DNA of 63,543 nt, counting the filler, from Olpidium bornovanus S191 (Eukaryota > Fungi > Olpidiomycota): assembly GCA_017911155.1 (NCBI GenBank). It is 30 parts of 30 records of this genome, joined end to end, with 100 filler letters (N's around TTAATTAATTAA, not from the genome) between each part and the next. Parts side by side here need not be neighbours in the genome. Positions count along the whole stretch, not along the records: positions 1 to 2,630 come from JAEFCI010009447.1; 29 more parts are not named here. The stretch is one strand, 5' to 3'. Made by a program: the position numbers and the translations under genes. Positions 1-63,543 of this stretch are shown here, piece by piece; position 1 is the first letter of the stretch, and each line of letters starts with the position of its first letter. Below the pieces are notes generated by a model. That model was not told the DNA's origin, searched no databases, and saw only the letters and a list, made by a program, of their open reading frames with translations.

Positions 1-515
1 CATGACCGCAGCATTCCGGTTTCGGTTGCTCGTCGCCGTCGTAATCAGCGTGGTCGTCTACGGAGCAGTTCTCGCCGCCTTCGACGTGACCGCAGCATTC
101 CGGTTTCGGTGGCTCGTCGCCGTCGTAGTCAGCGTGGTCGTCTACGGAGCACTTCTCGCCGCCTTCGACGTGACCGCAGCATTCCGGTTTCGGTTGCTCG
201 TCGCCGTCGTAGTCAGCGTTGTCGTCTACGGAGCACTTCTCGCCGCCTTCGACGTGGCCGCAGCATTCCGGTTTCGGTGGCTCGTCCCCGTCGTAGTCAG
301 CGTGCTTCTCGCCGCCGTCGGCGTGGCCGCCGCATTCCGGTTTTGCCAGCTCGCCGCCGTCGTAGTCAGCATGATGGAGGGCCTCGTCTTCAGAGCACTT
401 CTCGCCGCCTTCGGCGTGACCGCAGCGTTCCGGGTTCTCCGGCTCGTCGCCGTCGTAGACAGCGTGGTGGAGACCCTCGTCCACGGAGCACTTCTCGCCG
501 CCTTCGGCGTGATGG
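1..515 (-). repeat. Coding tandem repeat, 84-bp unit, about 6 copies (GGEKCSVDDHADYDGDEPPKPECCGHVE)
   Basis: Units start at 3, 87, 171 and 255 (period 84), then at 324 and 417 (69- and 93-bp variants). All length variants are multiples of 3, and the repeat is in frame with exon 3 of the natterin-like gene. Confidence 0.95.
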
Positions 516-2429
516 TCCTCGGCTTCCCACCATTCCGATTTCAAGTGCGACGCGAGGTCCAGCCTGAGACCATGGAGCAAATACGGCGACTCGCACTGGT
601 TTGTGCTAGGATTGCACTGTAGGTCTCCGCAGCAGTCTTTGTCGTACTTGCACTTGGCGCCGACGCACTGGCGTAAGTAAGTGTGGACGTGCTCGGCATG
701 AAGCAACTCGAGAGGCGGCTCGACGGGCGGGAAGAGGACGCCGGATTGGCACGTTCCCTGAACGCATTCGAGGTCTCCGCAGCAGTCCTTGCTCTGCTTG
801 CACTTCGCGCCTACGCAACCACCTTCCCAGTCGTGGTAATCCTTGTGCCAAGAGTGAACAAGGCCGATGGGGAAACAATCCGTGTCTACCGACCGGCGGA
901 TAACGTCAAAGCCGCGCAGAGTTCCGCCGATTTTCATAGAGAACGAAGTGCCGTCGTCCATGAAAAAGGTCTCGGTACCGGTCCACCGCACGACGAAGGC
1001 ATTCGCGACACGTTCTGTGACGTGAACGGTGCATTCGCTGCGCGGAGGTATTTCAAAGCTAGAGTGTGGGTGTTTCGCGTGGAGGGGAAGGAAGGGAAAC
1101 GGTCAGATAACATATTGGTACGGTCAATGGACGGCAATTATGTCCCAGCGCTGTTTCGGCTTCGTCCACTACAGTTACGGACATGTACATGCGCGCCCCG
1201 AGAGCCCAACGACCGTCAACGCGGCCGTGGCCACGTGTCGCGTGAAAAGGAAATCAAGCAGCACCGTCGCCGAACAAAAAAGCCCCGCTTACTTCAACGT
1301 CTCGTCGGGGGCCTTCAGCTCAAATTCACGCGTATCTTTGAACAACGAAAATTCCACGTCGAACGGCGCAGCGGCCTCTGCAGCGGGGTCGTCACCCCTG
1401 CTTACTTGGACGACTGTTTCCGCCCAATAGCCCAAATTGCTGTCCGCCTTGTACGTGTAGGCCCGGGTATTGAGAGAACGGGTCGCGAACTTGGGCTCGT
1501 TTTCGATGTTGATGTTGTTAAGGACGGGAGTGTGGTCGGTGACAGTGAGCTGCTCGGGGGTGAAGGAATCCCGGTCGATCACGAGGGAGACGAAGTTCGC
1601 CCTGGGCGCGAAGTGGAAGGCCAGCGCGTCGAGACCTCCGGCGTCGTTTCCGGAAATGCCGCAGATGAAGCCGCTGTGGACGTCGAGGATGCGGACGTCG
1701 TGGTTATGGTGCGCCGACGACGACCCTTCGGGCTCGTCGCCTTCGCTGGACCGCAAACGGAACGCGAACTTCCCGCCCGACGACGTCGCGAACGTGACGA
1801 CCCTCCCGCCGTCGGTGTGCTGGAGAACCGTGAGCCTCTCGTTGGGCTTGAAAGCGTGCGCGTTGTAACACCCTACGGGTTCCCCCGCGGCGAACTGCTC
1901 GCCGTCGTGGTACGTCAGGCGTACGCCGTTCAGGCCGTCGTGTCCCCAGACCTCGAGCTTCATAAGGGTGATGCCGTTTCGGCAGCCGTAGTGGGCGAAC
2001 GCGCCCAGGATCCCGTCACCGACCCTTTCGACGGCAACCTGCAGGCCGGCTGTGCTCCGGAGCAGGGGCCCGGCGAAGTGCTCATCCCCGTCGCGGTGGT
2101 TTCCCTTCCTGGCGTGCTTCCACTCGTCGTCGCGGACTTCGGGACCCGGCAAGCAAGTGGCGCCGTGGTGGACGTCCGGCTTGAGGTAACCATCTTTTTC
2201 CAGGGGGGGAGATTAAGGAAGAGAGAGGGAGGGACGCCCCGCGTGGACCGCGCGGAGTCAGAGAGACCAACTGCATAAGGAACGGCCCACCGGCAGGTTC
2301 CGCCCCGCACGTGTCCGTACCGTACGGAGTGGTGCCGCCGTGGCCGAACAGGCCGCCTCCCGGGCTAGGCGCGGCCGCGGCGCTGGCGAGAGCGGCCGCC
2401 CCGCAGAGAAGAAAAGCCGAACGCAGCAT
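1..2429 (-). CDS. Secreted natterin-like protein: jacalin-like lectin + aerolysin/ETX-MTX2-type module + 2 knottin-like modules + His/Cys/Asp tandem repeats (3' truncated)
   Basis: Exons are 2429-2291, 2193-1293 and 1058-<1. The introns are GTGGGC..AAAAG (phase 1) and GTAAGC..CTCTAG (phase 2), and the frames join without stops. Signal peptide: MLRSAFLLCGAAALASAAAA. Jacalin-like segments: AFAHYGCRNGITLMKLEVW and DVHSGFICGISGNDAGGLDALAFHF. Aerolysin-type C-terminal strands: ETLNFEIPPRSECTVHVTERVANAFVVRWTGTETFFMDDGTSFSMKIGGTLRGFDV. These resemble zebrafish Dln1/Aep1 as recalled from memory. Exon 3 is open to the contig edge. Confidence 0.8.
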
Positions 2430-2563
2430 ACGGTGGCGGCGGCGGCAAAGGCGGAGAGGAGGGCCAATGGGGACGGCGCACGGCCGGCGGAGAAACGCGG
2501 CATCGGCTCTTTTTAATATCTCGCTCGGACTGTGGGCGCCGGCGGCGGGCAGTGGCTAGAGAC

Positions 2564-2630
2564 GGGGGGGGGGGGGGGGGGGGAGGGGGGGGGGGGGGGG
2601 GGGGGGGGGGGCCGGGGGGGGGGGGGGGAG
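2564..2630. repeat. Poly-G tract at contig end (one example of many poly-G/C/A/T tracts at contig ends)
   Basis: Long G run. Similar runs occur at about 7125-7150, 13411-13498, 17948-18002, 21681-21730, 23315-23385 and 58486-58536. Run lengths are probably unreliable. Confidence 0.9.
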
Positions 2631-2730
2631 NNNNNNNNNNNNNNNNNNNNNNNNNNNNNNNNNNNNNNNNNNNNTTAATTAATTAANNNNNNNNNNNNNN
2701 NNNNNNNNNNNNNNNNNNNNNNNNNNNNNN
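2631..2730. other. Artificial contig-joining spacer N44-TTAATTAATTAA-N44 (first of 29)
   Basis: Identical 100-nt spacers with stops in all six frames start at 2631, 5594, 7190, 9214, 12119, 13311, 15455, 17840, 21581, 23210, 27123, 28594, 30468, 33320, 34852, 36463, 37619, 40704, 44780, 46847, 48333, 49939, 52539, 54110, 55538, 58376, 59486, 60901 and 62282. Confidence 0.99.
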
Positions 2731-2749
2731 CATGATATTACACGGTTGA

Positions 2750-3150
2750 GGACAAACAGATATAAATACGCGGTGCTCGCGTGAGAAGGTTGAGCAATTT
2801 TTGCGAAGGACGCCCTCTCCAGAGCAAACACTCGGTATCCATCAGCCGGTCCCTATTAGAGAACATTATTTGTTGATACAAGCCCCGTATTTGATTTTGC
2901 ACTGATAAAAGATAACTGCAAGCGAACGAGGTACAAGAATTCTATGTGTTGTTCAGCGTACGGATTCAGCATATTATTGCCTTTAATCTTGAAGCAAACG
3001 GCAAAGTCGAGCGGGACATCACACATTGATGGGCGCCCTCGTCAAAATGGCCAGATTTGAGTCTGCAGTGTGGGACGACCTATTGGTCTTCGCGGACTAA
3101 GGGCGGGCCGATTGGCGACGCACAAAACCACGGTGTTTGGGGTTCGTGGT
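2750..3150 (+). mobile_element. Decayed Ty3/gypsy integrase fragment
   Basis: Broken frames give YKYAVLA, EKVEQFFAKD, RIQHIIAFNLEANGKVERD (rve-type NGxVER motif) and VWDDLL, with stops and frameshifts. Confidence 0.55.
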
Positions 3151-4074
3151 CCTCGGTGCACAAAGCAACAGATACAGTCATCAATAATCTAACGCTGAGG
3201 ACCGCACGCTGGCATTGAGTGATATGACTAGCGCAGCAAGCAATCACCAATGTTCGGAACTGCGCGCAGCCTTAAAGTAGTTTAAGACCGGTAACGTTGA
3301 ACGAGGGCGTTGCAGCAAGTCTAATATCCGCAGTTCTGCCTTGCCTTGACGCGGAGATATTGATTTATTTTCATTCTAGACACAAAAAAATACTGAGATC
3401 TTATAGTTTTCTGGCCGGAAGTCGTCTAATTCCGTAAATATAATAGCAAAATTAGATGGATTCCATTAAGGAATCGAATGTATGGAAATTACTGCTTCCA
3501 GCGCTCTTGCTTTTGCCACCGCCGGGCGGAACGTTGCTGAAAGGTACACTCCGGAAAGACGAATACCAGATAACACACCAAAGGTCGACTCGAAAACAAT
3601 CCCACTTTTAGAACTACAGTAGAGGTGACCGCGGCGCTGTCTCCGAAAGCGCGGAGCTCGGCGAGGTGTACAGTGGAGCGAATACGTGATTTTTATGATT
3701 TGGGGTGGGGGGGAACATCGGTGATTGGGGATCAGGGACAAAAAGAATGGCACAAAAACATGATACACAGATCACCACGGGGAATCCTGTTGCTATCTCT
3801 GAGAGAGCGAAGCTCCCCGAGGTGCAGCAGTTTACTTCTTTCTTTTGTTAAGTGCCGTTGCGGGGGAATAATTGCACGGGAGGGGTGATGCGCGGGAAAG
3901 ATCATTTCCCCAAGTGCCATTCTCAAAGATGCGTTCACCCCAAACGCCACGGCGGAATTCCTAACTACCCTCCCCCCTCCGCAGATGCCCCGCGACTCCT
4001 GCCTCAGGAACACGACGAAAAGCGGTGTCCGCGACCGTTCCTTCCCCCCGTGACCCGCCGTCGGCCGGAAGAGC

Positions 4075-5593
4075 ATGGCGTCCACGACCCTGTCACCGTT
4101 TGGGAATGCCGTCGCCGGCGCGGGAGGCTCAGTCGTGGCTCTTGCTGCGGTGTACCCGCTGGACGTGTGAGCAGCAACTGTGTGGGGGTGCCGGGTTTTG
4201 CGGGCCTCGGGATCGACAACACGAGCACTTTTCTCCGATAGTCCGGGGCGTCGCTGGAGGGGGAACGACTGCGGAACACCCGCGCCTCAATCTCCCCGGA
4301 CTTACACCCTCCCTCTTCCGGCGCATTGGAAACACGCGGCCGTCTCTTGCAGAGTCAAGACCCGGTTACAAGTCCAAAATCGTCCGGCACAATCGGTGAA
4401 AGAGAACAACGGAAAGCCGTACCAGTCGACTTTGCACGAGCTCTTTTCCATTATCCGTTGCGATGGCCTCGCCGGTCTGTACGCGGGTCTCCCGGCCGGC
4501 CTTGTCGGCCAGGCGAGCACGAACTTCGCGTATTTCTATTTTTATTCCGCCATCCGAGGTGCCTACACAAAAAACAGGCAGGCCGAAAACGTGTTATCAA
4601 CCGCCGCGGAACTCCTTATTGGCGCTGGCGCGGGAGCACTAGGTACTGTGAACAGGACAGCACTCGGTTTGCGCAGGAACACTACGGGAACTCGCTCGTT
4701 TTTATTTCATTTTATTTTATTTTGCCGTTAAAGAGTGCGATCGCACCTTCGGAAGCTTGGGAAATGCCGTTTTGTACGACGCGCGCATACCAGTGCGACT
4801 GTGTACAGCCGATGTTGGCGCATATCCGCGAGACGTGTCGCCGGCGCCACAAACCTTCGAGATTTCGCAATAACGCTGAACATACGATGCACAACACCCT
4901 TCTCTCGTCGGTGCGCCACATGCTCTGCGGAAACTTTAAAAAAAACGCAATTCCTCTATACAGCTCAGATCTTCACCATCCCCGTCAGCGTCGTCGTTAC
5001 GCGCCAACAGACGATGCCATCGAATGAACGATTCGGCTTCGCGGAAACTTGGGCCCAGATCGTTCGCGAGGACGGGTACCGGGGTCTATGGAAAGGCCTC
5101 AAACCGTCGATGATACTCGTCTCTAATCCGGCGATCACGTATGGATTTTTTGAGAAGCTGCGATCCGTCATTGTCGCCCGCCAACGAGCCGTTGGCGTGG
5201 CCAATCCGGAGAAAGTGTCGACGCTGCAGTTGTTCCTTCTCGGCGTTCTATCGAAGAGCATCGCCACCATCGTCTGGTGAGGGACGCGTGGGGGACAATG
5301 AGGAAAGGGAAAAGTGAAAAGGAAAAGCTTGGACGAGGAAAGCAACACCGGGAGTATTCAAAATTTTGTTGCGTCACCAACGTTGTGGAGAAGACATTAT
5401 TTTCTTTTATCCGGTCAGAAAGCCACGACTAGTGGTTCTCACCTCGGTCTCAAATTTTGCCAGCTACCCCTACATTTACGCGAAGGTCAAGTTACAGTAC
5501 AGACCGCCAAGGGCTGAGAGGGAGGCCGCCGGATATAGAAAATATGAGAGCGCCATCGATGTTCTGAGTCGAACGCTTCGAAAAGAGGGCATG
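4075..5593 (+). CDS. ANT1: Peroxisomal adenine nucleotide carrier (ANT1/PMP47/SLC25A17-like, mitochondrial carrier family), spliced, 3' truncated
   Basis: MASTTLSPFGNAVAGAGGSVVALAAVYPLD|VKTRLQVQ, then GLYAGL..QASTNFAYFYFY, FTIPVSVVVTRQQT, GLWKGLKPSMILVSNPAITY and YPYIYAKVKLQ. Three carrier repeats with PX(D/E)XX(K/R)-like motifs. Confidence 0.85.
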
Positions 5594-6070
5594 NNNNNNN
5601 NNNNNNNNNNNNNNNNNNNNNNNNNNNNNNNNNNNNNTTAATTAATTAANNNNNNNNNNNNNNNNNNNNNNNNNNNNNNNNNNNNNNNNNNNNCATGCCG
5701 TGGACGTTGCGGACACCGCACCCACTCACCTGTCCGTGTGAGAAAAACCAGCAAGGTAAAAGGGCACTCCGCAGCGCGCAGCACCGGCTCGCGGTGTGGA
5801 CATCCCTCTCCCGTACAAGAAGGGGCGACGATGGACAACCGGCCGCCAGGACAGAAATCCGAACGGCGAGTTTCAGCCAACTGCCTAAAGAAAAACCGTT
5901 CCAGACGCCCAAAAACGAGCCCCTCTGCCCAGTTCTCCCACAGTCGCCTTTGCGTAGCAAAAGCCAGGTTTATCGCCGACCAGGGGGGAGAATGTCGTAG
6001 GACGCGAAAACGATGTTCAAGGTTTCTATTTCTTTTACCGCGCAATCACGAAAGCGGGCTAACGCTTTTG

Positions 6071-7089
6071 CTACTGCTTGGAGGAGCTCTTGGACTTGGA
6101 GGCGGAGTTAGACGAGCGGCGCTTGCGGATTTCGACCCGCTTCTCTTTCTTCTCCTTCAAGCGCTTGGCAAGCAGCTTGGCGTAATCGGCAGCAGCCTCC
6201 TTGGAAGCCTCGATCGCGCGGCGCTTGACGGCCTTCAGGTGACGCTTGCGCTGCAGGGTGCGCGGCGTGACGAGACGCTGGATCTTCGGCGCCTTCGTGT
6301 AGGGCTTGCGGTCAGGGTTCTTGGGCTGAACCTCGCGGCGAATGACGTACTTCCTGACGTCGTCCTTCTTGGACAAATTCTAAAACGGAAAACAAACACC
6401 GACGACCAACGCGGCGGCAAAATTTCGTCGTCAAAAACCGGGCGCCGCGGCGAACGGCACCAAGGGCGCGCCGCGGGCAAAAAAAACCGAAAGGAAAACA
6501 ACAAAAGCCGCCGAGTTGGGGGGGTGGGGGGCAAATACGCACAAACATCTTGCGGATCTTGGACGCCCTCTTGGGACCAAGGCGCTTGGGGATGGCGGTG
6601 TCGGTGACGCCGGGAATGTCCTGCTCCCCCTGCTTGACGATGACGAGGGAGATGACGGAAAGGTCCGGACCGACTATGCAGCCGCGCACGGACTTGCGCT
6701 TGCGCTCGCCGGTGCGGCGCGGCCGGTAGCACGAGTGACCCTTGGACAGCAACAGGCGGACGCGGTGGGGGACGAGCACGCCCTGCTTCATGGGGAAGCC
6801 CTGCTTGTCGTTGCCGCCGGTGATCCGGAATATGTAGCCCTTGAACTCGTCCCCGACGGAGTCGCCCGGGACCTCCTGCGACATGCGTTTGTCGTAGAAG
6901 ATGCGGCTGGAGCGTTGCGGCGCGCCTGTTAGCGTCGAAGCGGTGGTGGGTTGGGGAAGGCGCCGGGGGGCGGAGGGAGAAGTTTATGACGCGGAGCTCG
7001 TTGGCCCGTTCCCCGGACACTCACACTTTGCGCTCGTCATCGATGTCGAACGTCTTCTGGCAGCCGGTGGCCGGGTTCGCAATGTTGAG
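6071..7089 (-). CDS. RPS6: 40S ribosomal protein S6 (eS6), spliced, first micro-exon beyond the contig end
   Basis: [21 protein letters not shown]|[44 protein letters not shown]|..[20 protein letters not shown], stop at 6071. Confidence 0.97.
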
Positions 7090-7303
7090 CTGAGTCGGGG
7101 CGCGGAGGAAGTGGGTGGGAGCGGGGGGGGGGGGGGGGGGGGGGGGGGGCGGGGGGCGCGCGGGAATGCTTTCCTTTTTAGTTCGGAAGNNNNNNNNNNN
7201 NNNNNNNNNNNNNNNNNNNNNNNNNNNNNNNNNTTAATTAATTAANNNNNNNNNNNNNNNNNNNNNNNNNNNNNNNNNNNNNNNNNNNNCTTCGGGGGGG
7301 GGG

Positions 7304-7348
<45 letters not shown>

Positions 7349-7497
7349 CTTTTCTGACCAGGGGTCGCAGTCGCCCCTTCCGGTGTGTCCGGTTAGGAAA
7401 AAAAAAAAAAGAGAAAAAAAAAAAAAAAAAAAAAAAAAAACCGTCCGCGCCACGAACGGCAGGTGCTTGGCCACCCCAGCACGTGCGGGAACCGAGA

Positions 7498-9141
7498 ATG
7501 AGCGTGTTTCCCAAGGAAAACATCCGGGCCGTGGCAGAGGTAGTGCTGGGACCGCGGGGAAAAAAAAAAAAACAATAAAACCGACCGCGGCGCCTCTCTT
7601 CGCCCGACGAGGGCGGTGCTCGCGCGGAGAAGCGGCTTCGACCGTCGCTGGACGATGTGCTTTTCGCGACTGCTGACCGGTGTTTCTGCTGCCGGGGCTC
7701 GTTCGCGCTGTCCTGTTGCGCCGACCACGCTTTTGGACCTTTCGTGGCTTTCCTCTCTGTTGCGTCCTAGTCCATCGGCGTCGCCGTCAACGAGAATGTC
7801 TGCACAGCGCTGGCGCATGACGTCGACTACAGGTTGAACGAGGTCGTGCAGGTAAACCCTGGGAACCAACTGGAAGGGACGGAGACGGTTGGCTCTCAGC
7901 ATTGCCGGCAGCGGAACGACATCGGGCCCCAGCCGGCGAAAGGAGGAAACATGCGCTGGCACGGGGCGTTGTCCACACGCTGCTTTTCGTGGGGGCAATA
8001 CGCATTACCCACGGGCACGTTCGACCTGCACCCCCGTTTTCGCCGCCACGGTGGTGTGATAGGAGGCAATGAAGTTTATGAGGCACGCCAAGAGGACCCG
8101 GCTAAGTGTGGAAGACGTCAACAGCGCTTTGAGGCTGAAGAACGTTGAGGTGGGGAAGCGGTCACGTTTGATCTGGGTCGTCGGCAGAGCTGCGTACCGT
8201 CCGCACGTTTGATCTGGGTCGTCGGCAGAGCTGCGTACCGTCCGGGTTCTCTGAGACAAGTCGGTGCACATTTTCTCGACGGCCACCGCGGCGGCACGTT
8301 CTTCAGCCCGTGTACGGCTTCATGGGCGGCCACCCGCGGAAACTCCGAAAGGTTCCAACGTCGAGCATGGACCTGTTTTATTTGGAAGACGAGGAGTTGG
8401 ATTTTGACGCCATCCTGAGCGCCCCGTTGCCGGCTATTCCGCTCGACGTGACGTGGACTGGTAAATGGCCTTTTCTACTTTTACGTACACTGGCTTATAC
8501 GAAAACGAGTGTTTGGCAGTTTTGTTTTTTTTTTTGAACCTGCGCATAATGTCCTTTCCAAAAAATTACAGCCCATTGGCTTGCCGTGGAAGGCGTTCAA
8601 CCTGCAATACCACAGAACCCGGCGATTGTTGCTGACGGTACAGTAGCCTGCTAGTCAAATGCTGCCTCTTTATGGCCGTTACCCTGCAACCCAAGCCAGC
8701 TCAAGCGATGCTTCCCTTACCCCCGATCGCAGTGAAACCGAAGGTCCGACGGAAACCGGGCACTACAGCCGGTCCGGTCGCGACCACCGAAGTGGAGGTG
8801 AAGCCTCTTGTCAAGCACGTCCTCTCAAAGGAGCTCCAGCTCTACTACGAGCGCGTCTCCCAGGCAGTCCTTAGCCGAGATGACATTCTTCGGGGATTTG
8901 CGTTGACCAGCCTTTCGCAGGATCCGGGCCTCCACCAACTGGTACCATACTTTGTGCAGTTCGTTGCTGAGAAGGTGAGACACGTGCACGCAACTTGTAA
9001 ACGACACTGGTCACGTTTTTTTGACTCTTCATTAAATTTCGGCAGATCACACGAAACCTGAAGGACACTTTTATCCTGGATTGTATACTGGACATGCTGC
9101 AGGCGATGCTGAATAATTCGAATCTCTTTATCGAGCCATAC
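7498..9141 (+). CDS. TAF6: TFIID/SAGA subunit TAF6, spliced, 3' truncated
   Basis: MSVFPKENIRAVAE|SIG..DVDYRLNEVVQ|EAMKFMRHAKR..DVNSALRLKNVE|PVYGF; HWLAVEGVQPAIPQNP; KHVLSKELQLYYE; DPGLHQLVPYFVQF; NLFIEPY. Confidence 0.95.
8163..8244. repeat. Perfect 41-bp tandem duplication in a TAF6 intron
   Basis: CACGTTTGATCTGGGTCGTCGGCAGAGCTGCGTACCGTCCG occurs at 8163 and 8204. Confidence 0.9.
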
Positions 9142-9431
9142 GTGAGACAGCAAGCGAGTAAATTCCGGTTTTCATTATTGCGGAACGTCTGATGTCACTC
9201 AAACCTTGAACCANNNNNNNNNNNNNNNNNNNNNNNNNNNNNNNNNNNNNNNNNNNNTTAATTAATTAANNNNNNNNNNNNNNNNNNNNNNNNNNNNNNN
9301 NNNNNNNNNNNNNACGTGCCGACAACCGGGGGTATCTCCAACCGGCTTGTTATTGTTGGCTGGAAAAAATTGACGCGCGCGCTGCCTGGAACGCTTCGTG
9401 ACACTTAATAGAACACCTAGAGCAGGCAATC

Positions 9432-11735
9432 ATGGACCGCAGTGGGTTCAGCCGAAAATTGGCCAAATTACATGTCGAGTTAGTCAACTACATATACGCC
9501 GACCAAGGCCAAGAGACTCATATCGACGTCGCCTTAGATTTTCAGCAGTTTGCTGCCGCGCTTTTGGTGGATAGCGAGGAGTCGGCCGTGCTGCGGACGG
9601 CTGAGTATCCAGACATCCCGCCGGAGACCCGCGTGTCGATTCTGTCCAAGCTCGTGTCCATGGTTATCGGATCAAACAGGTTTGCGAGCCACCTCAGGCA
9701 GCTCGAATTCCGGCAGGTTGAGTTGCGCAAGGAGAGTCTCCAGAGGAGCGAGCTTCGCCAAACTGCGGAGCCGGCGATCGCTGCGATGCAGGCGCGTTGC
9801 GCGTCGCTGGAAAGCCGGATCGCCGAAATTGAAGCGAGCGTCGAGCAATCGACGGTGGAGCACACCGACGTGGAAAACCAAGCCCGGCCCTCGGACGCCG
9901 CCGAAGCTCCTGCGACCCGGACGACCGAGCTGCCGGATGCGGAAAAACGCCGCCTTTTAGCTAAACAGAAGGATGAGGTTAGCAGGAAGCTCGTGCGAGA
10001 GTCCCGCGCTCTCGCTGCCAAACAGCGGGTTATCAAGGAGATGAATGCAAAGGACGATCGGTACGACGCGGACAAGGAGATGCTGGCGTCCCAACTGCGA
10101 GGCGGAAACATCGCCCTTTCGGCAGTCGCGCGCTCCGGTGTAATAAAGCTCGGTTATGACCGCTGGGGAAGGACGTACTGGCATTGGAGGTCGATCGGCG
10201 GCGTCCTCGTCGAGGAAGCGCCGGAGCTTCCCGAGCGGAATTGCCCAGCACGAGGTGCGGATGAAGTTGCGAAAGCGTACCTGCCAGCCTCCATCACGCT
10301 GGATGTCCCGCCCTCGGGTGATCAGGACGACGAGAATCCCTGCGATGGCGCGCCGACCACAATCGCTCCGGGATCATCGCCCTCGCAGACGGAGTCGCCG
10401 CATTCCGAGGTCGGTCTTCTTCCGCAGCGCCCTCGCGCGAGAAGGTTTGCCCCAAAGTGGTGGTATATAAGCGACGTGGAGCTGTTCCGAGAAGTCTTCC
10501 GCAGCCTCAACGAGCGAGGCGAACGCGAGAAGGAGCTGAAAACGCGGCTGGCGGCCGTCCGGCGGGACATCGAAGACTCGTATCCGGCCTTCGAAAAGTG
10601 GCTGCGCCGACGCCGCGTTCTGCCACAGACCTCGCCGGAAACCCCTTATCCGCGATCCCAAGAGGCGGCCGCTTCGCCAGAGCGCATCACCAACGAAGGA
10701 AGCGGAGAAGCGGCCGCCGCTCCCGCGAACGCGGATGGCAAGGCGGACGAAGCGCCTGCCGAAACAGACCCGGATAGGATGAGCATGGAGGAGTACCTTT
10801 CCCACCAGGCGAGGCGAATCCTCTCAATGGCCGTTACACTGCGCGACATCGTCGAGGAGTACAACGAGGTCGGCCTTGAGGGCCTGGAGGAAGCGGTGCG
10901 CCCGCCGCCGCCGTTTGACCCGTCGCTCCCGGTCCCGCCCGAGGCCCTCGACTCGAACCTGCCGCGCCGCGTTGCCGAGCACGTCCTGGGCCTCGTGGCC
11001 GGCGTTGCGGCGCTGCACGCAGGAGGGGGCGAGGCCCGCGGCGGTGCGGAATGCAAGCTTTCCAGGAAAGGAAAGAAGCCGCCGCCCGCCGCCGTCGTGG
11101 CGGGTTGGACCGCGCGACACGGATATTTCGGGACGCGCGGGGAGCCGGCCAGGGGCGCCGGGGGGTCGCCCAGCGGCGGACCGACCTCCGTCTCCGCCGC
11201 CGGCGCCGCTCCGGCGCTTGGCGTCACGGCCGTCTGGCTGGGCAGCCTGCTGCGGGAGCTGGAGTCGGTCCTCGGGAAACACGCTCTCCGCCGCGCGCTG
11301 CGCCGCCGGCGGACGCGCGCGCCCTGCGGGGCCAGTGGCGCGCGTCCGGCGGATGGCAGCGAAGAGGCCGGGGCCGACGACGCGGGGAAAGGCGGAGAGG
11401 GCGAAAAGGAGAGCGGGGAGGTCGAAGGCGCGAGAAGCGCCGGGCACGGCGCCGGCGGCGACAGGGCGGTCGGTCCGCCCCGCGCCGGCCGAGAAGACGC
11501 GGCGGCCGCCGACCGGGCAGGCGTGCCTGAAGACGACGGCGGGCGGACCGCCCCTTCTTCCTCCCGTGGCGAGGGCAGCGGCGGCAACGGCGGCGAGTTT
11601 CCTTCGAGCCGCGACGGCAGTGCGGCCGCGCAAGGGCTGCGCAGGAGCCAGAGGGTATCACGCGCTCCTTCCCGCTTTCTCGAAGCGCTCGTCAAACCGG
11701 CATCCGCGAGCGGCGGAGAGGCGGGGGAGGGGTGA
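9432..11735 (+). CDS. ISWI-associated chromatin-remodelling subunit with WHIM1 and WSD (WHIM2/3) motifs (Itc1/ACF1/BAZ-like), probably 5' partial
   Basis: 767-aa ORF. WHIM1-like EYPDIPPETRVSILSKL, WHIM2 LGYDRWGRTYW, WHIM3 WWYISDVELFREVFRSLNERGEREKELK, and a low-complexity C-terminus. Confidence 0.8.
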   Translation: MDRSGFSRKLAKLHVELVNYIYADQGQETHIDVALDFQQFAAALLVDSEESAVLRTAEYPDIPPETRVSILSKLVSMVIGSNRFASHLRQLEFRQVELRKESLQRSELRQTAEPAIAAMQARCASLESRIAEIEASVEQSTVEHTDVENQARPSDAAEAPATRTTELPDAEKRRLLAKQKDEVSRKLVRESRALAAKQRVIKEMNAKDDRYDADKEMLASQLRGGNIALSAVARSGVIKLGYDRWGRTYWHWRSIGGVLVEEAPELPERNCPARGADEVAKAYLPASITLDVPPSGDQDDENPCDGAPTTIAPGSSPSQTESPHSEVGLLPQRPRARRFAPKWWYISDVELFREVFRSLNERGEREKELKTRLAAVRRDIEDSYPAFEKWLRRRRVLPQTSPETPYPRSQEAAASPERITNEGSGEAAAAPANADGKADEAPAETDPDRMSMEEYLSHQARRILSMAVTLRDIVEEYNEVGLEGLEEAVRPPPPFDPSLPVPPEALDSNLPRRVAEHVLGLVAGVAALHAGGGEARGGAECKLSRKGKKPPPAAVVAGWTARHGYFGTRGEPARGAGGSPSGGPTSVSAAGAAPALGVTAVWLGSLLRELESVLGKHALRRALRRRRTRAPCGASGARPADGSEEAGADDAGKGGEGEKESGEVEGARSAGHGAGGDRAVGPPRAGREDAAAADRAGVPEDDGGRTAPSSSRGEGSGGNGGEFPSSRDGSAAAQGLRRSQRVSRAPSRFLEALVKPASASGGEAGEG

Positions 11736-12022
11736 AGGTGAGAAGGGGAGGGGGTGAGAGGCGCGAGGGCCCTCTTTCCCGCCCGCTGGAAGCCAAAGAG
11801 ACGAGTGAGGGAGCGGCGAGGGAGGTTAAGGAGACGAGATAAACGGCCGGCCAAGTCGCTGATGTGGGCAAACAGAGCAGACAGCGGCGACATGGGGGGC
11901 GGGGGGGGGGGGGGGGGGGGGGGTCATCCTTCTCGCGATTTTGCTCCGCCAGTAAAACTGCCTGCTCTTTCTGCCAAAAAAAATTGCTCGAAGTGAGGTG
12001 CGAGACGGATTCGCGCGGCGCC

Positions 12023-12065
<43 letters not shown>

Positions 12066-12233
12066 TTGGCGCCCCCCCGGCGCGGGGGGGGCCGTGGCCC
12101 CCCTCCCCCTCCCCCCCCNNNNNNNNNNNNNNNNNNNNNNNNNNNNNNNNNNNNNNNNNNNNTTAATTAATTAANNNNNNNNNNNNNNNNNNNNNNNNNN
12201 NNNNNNNNNNNNNNNNNNAAAAAAAAAAAAAAG

Positions 12234-13212
12234 TCTCACGTCCGAACCCCGGTCCTCCAGGAAACGGGCTGCCGACCGCAACCGGAGCACTACGTGCTGA
12301 CAATCAAAGATCCCGCGCACATATTCCACAGCCACTACACGTTCCGCTGTTCGCCGTTCCACATCCGGGCCGGCCGCGACGCGGGGACGGAAGGAGAGAG
12401 CCCGGCTCGCGGAGCGCGCTCGCCGGAGTCCCACCGCAAGTTCGTGATCAAGTTGCTGCGGGCCGCCCGACGATCCGGCGGCGGCGGCGCGGACGCCGGC
12501 CTTGCCGACCTGATCGTCAAGTTCGAGATCGACGATCCCGTCGGCGACGGCGGCGACGGCGAGGAGGAAGAGTACGAGAAGGCCGGCGGCCGCGGACAGG
12601 GCCGGCTGACGTTCGTCGAACGGAGGGCCGGCCGCAAAGTCTTCGAAGTGTTGGCCGTGGATTTTGCGAGTTCGGCGTGGGAGGGGGTGAAGAAGGACAT
12701 TTGCGCGGACCTGGCGTGGCTGACGGTAAAGGGCGGAGTGGGGGGGGGGGGGGGAAGGGGGGGGTTTTACTTGCCTGTTTTTTTTTTTCGCCCCGCGGCG
12801 GCGGCGGCGGGCGGCAGGGAAAGCGGCGGGGGGGAAGGGGGAAAAAGGGGGCGAGGGTTCTTCCGTGAATTCTAACAAATTTTTTTTCCGGATCCGCACC
12901 GAAAACTTGCAAAACGGAAACCAAAAAAAAAAAAAAAAAAAAAAAAAGGAAGACCACCGGACGGCCAGCCGCTCGTTTGCGAGGTTGCAGGCCAGCCTCT
13001 CGGAGCACGCTCCGCACCTGCTCCTCCCGCGCTTCGACCTCTACGGTCTGGAAAACAAGTCCTGGGTGTCCGGCCTATTTGACAAAGCCGGCGTGCCGTG
13101 GTCGGTGAAGGAAATGCGGAAGAGCAGGAGAAAGCGGGCGTGGAGTCCTCGAAAGGGGCCGGCCGACGACGGGGACGACGATGATGGCACGGGCCGGCGC
13201 GACAGTAAGTAG
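12234..13212 (+). CDS. Probable SAS-6 head-domain family protein (SAS6L-like), 5' truncated
   Basis: Exons 12234-12725 and 12949-13212 are both phase 0 and join in frame. HYVLTIKDPAHIFHSHYTF..FVIKLL..GRLTFVER..KVFEVLAVDF..S..VKKDI..|..ARLQASLSEHAPHLL recalls the SAS-6_N/SAS6L pattern (from memory; weak identity). Confidence 0.4.
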
Positions 13213-13216
13213 ATCC

Positions 13217-13261
<45 letters not shown>

Positions 13262-13430
13262 TTTGCTTCCTTTTCGGGTTTGTTGGACCCCACCCCTTCC
13301 TTCCCCCCCANNNNNNNNNNNNNNNNNNNNNNNNNNNNNNNNNNNNNNNNNNNNTTAATTAATTAANNNNNNNNNNNNNNNNNNNNNNNNNNNNNNNNNN
13401 NNNNNNNNNNCCCCCCCCCCCCCCCCCTTC

Positions 13431-13500
<70 letters not shown>

Positions 13501-13736
13501 GCTCCGAGGTAGCCGGCCAAACGCGCGCCGGCCGCAGCGCGTCCCGGTTAAGCGCAGAATGAAGCAGCAGGTTTTTCTGGTGGCCGGCCCGTTCCGGCGT
13601 GTCGCACAGCCGCGCCGGCATCGGCCTCTACACGGAGCCCGCGCGAACAAGGCGCTCGCGTGTTTTGCCCCAGATAGAAAGATGTTTTTACGTTTCGGTT
13701 TACTTCGCGTGAGGGAGGAGGGGGCGGCGAGAGGGG

Positions 13737-13738
<2 letters not shown>

Positions 13739-13766
<28 letters not shown>
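13739..13766. repeat. (GT)n microsatellite
   Basis: GT run; a similar run lies at about 36590-36622. Confidence 0.9.
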
Positions 13767-13769
<3 letters not shown>

Positions 13770-14484
13770 AGAACGAGAGACTTTCCGCAGGGAGCCGTGT
13801 TTTTCGCCGTTCGGGTTCTGGCCCATTATTTGTTGTAGTACGAGGGATTCCTGGCGGATTTTTCCGCGGGTATAATAATATCACATATAAATATTACATG
13901 TGCAATACGGCGGATGCGAGGCCTGGTCGCGTCATGGAGGACAACCAGAGGCAGCAAAACAAAATGTCCTCCATGTTTATCTCGCCGCGTCTGTATCGAG
14001 GGCGTCTTTTGGTCTACGAGAAATTTCCATGCCTTACACTTTCCAGGGGGGGGGGGGGGGGGGGGTGTGACTCACGGGGTTCGCCTCGAGCAAAACCGTG
14101 CTTCGTGAGAGCAGTCGCGTGGCGTAAGTGAGCTTGTTCCGTGGGTTGTGGACCCGCTTCCGCCCCTTGGCAGCCCTGATGCCAAGTTACAGAGGACGAC
14201 TCGCTTTTAATCTGACATTTTTGAACTTGCCGGCGAATCCCTTTTTCGCGCCGTGTGATCGGCTCCTCTTCCGGCCCGGCTGTGAAAATGTACGTTGGCG
14301 TATATGGCATCTTTTTCTGCCGACACGTTCGTTGTAAATAGTTGCGTCGGCCTGGTCCTTTCGCGCTCCGCGAAAATTCCAAGGAAACACATGAAATTCA
14401 CAGTTCGGAGTGCTAGTTGAAACGAGGCTTGAGACGCATCAGCTCCACATGTAATCTGCGTTTCCATCCCCCCCCGCCCCACCC

Positions 14485-14716
14485 AACTCTGCTTCGGCCC
14501 GTAAAGTGCTCGACGGAATTTGCACACACGGGTGGTGTCTGCCTCGAACCATTTCGGTTGTTCCATCAACGCTCTTCCTGGAGCTTTCCATTTAAATATG
14601 CGAAGACGACATCATGCTGTCTGACTTTGCAAAATCTTCTCGCCGCCGTGGTGTTAATTGTGCGCGAGCGCTGTTGCAAACACCAGTGGTGACAATGTCT
14701 CGTTGTAGTTAACTCC
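14485..14716 (-). mobile_element. Decayed Ty1/copia reverse transcriptase fragment
   Basis: GVNYNETLSPLV (cf. GxDYxETFSPV), QHDVVFAYLNGKLQEE (cf. QMDVxxAFLNG) and MEQPKWFE..VCKFRRALYGPKQS (cf. VCxLxKSLYGLKQ), with frameshifts and stops. Confidence 0.8.
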
Positions 14717-16216
14717 TTATAATATCATCCAATGCTCCCTGAGCGCGCAGACGGAGTCAGCGGCCGTCCTTGACAGCCTGGAGGTCAAGGACGCCAAGCT
14801 GCTCTTTCCTGCTCGTTGTAACTCGGGCAACTCCCATGTCGGGGGATGCTGCACGGTTTCTCTTCTTTGGTAGACAAGGTTTGGTCACAGTCTGGGCTCA
14901 AGATGTGAGAGGCGTGTTGTAAACGGTGCTTTTTTAAAACACCGTTAACTCGTTGTAGAACGAAACTCCGTAGAGTGCCGTACTTTCCCTATTCGGTTTA
15001 GGCTTCTTATAATACGAAATTCATAGCTGATTTTTAAGAGTTTCAGGGAAGGGGGGGGGGACCGGCTGGAAATCGTTCGCGGCTGGCTAAAGGTGACCGC
15101 CAGTTCAAGAACAATCAAAAAGACAAGAGAGAGCTGTCACTCGACCGCAACCATTGAATCACGTGGAATTACCGCCTGCATTTCGTGGCGTTGCCAACGA
15201 ACGAACGCGTGGACGGTGGGATTTCGAGATGCTCTGTGCTTCCAGAAACAGCGACAACCAGAACTGGCGCCGAAAAAGTTTTGCGGCGTTAGAATCCGGA
15301 TCGGGCCATCTGGTTACATACGGCGATGACGTTACATGGTTTGACAAAGCATCTGTGCAGGTATTAATAGTTTCAAATTCCAAGGTCCGGCTGGCAAAAG
15401 TGGCAAGATTCAGATTGCGGATTCCGTGATAGACCGCAATGGTCCTATTAATAGNNNNNNNNNNNNNNNNNNNNNNNNNNNNNNNNNNNNNNNNNNNNTT
15501 AATTAATTAANNNNNNNNNNNNNNNNNNNNNNNNNNNNNNNNNNNNNNNNNNNNATTCCTCCGCCGCCCGACGTCAAACAGTGCGGACGAAGGCAATGAG
15601 TACGATTATGAGGATGTCAGGAGGAGTAGTGTTGGAAGTTTCAGCGGAATCGGAGATGCGGATTTCTACGGCATGTTCATGAACTCGAATCGCCCGGAAG
15701 CGTAAAGAAAAAAAAAGGCGGGAAAATGCGGCGCGGTTTTCGTTTTTTCCGTCACGAACGACCAGCTTCCTGAAGACAAGGGCATTGGCGCAGGATAATG
15801 TGCTTTGGTTTTCCCAAACTTCGCGGAAACACAATTACCTTGTTCCAAGCCCATGCCAGATTCTATTCTATCAGGAGCTCGAAGTTCGCGATCGAAAGCT
15901 TTGCATGTCCTTTGCGGTGACGAGCGGGCAATAATGTGCAACAAATGTCTTCCGGCCCGGACTTTGTGTTGCCCTCCTGACAGAACTACCCTCAGCCGTG
16001 CAAGCTATTAATGCGCCCGCGCCCAAACTCGGCAGCGCTCCTTCCTCCATACGTAATCTACAAAATGGCCCAGTTAACATTTTTATCAACAAGCATATAG
16101 CAAATAGGTACAGGGTACCGCGTCGGAAGTGTGGTAAAAAGTATGAAGATCTCAAAAAACGGCGTCCTCGATAGGTGCCGAAACCCGGAGCAATTGCAAA
16201 CTTGACGAGCGGATTT

Positions 16217-17302
<1,086 letters not shown>

Positions 17303-17947
17303 GGTGTGTGAGACGCGGTCTCCAGCGTTTCTCCTTTTTTTTTTCTTTTTCGTCTTCTGGGCTAAAATGGGGGGAGGCGGGGAACGTGGGAAGCCACCCG
17401 GTTGCGCAGCCGCAGCAGCCGCAGCGGCTCAGCCCGCAGCCGCACGAAGACGACGGCGACGAGGAGGACCGCGACGAGGCGCCTCCCGTCAACACTCCCG
17501 CCGTCATCACCTGACGAACCCCAGATGCAGCGCCTGCCGCGTACTGCGCTAGGCACGCCGACCCCCGAGCCTTTTTTTTTTTTTTCGTCGCTTGCGCGGG
17601 AGCCGGAAACGACGGGCCGCAGGGATTTTGCGTCCGGGGATCACAGGAGAACCAAGCAGACGTGCCTGGGAAGGGGCAAAATTAGATGGCCCCCCACCCT
17701 CGCCCGCGCGCAATTAGCACATGGAGACGTCAGGCCTGTTCAGAAGCCGCGTAGAGCTGGCAAGTTCTGCTGATCGCCCAGACGTGGCGAGCACTTCCGG
17801 TGGAGCGTGTCTCATTTCCCCTCACCCTCCCTCGTTTACNNNNNNNNNNNNNNNNNNNNNNNNNNNNNNNNNNNNNNNNNNNNTTAATTAATTAANNNNN
17901 NNNNNNNNNNNNNNNNNNNNNNNNNNNNNNNNNNNNNNNCTGTTGGG

Positions 17948-18004
<57 letters not shown>

Positions 18005-18159
18005 AGCTCGGAAAGTTTGGAAAAGAAGGGGGAGACCAATAAAGACCAGAATAAAATTCCCCGAGAGCCCCCTTGGAAACAGGCCAATGAAAAGCAGAAT
18101 AAGAAGTTGGCTTCCTTCCCTTTTTAAGCTTAACCTAAACCTAATACTCGATGAGTATT

Positions 18160-18811
18160 TGGCGTCACCTAGCTTTTTTCTACGGTTTATACCAGGGTAA
18201 CCCTGGCATTTCACGAGTCTACCTCTGGAATCTAGATCTGAGTCTGGAATTCTGGAGTGAATCTAGGTTTGTTCTTGTTCTCTACGTCTAAAAGTACGGA
18301 GAGCATAGGCCCTTTATATAGGCGCAGCCTACTTCCGGCGCTAGCGCGGTTATGCGGTGTGTGCTCTAGATAGTGCGGTGCATACCAGTGCGCAATACTG
18401 TACCTGTGCGCAATACCGTACCTGTTCGCAATATCCAGTATTTCGGCTCCAATACTGGCGTCAGGCTCAGAAATATTCTGCAATACCTGATATTGTAGCT
18501 CTGGTACTGGCTTCGAGCTCGGAAATATTCCGCAATATTCCAGAAGCCACAGCGTGGTGGTAATTCACCGATATTACGGCTCTGTCGCCACTACACTGGC
18601 GTGCACTATACACATCGTTCTTGGTCTTGACCTATATCTGGAGTTCGGAGGTCACGTGATGTTGCGACTAGACACACTGGTGTGTCTAGTGGTCCCGGCG
18701 ATTCCTGGGTCACGTGATCGGCGCTATAGCTGCCTCTTCCCCCGGGAGGAGAGAGGGGTTTGACGCAGCCTGAGAGGGGTTTGACGCCACCCGTAGCGGG
18801 CGCCCGTGACA
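18160..18811 (-). mobile_element. Probable adjacent or nested LTR relics
   Basis: On the minus strand, TGTCACGGG starts at 18811 and TGTAGTGG starts at 18595. TATATAAAGG lies at 18320-18311. Internal short repeats: GTGCGCAATAC-type 18-mer x3 (about 18388-18440) and GAGAGGGGTTTGACGC x2 (18751, 18772). No ORF and no target-site duplication found; the left boundary is approximate. Confidence 0.5.
18667..18690. repeat. Perfect 11-bp inverted repeat with 2-nt spacer, flanked by two GTCACGTGAT E-boxes
   Basis: ACTAGACACAC-TG-GTGTGTCTAGT, with E-boxes at 18651 and 18709. Confidence 0.85.
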
Positions 18812-20068
18812 TGCACACCATTCACTGGTGAACGGTACCCTGATGTTTGGGTATGTGCCCATCATGTCACCTGTGGGCCAGCTCTGCTTTTGATTATTTC
18901 TTTTTTTTTGTCTGACGCGCTCTGGTTCCTAACAATACGTTGTGTAGAGCTAAGAACTCTCCTTATGTGCTGTTCCTCTTCAACACTACGATGCACGCTA
19001 TGGCCACGTGATCAACAAAGTTGCACCTTTGCTGTGCAGGGCCCTGCGGACGCAGCTTTGCTCGCCGGCAGAAGACAAAAGCTAACCGATAACAAAAGAA
19101 AGGAAGAAAAAAAAAGAAACGAAATAAGAAAGACGAAAACACCTGCATCCTTCACATGGAGGCGTGGTTGGTAAACCCGGTAACGAGGAGTGCCGAGTTT
19201 ATCCCTCACCCGCGCGGTCAGCGACTGCAAACTTCGCCGTTGGCTGTTGAACACGGAGCATCGGTGCCGTTGACCGTGGCACGCCCAGCTGTTTTTGGCT
19301 CTTTTCGCCCGGTGCGCGGAGGACACCTGCGCGGGGGCGAAAGGGTGGGGAGGGATCTGCAGTTTCTCGGCGCGGAAGTCAAAAACGCATTATCGCACCG
19401 GGGCCCCGACACCCGTGCACCCCCCCGGCGTTCCCGCCCAGCTTAAAAAGCCGCGGCGTTAAGGGCGTCCGGGCAACACAGGCGGTCCCCTCCTCCCTCT
19501 CCCCTTCGCCCCCAACTTCCCCTTTCCCTCCCCTTCCCGTCCTCACAGCAACAGCAGCAGCTGGTTGAGGGCGGGAAATGGGTGCCCGGCTATTTCCTGA
19601 AATTTCCAGCATCCCCTGGGAGCGCGGGCACAAAGGATTCGGTAAAAGGAAGCCCGGTTGTCCAGGAGACCAAAAGCGAAGCGCCGCGGCAACCAACCGC
19701 TTTAATAGGCCGGAGCTGTGGGCATGTCCCTCTCTCCGTCCTCTCCCCGACCTTCCACTACGGCAAAAAGGGCCAGACTGCCCCGCCCTGCCGCCCACGT
19801 CGACATCCAGTATCAAGGACGAACCCACGTGATGCCAAAGTGGCTGCCCACTTGCAAAACCTGCTGCGTGAGCCGAATTCGGAAAACATCGGGCACAGTA
19901 GGGCCCGGGCGAATGCCGCCGTTCAATGAGCGGTATACATACTGACGCGAACCCGCTTGCTGGGGACGTTGTACTCTTTGTGTGCTGAAGCGTGTGTCGG
20001 CAGTTGCCTCACTTCCCCCCCCCCCCCCCCCCCGCCCCCAACACAGCGCGCGCGCGCGCACACACACA

Positions 20069-20126
20069 AATGAGCCAGCCCTTCTCGAGGCAAGGCGAAT
20101 GAGCCAGCCCTTCTCGAGGCAAGGCG
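20069..20126. repeat. Perfect 29-bp tandem duplication
   Basis: AATGAGCCAGCCCTTCTCGAGGCAAGGCG x2. Confidence 0.9.
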
Positions 20127-20602
20127 GAAGGCAGGGGCGGGGCGGTCATCTGAACAAATGGCGGAATGCCCCGCGGAGCGATAAAAATAGCAGCGCGATT
20201 TCCCGAAGGTGACCTCGCGGTCCCGTGTGCGGCCGTTACGGGTGCGGTGTGGATCAGTGGAGAAGGGGAGCCGCGTCCGGATTCGCGTCCGACCTTCGCC
20301 GCGGTTGGCCGGCGCTCCCCAAATTAAACCTACCACGGGCACGCTCTGTCCGCACAAAATATCCACTCCCGTTTGCCCTCACTCACCCCTGCATCCCCCG
20401 TCCGCCACGGCTCTTTAAGCATCCCTTTCCGCTCCCATCACCCTGAGCTTCAGTTACGCAACGTCGAACCAACCACTTTCCTTCGCGAGCAGACGGACGG
20501 CGCGTTTCCCGCCGTCCTGCCCAACATCCCCGTCCGTCGCTCTGATCGCTCCAGCCGGGAGGATTCGTCGCAGGGGGGCGGGGAGTTTTGTCACGCGCCG
20601 TC

Positions 20603-21216
20603 ATGGCCGGCGAGATGGTGTGGAGCCTTTGGGCCAACTACGTGTCGCTCGCTGCCGGGTTTGTGCTTTTTGCGCTGGGCATGGAGTCCGCGGCGTTTCC
20701 GCTTGGCACGTTCGAGTCGATCAGGCCCACGCTGGACGTCCTTTTCAAGCCGGCGCCGATCATCCAGATCACCTTGGTGTGAGTTCCGCAACCTCCCCTC
20801 CTTTCGCCCGCCGCAACGACGCGGGCCGAAACGTTGGAGAGGTTGAGGGGGTGCGGAAAGGGAAGGGGGGCACGAGTCGGATTATCTTTTTTTTTTTTTG
20901 TCTCGTGAACTTACAGAATTTTTTGTCCGCCCCCTCCTCCTCACACCCTCCGCCGCGCAATAAAAAAAAACGTAGAGTCGCGAGCATTTTCATTATGGCC
21001 ATCGAGTGGCCGCTCGCCGGCGTTCGCGGGACCCTTGGACCCATCGCCACGGATTACCGCGTCCGCGTCGTCGTGTACACCATTGTTGGCACCGCCGCTG
21101 TTTTCGTTAACCAGACCGTGAACCCGGGGATTTACCTGCTGATCGCGGCCGGGGCGTACGTAAAAGCGGTGATGAACGGCGAGAGAGACATGAAATTGCC
21201 GCGCTCGGAAAAGTAG
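20603..21216 (+). CDS. noxD: NADPH oxidase subunit p22phox/NoxD (Pro41) homologue, 138 aa, 2 exons
   Basis: Exons 20603-20778 and 20976-21216 (GTGAGT..CGTAG). MAGEMVWSLWANYVSLAAG resembles animal p22phox MGQIEWAMWAN..ALASG. KPAPIIQI..IEWPL and QTVNPGIYLL resemble fungal NoxD. AYVKAVMNGE resembles YLLAAVRGE. Confidence 0.8.
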
Positions 21217-21680
21217 CGGAAGGGCGAGCCAAAGCGGGAGGAGCCCGGGGTCGGTCGGTCTGGAGGGAGGCGGGGAGCCCTGGGGGACTTATGTGCGCGC
21301 AGAGCGGGAGGACGCGTGTCAGTGGAGACCGAAGAGCCCATCCGTGGGGGAAAACCGCGTTCAAGGGTGCGGGGCCGAACCGAGCCCTCCCGGAACTCCA
21401 CCGAGTCGCCCGCCCGCTAGGACATCGGCGAAAACCCATTTTTCTTTTCTCATTTTCTTCCGCTCCTCGGGCTGCCAAAACCGTTCTCCCTCCCCCCTTC
21501 CCCCCCCCCCCCCCCCCCCCCCCCCCCCGCCTGGGCCCCGCCCCCGGTCCCCGCCGGCGGGTTTTTCCCCCCCCCCCGCCNNNNNNNNNNNNNNNNNNNN
21601 NNNNNNNNNNNNNNNNNNNNNNNNTTAATTAATTAANNNNNNNNNNNNNNNNNNNNNNNNNNNNNNNNNNNNNNNNNNNN

Positions 21681-21731
<51 letters not shown>

Positions 21732-22089
21732 CGCGCGATTGATTGGGAAACGGGGAAGAAGCGGGAAACGTCCCGGAAGGCGGTGTGCGCTCCCCGGCGT
21801 TTCGGTGGGCAGAATTGAAATGGTAAAAAAGAATTTTATTCCCCCCCCCCCCCCGGGGTTCAAGCGAAGGCAAACTCTCGCGGGGATTTCCGCCCCGCGG
21901 CACGGAGCGGGGGAAACCCAAAAATGCGCACGCATTTCGCACCCGAGGGGAAAACGCAACCGGGCCGCGGAAACTTCCGCCGGGTTCACAGGCGAAAACC
22001 GAGCCGAACGAACACACCCAGCGACTCGAAACCCCCTCCTTCCCCCTCCCCCCCCCCCCCCCCCCACGGCTTCGTAGCGCAACCCGCGA

Positions 22090-22527
22090 ATGGTAAGTGC
22101 CGCGTGCGCCGGGCTCGTTGAGTCTACGGGGACTGGAGCTGCGCCCGTCCGCCGGCGTCCTCTGGCTCCGGAGGGAGGTGGAAAGAAATAGGTGTGCCGT
22201 TCGCAATTTGCAGCGTGGCGCGGGGAGTAAAACGGCTCCTCGACCTCTCCGCGCTTGCGGTTCAGCTAACGAAGGAGGAGCCGCAGCCTTGCCAGAAGGA
22301 AGCGTGCGCCATCCAGACGTGCCTGGCCAGGTTCGACTACAACGTACGCGCCGCAGGTGTGCAGCTTTCTCTGGTTTGCCTCTCAATCATTTCTAACTGG
22401 TGGGCTGTAGGAGACCCGCTGCAAAGACGTCATAGATGCCCTCGTTCGCTGCTGCGACGAGCTCCATAAACGCGGGGGCACGTCCACAAGGTGTCCGCAG
22501 AAAAAGCGAAATAGTGCCGCAGGTTGA
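22090..22527 (+). CDS. CMC4: Mitochondrial twin CX9C protein Cmc4/MTCP1-like
   Basis: ATG-only exon followed by GTAAGT; LTKEEPQPCQKEACAIQTCLARFDYN|ETRCKDVIDALVRCCDELHKRGGTSTRCP..*. Matches the PCQKEACAIQxCL Cmc4 signature. Confidence 0.9.
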
Positions 22528-22664
22528 CGCAGCACCTGGCACGTACGACCCCGCTCGTCCTTTGAGATGGAAAACGCTCGTTTGTGACTAGCCTGCCAAT
22601 CATTGTCATGCTGCTGTTCTTACCTGACTGCTTTGCCGGGCGGCTGCACCGGGACGTTGCGGGT

Positions 22665-23209
22665 TCAACGAATCTTAAGTTTGTGACAGAAAGGAGGGCC
22701 GAACGGTACGAAGGCTGCGACTTGGGCAGGGGTGCTCGTAAGGGTGCGCGGGGGTGAAGCCGTCAAACCAAGGTGATACGCGTGATTCCAAAAAGTCACC
22801 GTCGGTCTGGCGAAAGTTATTGATTTGTTAGAAACACGTGTTTTCAGGGATTTCCCAATGGCCCACACCGTGTCCAGCTGTACAGTTATAAAGCGGGAAC
22901 CGAAAAGCTTTCAAGATATAACGGTCCCTCCATGGAGAAAAGGATCGGAACCCACCGAATTCACTAATTTTGTTGAAACATAAGCCGGGGGCACGCCCCA
23001 AAAGAAGCAGTGTTGCGAGCGAAAGCTCGGACGGAGCATTTGATCTCGTTTCCCGTCGCTAAATTTAGAGTGCCTGGATGGCTATTTGACCTCCTTGATG
23101 TGCGGCAATTGAAACGGGACTGCGTCGTTCTTTTCAAAAAGAGAAGTAACGGCCGCGTCACGCAACGGATGGAAATCGCAGCGTTTGCACCAGATCGGCT
23201 CGCTGCATG
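22665..23209 (-). CDS. Probable 3' exons of an unidentified spliced gene
   Basis: Exon-like segments bounded by GT/AG: QRADLVQTLRFPSVA, TGNEIKCSVRAFARNTASFG and LDTVWAIGKSLKTRVSNKSITFARPTVTFWNH. No family recognised and phases not fully resolved. Confidence 0.3.
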
Positions 23210-23313
23210 NNNNNNNNNNNNNNNNNNNNNNNNNNNNNNNNNNNNNNNNNNNNTTAATTAATTAANNNNNNNNNNNNNNNNNNNNNNNNNNNNNNNNNNN
23301 NNNNNNNNNAATG

Positions 23314-23359
<46 letters not shown>

Positions 23360-24049
23360 AAGGGGGGGGGGGGGGGGGGGGGGGGGAGTTTTTGAAAAGG
23401 CCACGAACTCCGCAAACGTTCTTCGGGGGCCCCCGAGAAGGACTTTGAAGTGGAAGGGCGCTTTTGTGCCGGGATGGGGGCGGGCGAGGGGCCCGGGTTG
23501 GGGGCCGATTGCGACGCGTCGCGCGGCGAGAGAAAAAAAAAAAAGGCGTCGCGCGGAACGCTGGAAACGAAAGAAAAAACCAAAGGAAGGTTGGAGACGA
23601 TGGAAGCGACCGAGGAAGTGCGCGGCATAATCCGCAGGAAAGCCGCCGGAAGCACAGCGGTATGCTGCTGGTAGCGAATGGCTTACATTCAGCGCGGCAA
23701 CCCCCCGATCGGCCAAAAATTACGTAATGCCCCCCCGTCCGACCAAACACCCCAAAAAAGAAAACAAAAAAACCAACCGAGCAGTCTTAAAAATGCGCAT
23801 TTTTTTTTCAGCCGGTCTCCGTTGAACAGTCGAAAATCATTTCCTCGGTTTTCAGCGGCTGCTCAGCTTTTTTTTTTTTTTTTTTAAAAAAAAAGGGCGT
23901 TCAAACGGGCGAGAAAACCGGGGGGACCATTCGAATAAGGGTTATTACCGGGTAAAGAATTGGGGCTACGCGAAAAACGGGAAGGGGGGTGGGGGCCGGG
24001 GAAGAACCAGAAAAAAAAAAAAAAGAAAACAACGCCGCAACCACTCTTG

Positions 24050-26941
24050 TTTACCTTCCGAGCACACGCTGACGCTTGTCCGCCGGGAACAGCCACCGCC
24101 CGCGTCCCTCCTGTGCACCGCGCGCTCGGTCTGCACGTGCTGCAGTATCGTCCTGCGGGCGTCATGGTGCAGCTCGGCGGCCATGCGGTAAACCTCCGAG
24201 TTGTCCTTGTTGAACATGAGCGCGTTCGCAAAAACCTGGAGGACGTCACGGTGGAACTCTGCCGTGCTGGTGATTGCCTTTTTTTTTTTTTTTTGTGCGT
24301 ACCGCGAAGGGCCAAAAAACAGAATCGCGGTAAACAAAGATTTCAAGATTTTCCGCTTCCGGGAATTTTTTCGTTTTTTTGGGCGGGAGGGTGGGATGGT
24401 GTGGGGTGAGGGAGGAGGCTGCCGGAAACAGGTCTCGGAAAACACAAACCCCCCTACCCCTGACGTAACGCGTTTTTTAACGTCCGTCAACGTCATCGGC
24501 CGCCTGACGGCTTCGTAGTAGCCAGGCACCTCCTTTTCCTTCACCGGGTGCATGAACATCGGGCCGTGGCGGTGGTCGGCAACGCGGCTCCAGATCGGGA
24601 GGATCAGCTTCTTCCACTTTTTAACGCGATCTCGGTCGAAATTGGACGACCTGGCGGCGCCGCCGGCCTGCGCGCTCGCAATCGGCGATGGCGTTTTCGA
24701 GGCGCCGCCGGCGTGAATATGTGGTTGGGAGCGGCCGGTATCTGTTTATTCGCGGTCACAAACCCGGTTAGTCGTCGGCCGGCCGGAGCGGGGGAGAGGA
24801 GGGTTGGGTAAGGGGGTATGGGCGGGCATGTGCTACACGTTCGCGTTATGTTTCTTTTTTCTTTTTTTTTGTTTCGTCCTCGCCTGAAGTTTCAATGTCT
24901 GACGACAGAGAAGAATCCAAGTCGGAGTCTTTGCATTCCTGCTTCGTCGACCTTTGCGTCCTCTTTTTCGGCGAGCTCCGGTCGCCGGCGTCTTCCGCCC
25001 GGCGTGGTTCTCCAGCTCCCGGGCTCTTCGGGTTCTCGGCGCCGTTCGCGGCCGCCGTCGTCTTATCCGTCGGAGTCGTCGTTTGAGGAGACAACACGGG
25101 AGGCGGCGTTTCGTCTCCTGTCGACACCGACGCTGCCGCCTCCGAAGTTGCGTCGGCAGGAGCATGCCGAGAGGCCGGCCACTCCGCAGACCACTCCGCG
25201 TCTGGGCTGCCCTCGGACAGCCTTGCGTCCGACGCCGATGGCGATCTCCACGCCTTCGAGGTCGAACTCGCCGCCTTCGGGGATTTCGCGTTCGGGCGGC
25301 GTGGGCTCGAGGCCCTCCTTGCGGGAGACGAGCGAGCAGGAGACACGGGGAAGTCCCGGATCGCGTCGGCCGGCGGACTGGGGCTGCTTCTCCTGGCCGG
25401 TAGCAGTTCCGGGAGTTGTGCTTTCGTAGACGGGGCTTTCGACCTCGACTTCTTGCGGGGAGAGGCCGGCGAAAGCGCGGTCGACAACTTCCCTGGCGCG
25501 ACGCCGCGCGGCTCGGGATGCGGCAACTCGTCCGTCGACCCGTCGACAACATCTGCGGGCGTTTTGGGTAACGCGTCGACGGAGAGCGAAAGTGATCTTT
25601 TCCGCGAGCGAGTCAAATACTCCCCGAGCACAGCCGGAGCCCCCTCCCGCTGTCCCTCGGCCCGCTCGTTCCGGGCCCTTTCCTCCCCGCCCGCGGTTTC
25701 GGCACCCTTCCCGGCCGCGGCCGCCGCCAAATCGAGGTGAACAATCCGAGCAGCGGCGGGCTTCGACGCCGACGCGCGTTCGTCGTCGCCGTTGGCGGCG
25801 GCGGCGGACGCGGTAGCGGCATGCTCGTCCGGCGTGTTCGCGACGGCAGGAGTCAACTGCTCGCCGCTTGCGCCACCCGCACCGACGTGGGCGTCAAGCA
25901 GTCGTTCTTTCTCGGCGTGCCGCGTCCCCCTCGTTTCTTCGTCGACCTGCTTCGGCAGTTCGGCCTTCCAACGATCCCTTTCAGCAGCAGCAATTTCGAC
26001 ATCTGCATCCTGTGCTGACCGCTTCTTGACAGCGTCAGAATCCGTGACTGCTACAGCCTCCTCGGTGATATCTTCTTTGGCTCCGCCACCATTGTCCTCT
26101 GTCAGCGCCTTCCCCACATCTATTGGCGGCTCGTTGCGTTCCATTGCCGCGTCCTCCGCCCTCGCCTTGTTGGCTTGCAGCGTGGCTGGTTGGCTTGGCT
26201 CTGCAGACGATGGCTGTGGCAAACGATCGTCCCATCTTCCCTGCTTAATGTCTGAAAGATCACTTGCCAGATTCCTATTGTGCACGGTATAGTGACGATC
26301 AACCAGTGGCGTAGAAAGCCAAGCCGCTCCCCGGCGCCGGCACGTTTTAACGTCCTTGGCACGACGTACCGCAACGTCCGCTCATCTTCTTCGATTGCGG
26401 ATCTGAGTTCAGCAATGCGGTTTAGTCGGAGATTCCGGGTTATTCGCACTACTGGTGGCGACCGGCTGGGTCTTGCTCGCCGCCTGAGAAGGTCCAATCG
26501 CGGATCAATTTCGACGCATCTGGTGGTTTGCCACTTGCCGAAATTATTCGGTGGTAACCCAAGGGAAAAACTCCAAGGAATGTGCGTGAAGTTGATGAGG
26601 CTCGCTGCTTACATACTTTTGAGGAGACTCGTCAAGCTGGAGCAGGACTGACGTGTACTGCCTCTCGCAATTCTGACGTGTTTCCCCGGCACGTGTGTTC
26701 AGCAAGGTGACGGCGGAGCAGTCACAGACGTCGGTCAGGTTACATTTTGTCCCAGTTGTCCAGTTTAACTGCGACAAAAGGGGCTCACCTCGGGCGAGAA
26801 GAACTTCGGGTCCCTGGCGGTCGGATACGCGCTCATCATCCTGGACACAGCCAGCCAGTTCCCTTCCCCGCACGTGTGCATACAGTGGACCAGGCGCAAC
26901 TTTTCCACCGTGGTCCATACGGTGTCCTTGCAGCCCATCAT
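24050..26941 (-). CDS. BRD8: BRD8-like bromodomain protein (NuA4/SWR1-associated), 3' end uncertain
   Basis: N-terminal SANT-like WTTVEKLRLV..GEGNWLAVSR..FFS|NCERQY; coiled coil RIAELRSAIEEDE..LSDIKQGRWDDRL; long disordered linker; bromodomain DHRHGPMFMHPV..PGYYEAVRRPMTL..|ITSTAEFHRDVLQVFANALMFN..EVYRMA. Confidence 0.8.
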
Positions 26942-28693
26942 GTAACGGGCAAACGCACTGGGACTGCTGGTCCAGGACCGGGCAGGAAGCCTAGGGCACT
27001 GCCGGTTGCGCCCTGCCGGTTTCCGGGTCCTGAACACCGTTGCCAGGCGGTGCGAATTCGACTCCAGGACGAAATGCTGGCAACAGCCGGGCGGGGAAGG
27101 GCGGGGGGGGGGAAGAGGAGCGNNNNNNNNNNNNNNNNNNNNNNNNNNNNNNNNNNNNNNNNNNNNTTAATTAATTAANNNNNNNNNNNNNNNNNNNNNN
27201 NNNNNNNNNNNNNNNNNNNNNNACATGGTTCTTGGAAAGTGACCCGCGGGACGCAAGGGTCAAAAAGACGGGGGGCACGCAGGAACTGGTGTACTCCAAG
27301 CAAGAGTGGCGCGCGCGTCGAGCGCACTTGAGGACATACTTCCGCGCATTTGATGACGTAGCCCGCACGTCCGCGACGTCGGCCACAAAAAGCTGCATTT
27401 TTGATTGTCCGACGACAGGGCGGTATGTACATAGCGACAACTGCTCCCCACGCCAACAACGTTGCACGACGCCAGACATGGCGGGTTGCCATTGTAATAA
27501 TGACCTCCTGGACGTATTCCCCTTTGAGAAATGTTCGGGTTGATCAGCCCTCCGTCTCCAGATGGCCGCTGAGGCGCTGTGCGCCGGGATGTCTGAATGA
27601 GAATACGCTTTTGCTGGAACTGCAGGTTCGCATTTACGCAGATCGAGGTATAGATCCCCAGATCTATTCCTGTATAGAAATAGGGACTGTACCTCTCTCC
27701 AGACACGCTGCCGGGCCCTCCCAGCCGCGGAAAGCGGCGGCCGGACGCATTGCGCGCGCGGGTGGCCCGGGCTTGGGATAGGGGTCGGGTTGGCGGGATC
27801 GGAGGAGACGGACGAGGACGTCGGGGGGGTGCGCCAGAAAAAGAAAACCCAAACCCAAAGACAAAAAAGAAAACGCCGGCCGTCAGGGTTTCAGGGTGCG
27901 GAGAAAGGGAGCGCGGGGGAGGGGGCGAGGAGAAGAAGTCAAAAACTACCGTTTACCGTCTTTTCCCACCTCCACCCCACACCCCCCCAACCCTTTCACC
28001 TGACCTCGCGCTCCCATGTCACGTCATAGGGCCGGCTCGAGCTCTCTGTCCGCATTTTCCTCCCCCCTGCCGTTGTTGCCCGTTTCCGCCATCCGCTTTC
28101 CCCTCTCCCTCTGCCACGCCTCGGCCTCCGCCGATCAACGTGAAAGGCCCTAACGTGACGGGGCAAGCTGCACGCCGCCATGGGAAACATCAGCGAGAGT
28201 TACATAACATTGGCGCCCTCTTTTTCTTTGCCTTGGCAAGATCGTGTGTCGCGGACATTCGGCCCGCACCAAACCATGTTTTGGACCTTTTTTGCAATTC
28301 AGGAAACGGTCGGTCAACGAACCCGCCAAGTGAGCTAGAATATGACAAAAAAAATTTGCGGACCTTACGGTACGTCGCCGAGACGCCAAAATACCGAAAT
28401 GCCGCCGGGACCCGAGATTGAATTGTAAACGCCTCCACCACAACTCCAAAACTTCCGAATATGGAAAAGTTTGCATGAAATGCGTGAGGAACGATGTTTG
28501 AACTCAACATACACGAAATTCAAGCAAATGCAATCAAACTATTACTTTTGAAGACGAAACCGTTCAACGAGATAATATGTATCGCGGAAGCCGNNNNNNN
28601 NNNNNNNNNNNNNNNNNNNNNNNNNNNNNNNNNNNNNTTAATTAATTAANNNNNNNNNNNNNNNNNNNNNNNNNNNNNNNNNNNNNNNNNNNN

Positions 28694-29324
28694 ACGCCGC
28701 TTCGCTCTCCTCGGTTTCAGCAGACATCCCAGCAGTCGAACGCGGCACCGCAATCATATCAATGGCTGAACTTGGAAATGCCCCTTCGCTCTCCTCAGTT
28801 TCAGCAGGCATCTCGGCAGTCGAACGCGGCACCGCCGCTTCGCTCTTCTCAGGTTCAGCAGTCATCTCCACAGCCGAACGCGGCACCTTAGCCTCGCCCT
28901 TCTCAGATTCAGCAATCATCTCAACAGCAGACCTCGGAAACGCCGCTTCGCTCTCCTCGGGTTCAGCAGGCATCTCCACAGTCGAACGCGGCGCGGCCGC
29001 TTCGTTCTTCTCAGGTCCAACAATCATCTCAACAGCAGAACTTGGAAATGCCGCTTCGCTCTTCTCAGGTTCAGCAGTTATCACAGTCGAACGCGGCACC
29101 TCCGCTTCACTCTTCTCAGGTTCAGCAGTCATCTCCACAGTCGAACGTGGCGCCGCCGCTTCGCTCTTCTCGGGTTCAGCAATCATCTCAACAGCAGAAC
29201 TTGGAAACGCCGCTTCGCTCTCCTCAGTTTCAGCAGTCATCACAGTCGAACGCCGCACCTCTGTTTCGCGCGTCTCAGTTTCACCAGCCATCTCGACCGC
29301 TGAACTTGGGAACACCGCTCCCAT
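28694..29324 (-). CDS. Acidic tandem-repeat protein segment (about 12 units of 17-18 aa), 3' truncated
   Basis: Units EAAFPSSAVEMIAEPEKS and EAAAPRSTVEMTAEPEKS, 51-54 bp each. Indels preserve the frame and the frame is open to the contig edge. Strand choice is inferred because a plus-strand frame is also open. Confidence 0.6.
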
Positions 29325-29749
29325 CGACTCTCGGCAAAAGAAAGAGACTGGCAGAACCGGTGGAACAAGCGCAAATTAATAAAGCAGACCGGAACGTGCT
29401 CCAAAAAAGATTTCGGCTGCCCCGAGCTACGGAACGGGCAGGGCGCTATTTAATTTATGCCTGTCGACCGGCGAAGCAGGACGACGGCAATATCCCTTCG
29501 TCTTCGCGGTCGCGGGCTCGGTCGCAGTTCCTCTCCCACGCGGTCGTGGTCCCATGCGGGGTTCCGTGTTCGCGCGGTTGCGCGGTTGCGTGCGGGGGCG
29601 GCCTCTTTTATCAAGGGGGGGGGGGATGTGGTTCGCGGTGGGGTACCGCGTGTGGCGTTGCTATGGGAGGGGGGCAATTCCATTGGTCGGGCCACCGGTC
29701 ACGTGACCGTCCTGCCTCCGCCTCCGGGTCCCACCCGCCGCCCGCCGCC

Positions 29750-29833
29750 GGGTCCCGCCCGCCGGGTCCCGCCCGCCGGGTCCCGCCCGCCGGGTCCCGC
29801 CCGCCGGGGCCCGCCCGCCGGGTCCTGCCCGCC
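29750..29833. repeat. 14-bp GC-box tandem repeat x6 (GGGTCCCGCCCGCC)
   Basis: Units at 29750, 29764, 29778, 29792, 29806 and 29820. Preceded by the palindrome GGTCACGTGACC (29697-29708) and followed by CGCCATCTT. Confidence 0.9.
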
Positions 29834-29912
29834 GCCCGCCGCCGCGCCATCTTTGGCGTCCTCCTTGGCGTTGGGCGGCGGTCGGGGCTGTGAACCGTGT
29901 CACAGCACAGGA

Positions 29913-30165
29913 TTAGCGGCGTTCTGCGACTCAGACTGGGCCGGATGCAGAGTCACGCGAGCATCTACCACGGAAATAGTCATACAGTACGCCGGGGGAC
30001 CAGTATCATGGAGGTCCGCAAGGCAACAATGCGTTAGCTACGTCGTCATGCGAAGCAGAGTTCATAGCAGGACCGGCGGCGGCGCAAGAGGTCCGATGGT
30101 TACGCGCAATCATCAACGAGATTGAACCATTGAATGTCGCCAAACCAACGGTGTTAAAACGACGT
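29913..30165 (+). mobile_element. Ty1/copia RNase H fragment with 1-nt frameshift
   Basis: AFCDSDWAGCRVTRASTT..GGPVSWRSARQQCV / ATSSCEAEFIA..AQEVRWLR. Confidence 0.9.
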
Positions 30166-31059
30166 AGATTACGACCCGCCGGTCACGTGACCACGCACAT
30201 GAACGCCACGCACGCCGCACTCCTCCTCCTCCTCCTCCTCTTCTCGTCAACAATACAAAGGAGTGTGACCGCGAAAAAAAAAAGAGAGAGCTCTACGCTG
30301 TCCGCGTCATAAAATTCGACAACACGGGCGCAGCGGAATTACCTTTGGCCCGATGGGCGTTGCCACTGGGGACATCGGTACGAATCGTCGACATGGAGAG
30401 TATCCGAACGCGGGAGAGGTTTTTGTTGAGATTGGAGGTCTCCGTCGAGATTTTAGTGGTATCCGGANNNNNNNNNNNNNNNNNNNNNNNNNNNNNNNNN
30501 NNNNNNNNNNNTTAATTAATTAANNNNNNNNNNNNNNNNNNNNNNNNNNNNNNNNNNNNNNNNNNNNGCATGATTTTTGAAAATACGTCAGCTAGCAGAT
30601 CGAGCGGCCGACCGGCTGGCCGGCTTGACATTCAGATTTTTGGTGCTTACGGGAGCACAGAGATTGGGGGAAGCACAGAGATAGGTGGAGGTTTGTGGTG
30701 AAGCTCAATGGTGCAATGCATGCAGCGCTAAAAGCGCTGCCCCGGGCTGAGGCAGAGGCAGACGTAGAGGGCAGACGCAGAGGGCACGGGCCCGTGGCAG
30801 ATGGTTGACGGCAGAGGCAGAGGCTGAGGGTGACAACACGACGACCAACAACGCGACGAAGCGCAACAAAGGGCCCACCGCCGGTCGGTCGTCCGTCAAG
30901 TCGGCTACAAAGCGGTTGGCCGCGGATAAAAATTGGAGGCCTGTCTATTGGAGTTGCGCGCAGCGCTGCGAACTGTTTCTGTCCGTCGAAGGGCCCGTCT
31001 CAAGACACGCGTGCTGTCCTCGTCGACCGTACCAACCGTTCTGCGGACGTTCTCGCCCT

Positions 31060-32890
31060 TCAAACCCCGGCATCCCTGCGGCTCGTCAGATCGTGTAGCA
31101 GGCACGCGGCCGCGACGCTGTTGGTCAGGCAGACCGTTCCGGGCAATTGCAAGCCGCCAGCGTGGTGGGCAAAGAAACCCTGGACGCAGAGCTCGTGCCG
31201 GCAGCGCGCCAGCACCGACTCGCGCATTCTCTCGGGCCCGAACACAAGAATCGTCGGAGATTCGAGCGACTTTCCAGCCGGAAACTGCGGTAAGTTCCTC
31301 CCTGCAATGTTGTTGGTCCGGCCACCAGCCGCCACAATTTCCCAATTCTGCTCAGCCGAGGCCTGTTGGTTTTGGTGGGTGGTGGTGGGAGATGGGGAGG
31401 AGTGAGCAAACGTCGCCCAACAATGCGCACATCGTAGTAAAACACGGACTTGCTCGTACGCTCAAAAACTCTTCCAGCGAATCGGCTTCGTGGATCGGCA
31501 TCACTTCTAACGTGCCGGCGCTGGCCTTCGATGCGGCCGGAGAGAACGGAACTCTTTGTGGAAGAGGGGCAGCTCAGTGAGCCGTAAGACGCAGAGCCTT
31601 TCAGATATCAAAAACCGGGAAACGGGACTTTACCTGTCCTCGGATAACACGACAATCCCATCTACTCCAAAGAAGTGAGCAGAACTGCCAACGACAAAAG
31701 AAAGTCAAACGGGGAGTCGGGGCGTTGGCGCGGACGGCGTTTGAAATACGGGGCCCATAACCACACCAAAGAAAAACAAAATGGCACACAAGCAAGAATG
31801 AAAATCCGGGGTTCAAATATTTTACCGCACGATCGCTCCGAACTCGTGCGGGTCCACGACCCCGCCCAACGCCAGCCACAACGGCCACGTATTTTCCTGC
31901 GCCGCGATGCCAATGTTCGCCTGCGAGCCGCCGGGCTTAACCAGGGTCGCGGAATACCTGTCGTTATATATTTTTTAAGGCGGCGCAAAAAAGAAAAACG
32001 ACCGCACGTGAGGGCGGCGGCGGCAAAGAAAAAAAAATCAAATAAATTGGAAAGCACACAAAACGGAAAAGCAGCACACGTACGGTTTCCCCTTCCGCGC
32101 TTTGTTCAGACACCGTATTTTGGGGGTGTTTAGCATGCCGACTTTCAGCAGCACTCCCTGGCAACGGCAGAGAAAAAGTGTGTATGCGAGCCCGCGGGCA
32201 TTCCCGGTACAGAGGAGATCGGGCACAAGACAGTCAACGCGGGAAGCGCGAGCGGGCTACCCGACGCTTCGCGAATAAGGGGGGAAGGCCGGCGTGGTGG
32301 AGGATCAAACCTGGTTCGGCCTGTCCAAACTCCTGCTCTTCAACCAGTCTGCCGGTTTCTCCTCGACGGGAACGCGCAGCAGTTTGACCGCTTCCCGGAT
32401 CCGTTGGTAGTCGGTTCTAAGCGAAATTCCGGCGAAAGACGCGGTTAAAATAAACAAGACCATTCCCCCCTCCCCCCTCCCTCTCCCGCCCCGCCCCGGA
32501 CCCTTGGTTCCCAGTAGTAGATTTTCCCACCCACCACCTTTTAGCAACGTCGCAGTCCTGCAGGTTATCGCGGACGTAGAGCTTGTGCAGCTGGCGGCGG
32601 TTGGCCGCGAGCGCAGCTTCGACGCAAGAAAAACCGAAGAGGTAGCTTTTTGGCAGCTTGCCGTTCTTCCTGTCGTCGCCCGCGGCGGCGGCGCCCTTCC
32701 GTTTCCCGGGACGGGCGGCCGAGTCCGCGGCGCGAGTCGACGCCGGCGCCCGCGGCCCGACGGCGTGTCCCCGCGGGAGCCTGCACGGCGACGACGGCGG
32801 CGGACAAGGGAACGCCGCCCGTCCGACCGCACCAACGCGCGCTGCTGCCGCTGCTGCCGCGCGCGGCGCTCCGCCGCCGGCCGAGAACAT
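31060..32890 (-). CDS. MRM1: Mitochondrial rRNA 2'-O-methyltransferase MRM1/PET56-like (SpoU/TrmH), divergent motifs
   Basis: Arg/Ala-rich transit-like N-terminus; YLFGFSCVEAALAANRRQLHKLY; RPNQ|GVLLKV; VVDPHEFGAIVR|SAHFFGVD; PFSPAASKASAGTLE; PTILVFGPE; CLTNSVAAACLLH; stop at 31060. Confidence 0.85.
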
Positions 32891-33420
32891 GGGCGGTAGC
32901 TAGGGAATTGGTTCGGTCCGTCGGCCGTTTGGTTGGCTGGGTTGGTGGCCGTTGCGCCGGCGGGCGATTTTACCAGTGACGGCTTTGTGCACGTGTCTCA
33001 AAAAATCAAAAAAAAAAAAAAAAAGAAGTAGGCCGCCAGTTCGGTACCCACCCCCAAATTGCTCGGGACGCAATCACAGTGCAATCACGAGCGGCGTGCG
33101 GAAGTCAAGAACTCGCAACACAACCATTCGCCTGAAAGACGAGCTGTGTGTGTATCCCGCCACGCGAAAGTAGCAGGAAGGATGACAAGAGGACGATCCA
33201 TGATATGCCCCGAGCTGGGTCAGCACCGAAAGGTGATCCTGGCTTCCCTCCTGTGCACTTGTCCTAAATGAAGGCGAAAATGCAGAATATGGAGCTGAAT
33301 GGGCAACCTCCTTTGGAGANNNNNNNNNNNNNNNNNNNNNNNNNNNNNNNNNNNNNNNNNNNNTTAATTAATTAANNNNNNNNNNNNNNNNNNNNNNNNN
33401 NNNNNNNNNNNNNNNNNNNC

Positions 33421-33600
33421 ATGTTTAATTGATGATCCCTTTACCGTCGAAACTGGCCACAAATTGCTTCAGTGGCTTTCACAGGCAAGAAAGGGCCGCC
33501 CCACTCGTTGGGCCCTCTGCATCACCGAGTTCGAATGTTTGATGAGATATTGCAAGCGCTCGGCTAATATTAATGCTGATGCTCTTTCCCGCCAACCGAC
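33421..33600 (+). mobile_element. Ty3/gypsy RNase H C-terminal fragment
   Basis: PFTVETGHKLLQWL..RPTRWALCITEF..YCKRSANINADALSR (cf. FxVxTDH..RW..ADALSR). Confidence 0.8.
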
Positions 33601-33838
33601 CGGTGCCATCTCTCCCAGGACCTAAAGTCGGGTGGGAATCAACAGGAGGGCAAGGGTAACTCGATTAGAAACGTTCTTCGAGAACTCGGCTGTTGCTATC
33701 GTAGGCAGAAAGGCTGATCCAGATGGACTTTATTATGCTGGCAGAGATCGGCTACAGCCGAAAACCAGCTGCTATAGTGAGCTGTTGCGATATCAGTTGC
33801 TGTTACGGAGAGAGTTGGCTGTATCTTCCTTGTGGGCC

Positions 33839-33869
<31 letters not shown>

Positions 33870-34374
33870 CAGAAAGAGTAAAAAGAGTAAAAGAGAAGCG
33901 AAAAAAAAAACAAACTCGGTGCCTCCCGTTCCGCCCGGAAGCTTTGCAGGCGATGCGCCGAATGGGGAAAAATGCGGAAACCAAATGCGGCAACGGCTTT
34001 TGCCTCGTTGACAAAAAAAAAAGATCCAGACATTCCTCCAGTTGATTGTCAATTGCCTTGGCTACCCCCAACCACCCGCCTTTCTTCCCCCTTCCCGGGT
34101 TTAAGCAATCCAGCGATGAAAGGTCGAATTCGTCCCCCGTAAACGAAAGACATGTGTGTGTACTTTGCGTACACTTGGGCCGAGTTTTTGGCGGACGACG
34201 TGGAAATTGCAGTGACTTTGATGTAAAACAAGCAAAATAAAAAAAGGGGGGGGGAATGGTGGGGGTGAGCTCGGAGAAACAAAAGACTCAGTCGATCGAA
34301 CGACCGCCGACCAAGCTGGGTGCCGGGGGGACACAGATCACAACACAGACGTTCCACAAGAGCTCCCCGCCGTT

Positions 34375-34851
34375 TCATCTCCGCCTTCCGGCGGCCCAGC
34401 TCCAGCTTCCGTCCCGCGCCGCAGACGCTGAAGGCTCCTCCGGGACAACCTCGACCACATCTCCGCTGACGCTGACGAGGCCGTACCCTACGCTCTTGAT
34501 GCTTTCCTCGAACAAGCTCTGGTCAACGCGGAGCCCCACGAGCGCGTTGCCGCCGAGACCTCCGACCTGTGCCCGCACGACTGCCAGAACTTCGGCCAGG
34601 AATTCGTGCACGAATCCGCCCAAACCCCCTGTCGGCGTCTCGCGCGACACGTGGGCCTCCTTGACAAAGTGCAGCGACAGCGTTCCCAAGTGCGCGGTCA
34701 CCCGGCAGCCGGGGACGAAGGAAAGCGGGGACATGTCCACAAACGGCGCCGACGAACCCGGCGGGGGCGGGCGGGCAAACGAGTCGTTCGTGCGGGTCAG
34801 CTGCAGCGGTATGCCCGCTTTGATATCTCTAGTGCCGCCCGTTCCGCTCGA
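34375..34851 (-). CDS. C2CD5: C2CD5/CDP138-like protein, C-terminal YbjQ-like region, 5' truncated
   Basis: MSPLSFVPGCRVTAHLGTLSLHFVKE..GGLGGFVHEFLAEVLAVVRAQVGGLGGNALV..GYGLVSVSGDVVEV. Confidence 0.7.
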   Translation of the reverse strand, partial: SSGTGGTRDIKAGIPLQLTRTNDSFARPPPPGSSAPFVDMSPLSFVPGCRVTAHLGTLSLHFVKEAHVSRETPTGGLGGFVHEFLAEVLAVVRAQVGGLGGNALVGLRVDQSLFEESIKSVGYGLVSVSGDVVEVVPEEPSASAARDGSWSWAAGRRR

Positions 34852-34952
34852 NNNNNNNNNNNNNNNNNNNNNNNNNNNNNNNNNNNNNNNNNNNNTTAAT
34901 TAATTAANNNNNNNNNNNNNNNNNNNNNNNNNNNNNNNNNNNNNNNNNNNNC

Positions 34953-35560
34953 ATGGTTCTAGACAAAGTGCGGGGTGAACTTGCTGAAAAGGAAAAACGC
35001 GCCGCAGAGGAGAGAGCTGCTAACGAACAACGTTTGAGCTGCATTGAACTTCTTCTGGAGCACCTTGTAACCGTACCGTGCGAAGAAAGAGCTGTTTACA
35101 GAGAGGAAGACCAAGACGCCGACGACGCAGACGCAAAAACCGATGGCGATGGCGCCGACAACAGGTTGACCGTTCCGAACGTGCAACCACGCACACGCGC
35201 ATGAACGCGCGAAAATGACGGCTTATGTGCACAAATTAACCAAAACACCGTCAGGCCCGACGGAAACTACGCTAAGTGTTATTCCATGGTAAAACCGCTG
35301 CTGTCTGACGTCCTGAAATACGACGGACACGGGGGGACACTAACCCTCAAAGTTTCTATCTCGAAGTTCGACACGTACGATCACCACTCCATAGGTCTCG
35401 TACCGGACGCTCTGAAACTGTCCCAAGTCGTAGGAAAGCTTGAAAAATCGGTGGCTTCGCTTTGGCTGAACCACGAAAAGCAGTACCCGCCAGGACACGC
35501 AAGCTGCTGGACGACATGGGCACAACTTCGAGAAGCACTGCGGAAGCATTTCTACTGTTG
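34953..35560 (+). mobile_element. Retrotransposon gag-like remnant (Ty3/gypsy capsid)
   Basis: A coiled-coil ORF (34953-35204) is followed by KYDG..DALKLSQVVGKLEKSVASLW..TTWAQLREALRKHF, a retrotransposon-gag-like pattern. Confidence 0.55.
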
Positions 35561-36589
35561 TGGGTGGTGTGTCCGGCAAAGGTTTCTTGTGTTTATTCGA
35601 AGAGGGGGGGCACCAGGAGTTTTACGTACAGGGGCCCCCCTCGATTGGGGGCCCAAACAATAAGGAAAGCGGGCGGTACATCGAGCTCGAGCGGTGGGTA
35701 TCGAAGTCGGGCGAAGAGCATCGGGATCGAGCGAAGGGCTTCGAGGTCGAGCGAGGGGTATTGAGATCGAGCGGAAACGTCGAGATAGAACGGAAAGTAT
35801 TGAGGTCGAACGGAAGGCATCGAGGTCGAACGGTACATCAATGGAAGGCGATGCGTTGGGCCGAGGAATGAGGGAATAATAGAGTGTCCACTACATCCAT
35901 TTAATAGTTTGTGATGCACCGCGCTCTGCGGCGCGTCGGGCGAACGTCCGGAGACCCGCCGGGGGCCTGTCGGTGCGAACGTCCGGCAACCCGCCGGGGG
36001 CCATGCGGGTAGAACCCCCGCTCGTCGGGGATTAATTCTCTGGCTGCTCAGGGCTTTCCCCTTTTTCCCCTTTGCCCCCCCGGGGACGCCACAACCAACC
36101 CCCCCGAAACCGCCTCAACCTCGCCGCAGGTCCCCCCCCGCAAGGTCAACGTCCTCACGACGAGGACGCATAGGAGTACCCGAGGCCAACCAAGACCGCT
36201 GTCGAGATCGAAACGCCTTGGTGGAGCCCTCTTGTCGTCGGGGAGAGTAGGGCGAAGGGCGATCGATGGGACAGGGGATGGGATGGCAGGTTGCGGAGCC
36301 GAACCCGCCGGGGGCTCGCGCGTAACAGAGGGGGGGGGGGGCAGGTTGCGAAAAGGGGGCAGGACGAGGGGAGACAGGAAGCTTCTTCTTCAAAGGTTGC
36401 AAAAGAACCAGCGCGCGGACGGACGCTTCTACTTCTGGCCCGACGGCACAAGAAAACGCTCGNNNNNNNNNNNNNNNNNNNNNNNNNNNNNNNNNNNNNN
36501 NNNNNNTTAATTAATTAANNNNNNNNNNNNNNNNNNNNNNNNNNNNNNNNNNNNNNNNNNNNAAATAGAAAAAAGAAGCGGGGGAAGGG

Positions 36590-36627
<38 letters not shown>

Positions 36628-37467
36628 CACTTTCCTTCCTGCCCTTCCCCCCTCCCCCCCCCCCCCCCCCCCCCCTTTTTCTCCCCCCCCCCCCCCCCCC
36701 CACACGACCCCCCTGCTCGTTCTGCTTTTTTTAATTTCACCTCGTTTCCTCGTTTCGCGCGTCGACCAAAGGCCAGGTCCGATTTCGCAAATTCTTGCTC
36801 GCTGACGTTTGGCGCAACAACACCCCTCGGGGCGGCGTCAACGATGAGGGGGGAATGGGGGGGGAGATGACGATGGCAATAACGGCAACAACGGGGGGAG
36901 GCGGCGTCCCGGCTCCACGGCAACTCTTTGCATTGTTTCGCTCCGTTTCACCAACTCCCATCAAGTCCTCGACTTCCTCGTTAGCTCCGTCAACCTTCTA
37001 CTACTGCCGCTTTCGCAGGCCGCGCCCCCCCAGCACCTGAATCTGCGCAGCCCTCTCGCCTGCTGAGCCCTTCCTCGGAGCGCATCAACACTAACCAAGG
37101 ATCAACAAACAGCCCTGTCGGCCTCATGGCCGGGACCGATTTCCCCCCCGGCTTATCCCATACAAGCGCCGGCCCGCCTGTCTTGACAGCGGATCTATTG
37201 ACCACATGTGACCCCGGGACATTTCCCGCTTCTCACTCCTTGACACGGGGCAGAGAACAACACTGTTCACCCCCGACGGACGTGACAGCGGCTCCCCAGC
37301 CGCCGGTCTCGGTACTATGCGCATATGTTTATCCTATGATGTGCCCCTTAATTTCCATGGTTGCCTTTACGTTCCGCATTTAACGAGCCCGGCCTCCTAC
37401 AAAATACAACAAAGGCTCCAAAACGACGGCGCGCGCGGGCGGGCAACCGTCTTCCACATCCCCTTTT

Positions 37468-37498
<31 letters not shown>

Positions 37499-37718
37499 CC
37501 CCCCCCCCCCCCCGTTCCTCGTCCGCCCCCAAAGCCCCAAAAATCGCCGTTCTGCGATTTGTCCGCTACGAGCAAGGCCAGGCGGATACCAGCCGCGCTA
37601 AAATGGCATTTCGGAAACNNNNNNNNNNNNNNNNNNNNNNNNNNNNNNNNNNNNNNNNNNNNTTAATTAATTAANNNNNNNNNNNNNNNNNNNNNNNNNN
37701 NNNNNNNNNNNNNNNNNN

Positions 37719-39760
37719 CATGCCAATCTGACCGAACCCAATTAAAGTCGCAAAAAAATATGCGGAAACGCTAATTGGAGACGGTGCAAAACCGAAACCG
37801 AGGAATCCGACAACGCCGATAAAGCCAGCTAGAGCTGTCGCTGATTGTCCGGAGCCCCTGAGCTGCAAAATGCGTGAGTACGTGGTGTGAAAACATTTTT
37901 TGAGGGGAAATTACTGGTTAAGCTTGCAAGAAGCCGTGTGGGCCCCTTATCCGCAAGGATACCTGATAATATTGCACAGGGCCAGATTCTTTAATAATAG
38001 GCGCAGATCGTAAAAGGCGGAATTTGCGTCGGGAGTTGTATTACCAAAAAGAGGGGCGCCGACAAGAGCACACGTTTGTGCAATGCCCGTCAAAATAGCC
38101 GCGTCGTGGTAGGCCTTCGCGCAAGACCGCTTGATGTCTCCAGTGGATTCAGTCTCCGGGTTCAGAGGACATAGCCCTATGCAACCAGTTGGATTCGAAG
38201 GTCAGCGACGACGCATCAGCAAACCTTCTCACCGGCGTTGTTCATTAGCTGCAATGGCGAAATCCGTCTTCGCGACACAAATACCGGACAAGAGAAGTAG
38301 CGTATCTAGCAATGGGCGCCCCCAGCGACGTCGCTCTCAATTCGGACCTTGCGTGATGTGCCAGTGGTTCACCCAGAGGGGCATGAACAGCGACACGACG
38401 ACGGAATCACCGCGTGCGACGAGGCCCCCGGCGTACGACAAACCGACTCGCCAGTTCCGCCCTCCCTCAAGCAGGCCCCCGCGCGCCGACACGTAGAAAC
38501 TGGTCGCGTTTTGTTCGCCAAAATACTGGCGCGCTCGGGTACGCGCCAGCGCCGAGGGTCGCAGCAAGAACCAGATTCCGATTGCGACGACGAGGGCGAG
38601 ACCGCCGCAGATGTAGTGCGTGGTGCGGAGTCCCGGCGCAAGCGAAACCGAAGCGTCCCTCGCGGAAAGCGTGGCCGGCATGGGGAGGAGAACGAACACC
38701 GCTTAGAGATATGAACCGCGGAGGGGGGTGTTAAGCGCTGAAGCCCAACGATCATGCGGCACCCGGATCGACGGCAAAAGCGCGACCTCACCAACAAGTG
38801 CGCCTGCGGTCAGGGGAAAACTCCAGATAAATCAGCTTTCTTGGAAGATTGGTCGTTCTCCCAACCCAATGAAACGCCGAGAAGCCGCCAACTTACCAAC
38901 ACCACTGCAAAGTCCGATCGTTCCTGTCAACTTCCCACTCCCGTGGGACGGCGCGTAGTCGCTCAACACAGCCGTCATCATCGAACTCGAGGCGGCCCCT
39001 CCAATGGCAAACAACAACCGGTAGAGCAAGTACTCGGGATACGCAGTTTTCGCCACTGTGTAAAGGACGATAGCGACGCCCATGATTGTGAAGCCGATTG
39101 TGTACACGATTCGACGCCCCACTCGGCCGGACAGTCCCCTGCCCGGAAAATCGTGAATAGAGAGAGAAAAAAAGAAAGTGAGATATTGAGCCGTCATCAA
39201 AGTAGACCTGCTCTTCCGGCATACCCCCAGACAACCACGAAAAGCATCCCAATGATCTCATCGTAGAACGATATAGACCCCGCGTTGTCGCCAAGTCCGT
39301 CCGTTTTGTCGATCAGGCTGCGAAGGAATGCAGCGTAGCGTTAGATTCCAGCGAGCCGGCATATAGCTGGCCGACCAATAGTGCCAACCGACAGCAGGCG
39401 TCTTCGGCATCGCTTTTTCGCTGAGATTTTGCAGAGGCAAGGTACCCACACCCACACTCTCCTACCCCGGCTCTCCACTCACTCCGAAAGGATGAAAGCC
39501 GACATGCTCGACGTGAATACGAGAAACGTGATGGTGAAGAGCACTGACAAGTGGAGCCCGACGACGTTTGCACGCGTGACGTGCTCCTTCACCGCGAAGA
39601 TCCCGAACAGGGTTTTCACACTGCCGTCGCGCCTGACAGGATCCCCGCGCGCTGCTCCTGCGGGCACCTGGGCCTCGACGGAACGGCGACCGTTGGCGCC
39701 TGCTGCCGGCGAGCCCGGACTTGCGCCCGCCTGGGCGTCGCTGTGAGACGAACCGCCCAT
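37719..39760 (-). CDS. Major facilitator superfamily transporter, multi-exon, 3' truncated
   Basis: Motif A-like LSGRVGRRIVYTIGF; YRLLFAIGGAASSSMMTAVLSDYA; ARGDSVVVSLFMPLWV; multiple hydrophobic helices. Confidence 0.85.
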
Positions 39761-40283
39761 GCTATCTACTCTGCTGTGTTTGATGGGGCGTGTGCGCGCG
39801 CGCGCGCGTGTGGCGCTGGGAATTTGTGCGGTGGGCGCACGAAACTGCCCCCGAGCGGCCACCCGAGAACAAACGCCACAGAGAGCCGGGGTCTCCCTCT
39901 CGCTGTGCCGTCCGACCAACCGCTCGCGGAAACGCGGCCCGTGGGCCTCGCGTCCGTACCCACGGCAACGAGGTCACCAACCTTTTTGACTGCGTTTCCC
40001 GCGCGTGACTTCTACCAGTCCACGCGGGCAATGCACTTTCTCTTTTACTTCCCCCGCGGCACGTGGCCGTTGCTGTAAGGAGAGCTCCGGGCAGGAAAGG
40101 ACGGCGTCGGGAACGGATCGCTTGCGAAGCCGATCGACTGCCCGGCCGAGCGGCAGGAGTGGTCGGCACCAAGCCCGTCGACGGCACTGGGCACCGAGCG
40201 AACCGGGGAGACACGTCAAGTCATTCCCGCTCTCGCAGCGATCGTAGAAAGAGCCTGACCGAGGCAGCCGCGACCGCTGCACG

Positions 40284-40594
40284 ATGGAAGACGAAGACGA
40301 GAATGACGTCCGGAGGGGTGGCCGGCGCTACTACGATCCGTATGCCCGATTCGACAAAGCTGCTTTGAACGAGGCCCGACGGTATTGTTGGCGTGCGCAC
40401 GGCTCTCGAGTTTGTTCTTTTCCAATTTTTTGGCGGCGATCGGTGGGCGGGGAGGACCCTTCTTTCATAGCGCCGAAGTAATCAAAACAAAGGTGCAGAA
40501 TTTACGGAATCGAAGCGCAGCCGCGAGCGCAGATTTGACGCGTTCGCAGTCGAAAAAAGCGACCGGCGTATCGCAGGGATTTTCAAGGATTTAA
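40284..40594 (+). CDS. Small hypothetical protein (about 74 aa), 2 exons
   Basis: Exons 40284-40381 and 40471-40594 join in phase 2 (GTATTG..CATAG): MEDEDENDVRRGGRRYYDPYARFDKAALNEARRAEVIKTKVQNLRNRSAAAS..*. Confidence 0.4.
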
Positions 40595-40803
40595 AGGAGT
40601 TTCACGAACACTTCGAAAGGAAATCACCGAGTTCTTCCTAGCGTCTACGTCTTTCACGGACCTCAAGGAGCCGCCGTCCACCAGTCTCGTAAGATGGCCC
40701 ATGNNNNNNNNNNNNNNNNNNNNNNNNNNNNNNNNNNNNNNNNNNNNTTAATTAATTAANNNNNNNNNNNNNNNNNNNNNNNNNNNNNNNNNNNNNNNNN
40801 NNN

Positions 40804-43043
40804 CATGAGCGCGGCGAACAGGAAATGGGACGCCGCCCAGACGTCACTGGGCGAAATATTCGCCACCCTACCACCACCTTGCGAAGGCCGGTCGCCTTGA
40901 ACCGCGCACCTCGGGAACACCAGCGGCAGCAGGATGGACGAGACCAGAGCGACAATCGCGAAAAGCAGCAGGGAGAAGGACCCGGCCCGAGTGGCCCTCT
41001 CGAAAAAATCTTCCGAACGCTCCATGTGTTCGCCACGGGCCATGACTTCTGTCACCCACGTCGTGCTGCATGGAATGAGCAAGAACAAGGGGACAAGGAG
41101 AGAAAAAGAAAGAAAAACGGGTCAACTCAGGACGAGTGCAACGCCGTCGACGGCCCGGGACGCGCGAATTATCGTTGCGGAAATTCTCGCGAAAACAGCG
41201 GCGAACTTTCCATGGCCCCAAAAACTAGGAAAAACTGGATATACGCGAATCGAGATGATCACCGCAACTGCATTGCACCCACGCGTGCAATCGTGGTAAA
41301 AGAGCATAATATGGCCCAGACGAACAGTTTCGCCAACCGTCGAGGCGCTCACCTATAGAAAAGTACTGGAAACCATCCGAACCAAGCAAAGAATTGTATA
41401 TTACAGACTTGCTGAACACGGTAAGGCATACGGCGGATAGTCTCTAATATTTCAATAAGTGCCGCGTGTGGTTTCCTGTTTGACAACCAAAAGCGTAAGT
41501 ACCCGCAGACCGTTTCAGCCCGAAGAGTCGTAGTGGCCGCTGACCTGCCTGACGCCACCTGGTACGCAACGACATCCGCTTCCATTTCTTTTACTGACAT
41601 CGATGTTATCAAGACGGTAAGGGACAGGATGCTGGCATTGGGCATGTGTCGGACAACTTGGCATCAGTATTTAGCTCGCCCCGGGCCGCAGACCAACTAG
41701 CACAGCGTAAAAAGTACGATGCTACGTTCCCGCGCACACACATCGAAGCCACCGAACATAACACAGAGACTTGTCCGTCGCCGAGGAACGGGAGCAATTG
41801 CGGGAGATCGAGGAAGCCGACAAAGTAACCGAAGACATTCCCCACGTTAATCATGCGGCTTGCCCACGAGTTCGCTAGTCCCTGCTGGTGAGCAGGCGCG
41901 GAATCCAGAATTAGCGCACGGCAGGAAGCCTGTACGGTGTTGAGGCTGAAGTCCAGAATGTAAAAGCCAACGACGGCGAGCATGGACGCCGCGTGGCGCG
42001 TCTGCGGAGTTGGGACGCCACCAGTCAGCGTAGGCTGCGGCGGTGGGCTCGCACGGATTGAAGCCCAGTCCCTGACAGGAAAAGATTAAGCACATACGGC
42101 TTCCGCGACGTCGCTCTGTGGATGGTGCACCGGCATGTCTAAAACGACGACGACCAGATAGAAAGCGAGCTGCCGCGCGAACCCGATGACCATCAGTGAC
42201 GCGACCACCATTGCTGCACCGACCAGCATGAAGGGGCGCCTGCGGCCCAAACGGCTTCGAAGGTGGTCGCTGTAAGCGCCAATAAGCGGAGCAACCAGTA
42301 ACCCTTTCGACGTCGAAAACCAACAAGAAGGCAACGCCAAGGGTCCCAACGGCCGAGCGAAAATAACGTCACGCAGATATCAAAGAGAATAATAGAAAAA
42401 GAGCCACGGGTACATTGAAGTCGAAAAAACGAGAATTTTTCGAAAGAACGGAAGGATTTAATGCGTGGAAAGAGGTTGAATGGCGAAGAAGGAGTGCGTT
42501 TAGTAAGTAAGCGCAAAAACGTGGCGACAAATTGTAGATTATCATATCCAAACGGAGTCAGACTCGTGCGAAGTTTGCCCGGCGGGTCACCTCACCTGAC
42601 AGAGGGCCCGCCAACCAAACAAGCGACATCAGCGGCTTGCTAAGGCCCAAATCAAGCAGGTACGGCGATCCATAGGCAAACTCCACGGTCCCTGAGTCAG
42701 GAAAACTTGCAACACGTTACGGCCGCCCTGTCGTCGCTTAACCGGTTCCCCGGCGAGACGCAAACCCACAGGTGAACTGAACGCCGGCCAGGGACAGCGA
42801 ACACAGGAAGATTCTCCAGTTTGACAACTCTCCCCGGTCGAACGCCGCGGTAGTCCTTGTCAGGGACCGGGAAACACTTTCCTCTAGGCCGTAAGGCCTT
42901 ACATTCGCAGGAGAGTGCACCGCTTCCGACGATTTCGCGGGCGACTGACGTGCTGCCCGCGAGCTCCGCAGCGCGCCGTACCCATTCACCTTGTTGCTTT
43001 TCGGCAAGGGCGTCTTGGCTGGGCTATGCTTTTGCGACAACAT
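40804..43043 (-). CDS. Sucrose/alpha-glucoside:H+ symporter-like (GPH/SLC45/Sut1 family), 3' truncated
   Basis: SLAGVQFT; GLLVAPLIGAYSDHLRSRLGRRRPF; FYILDFSLNTVQASCRALILD; ANSWASRMINVGNVFGY; QFFAWFGWFPVLFY|STTWV; ATRAGSFSLL. Confidence 0.85.
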
Positions 43044-44895
43044 GACGAGGTGTACCGCGGCCTGCTCGGGGTGGCCACAAATCGGACGTTCGCGGAAGTT
43101 GGGACACGAAAGCGGGCTAGCCTTTAAAAAGGTTTGAAGAGAGAGGCAACGCGGGAAGAAAAACCACTTCCATTGAGCGAGCCGTCGCTCGCTTCCAGGG
43201 TAGCGTCCGTTGGCCCCACGTCGGGTCGTGTTTTCCTTTTTTCCTTTTCTTTTCTTTTTCCGTTTTCTTTTCGAATCAAAAGTCCGCAGCTGTTCTTTCC
43301 CGAGTCTGCAAAACGCGAATACTCCGCTGATTTGCCGCCCGACCGCAGCCCCGCAGCAGGTGTTCCCGCCGTCGTCTCCTCGTCACGCGCCGGCCCGGCC
43401 CCGCCGTTGACGCGCTGTGCGCGTGCGCATGCGTGTGCGGGGTAGAGGGTTCGCTCGGGGCTTCCTCCGAAGACGCCCCGCGCCGACGCTCGTTTGACAG
43501 GCGCGCAGCCGGCGCCGCGCCGCCGTGCTTTTCGCACCTTTGGCAACGTCGACCTGACGTGTTCGCTGCCGACGGGCGGCCCCGTCCTCCTCGTCGCTTA
43601 ACGGCGGCGTGCAGGTTGACGTCGCAAACGTACGGCAGGGGCGTTGACCTCTACATAGAAGTCGTTGCAAAACAGCAGCGCCTTGATCTGTGGCCGCGAG
43701 GTGCCCTCCTCCCGGCCGTGTGTATTTGCACCGCGGCGGCCGCCTGTCGCGCTGTTGCGGGGTCCGTCGACGGGCGCCAGTACCTGGGTACAAAGCGGCT
43801 ACAACCGTGTCAGACGGCCCACGCGGCCCTGTAGCGCCTCCTCTGGGCTACGAAGTCCGGCAACTATATATGGTAACCCCGCCTCTTCGGCCGTTAATCG
43901 TCCACGGACCCAGATGGAGAAGCGCTGGCATCAGGATCGCTCATCCGATTGCCTTCCCTGTGGTTTATTTGAGAAAATTTGCGGCACGGTACGTTGACCC
44001 CGAGGCATATGGGACAGCGCGAAAGCTGGCCCAGGCGGCGGTTTGACCGCCATGCACTCCCCAAGGAGCACGGTACCCCATCGCAAAGGACATAGACAGG
44101 TTCAAGGCGTTGGCAGATCACTTCCGATTCAACGCGGGCAAAGTGCCAGAAACGGTCAAGTGGTCTCGGGTCTGCATGAGACCATACCATCGTTTGAGCA
44201 TTAAATCGCAGGCTGCCGCTGGGGGCTGACGGTACCACGGTTAATGGGTTTCTGGACAAACTGTACCGTTCCCGAGGGAGCTCGCCGACCTGCCTGGCCC
44301 ACAAGGAGAGGTGGATTTATATCACCTCGGGAGGCGGTACGTGTTCCGTGTACTCGCAGTGTTCTAGCACAACTTAGGTAACGTCTCATATTCTGAACTG
44401 AGAAAAGTCGAAGGCTTAAAAGATAATTCGAAGGTCTTCCGGTTCCGGACATCCGAAGTCTCCAAGGCGGCCGGTACTGCAGCGACGCGCTGCAAACCTC
44501 GGCTTTTTTTTGTGTGTCAGTGAAGAGGGCCTGGCGGGTGTGCGGGGAGGCACCGAAATATACCGAAGCAGAGTGTTTTCCACTTTCTGTTTGGCGGCGG
44601 CCAACAAAACAAGCACGAAACCCTTCCCCCCTCCTCAACCAAGATCCGGGAGACGGAAGCAGAGCCGAAGGAGGACTCTATTGGAACCCGTAGAGGAGCC
44701 GTCCTCCCGCTGTCCACTTCTAGTCTTTTAATAATGGGGGCTACTTTGCGTGATTACGGGGGTTTAGCAGGCTCGCATGNNNNNNNNNNNNNNNNNNNNN
44801 NNNNNNNNNNNNNNNNNNNNNNNTTAATTAATTAANNNNNNNNNNNNNNNNNNNNNNNNNNNNNNNNNNNNNNNNNNNNCCCCCGAAAAAAAAAA

Positions 44896-44930
<35 letters not shown>

Positions 44931-45937
44931 CTGCAGCAGCTTCAGGCCTTGCCGTCACGCGGCGATGACGGGTTAGCGGGGAAAAGGGGAGGGGGGTGGA
45001 AGCTCCAGCAACAGCGAAGTGGGGAGAAACGGTTCTTTCGCGCGGCCGAACTCGAACGGAAGGCCCTGAAGACAGAAAACTGGATTTTTTTTTCTTTATT
45101 GTGTGTGTGGTTCGGCAGAGCCGGCCGGAGCGCGGGGGGAAAGGTAGCGGGAGAGGAAGGAAAGCGCGCTCGCAATTCTGCCAGCCGCCTCCTGCCGGTC
45201 AAAACAGGGCAGAGCGGCACAAGCTCTTTTGTAGGTCGCGGGCGGGCGCGAGTGTTGCGTATCGGAGGGGAAAACAAAAAAAAAAAAAAAAAAAAAAAAA
45301 CCCTCCCCGGCAGAAGAAAAATGCCGAACGCACGACGTCAACCCCCCTCCCCAACACCCTCCTTCTCAAAAACTCCCCTAATTCTCGTGACGTCCCACAC
45401 GCAGTGTTTTTTTTTTTTTTTTGGAGGGGCGGGGATCCGGCGTGACATTAGATCTGTGGGGAAATCCCGGTTTAGCGCGATCCACGGGGACGAGGTGGAA
45501 AAAGCCTCTCCGGTCCCAGGCGTTCGCGCGCCTGTTTTCGGGCGACGAGAAAGCAGCTCCCGCCCCCACCCCCTCATACAATAATCCCCCGCGGCCCATC
45601 CAGACGCAAGCCCTAGGGGCCTCTGCCGCGGCAGCACCAAATGTCGCAAAAACCTGGGCTCTTTCCGAGTTTTGATATTTTGACCGTGCCCCCATTCCCA
45701 CCCCCTCTTTCCCCCATGAGGATGTCCGCGGTCGGCCTGTGGTAGCCGGCCTTTACCTGCAAAAATAAAAGAAAAAAAAAAAGAGATTCTGCCGGCACAT
45801 GGGATATTGATGATGCGTATCCAGAGCGTGCATCGGGTTCTAAAGGTCGTGGGACGAAACGGTAAAGCCGGTTTCACGTGGATTTGGAGTATGCTCCCCC
45901 CGGTTAAAACGGACTAAAGGCTCCGACGGCGAACTGC

Positions 45938-46846
45938 TCAGTCGTTGCCGGCTGGCATTTGCACGTCTTTTATGAGCAGCTCGTCTTTCAGCTGGACTGC
46001 AATGCCAAGGGAGGGAAGAAGAAGAATTGCGCGATTTAGATCAATACAAGCCGCCCTGATATATCGTTCGGGGCCTATACCGCTGGCGGCGCAAGTTTAC
46101 ACGGGGAGCCGGGAAGGGAGAACGAGCGCGGTCGGGGTAACGGAGAAGAGACGACGTAACCCACCGTCTGCCGGCACAGTGTACCCGGGACCGACGACAC
46201 ACTGCGTCAGGCTGCACCCGCTCTCGACGACAGCGTTGCTGCCTATGATGCAACCGGTGATGGTGACGTTTTTGCCGAGCTTCACGTGATCCATTACCAC
46301 GCTTTTGTCGACCTTGACGTTCTCAGCCAGCTCGACGTGGTCGCCGATCGTCGACCGTTTCACGCTTGACCGCGGTCCCACCGTCGTGCTGTCGCCCACG
46401 AGCGAGTCTGACCCGATTTGGGTCTACGGGGCAAGGCGGGTAGCGCACGCGGAGGGCCGGCGTTAACGGCAAACTGCCCCAAAGGCCCGTGTGCCCGGAG
46501 GCCGCGAACCACGGGGAAGGCGTTTTCGGAGCCACACATCGACCGCTTCGGCCGCGTACCTTCTGCTCGGAGATCTTGGCGGTCTCGGCGATGCGGACCG
46601 CTGTATACTTGGACATCTGGCGGGCGTTCGCAAATGACTTCAGTCTGCGGCCCGTGTCTAAAAGCGCTTATGACATCTTCGTCCCAAACAACTGCAGGAC
46701 AGTCGCCGCACCAGCCTGTTCATGTCATGATATCCGCTAATGTGGTTCGCCCGCCCGCACTTCGCCCGTTTCTCGGTGTGCAACCCCGTTAACTCCGCCG
46801 TGGCCCCCGGACGAGCGATATGGATGCGGCAGTACACGCCCTGTTC
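45938..46846 (-). CDS. GCD1: Translation initiation factor eIF2B gamma subunit, C-terminal left-handed beta-helix, 5' truncated
   Basis: YHDMNR; RIAETAKISEQ; VGDSTTVGPRSSVKRSTIGDHV..SVVMDHV..GCIIGSNAVV..CVVGPGYTV; last exon VQLKDELLIKD..*. Confidence 0.7.
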
Positions 46847-47650
46847 NNNNNNNNNNNNNNNNNNNNNNNNNNNNNNNNNNNNNNNNNNNNTTAATTAATT
46901 AANNNNNNNNNNNNNNNNNNNNNNNNNNNNNNNNNNNNNNNNNNNNCATGTGGGTTGCAGACAGTCACGCTAGACGGCAGTGACTCTGCGAAAAGTATCC
47001 CGGCCTGCCTTATGCCGGCCGGACACTGCCAGTTGCCCTGCCGTTGTCCTGCCCCGGTCGTAGGACGGCGGAGCTCCAGCGGCTGCGAGACCATATCCAA
47101 AAATGGAACGGGCAAGTTGTGTGCCCTAAAATTGCGTGGACAGGGCGCCGCGCGCGGAAGCCGACGATGTCGGCGAGCTTTGGGGGCGGGAGGGGTGATG
47201 CGCTGTAGCCTAATCCGGACGCGCGCCTCCTGGACAATACGGCGGCTTGGGTTTTCACAAATCCGAAAAATCGGACGATCTATGTCGGCCACGGCGGCAA
47301 ATTCCAGAACGGCTGAGGGACGCGAACGGGTTGTGAAGCCCCGCTTCATTTGTTCCAGCGCGGGAGGAAAGACGTCTGCTGGCTGTTCTGCCGTGGGGGG
47401 ACTGGGCAGCAGCGCGGCGCGCTTGATCTAAAAATGGACTCTACATTGTCGTATTAGGCTTACGTGTCGGGACGAACGAGGTGTAAAATACCGCGTTTTA
47501 AGGCGCGCGGAGGGAGACGCGTAAGTGTGGCGCCATATTTGAAAACATGACAGCGGACCACGGACAATCCGGCACAAAAAAGGCAATAAGATTGAGCTGT
47601 CGAGCCCGACCCTGTCGCTATAGCCGGCACCCAGAGAAACCAACGTCAGG

Positions 47651-48332
47651 ATGAACAGACTTTTTCGAGTGGCCGCCGCGTTTCTCCTCGCGGTGTCGGC
47701 AATCGCGCCGGTCGGCGTCAACGGCCACCATGAGCCGAACCTGATGGCGGCACAAATGGGAGGACGATGTGGACACATCGGCCACCTCCGCGAGTCGACT
47801 GTCAAGCCGCCCAACGTCGTGGTTCCCCAGGATATTCGCGTCGCGCCCACGGAGGGCGTCTTTTACCTCAGGCTGTTCGCGAGGGGCACGCAGAATTACC
47901 GTTGTGACGTCGACGCCGGCACCTGGACGTTCGTCGAGCCCAAAGCGTTGCTGTTCAACAGCAGGATGAGCAAGAGTTACATTGGGAGGCATTTCTCCCT
48001 TGTAAGTTTCTTCCACGATCGGGAAATTCGCGGCGCGTGCGCCGGCAGTCCGCCCCCCAACAGCCGTTGACCCGCTTGTTTGCTTGAACAGGGTCGGCCA
48101 GACCGCAGAGGCGGCCAGGCAGTGTGGGCCGGGTTGAACGTGCGGCAATGTGGAGCTGTGGTCGCGAAGAAGATCGCCCAGGCCGACTCCCCTGACGGGG
48201 CCGACAGTATTCCATGGCTCAAAACCGCCACCACTTCCACCGCGGGCCCGGCCGCAGGTATCCTCTCGAAAGCGAATTTTGTGCTGCGCGTGCTCACCAA
48301 GGGCGGTCAGCCGCCAGCGAAGCGGGCCTGCG
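47651..48332 (+). CDS. Secreted DUF3455-family protein, 3' truncated
   Basis: Signal peptide MNRLFRVAAAFLLAVSAIAPVGVNG; ARGTQNYRC..WTFVEPKALL..GRHF|..DSIPWLK..VLRVLTKGGQPP..C. Confidence 0.8.
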
Positions 48333-49640
48333 NNNNNNNNNNNNNNNNNNNNNNNNNNNNNNNNNNNNNNNNNNNNTTAATTAATTAANNNNNNNNNNNN
48401 NNNNNNNNNNNNNNNNNNNNNNNNNNNNNNNNCAGCAACAACCGAATGTCGTCGTTTGCAGAACTGGAGACGGTACGTGGCGGTTGACGCCATTCCCACA
48501 GAACGTGGATGTCACCGCAGGAACTGTGTGCGCAGCCTAGCTGGTCGTCATGACGCCACTCGATTTTGCGGAACTTTATATAAATAGGGCAAGCAGCGAA
48601 AAAAAACCCCCACGCGCGCGAAATCTTTGATGAAAGTTCTAAATCAACATTTCTTTTATTTTGTTTTGCAACAGATTCCTCGAGTCACGCACGTTTTGTT
48701 AGGATGATTGCAAAAACTTACGCCTCACCCGCTGGCGCGCAACGCTGGCGCGGTTGCGGCTCTGTTCCGTGGTGCGCGATCAAAGCCGGGCGCCGAATCG
48801 CTCTTAAGTGGGCTTCAATCGTTTTTTTTTTTTGGAGTGGACGTCACACACCGAATGCGTTGTCAACCGCGCTTGCGCGCGCTTAATGCTGAAAGCACGA
48901 GCGGGAGAAAAACAAAAAAAAATAAGATGTTTCCGCGTGGGCGCCGGCGGAACATGCCTGAGGGCACGACCGGTGTCGTTCGAGGAACGCAGCGGGCGGT
49001 GTCCGGTCCGGGAAACTCGCGCATCCCATCAACGGGATCCACTGCTGTTCGCGCGATCGTGCGTGGGATGAGCGGAATGCAACCACGACCTGCGCCCCAC
49101 CCTTATGTCCCGTCCCGCCCCATCCCCCAAAGCTATTTTGCTTCCTTCGAAGTCATGCTTCGAGACGGCTTTTCTTTGTGAAAAAATTTCTGCCGAAATG
49201 GGTCTGACAATTTCCACTCGGAACGCGCGGGATGCGGCTCTGGCGGACGTAGACTGTGCGAATGTTGCGGTGGTGTTCCTGGACGGCTCGACCGTCCGCG
49301 CACAGCGCAAGGTAAACGAGACGAACGTCCTCGGGGACGCCGGCCGCAACGCGTCGGCTTCCTGATAGCCCACGGAGAGAATACAGGGGCAGCTTCGCCC
49401 TCAGATGTGTGTTTCTGCAAATCAGACCACGCCGCCAGCGGCACCGATACGGTTCCCCGTCCTCTGAACGCTTTTCGTCTGGCAGCGGTAGTCGTGCTGT
49501 GGTGGCTGAGGTCGTCCATCATGTCGAAATCCTCTTTCACCAGCATGTTGCCTATAGCGCGAGGTAAATGCGCCACGTGTTTTTTGTTGTAGTCCACGTG
49601 GTTTACCGGAGTGCCCAATAGGCCAAGGTACATGTGGACC

Positions 49641-49938
49641 TGTGATGAGCCACGGGGAACCCCCTGCCATGGGGACTCCCTTTGCCATGGCCGCCACGGG
49701 GATCCCTCCGCCACGGTGACCCCTCCGTCATGGGGATTCCCTTTGCCATGGCCGCCACGGGGATCCCTCCGCCATGGCCGTCCTCCGCCATGGCCGCCCT
49801 CCACCATGACGGACTGCCATGGAAGGGGGCCACGAAGGGATATATAAGGAAAGCCTCTTTTCGTTCTCCTCCGGTTCCCTCACATAGCAAAAGCAAAAGC
49901 AAAAGCAAAAGGAAAAATAAGAATCACAACAAAATAGC
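49641..49938 (+). mobile_element. LTR-like relic (U3 with tandem repeats and TATA box)
   Basis: Starts TGTGATG. Two copies of a 61-bp-period unit (49668, 49729) built from CCRCCAYGG sub-repeats. TATATAA at 49841-49847. Runs to the contig end. Confidence 0.5.
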
Positions 49939-50038
49939 NNNNNNNNNNNNNNNNNNNNNNNNNNNNNNNNNNNNNNNNNNNNTTAATTAATTAANNNNNN
50001 NNNNNNNNNNNNNNNNNNNNNNNNNNNNNNNNNNNNNN

Positions 50039-52260
50039 CATGAATCAGAGGACCAGTAAGTTTTTCGAAAAAGCAATGGATCACCCATCATCCAAACAAG
50101 AAAGTCAACAACAAAAAAGCTACTCGGGCGCACTGTACAGCACTTGAACGCGTATGTACCTGTCAGGTGACTGTTCACAAACAGGAAGCTTGTGAAGCCG
50201 ACCATCAGAGACACGCCCCCCCCGCCTTTGTTGCCGATCACGCCAGCGATACCTGTGGGCACTGATGCTGAAGTCACTTCTGTACTGAGTAGCGGGTAAT
50301 ACGAAAAATCAGTGGCGCCCAGAAGGTTTAACGATGGCCGTCACCTTTCATCCAAAGCATATAACGCACTGTGTACCAAATGGGAGCACGGCTTCCAAAC
50401 AAAGACGGCGATGTGGATGGCGGCCATTGTCTCTGTCTTGACCAGGTCATAAGCCTTCCCCAGAATGTCGACCAGCCGCCGCTCCCACTCCTCCTTGGAC
50501 GGGATCAGCACACTGTGGGAGATCGGCCGTTGGCATTCCTGGGTGCCGAACACCATCAGGTGATACGGGTGTCGGGGCACCCGGTCAAGGTGAATGCCAT
50601 TTTTCAGCTCGATTATTGGGGGCGGAGGCGCCACAAAGGGTGCGAGTTCTGCTGGAGGAGGCTTCACACGTTGTTGATCCGAACAAACGCCGGCACGCAG
50701 AGGTGAAAACCTTTGCGTTTTCTTCCCCCCCCCGCCCCCGAACGCGGGCGTCCGTGGCGCACCCAAGCGTGTTTGAAACAGAAACGCCCCGGCCGCGACG
50801 GCGAGGCGTCCAATTTACCTTTCCGTACATATTCCACGTGCCAATATAAATCTTCAGCCTACGAAAATCTTCGGAAAGTACGACGACATGCTCTTGATTG
50901 TCTTTGGTCTCTGCCTTCTCCTTCTTGTAGCCGCCACCGGCAGCCCCCGAGAGCAGGTCACCAAAGGACCTCGCCAGCTCCGCGAATCCGCGCTGGAGGC
51001 TTGACCGTCCCTGCGCAATCGATGCCTTGTGCTTAGCAGAGCGCTCATCCTTCATTTTTGACTTCTCGGACACCGGCAGTACGAGATGTGGTTCTGAAAA
51101 ACACTTTTTGATCTCTGCGAAGATGGACCAGGCGCGTTTCACGGGCTGTTAGCGCGGAACACGCGCCTTGGAGGCGCGCGGGAACAAACCAACCGCTTCA
51201 CGGACGCACGTGCTCGTTCGATCTCGTCAAACGCCTTCCTGACTCTATCAACGTCCGCCTTCAACGGCGGGGAATCGCCGGAGGCAGGGCCGGAGCGAGC
51301 GGCGACTACGTGCGAGATCTCGGGAGGGAGCGGGGTGCCCCGCCAGCCGGGGGATTTGTGTGGCCATGAGTCCGCCTTTGAGGCTGCGTAGGTGGAAAGG
51401 TCAAGCGCCTCCAGTTGCAAAGGTCGTAGATCAACGTCTGGAGCGCTGTTTCCCTCGTCCTCCAAGCGAGGAATCAAATGGGAACTGTGTGGCCCTTTTT
51501 GATTGGCGGATTCATCTACCGCAGAGCCGGCTGGGCCCTGCGGCCTAGCGTTTGCAACGGCGGCTACGGAAGTCTGTCTGTGTGCCGACCCGGGCACATC
51601 CTCACCCCCGTCAACGGGATGACGGCCGGTTCCGCTAACGAAAAGGCTGAAGAATCGGCGGCCAAGTTGCCCTGTCGCCCGCCGCTTTCTTTCGGCCGCG
51701 GGCCTCGCTTCCAGGGCCCGCGGGATCTCGTGGAACGGCGTGCTTGGCATTCCCGCCGCGCGCGGTTTATTCGTCGTTACGCCGGCGTCTGCAGCAGAAG
51801 GGGCAGGCGACAGTCCAGGCGCCGCCGCTCCTTCTTCGATGTGGGGAATCCCTGGCAGCGGCTGGACCGGCACAAGCGAGACGGCATGATCTGCTCTCCG
51901 TCCGGAAAGCGCGATTGGGCGGGAAGGAGCGGACAGGGGCGGGCCGTTGGTCTCGCCCGCAGCATCGGCAGCTGGACCGGCGGTCACATCCGTCTTACTC
52001 CCCGCCGGCAGGAGCCGGGAGAGCCGAGGGGCCATGAAGCTCGGCAGCCACCGGCCTGAAGAGTTAAGCAGATCTCGCTTCCAAGGCACCTCGGCGACGG
52101 TGATACCTCCCACTCGACTGAAAAACTGTCCACGCTGCTGTTCAGCATGGGGTGCCGCCTCCCGCCTTGACCATGTACCCGGTCTGTTAAGCGGGCCCGT
52201 TAAGAAGAGCTTTGGAGTTTGACGTGTTTCATCGTAAGCAGTTTCCCTCCGCCCCCGCAC
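50039..52260 (-). CDS. Inositol polyphosphate 5-phosphatase, spliced, 3' truncated, start uncertain
   Basis: LKIYIGTWNMYGK; YHLMVFGTQEC; KEEWERRL..LGKAY..MAAIHIAVF; TGIAGVIGNKGG..SFLFVNSHL; long low-complexity N-terminus. Confidence 0.85.
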
Positions 52261-52638
52261 CCGCGCTTACCGGCCGCAGAACAAAAGCGGCTGTTGCGGC
52301 CGACTACTTAAGAGAGTTGGGACGTGCCTCCACGATGCCCGCGAGACTTGGGTGCGGAACAGCCGGCGTGGGGGGCGCGCCGCGGCTTGGGGGATGGGAT
52401 GCAAATTGCAAGGTGCCCATGATTTTTTTTTTGCGCGAAGCTTAGGCAACGAAACACACACTCGCACGCACGCACGCACGCCCACACTCCCAATTACACT
52501 GGACCAGATGATCGCACAGAGGTGCGCCTCCGTTGAGCNNNNNNNNNNNNNNNNNNNNNNNNNNNNNNNNNNNNNNNNNNNNTTAATTAATTAANNNNNN
52601 NNNNNNNNNNNNNNNNNNNNNNNNNNNNNNNNNNNNNN

Positions 52639-52690
52639 AGGCTACCTGTGGACGACCAACCGACGTTGCTCTACAAGGACAACTGAGCTA
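52639..52690 (+). mobile_element. Possible copia RNase H scrap
   Basis: LPVDDQPTLLYKDN* (cf. PTxLYxDNQ); very short. Confidence 0.3.
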
Positions 52691-53169
52691 AACTCTTCTC
52701 TCCAGCGCCCGAGGGTATAAGCTCCAATAAGAAGATCTTCTGCAAAGGGAGGAACCATGCACGCTCCCGGTTGAGCGAGGAGCAGTGTTATGAATCGTAT
52801 GATGCGCTCTACGGGTCACGTGATCAACAAAGTGCCACACTCCTGGGGGGAGGAGTCGGCGCAGTCCGGCTCCGCCCTACACGCGCGGAAAATCAAACAG
52901 AAACGAAAGGAACCGTCTTCTTCTTCCGGCAGCTCCTCCATTGAGTTTCCGTTTAAACATTATGCCAAGGCGCTACGGTTACAAATTGCGCAAATGCGAA
53001 AATGATTCAACGGGATGCCGGCTAACGTGAGGGGGTTTCGGGGAAGTTTTCGAACGATCCGCTCGGGCAAATGAACCAGACCACGCACGATTCCGTGAGA
53101 AGGCGGTGGAGTTCAAAGGAGGGGGGAGGGGGCGGAGTGGGGCCGGCCGGGGAAGTGGGCAGATCCACG

Positions 53170-54048
53170 CTACACCGGCGATATTTCGTTTCGGCAGGTT
53201 TCGCCTCGCGGCCTTTCGGATGTTGACCTCTCTACGAGCAAACGGCTTGTGGTCGGAGCGACCACAGTACCCCTGGAAGAGTTTACGTTGCGATTGGCGA
53301 CCGTCGTTACGACGTAGGTGCCGTTGGACATCATCAACGACAGCAGGAGCTGCTCCACGTAAACGGAAGAAGTGACGTCGACGTTGAACGTGGACCAGAC
53401 GATCGAGATTATGAACAAGACGTAAACGATGATTTCGTAAGCGAGGGAGATCCAGACGTTGTAGTACAGGCGGGCGGCGCGGATGCCTTCCTGTATGTGC
53501 GGGTTACACCTGCCGATGCGGATGAACTGGATGTCGAGCCAGACGCCGAAAAAGATAAAGTAGGACGTTGTGGTGAGGTTGGCGTATCTGTAGACCTTGA
53601 ACAGGTTCGAGTTCCGCGCCTGGGCGCTGTTCCAGTTCACGGCGGTGTACGCGAGGATGTGGAGCATGGCCGTGATCACCGACAGGACGAAGTAGACGCC
53701 CGCGTAGAGCCGGGCGTGCGCCTCCTTCAAGCTGGCGGACCCGCAGATGGCCATGTACCGGAGGAACGTGACGTAGACGGGGACCACCGAGTACAGCCGC
53801 TTCAGGCACGCGACGGCGACGACCGACCTGGTGAAATCGCGCCAGGTCTTGTCGATGAACCACATTGCCAGGGTGAACGAGATGAGGATGTCGACGATGA
53901 TCGCCGCGGTGCACGCGCCGATGGACGCCTTCTGCGTCAGCGTCCCCCGGTTAAGCAGCAACACGATGTTCAGGACCGACACGTTCAGCATGAACGACGG
54001 GCCCGAAGTGATGAGCCCGGACAGACGGTTGAGAATGAGCGTCGCCAT
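53170..54048 (-). CDS. Orphan intronless seven-transmembrane (GPCR-like) protein, 292 aa
   Basis: Complete ATG-to-stop ORF with strong C/G third-position bias. About seven hydrophobic segments, LRY at the end of putative TM3, and a Ser/Thr/Arg-rich C-tail. Confidence 0.75.
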   Translation of the reverse strand: MATLILNRLSGLITSGPSFMLNVSVLNIVLLLNRGTLTQKASIGACTAAIIVDILISFTLAMWFIDKTWRDFTRSVVAVACLKRLYSVVPVYVTFLRYMAICGSASLKEAHARLYAGVYFVLSVITAMLHILAYTAVNWNSAQARNSNLFKVYRYANLTTTSYFIFFGVWLDIQFIRIGRCNPHIQEGIRAARLYYNVWISLAYEIIVYVLFIISIVWSTFNVDVTSSVYVEQLLLSLMMSNGTYVVTTVANRNVNSSRGTVVAPTTSRLLVERSTSERPRGETCRNEISPV

Positions 54049-54209
54049 TGGCCGCGGAGGTATGCCTGGCGCGGGGAAAGCCGTTTTTGAAAAAAAAAAA
54101 AAAAAAAAANNNNNNNNNNNNNNNNNNNNNNNNNNNNNNNNNNNNNNNNNNNNTTAATTAATTAANNNNNNNNNNNNNNNNNNNNNNNNNNNNNNNNNNN
54201 NNNNNNNNN

Positions 54210-55267
54210 AAGATGCACGAGGAGAAAGGTGCGAAGCAGAAGGACGCTGACGCCGTGCCCAAGGGCGCCGTTCCGGCGTACCTGCTCGACCGTGAGGGCC
54301 AGCAGTCCGCCAAGGTGCTCTCGAACATGGTAAAGCAGAAGAGGAAGGAGAAGGCCGGAAAGTGGGACGTGCCGCTGCCGAAAGTCAGGGGCATCGCCGA
54401 AGACGAGATGTTCAAGGTTATCAAGACGGGGAAGAGCAAGAGTGAGTCTTTCGTTCGATTTCCTTTATTCCACCACTCCTGGCGCTCAGCCGGATGCACA
54501 CAGTAGAAATTCACCTTCTCGTTCTCGCCCCGGCTTCCCTCTCATCCCCAGCAAAATCGTGGAAACGCATGGTGACCAAGGCTACCTTCGTCGGCGACGG
54601 CTTCACGCGGAAGCCGCCCAAATACGAACGGTTTATCCGGCCAATGGCCCTGCGCTACAAGAAGGCCCACGTCACCCACCCCGAGCTCCGGGCAACTTTC
54701 CAGCTGCCAATCATCAGTGTCAAGAAGAACCCGCAGAGCGCGTTCTACACCTCGCTCGGCGTCATCACCAAGGGAACCGTGATCGAGGTCAACGTCAGCG
54801 AATTGGGCCTCGTCACGACCGGCGGAAAGGTCGTCTGGGGAAAGTACGCGGTAAGCACAACGCGGTTTCCGCTTTTTTGCCTCCACCACCATCCCTCCCT
54901 CCCGCCTCTCCGCCTCCCGCGCTCCTCCTCCCATCGTGACTACTCGGCCCGCACTCTACGATAAATCTTGGTCGTACGAAGGACTAACGTCTGTCAATTT
55001 TGTTGCCAACCACCTTCTCGCCGACTAATCTGGTTTACAGCAAGTCACAAACAATCCAGAAAATGACGGGTAAATCACACAGAAGCGTTTTTAAACCTGT
55101 TCGGTTGCCTGCTCGGTTGCCTCCTGCCTGTTTGTGACACGGTCGCTGACGTCTTTTTATTTTTCACAGGTCGGTTGCCTGCTCGGTTGCCTCCTGCCTG
55201 TTTGTGACACGGTCGCTGACGTCTTTTTATTTTTCACAGGTGCATCAATGCCGTGCTTCTGGTTTGA
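54210..55267 (+). CDS. NSA2: Ribosome biogenesis protein NSA2, 5' truncated
   Basis: [23 protein letters not shown]..|[40 protein letters not shown]|[10 protein letters not shown]|CINAVLLV*. Confidence 0.97.
55101..55240 (+). repeat. Perfect 70-bp tandem duplication of the NSA2 last-intron branch point and acceptor
   Basis: TCGGTTGCCTGCTCGGTTGCCTCCTGCCTGTTTGTGACACGGTCGCTGACGTCTTTTTATTTTTCACAGG x2 (55101-55170, 55171-55240). Confidence 0.95.
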
Positions 55268-56380
55268 TCCCGCGGTTTTCATTTCCGTACAAAAAAGACA
55301 TTCCATCCACTACTGTCGGGAGGCATTGTGACATAATGATCAATTCGTCCGCAACTCTTGATAGAACCGACAAGTTTACGAAAAGAAAGGCGGAATTCTT
55401 AAGGACACGTCGACCCCGTTAGGGGGGCCATCTCTCCCATCCCGTATCTTTCTCTCTCCACATCGAGTATGGCGGAATATAGAACGGAAGAACAGGCGTT
55501 GTTATGCAGGAGGAGCACCGATTTACCTCCCAACATGNNNNNNNNNNNNNNNNNNNNNNNNNNNNNNNNNNNNNNNNNNNNTTAATTAATTAANNNNNNN
55601 NNNNNNNNNNNNNNNNNNNNNNNNNNNNNNNNNNNNNCATGAAGTCACGAAGGCTTACATTTATTCCCTTGACTCTGTCACTTCTTTCCAGCGAGAGACT
55701 GCCCCTTATTCAAGAGAGCTGCAGACGTGCGCAAAGACAGAAACCGTCTCACTATTAATATTTTCCCACGCGGTGGTATAGGCATCGTATGGGACGAACT
55801 CCCTGGAGTAACACAGAGGTGCACGAAGCGGTTTTTGCGTCGTTTTGTTTGCTCGTGTGTTTGGTTGTGGGGTGGGGGGGAGGGGAAAGTCGAAGGTCGG
55901 CGGGCCGTGTCATCCGCGCAAAACCAAATCAAATCAAAAAAAAAAAACCAAAAAAAGTCTTTGAGGGCAAAGGCGGAGAGGGGAGGGCGGGAGGAAAGAA
56001 GGATGGGAAAGGCGGAATTGTGTGAAATTTTCCCAAGATTTTTGGAGTTCCGTTTAAAAGAACAAAAAAAAAAAAAAAAACGGAGGCCGCTCGGGGGTTA
56101 CTGGCGTTTTCCCCCATCCCCCATTTTTTTAAAGAATAAAAACGAAAGTCAAAAAACAAAGAAAATGCGAGGGGCGGGGGAAGGCGGGTGGTAGATCCCG
56201 CCGGGTGATTTACGTGCAGAGCCCGGTATAAAAAAAAATGCTGGCGGCGAGATAGAAGAGGGGGGAAGGGCTCTTCCTCTTCCCCCCGCCACCTTCCCCC
56301 AAGCCCGTGGTATCTCTATCGTGCGGCCGAGTGTGCTGGAGGGAGAGGCCACAAAAAAAATGGCAAGAAAAGGAGGGAGA

Positions 56381-58375
56381 TCACACGGCGGCCGGCAGCG
56401 GAGGAACGTCCTGCAGGGGGACGTCGCTGGATCGCTTCGCCGCGAAGTAAGGGGAGTGCTCGCGGAGCACGTTGGCGACGAGCGCGCCCCGCCGCTCGAC
56501 TTCCCACTCGCTCCACCTGCGCATTGTGATGGCCGACGTGTCGAACTCGCCTTCCTTCGCGCCGTGGTGCTGCCGCCGGCGGTCGGGCCCCCCGCGCTCG
56601 CCGGCGACGACGCGGGTCTGGCCCCAGGAAAAGTCGTCAAAGTGCCAGAACGCGTAGAGCGGCAGCACGAAGTTCCAGACGGGCAGGCTGACCAGGTACA
56701 CCAGCATCCAGAATATGTACTCCAGCTTGAGCGACGTCGTGAGGACGAACACGGCTGGCAGCCCGAGAACGACCGCAGGCACGAACAGCGACATCATCTC
56801 GACCGGCCCGGGCGACGCGATCAGTGTGGCCGCCAGCGCGAAGGCCACCACGACCGCGACGGGGAGAAGCACCGTCCCGAGCAGCTCCACGAGGACCACG
56901 AACTGCATGGAAAGGCAGGCAATCCCGCACAGGTCTTTTACCAGCACGAGCTCCAGCAGGTTGTGCACTGTCGAGTTAATCCAGCGCCTCCGCTGCGACA
57001 GCAAAACCCGGAAAGTGCTCGGCACCACCGTCTTGCACTTGGCCTGCGGCACGAACACCATCTGCCGCTTCGGGAAGTTGCGCAGCATCAGCGTCGACAG
57101 AAACCGGTCCTCGCCCAGCAGAAGCAGGTTTTTCTTGTGCAACGTTTCCACCTCGTTCTGGCTGTACTCCTGGACGACGTCCGGGTTCGCGAGAATGGGA
57201 ACCCAAGCGCCGTTCTTGCGCGCCTTGATTCGGTACATAGAAAAGCACCCGGGAAGGCACGTCACTCCGCCGAAGACGGATTCGAAGGCTTTGCTGAGAT
57301 GGTGCGAGATGTGATACTCGAATACTGAACGGAGACAGAGGACGATCTCGCCGTCAGACCGCGAAAAGTCCTTCGCCTTGCTAAAATCGCAGATTCCCCG
57401 CGTTACCTTGTATCCACGTTACCCACGAATCGTGCTTGTTCGCAATGCACGTTTCTCCACAGAGTCCCATGATCATTGGATTCTTGTCCATCGCTTTAAT
57501 CATGTACGACATCGAGCCGGGCCGCACCGTCGTATCGGCGTCGACCTGAAAAAACGCTTCTTTCCGTCAACAAACGGGCCGCAGTCCTTCGCAGTCTCTT
57601 GCAAAGGTGGTAAAAACCACCCCTCCCCCCCCCTTTGTACCATCAGGACGAGCTCAAAGCGGTCCGGCGTCACGCCCATGAGGTACTGAACCTTCCAAAA
57701 CAAGTCGTAGTCGAATTCCGTCATGCGGTCGTCGAATATGACCCTGCTCAGGAAGCTCATGACCATGACCTGCGAGTCGCGCTTGCCACGATTCCCCGGT
57801 TTTGGACCCCCCACTTCTTTGGGCGTTCCGCACTTTACAACAAGAACGGCGGGAACACTCCGGGGCTTGTACCTATACCAGCCGGCGTACTGGCGCCAAC
57901 CAAAAAAAAAAGCGGTCGGGAACCAGGCGTTTTGCTTCCGCCCCCGGGATGGTCCCCGCCGTAAGCCAGGGACCGCGCGACGGGCGGAACACGCACCACC
58001 TTCGCCGTGTTGTGCTGCTTCTCGCCGTCTGCAATGGCCACGTAGCTGCGAGGCGCGGGATTGCGCAGCTCCGGCGCGATGTCCAGCATTCCGAGACAGA
58101 GCTGAGGCGTGGACTGAGTTTCTCCCGCGCCTTTGATGATGCCGTCAGTGACTATGAACAACATCTGGCCGTCAATAGCGCGTGCGTCAGCTCTTCCAAA
58201 TCCCGCGGAGCATCCCGGGCGAGCCGTCGTCAAAGCCGCGTTGGCAAGCAGCAAAAGCTTTCGCGGGCGCACCTTGTATTTATCATTGTAAGTGGTCGCG
58301 GAAAGGCTATCCAGGGTGCCGCGGATCCCCGCGGCGCCTTCCGAATAGCACGTCACCAGCATCATCGTGTACATG
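56381..58375 (-). CDS. CHS3: Chitin synthase class IV (Chs3-like), catalytic C-terminal part, 5' truncated
   Basis: LVTCYSEG; [11 protein letters not shown]; [28 protein letters not shown]; LLLGEDRFL; [13 protein letters not shown]; [12 protein letters not shown]. Confidence 0.95.
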
Positions 58376-58482
58376 NNNNNNNNNNNNNNNNNNNNNNNNN
58401 NNNNNNNNNNNNNNNNNNNTTAATTAATTAANNNNNNNNNNNNNNNNNNNNNNNNNNNNNNNNNNNNNNNNNNNNCGCCCAC

Positions 58483-58537
<55 letters not shown>

Positions 58538-58678
58538 TTTTCACGGCCCCTCGGACGCCCGAGGGGCCACCGCCGGTTTCAAAGAAATTGCGCGCCCGCG
58601 CAGTCCTCAGGTCAGGAGCGGATAAGCGGCCCGGGGGTATGATGATTTCGCCGCCCCCGCGGCGGGCGCAGCGGGCGT

Positions 58679-59341
58679 CTACAAATGGAGGCTGAACGGG
58701 CCGCTTGCCAGCAGAAGATTTCTGGAGGTGAACTGGACTTTGTACACGGGGGTCTGCTTGGTGTACATCGTTCCTAGAAGGTCATTGCTTTCCGTCCCAG
58801 TTGAAAAAAAAAAACACGCGGCCGACAGACAAAAACAAACCCGACAGGTGATGAAGAAACATGGAGAAGAAGAGAAAGAAAAAAAAAATTGCGGGGAGCC
58901 AAATGAGGACAAGAGCTTTTTTTTTTTCTGCTGCGGCCCTTCTCGGTAAAAGAAAACTACAAAACAAAAAATAAAAAAATAAATAAAATACGCGGGGCCC
59001 GCACCTTTCGAGTCCCTTCCCTTTCCTCCCTTCGGCGGCGGCGTCGGCGGCGCCGCCGTTTTCGGCGAGAAGGCCCGGGCCAATCTTCGCGCCGGGCGCC
59101 GCGTCCGCGAGAGCCCGCGCGGCGTCGGCGCGTTCCGGAGACTGCGAGTTCAGCCGTCCGGACGGTGGCGAAGGCGAAGCCTTGACGTCCCACACGCGGA
59201 CCGTGCAGTCGGCGCTTCCCGAGGCGAGGACGGCGCCTTCGCGGCTGAAGTCGAGAGAATAGATCGGCTTTGTGTGGCCCGTCATCCGCTTGATCATCCG
59301 GCCGGAGCCCAGGTCCCAAAGGGAAATGGAAAAATCTTCGC
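58679..59341 (-). CDS. TAF5: TFIID subunit TAF5, last WD40 repeats, 5' truncated
   Basis: GEDFSISLWDLGSGRMIKRMTGH..IYSLDFSREGAVLASGSADCTVRVWDV..|DLLGTMYTKQTPVYKVQFTSRNLLLASG. Confidence 0.9.
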
Positions 59342-59350
59342 CTGCGGGAT

Positions 59351-59399
<49 letters not shown>

Positions 59400-59585
59400 A
59401 GCGGCGGCCCCGAAAAAAAAAAAAAAAAAAGGAGAGAGAGAGGGAGATAGATGGAGAGAGGGACAGAGAGAAGAGAGTGAGAGAGNNNNNNNNNNNNNNN
59501 NNNNNNNNNNNNNNNNNNNNNNNNNNNNNTTAATTAATTAANNNNNNNNNNNNNNNNNNNNNNNNNNNNNNNNNNNNNNNNNNNN

Positions 59586-60581
59586 AAGCAGATCCTCTCC
59601 GGCCAGAACATCACTGTCGTGCGCTGCGAAGAGCTCAACATCTCGGGCTCTTTCTTCCGCAACAAACGTGAGTTGTTTTTGCGGCGTCTTGCTTCGAGTA
59701 ATATCCCTTGGGAAAGGGGGGGAAATCATGTTACAAGCGGCGGCAGCGGAGGAGTGCCAAGCATGATGATGCGGCCGGGGAGGATGGTCGGCCATCTTGG
59801 ACCGCCTATCCCGCCTCATTGGAAAGCTGGATTAGCAGAGTGGCTTTAGAGCCAGCACAGGCGAGGAGGAGAAGCCATCGTTTGCCTACACGACCACCCG
59901 GCCCGTGCGTTCCCGTGAGGACTGTCCGCAGATATGCGTTTGGAATTCAACATAGCAACGTCAGCTGACCCGTCGAGCACTGCCACTCGTACCACCCTGT
60001 CGGGAGAGCGGCCACATAGATCTCGTTTTTTCGTTGAACCGGAGGGAAAGGAGGCAGCACTAGTCTTTATTGACACACTATAATTTTTATTTTGTCCGCC
60101 GTTTTTCCTGAACGTGATTTTTATTCTAGTCCGCTACCACGCGTTCCTTCGCAAGCGCTGCGTTGTGAATCCGCGCCGAGGCCCCTTCCATTTCCGCGCG
60201 CCCTCGCGCATCTTCTGGCGCACTGTCCGTGGCATGGTCCCGCACAAGACTGCGCGAGGCGCAGCGGCGCTAGACCGCCTCAAGGTTTTCGAGGGTGTCC
60301 CTCCCCCATACGACAAGATGAAGCGTGTGGTCGTTCCGTCCGCCCTCCGCGTCCTGCGTCTCCAGCCCGGCCGCAAGTACTGCACCGTCAAGCGCCTGGC
60401 TTCGGAGGTCGGCTGGAAGTACGAGGACGTCGTCGCGAAGCTTGAGGAGAAGCGTAAGCTCAAGTCCAAGGCCTTCTACGAGCGCAAGAAGGCCCTGGCG
60501 GTTGTCCGTGCAAAGGCCGCAGAAAACAAGGCGGAAAAACTCCGGCCGGTCCTGGAGAAGCTTTCCCAGTACGGCTACTGA
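59586..60581 (+). CDS. RPL16: 60S ribosomal protein L16 (uL13), 5' truncated
   Basis: [21 protein letters not shown]|[57 protein letters not shown]. Confidence 0.97.
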
Positions 60582-60824
60582 TGTCGCACGCGTCATGTGT
60601 CACCCTTAGCTGTTCAGCACGCCATATAATTTGTTAGACTGAATCTGTACCAGGCTAAACAAAATGCTTGCTGGAAACTGGAGGGTGGAAAGCGGCGGAT
60701 TCCTGTGCCTTCGTCGGTGAAAACGATTTTTTCGCGGCGCTTGTTGCTTCTGTTCCTTTTCTTTTACTGTCCAGCATTTTGTCGGATCCCAGATCGCCCT
60801 GGGCCACAAAGCTCTGGCTCTGGC

Positions 60825-60900
60825 TCTGGGTCATAAAGCAGTTCGACGTTGTCTTCCAGCACATTGCAGGTAAGGAAAATGTCGTTTGCAGACATGCTGA
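60825..60900 (+). mobile_element. Ty3/gypsy RNase H C-terminal scrap
   Basis: WVIKQFDVVFQHIAGKENVV (cf. W..L.QFDF.I.H..GK.NV.AD). Confidence 0.5.
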
Positions 60901-61000
60901 NNNNNNNNNNNNNNNNNNNNNNNNNNNNNNNNNNNNNNNNNNNNTTAATTAATTAANNNNNNNNNNNNNNNNNNNNNNNNNNNNNNNNNNNNNNNNNNNN

Positions 61001-62281
61001 AGTACCTTGAGGAGCGGCACCAGGTTGACACGGCTGCGTTGTTCGAACGGATACACGACGTGATCAGAAAAACCCTCCTCTCGGCATCTCGCGCCATCGC
61101 TGCTACCATTCGCCAGTCATGCCGCGACAAGCGCAGTTGCTTCGAACTGTTTGGGTTTGACATTCTTCTGGACGAGAAGCTGAAGCCTTGGCTGATGGAG
61201 GTAAACATTAGCCCTTCGCTGAACACAAACAGCCAGCTGGACAAGGTGACGAAAGGAGAGCTGGTCCGAGGACTTTTTAACCTGGTGGGAGTACCGGTCC
61301 CAGCGGGCGGCGGCGGGACCGGGCCTGAGCGCGGCCGAAGCCCTTCCAACGCAGAGTTCGCTCTCCTGAAGAGGCAGCAGCGCTTGCTCCTCGCGGCTAC
61401 CGCCTCCGGGCCGTCGCAGGGGAGCTTACTCGACGACCTAAGCGACGACGACGTTCGGGTTATCAGAGAAACGGAAGACGAGTTCGCGCGGCGGGGCCGG
61501 TTTCTTCGCCTTTTCCCTTCGAAGGATCCCCGGCTTTACGATTCGCGGAACGTGTGCTACTACGACTTGCTCCTGTTCGAGTGGACCTACCGCCGGACGA
61601 GCTGGACATCTGAGGAAGTTCACCGAATGCTCCAGTACAAAAGGCCCCCGGCGGGCAAAGCGCGCGACCAAGCGTCAGGAACCAATTTCGCTGATGAGAG
61701 ACAGGCGGCGCAGGCACAATGCCGGAAGGCCGCCCCATTCTCGTGCGGCCCATCGCAAAAGACCAGGACAAATGTCTCCTACGCCGACATCGACTGCGCC
61801 GCGACCACAACGCGCATGGCGGACGTCCGGCCGCCGGCTGGGATCGCCCAAGGCGACGCACCAGGTGTGGCCGTCAAAACGTGGGTGTACGAGGCGAGCG
61901 GTCCGAGAGACGCCTGCGAGGCGCAGGTCCCGCGGCGGCTGGTGGCGTTCGAGGGCGCCGAGGCTCGGTTTGTGGTTAGCGACGGCAGCAAGAGCGGAAA
62001 TCATCGCACGGATGATAAGGCTGCCCAGCACCCCCGGCGTTTCAGCGCCGTCGCCGGGAGCAGGGGGACATCTCGCTGCAGCGACGGTTCCAGCCGGCAA
62101 TCGCCCTCGCGAACGCGGCGGAATGTCGGAGACGACCCCTCGGAAAAACGGAATTTGAAAAATGAGCAGGGAGGTGAAATTGCCGGCGGACGTCCCGAGC
62201 GGTCGCGAATGGCTTCGGAACTGCAGTGCGCAACGGGGATCCACGGTAGGCCGGCCTTTGCAAGGCTCGGTAACAAGCATG
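61001..62281 (+). CDS. TTLL4: Tubulin glutamylase TTLL4-like, C-terminal ATP-grasp region, partial at both ends
   Basis: CFELFGFDILLDEKLKPWLMEVNISPSL..LDKVTKGELVRGLFNLVG; DDVRVIRETEDEFARRGRFLRLFP, a TTLL4/5-specific segment. Confidence 0.85.
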
Positions 62282-62388
62282 NNNNNNNNNNNNNNNNNNN
62301 NNNNNNNNNNNNNNNNNNNNNNNNNTTAATTAATTAANNNNNNNNNNNNNNNNNNNNNNNNNNNNNNNNNNNNNNNNNNNNCTCTCAC

Positions 62389-62999
62389 CTTCACCAAAAG
62401 ACGCAGGTAAACGTCCTGCGACTTGGGAGCCGTTCGGTTCCCCTTCCGAACATGGTGGTGCTTGAGGTCAATACCCTGGATAGGGCAGCAGAATTGATAG
62501 AGGCCTGGTGAGCAAAATGCTTTCACCCGTAATCACACGTGTTCAGAAGTTCTCGTTCGCGGAAGCTCTCCGAGGCACCCAGGAGACAGAGGGCGGTAAC
62601 CGAAGCGCAGGCATGCCGAAGCGCAGGCATGCCGACGCGCCGGCATAACACGCGTCTCGCTTCGACCAGCGCGCTGCCAAACCGCCTTCAGAAGGCTTGG
62701 CGCAAACACGGCGTCGCCGTCAACGGTCGTGCGACGACGTGAAAGAGATGATATGTCATCCGCCTCAGTTTTCTCGGCGCGCAATAGCGGGCCGCCGATG
62801 CTCCTTAGACGCCGACAAGTTTCCGCCCCGCCGCAGTCGGTCCCGGCCGCCTTGCGCGGGCAAGAGACTCCCCGCGCTGCCGTCGACCATCTCCCGGGGG
62901 GGGGCGGCGATGAGATTCGGGATGGGATGGGAGTTCGCGGGGGGGCGCGCGCGGCCCTCGCTCAGGACGGCGGCGGGTGCGATTCGCGCTACTCACCAT
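62389..62999 (-). CDS. RPL18: 60S ribosomal protein L18 (eL18), first two exons, 3' truncated
   Basis: ATG|GTGAGT intron (62996-62476), then [29 protein letters not shown]|GTGAGA. Confidence 0.92.
62601..62646. repeat. 16-bp tandem repeat x about 3 in RPL18 intron 1
   Basis: CGAAGCGCAGGCATGC x2 plus a degenerate third copy. Confidence 0.8.
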
Positions 63000-63543
63000 G
63001 TCGGCTGGTTTGCCACCCAACAAGTAGTTCTGTGTGTGTCGGGGGGGGTGAATGGCGTGGAAGGTTTTTTTTTTTTTTTTTAGGCTGACTGGCGCGGGCG
63101 TACCCACCCCCTTCCCCCCCCGCCGCCCGCCGCTCCCCTCCCCAACACCCCCTCCCCCTGCCCCCCGGCGCTTCTCTGCCGCTTCTCTCCTGTCGGCGGC
63201 CCACTTATTTGCTGGCGCACGCACGCTCACACGCTCACACGCATTGGCAGTCTGCCGCGTGGCACCCGGAAAAGTTGGGCAGAGCGAGCCACGTGAGCTG
63301 GCGAGGGAGAGAGAGATGCTCAACCCGGCGATTTTCGAAGCGAGGACTGCCGCGGCAAAATGTGTGGTGTCAAAGAGACGCCTGCGCCAACGCCCCCATT
63401 AAACGCTGGCCTTATGGTTCGGGGGCGGCATGGGCTGAATGGGCAGTTGTGTTGGCCATATGTTGAGCTACATGAGGCTTCTCGCATTTTTCATGATTTT
63501 GCCTCATTCGAAAACAACAGTCACAGTTTTCGCAATTGTGGGA

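Follow-up and report, generated by a model that had tools for sequence, protein, structure and literature searches.

A spliced and expressed gene in an assembly labeled Olpidium bornovanus encodes a putatively secreted, lectin-aerolysin-like protein with an acidic cysteine/histidine repeat tail

A three-exon gene on the minus strand, with its ATG at position 2429, codes for about 940 aa (about 938 aa with a join to contig C11409). By analogy with known proteins of the same fold, the product would probably be a secreted, glycan-docking, pore-forming lectin-aerolysin protein, whose tail may, more speculatively, have a regulatory or targeting role. The window analyzed is a 63,543-nucleotide stretch made of 30 joined parts of the Olpidium bornovanus S191 assembly; all coordinates are positions in this joined stretch, and the gene sits in its first part, JAEFCI010009447.1. 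Lectin-aerolysin pore formers occur in fish, lampreys, mushrooms, choanoflagellates and bacteria, with roles in immunity, defense and attack. Olpidium lives as an obligate parasite of roots and transmits plant viruses; to our knowledge, its molecular weapons are almost uncharacterized. In the literature, no paper linking aerolysin and Olpidium was found. A transcript-supported gene model is now available for an expressed, putatively secreted candidate of this organism.

The gene is real, expressed and spliced, and most of its three-exon structure lies in the window. Both introns were absent from 1.9-kb transcript-like contigs in two public runs from different studies, and the transcript recurred at >99.7% identity in runs of at least two studies and, by word share, in ten more runs. 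The 5' UTR covers at least positions 2430 to 2489, as the transcript-like contigs extend to 2489 in run X2 and to 2471 in run X5, and no ATG occurs from 2489 down to the start codon. Exon 1 (2321 to 2429, minus strand, delimited by RNA-derived contigs) contains the start codon, the putative signal peptide and then a Gly-rich stretch. Exon 2 (1293 to 2193, minus strand) encodes the conserved N-terminal extension and the jacalin-like domain and reaches two thirds of the way into the aerolysin-type module. It is flanked on the same strand by intron 1 (2194 to 2320, 127 nt, GT..AG, phase 1) and intron 2 (1059 to 1292, 234 nt, GTAAGC..AG, phase 2), each missing from the contigs of two runs. The paralogue C9124 has a phase-1 intron at the position equivalent to intron 1 and another intron equivalent to intron 2 in codon position and phase, and the exon edges are the limits of DNA similarity between the gene and this paralogue.

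The RNA-derived contigs confirmed intron 2 exactly as it had been predicted, at 1292 to 1059. Intron 1 of the original prediction is also real, but its donor, which had been placed at 2290, was shifted to 2320, making the intron 127 nt long rather than 97 nt. The residues GTDTCGAEPA therefore become intronic, and the stop-free minus-strand frame comprises 689 codons instead of the 699 claimed. The reading phase is not affected by this shift, and the frame is intact and still open at base 1.

The protein was analyzed exon by exon, and the complete lectin-aerolysin region was represented by the public protein of a paralogue. The domain order was as first proposed: a putative signal peptide, an N-terminal extension, a jacalin-like domain, an aerolysin-type module, two six-cysteine modules and an acidic Cys/His tail. 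The putative signal peptide comprises residues ~1 to 20 (bases 2429 to 2370, minus strand), based on composition and paralogue conservation. The N terminus has one Arg and an Ala/Leu hydrophobic core of ~15 residues (mean hydropathy, ~2), and small residues precede PSP. Paralogues C9124 and C3711 keep this pattern with its A-x-PSP end, and the features are conserved across three paralogues. The conserved N-terminal stretch contains about 10% His.

The jacalin-like beta-prism I domain was mapped to 1604 to 2059 (minus strand), compared with the earlier estimate of 2020 to 1610, from a phmmer match to zebrafish Dln1 and from the paralogue model mapped via alignment. In the phmmer search against PDB, exon 2 matched Dln1 (4zno) with an E value of 7.6e-8, and the alignment spanned both domains. 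A GxxxD loop is taken as defining mannose-specific jacalin-related lectins. This loop was not kept in the alignment, where GSDID of the fish protein stands opposite AGGLD here and GGLA in the paralogue. The sugar-binding loop no longer has its Gly-to-Asp spacing, and in the paralogue the Asp itself is missing as well.

The first part of the aerolysin-type module (1293 to 1603, minus strand) contains a putative amphipathic pre-stem hairpin (LGYWAETVVQVS ... PFDVEFSLFK). The hairpin site aligned with ..VEVSAGIPE.. of the fish protein and, read by eye, consists of two strands alternating hydrophobic and polar residues with an Asp/Pro/Ala-rich tip, which is a low-confidence loop of the paralogue model. 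The last part of the module (866 to 1058, minus strand; FEIPP ... GTLRGFDV ... DCFP), placed by alignment and model, is collinear with the final strands in the proteins of fish, lamprey and bacteria. As first noted, the splice product ETL-N-FEIPP can be aligned with the zebrafish aerolysin-like protein, where the counterpart is NETLT..VEVPP.

For the aerolysin module alone, hhalign gave P values of 5.7e-4 against 7 sequences and 1.3e-4 against 114, both alignments being collinear. The score was 33.6, compared with a maximum of 22.2 in 150 column shuffles and 14.1 in the reversed control. The module of the paralogue reached 5.2 bits with an HMM built from 114 natterin-like aerolysin modules (rank 2 of 2001, including shuffles), a suggestive but nonsignificant score. 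These comparisons point to a similarity of the module that is weakly detectable by sequence and above controls. Sequence searches of the module against PDB, with the single sequence or the paralogue profile, returned chance matches only. The three exon products gave no jacalin, aerolysin or ETX_MTX2 match in Pfam up to E 10, and none of Jacalin (PF01419), Aerolysin (PF01117) and ETX_MTX2 (PF03318) matched the paralogue up to E 0.01. The distant homologues P0004 and P0006 do match curated profiles of this set. Among 1.84e9 representative proteins, the distant matches, repeat-rich multidomain proteins aside, all contained a jacalin domain, and two had ETX_MTX2 in addition. The ESM Atlas model and embeddings, which are independent of the alignment, had neighbors mostly in aerolysin, ETX_MTX2 or natterin clusters.

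The AlphaFold model was made of a 55 to 68% identical paralogue and not of this gene's own protein. Its pLDDT was 70 overall and 80 to 94 in the core of the aerolysin module, and it was confident for the final strands of the module, corresponding to 866 to 1058 of the window. Dln1 and LIP were the top Foldseek matches (E values of 1e-18 and 1e-16; TM, 0.63 to 0.67), followed by SaroL-1, LSL, parasporin-2 and the aerolysin prepore. VIA superposition over both domains (~290 residues) gave Z scores of 17.6 for Dln1 and 16.5 for lamprey LIP (293 residues). Residues 18 to 165 of the paralogue superimposed on jacalin-type lectins over ~130 residues with Z scores of 11 to 14 and an rmsd of 2.6 to 3.0. 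A first model, built with 13 sequences, had a pLDDT of 49, with the lectin domain folded and the aerolysin module unfolded, and this shallow model already matched beta-prism lectins. The confidence of the good model is partly borrowed, since its input alignment was dominated by natterin-like proteins. The beta-prism and the aerolysin fold were both found in the paralogue model. Together with the sequence alignments, this model supports a predicted jacalin-like plus aerolysin-type architecture and suggests a very divergent relative of natterin-like proteins.

Among the Foldseek matches was also a non-toxic crystal protein of the same fold.

Two six-cysteine modules follow the aerolysin-type module. 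Module 1 (749 to 817, minus strand) has the spacing C-x4-C-x5-CC-x4-C-x4-C, with all six Cys kept in the paralogue, and module 2 (593 to 667, minus strand) has the spacing C-x4-C-x5-CC-x4-C-x6-C; the six-Cys modules are conserved between paralogues. Module 1 gave only subthreshold Pfam matches, all to inhibitor-cystine-knot toxin families (E values of 0.012 to 0.07), and module 2 gave weak matches to a spider theraphotoxin in PDB (E, 0.14) and to Pfam Toxin_12 (E, 0.012). Significant similarity to a knottin family was not found, as Toxin_22, Toxin_12 and the conotoxin families, at E values of 0.012 to 0.07, remained below the cutoffs, and an Atlas search with the six-Cys region returned no usable neighbors. 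Of the knottin assignment made earlier, the C-C-CC-C-C framework and the short loops held, and a significant match to a known knottin family did not. The modules are therefore described as knottin-like in cysteine spacing, with a putative knottin fold.

The acidic Cys/His repeat tail (1 to 562, minus strand), with the core KPECCGH.EGGEKCSVDDHADYDGDE, runs off the end of the contig. It consists here of about six units (31, 31, 23, 28, 28 and 28 aa), in agreement with the number originally counted, and contains 30% Asp plus Glu, 8% Cys and 9% His. At the DNA level, it has an 84-nt period, with copies that are 95% identical. Over 121 bases, the start of the window is identical to the end of contig C11409, on which the tail continues with five to six more 28-aa units and three to four 12-aa units, followed by a stop. 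The tail repeat occurs on two genomic contigs as well as in fragments derived from RNA. Searches with the tail gave nothing in Pfam and no usable neighbors in the Atlas, a metagenome scan with exon 3 gave zero relatives, and the C-terminal modules had zero relatives among 1.84 billion representative proteins.

At least four paralogous loci are present in this genome, with similar G+C contents of 63 to 67%. Tail units of a paralogue are 18 to 19 aa long, compared with 28 aa here. The paralogue C5232 ends shortly after the aerolysin module and lacks both the six-Cys modules and the tail, and this tail-less paralogue provides a natural variant for comparison. In line with the suggestion that the architecture had not been described before, only a paralogue from the same genome shares it among 1.84 billion representative proteins.

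Zebrafish Dln1/Aep1 (PDB 4zno and 4znq) was the best PDB match by both sequence and structure. It has the same domain order and a similar size, with a jacalin-like beta-prism followed by an aerolysin-type module, and shares the motifs ETL..PP, (Y/W)TGT and G.Y/L.G in the last strands, although identity is only ~18%. Dln1 lacks a signal peptide, stops a few residues beyond the module and has the mannose loop GSDID that is not kept in the Olpidium protein, which in turn goes beyond Dln1 by a conserved extension at its N terminus, a pair of six-Cys modules and ~400 to 450 residues of repeat tail. Lamprey LIP/LPFP (5zu4) has the same two-domain fold (Foldseek E values of 1.5e-16 to 2e-17; TM, 0.65 to 0.67), but shares ~15% identity, lacks the C-terminal additions and is a vertebrate immune effector rather than a protein of a fungal parasite. 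Fish and lamprey members had been described as ending right after the aerolysin module and mostly lacking signal peptides, and the aligned ones indeed have no signal peptide and extend only a few residues past the module. LSL of Laetiporus sulphureus (1w3a), SaroL-1 of Salpingoeca rosetta (7qe4) and the bacterial jacalin-ETX/MTX2 proteins, which are homologous to the fish proteins, likewise combine a glycan-binding domain with an aerolysin-type module. In LSL and SaroL-1, however, the lectin is a beta-trefoil and not a beta-prism, and the six-Cys modules and acidic tail are absent from all of these proteins. Knottins (spider Toxin_12/huwentoxin and the cone-snail I-superfamily) have the same C-C-CC-C-C framework, and the loops of the Olpidium modules are in the knottin range; knottins are free peptides, whereas these modules are internal to a large protein and have no significant match. 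Proaerolysin and epsilon-toxin carry a C-terminal pro-peptide. The Olpidium additions likewise come directly after the aerolysin-type module and could control oligomerization, but the pro-peptides are short and unrelated in sequence.

By analogy with Dln1, LIP and aerolysin, the protein would be secreted from the cell, the beta-prism domain would dock it on a surface glycan, and the aerolysin module would oligomerize, with the amphipathic hairpin forming a beta-barrel pore in the target membrane. The plant host cell, a competitor or a grazer are candidate targets. More speculatively, the C-terminal additions may be a targeting, metal-binding or pro-peptide-like regulatory appendage; one paralogue lacks them, and the nearest analogy is the C-terminal peptide of proaerolysin. 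The pore-forming and glycan-binding activities and the function of the tail are all predictions. A more specific version, in which the six-Cys modules and the tail form a new control or targeting appendage of a pore former used in zoospore attack against host membranes or competitors, seems quite unlikely as it stands. If the C-terminal modules regulate or aim the pore module, this would be a new way for a toxin to stay inactive until its target is reached, and with a role in zoospore attack the family would be the first of pore-forming effectors to be described from zoosporic fungi.

The protein may instead be a non-toxin: a lectin or adhesin that is secreted or attached to the wall of the zoospore, cyst or sporangium. 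The fold would then serve as a scaffold, and the tail would bind metal ions or cross-link the protein into a wall or matrix. This explanation appears rather unlikely but deserves consideration. Some aerolysin-fold proteins have no known toxicity, as with the crystal protein in the Foldseek list, and here the sugar-binding loop has diverged, no Pfam toxin model detects the module, and the long, fast-evolving, paralogue-variable Cys-rich repeats resemble surface or matrix proteins. However, the aligned hairpin alternates hydrophobic and polar residues and has a flexible tip, as in pore-forming members, and pore formation is reported in the literature for Dln1 and LIP, the nearest structural matches. 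The tail is also missing altogether from one paralogue.

Attribution of the gene to Olpidium rests on an assembly that is a metagenome bin, picked by tetranucleotide composition and fungal-protein matches (PMC7865070). As the bin comes from non-axenic zoospore washes, the gene could belong to another eukaryote on cucumber roots; the family has no fungal relatives to anchor it, and most gene-carrying runs are labeled with a different organism than the 2012 run. Such an owner is nevertheless improbable, given at least four paralogous loci of like G+C content in one bin and the filing of a paralogue by NCBI under Olpidium bornovanus, a label that fits the zoosporic fungus originally named as host. 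The recurrence of the transcript in independent studies fits a common root parasite in host samples.

An assembly or annotation error or a functionless pseudogene, which a short contig ending within repeats and a tail unresolvable with short reads might suggest, has a negligible probability and is largely refuted by the canonically spliced RNA-derived contigs, nearly identical to the genome, along with the intact frame and the conserved paralogues. A 531-aa open reading frame on the plus strand (683 to 2278) was rejected as the gene because it is antisense to the G+C-rich coding region and because the splice signals place the transcript on the minus strand.

The gene is encoded on the minus strand of a contig (C9447, JAEFCI010009447.1) that comprises bases 1 to 2630 in its entirety and belongs to an assembly of 28.2 Mb in 13,525 contigs. 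The reading frame starts at ATG 2429 with a stretch that resembles a signal peptide. Two sequencing runs from different studies, X2 and X5, each yielded a Logan contig record of roughly 1.9 kb that is collinear with C9447 except at two joints, one skipping 1059-1292 (234 nt) and the other 2194-2320 (127 nt). Both joints read CT..AC on the plus strand and hence GT..AG on the minus strand, and depth was zero within both intervals. The run labels say probable RNA only; the records were identified as transcripts because both introns are missing, the splice sites are canonical and the coding strand agrees. They reach 2489 and 2471, and their first ATG is the one at 2429. Two raw RNA-seq runs that share a species label with these runs gave no mapped reads, a result without bearing on expression. 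The second intron of the original prediction (1292-1059) was recovered exactly. For the first, the acceptor side at 2194 was correct but the donor was not: it lies at 2320, 30 nt upstream of 2290, so ten residues of the predicted protein are intronic. Since the phase is the same at both donors, the frame holds and runs off the contig at base 1 without a stop, with 36 + 1 + 299 + 1 + 352 = 689 codons instead of 699. The observation was therefore borne out in part: the intron 1 donor and the number of codons needed correction.

A paralogue with the full architecture is located on contig C9124 of the same genome and shares 55% identity in exon 2 (1293-2193 in the window) and 66% in exon 3 (from 1058 down). 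Its introns (235 and 147 nt) interrupt the same two codon positions in the same phases. They show no sequence similarity to those of the C9447 gene, and at the DNA level the two genes are similar only up to a few bases from the exon boundaries. This comparison of sequences lends independent support to the gene model. Intron 1 of this paralogue contains a (CA)n microsatellite (C9124 930-960).

When exon 2 alone was compared with the PDB, it matched zebrafish Dln1 (4zno) at an E value of 7.6e-8, with the alignment spanning the lectin into the aerolysin module. Among 1.84 billion representative proteins, only six matches at E <= 0.001 were found. One was the C9124 paralogue and three were jacalin-domain proteins, two of them with ETX_MTX2 as well. 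The remaining two, which are rich in repeats and have other domains, aligned in six short, separate pieces each and were taken as spurious. An AlphaFold model of paralogue residues 60-420 served as a stand-in for the C9447 protein, whose coding region is divided by an intron and whose exons stayed separate. This model superposed on many jacalin-type lectins (Z 11-14, rmsd 2.6-3.0, about 130 residues), which, together with the Dln1 match, upholds the proposed jacalin-like domain. The GxxxD mannose-binding loop of this lectin class was not retained in the alignment with the fish proteins.

At the sequence level, the aerolysin module is the weakest link of the architecture. No Pfam family matched it in the C9447 exons or the paralogue, and no PDB match to the module alone was found by sequence. 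An HMM built from 114 natterin-like modules gave it 5.2 bits, rank 2 of 2001 among shuffles, which is not significant. Profile-profile comparison aligned 90-96 columns collinearly at equivalent positions, with P values of 5.7e-4 for a comparison set of 7 sequences and 1.3e-4 for one of 114. Neither the reversed control (14.1) nor any of 150 column shuffles (at most 22.2) reached the real score of 33.6. In the ESM Atlas, which is independent of the alignment built here, the nearest neighbours of paralogue residues 228-420 were mostly natterin, aerolysin and ETX_MTX2 clusters; the figures (embedding 0.81-0.86; TM 0.46-0.60 for its own low-confidence model) were rated as leads only.

AlphaFold left the module unfolded with a 13-sequence alignment. 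With 126 sequences the pLDDT was 70 (80-94 in the module core, with a low-confidence hairpin-tip loop), a confidence partly inherited from an alignment dominated by natterin-like proteins. The best Foldseek matches of this model were Dln1 (E 1.4e-18, TM 0.63) and the lamprey immune protein LIP (E 1.5e-16 to 2e-17, TM 0.65-0.67), over about 327 columns, followed by SaroL-1, LSL, parasporin-2, the aerolysin prepore and Cry23. VIA gave Z scores of 17.6 and 16.5 against Dln1 and LIP over 288-293 residues. Judged with domain order and size, the predicted aerolysin-type fold is well supported. Membership was recovered at the fold level and not by curated profiles or the sugar motif. Two more cysteines, at exon 3 residues 9 and 61 (about 1033-1031 and 877-875; ..SEC.. 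and ..DCF..), lie in the last part of the module. All three paralogous exon-3 sequences have both, the aligned fish proteins have neither, and the pair may form an extra disulfide.

Past the aerolysin module, the frameworks C-x4-C-x5-CC-x4-C-x4-C and C-x4-C-x5-CC-x4-C-x6-C have the spacing originally described, and all 12 cysteines are kept in the paralogue. Searches with these modules gave only sub-threshold matches: inhibitor-cystine-knot toxin families in Pfam (E 0.012-0.07) and, in the PDB, a spider toxin (E 0.14). The cysteine framework can fairly be called "knottin-like", with the knottin as a candidate fold only.

The tail units in the window are 31, 31, 23, 28, 28 and 28 aa long, with an 84-nt period, copies 95% identical and a composition of 30% Asp+Glu, 14% Gly, 9% His and 8% Cys. 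Contig C11409 ends in 121 bases that match bases 1-121 of the window exactly. On the minus strand, that contig keeps the frame: five to six further 28-aa units are followed, after a brief transition, by three to four units of 12 aa and then by a basic C-terminus with a stop. Joined simply, the two contigs encode about 938 residues; the true unit number is not fixed by short reads. The C9124 tail has at least 16 units of 18-19 aa and shares only the core KP-x-CC ... DYD-(G/A)-(D/E), indicating that the repeats evolve fast around a small conserved motif. Neither Pfam nor the ESM Atlas returned a relative of the tail. In the region C9124 2530-3361, the public model of this paralogue (P0001, 799 aa) departs from the exon 3 frame after a poly-Glu stretch, and its tail then consists of ...PSPRSRRVADP... 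repeats. The frame that continues exon 3 has no stop in the 478 codons up to the end of the contig and encodes KPSCCGSK..DYDAEPA units of 18-19 aa; the deposited tail is probably mis-framed.

The genome contains at least four paralogous loci, C9447 and C9124 among them. C3941 carries an exon-2-like sequence (39% identity) and is possibly one gene with C5232, where a paralogous last exon (36-290, plus strand) is 47% identical over 70 aa. This exon stops about 25 residues past the aerolysin-type module, without six-cysteine modules or repeat tail, indicating that the C-terminal additions are optional within the family. C3711 has, on its minus strand, a putative signal peptide (MRFLSVLAVAAALASAAAVQPSP) that resembles those of other members and, in a different frame, a jacalin-like domain (50% identity), which points to an intron at the intron 1 position.

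Dln1/Aep1 and LIP are the closest known proteins and share the two-domain design, at about 15-18% identity. No signal peptide is present at the start of the aligned fish proteins, which end directly after the aerolysin module. In contrast, the Olpidium protein has a putative signal peptide and a conserved N-terminal extension, its sugar loop has diverged, and about 550 additional C-terminal residues comprise two new module types. The architecture as described, jacalin and aerolysin with extra C-terminal modules, is very probably correct, in line with the original interpretation. By analogy, the protein most likely works like a glycan-targeted beta-pore-forming protein, a function we consider somewhat better than an even prospect. 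Natterin-like proteins have been reported in fungi by a survey (PMC8402412). In the literature library searched, no paper combined aerolysin and Olpidium, and a metagenome scan found no further relatives.

The published genome came from non-axenic zoospores washed from cucumber roots, and the assembly was then binned by composition (PMC7865070), so the organism label rests on a metagenome bin. "Zoosporic fungus" is the best label within that limit and agrees with the NCBI record of the C9124 paralogue ([quoted passage not shown]). At least half of the words of C9447 occur in eleven runs (X2-X12) from four studies with one organism label (B); the single 2012 run, X1, bears a different label (A). 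The spliced form was seen in two label-B runs, both of those mapped. If label B is a host plant, several independent experiments would show expression of the gene during root infection. Upstream of the gene, the contig ends in a homopolymer of about 65 G (2564-2628; C on the gene strand). The paralogues on C3711 and C5232 likewise have long poly-Pro-coding or poly-C tracts next to them, and such tracts may be a genome feature or a cause of assembly breaks.
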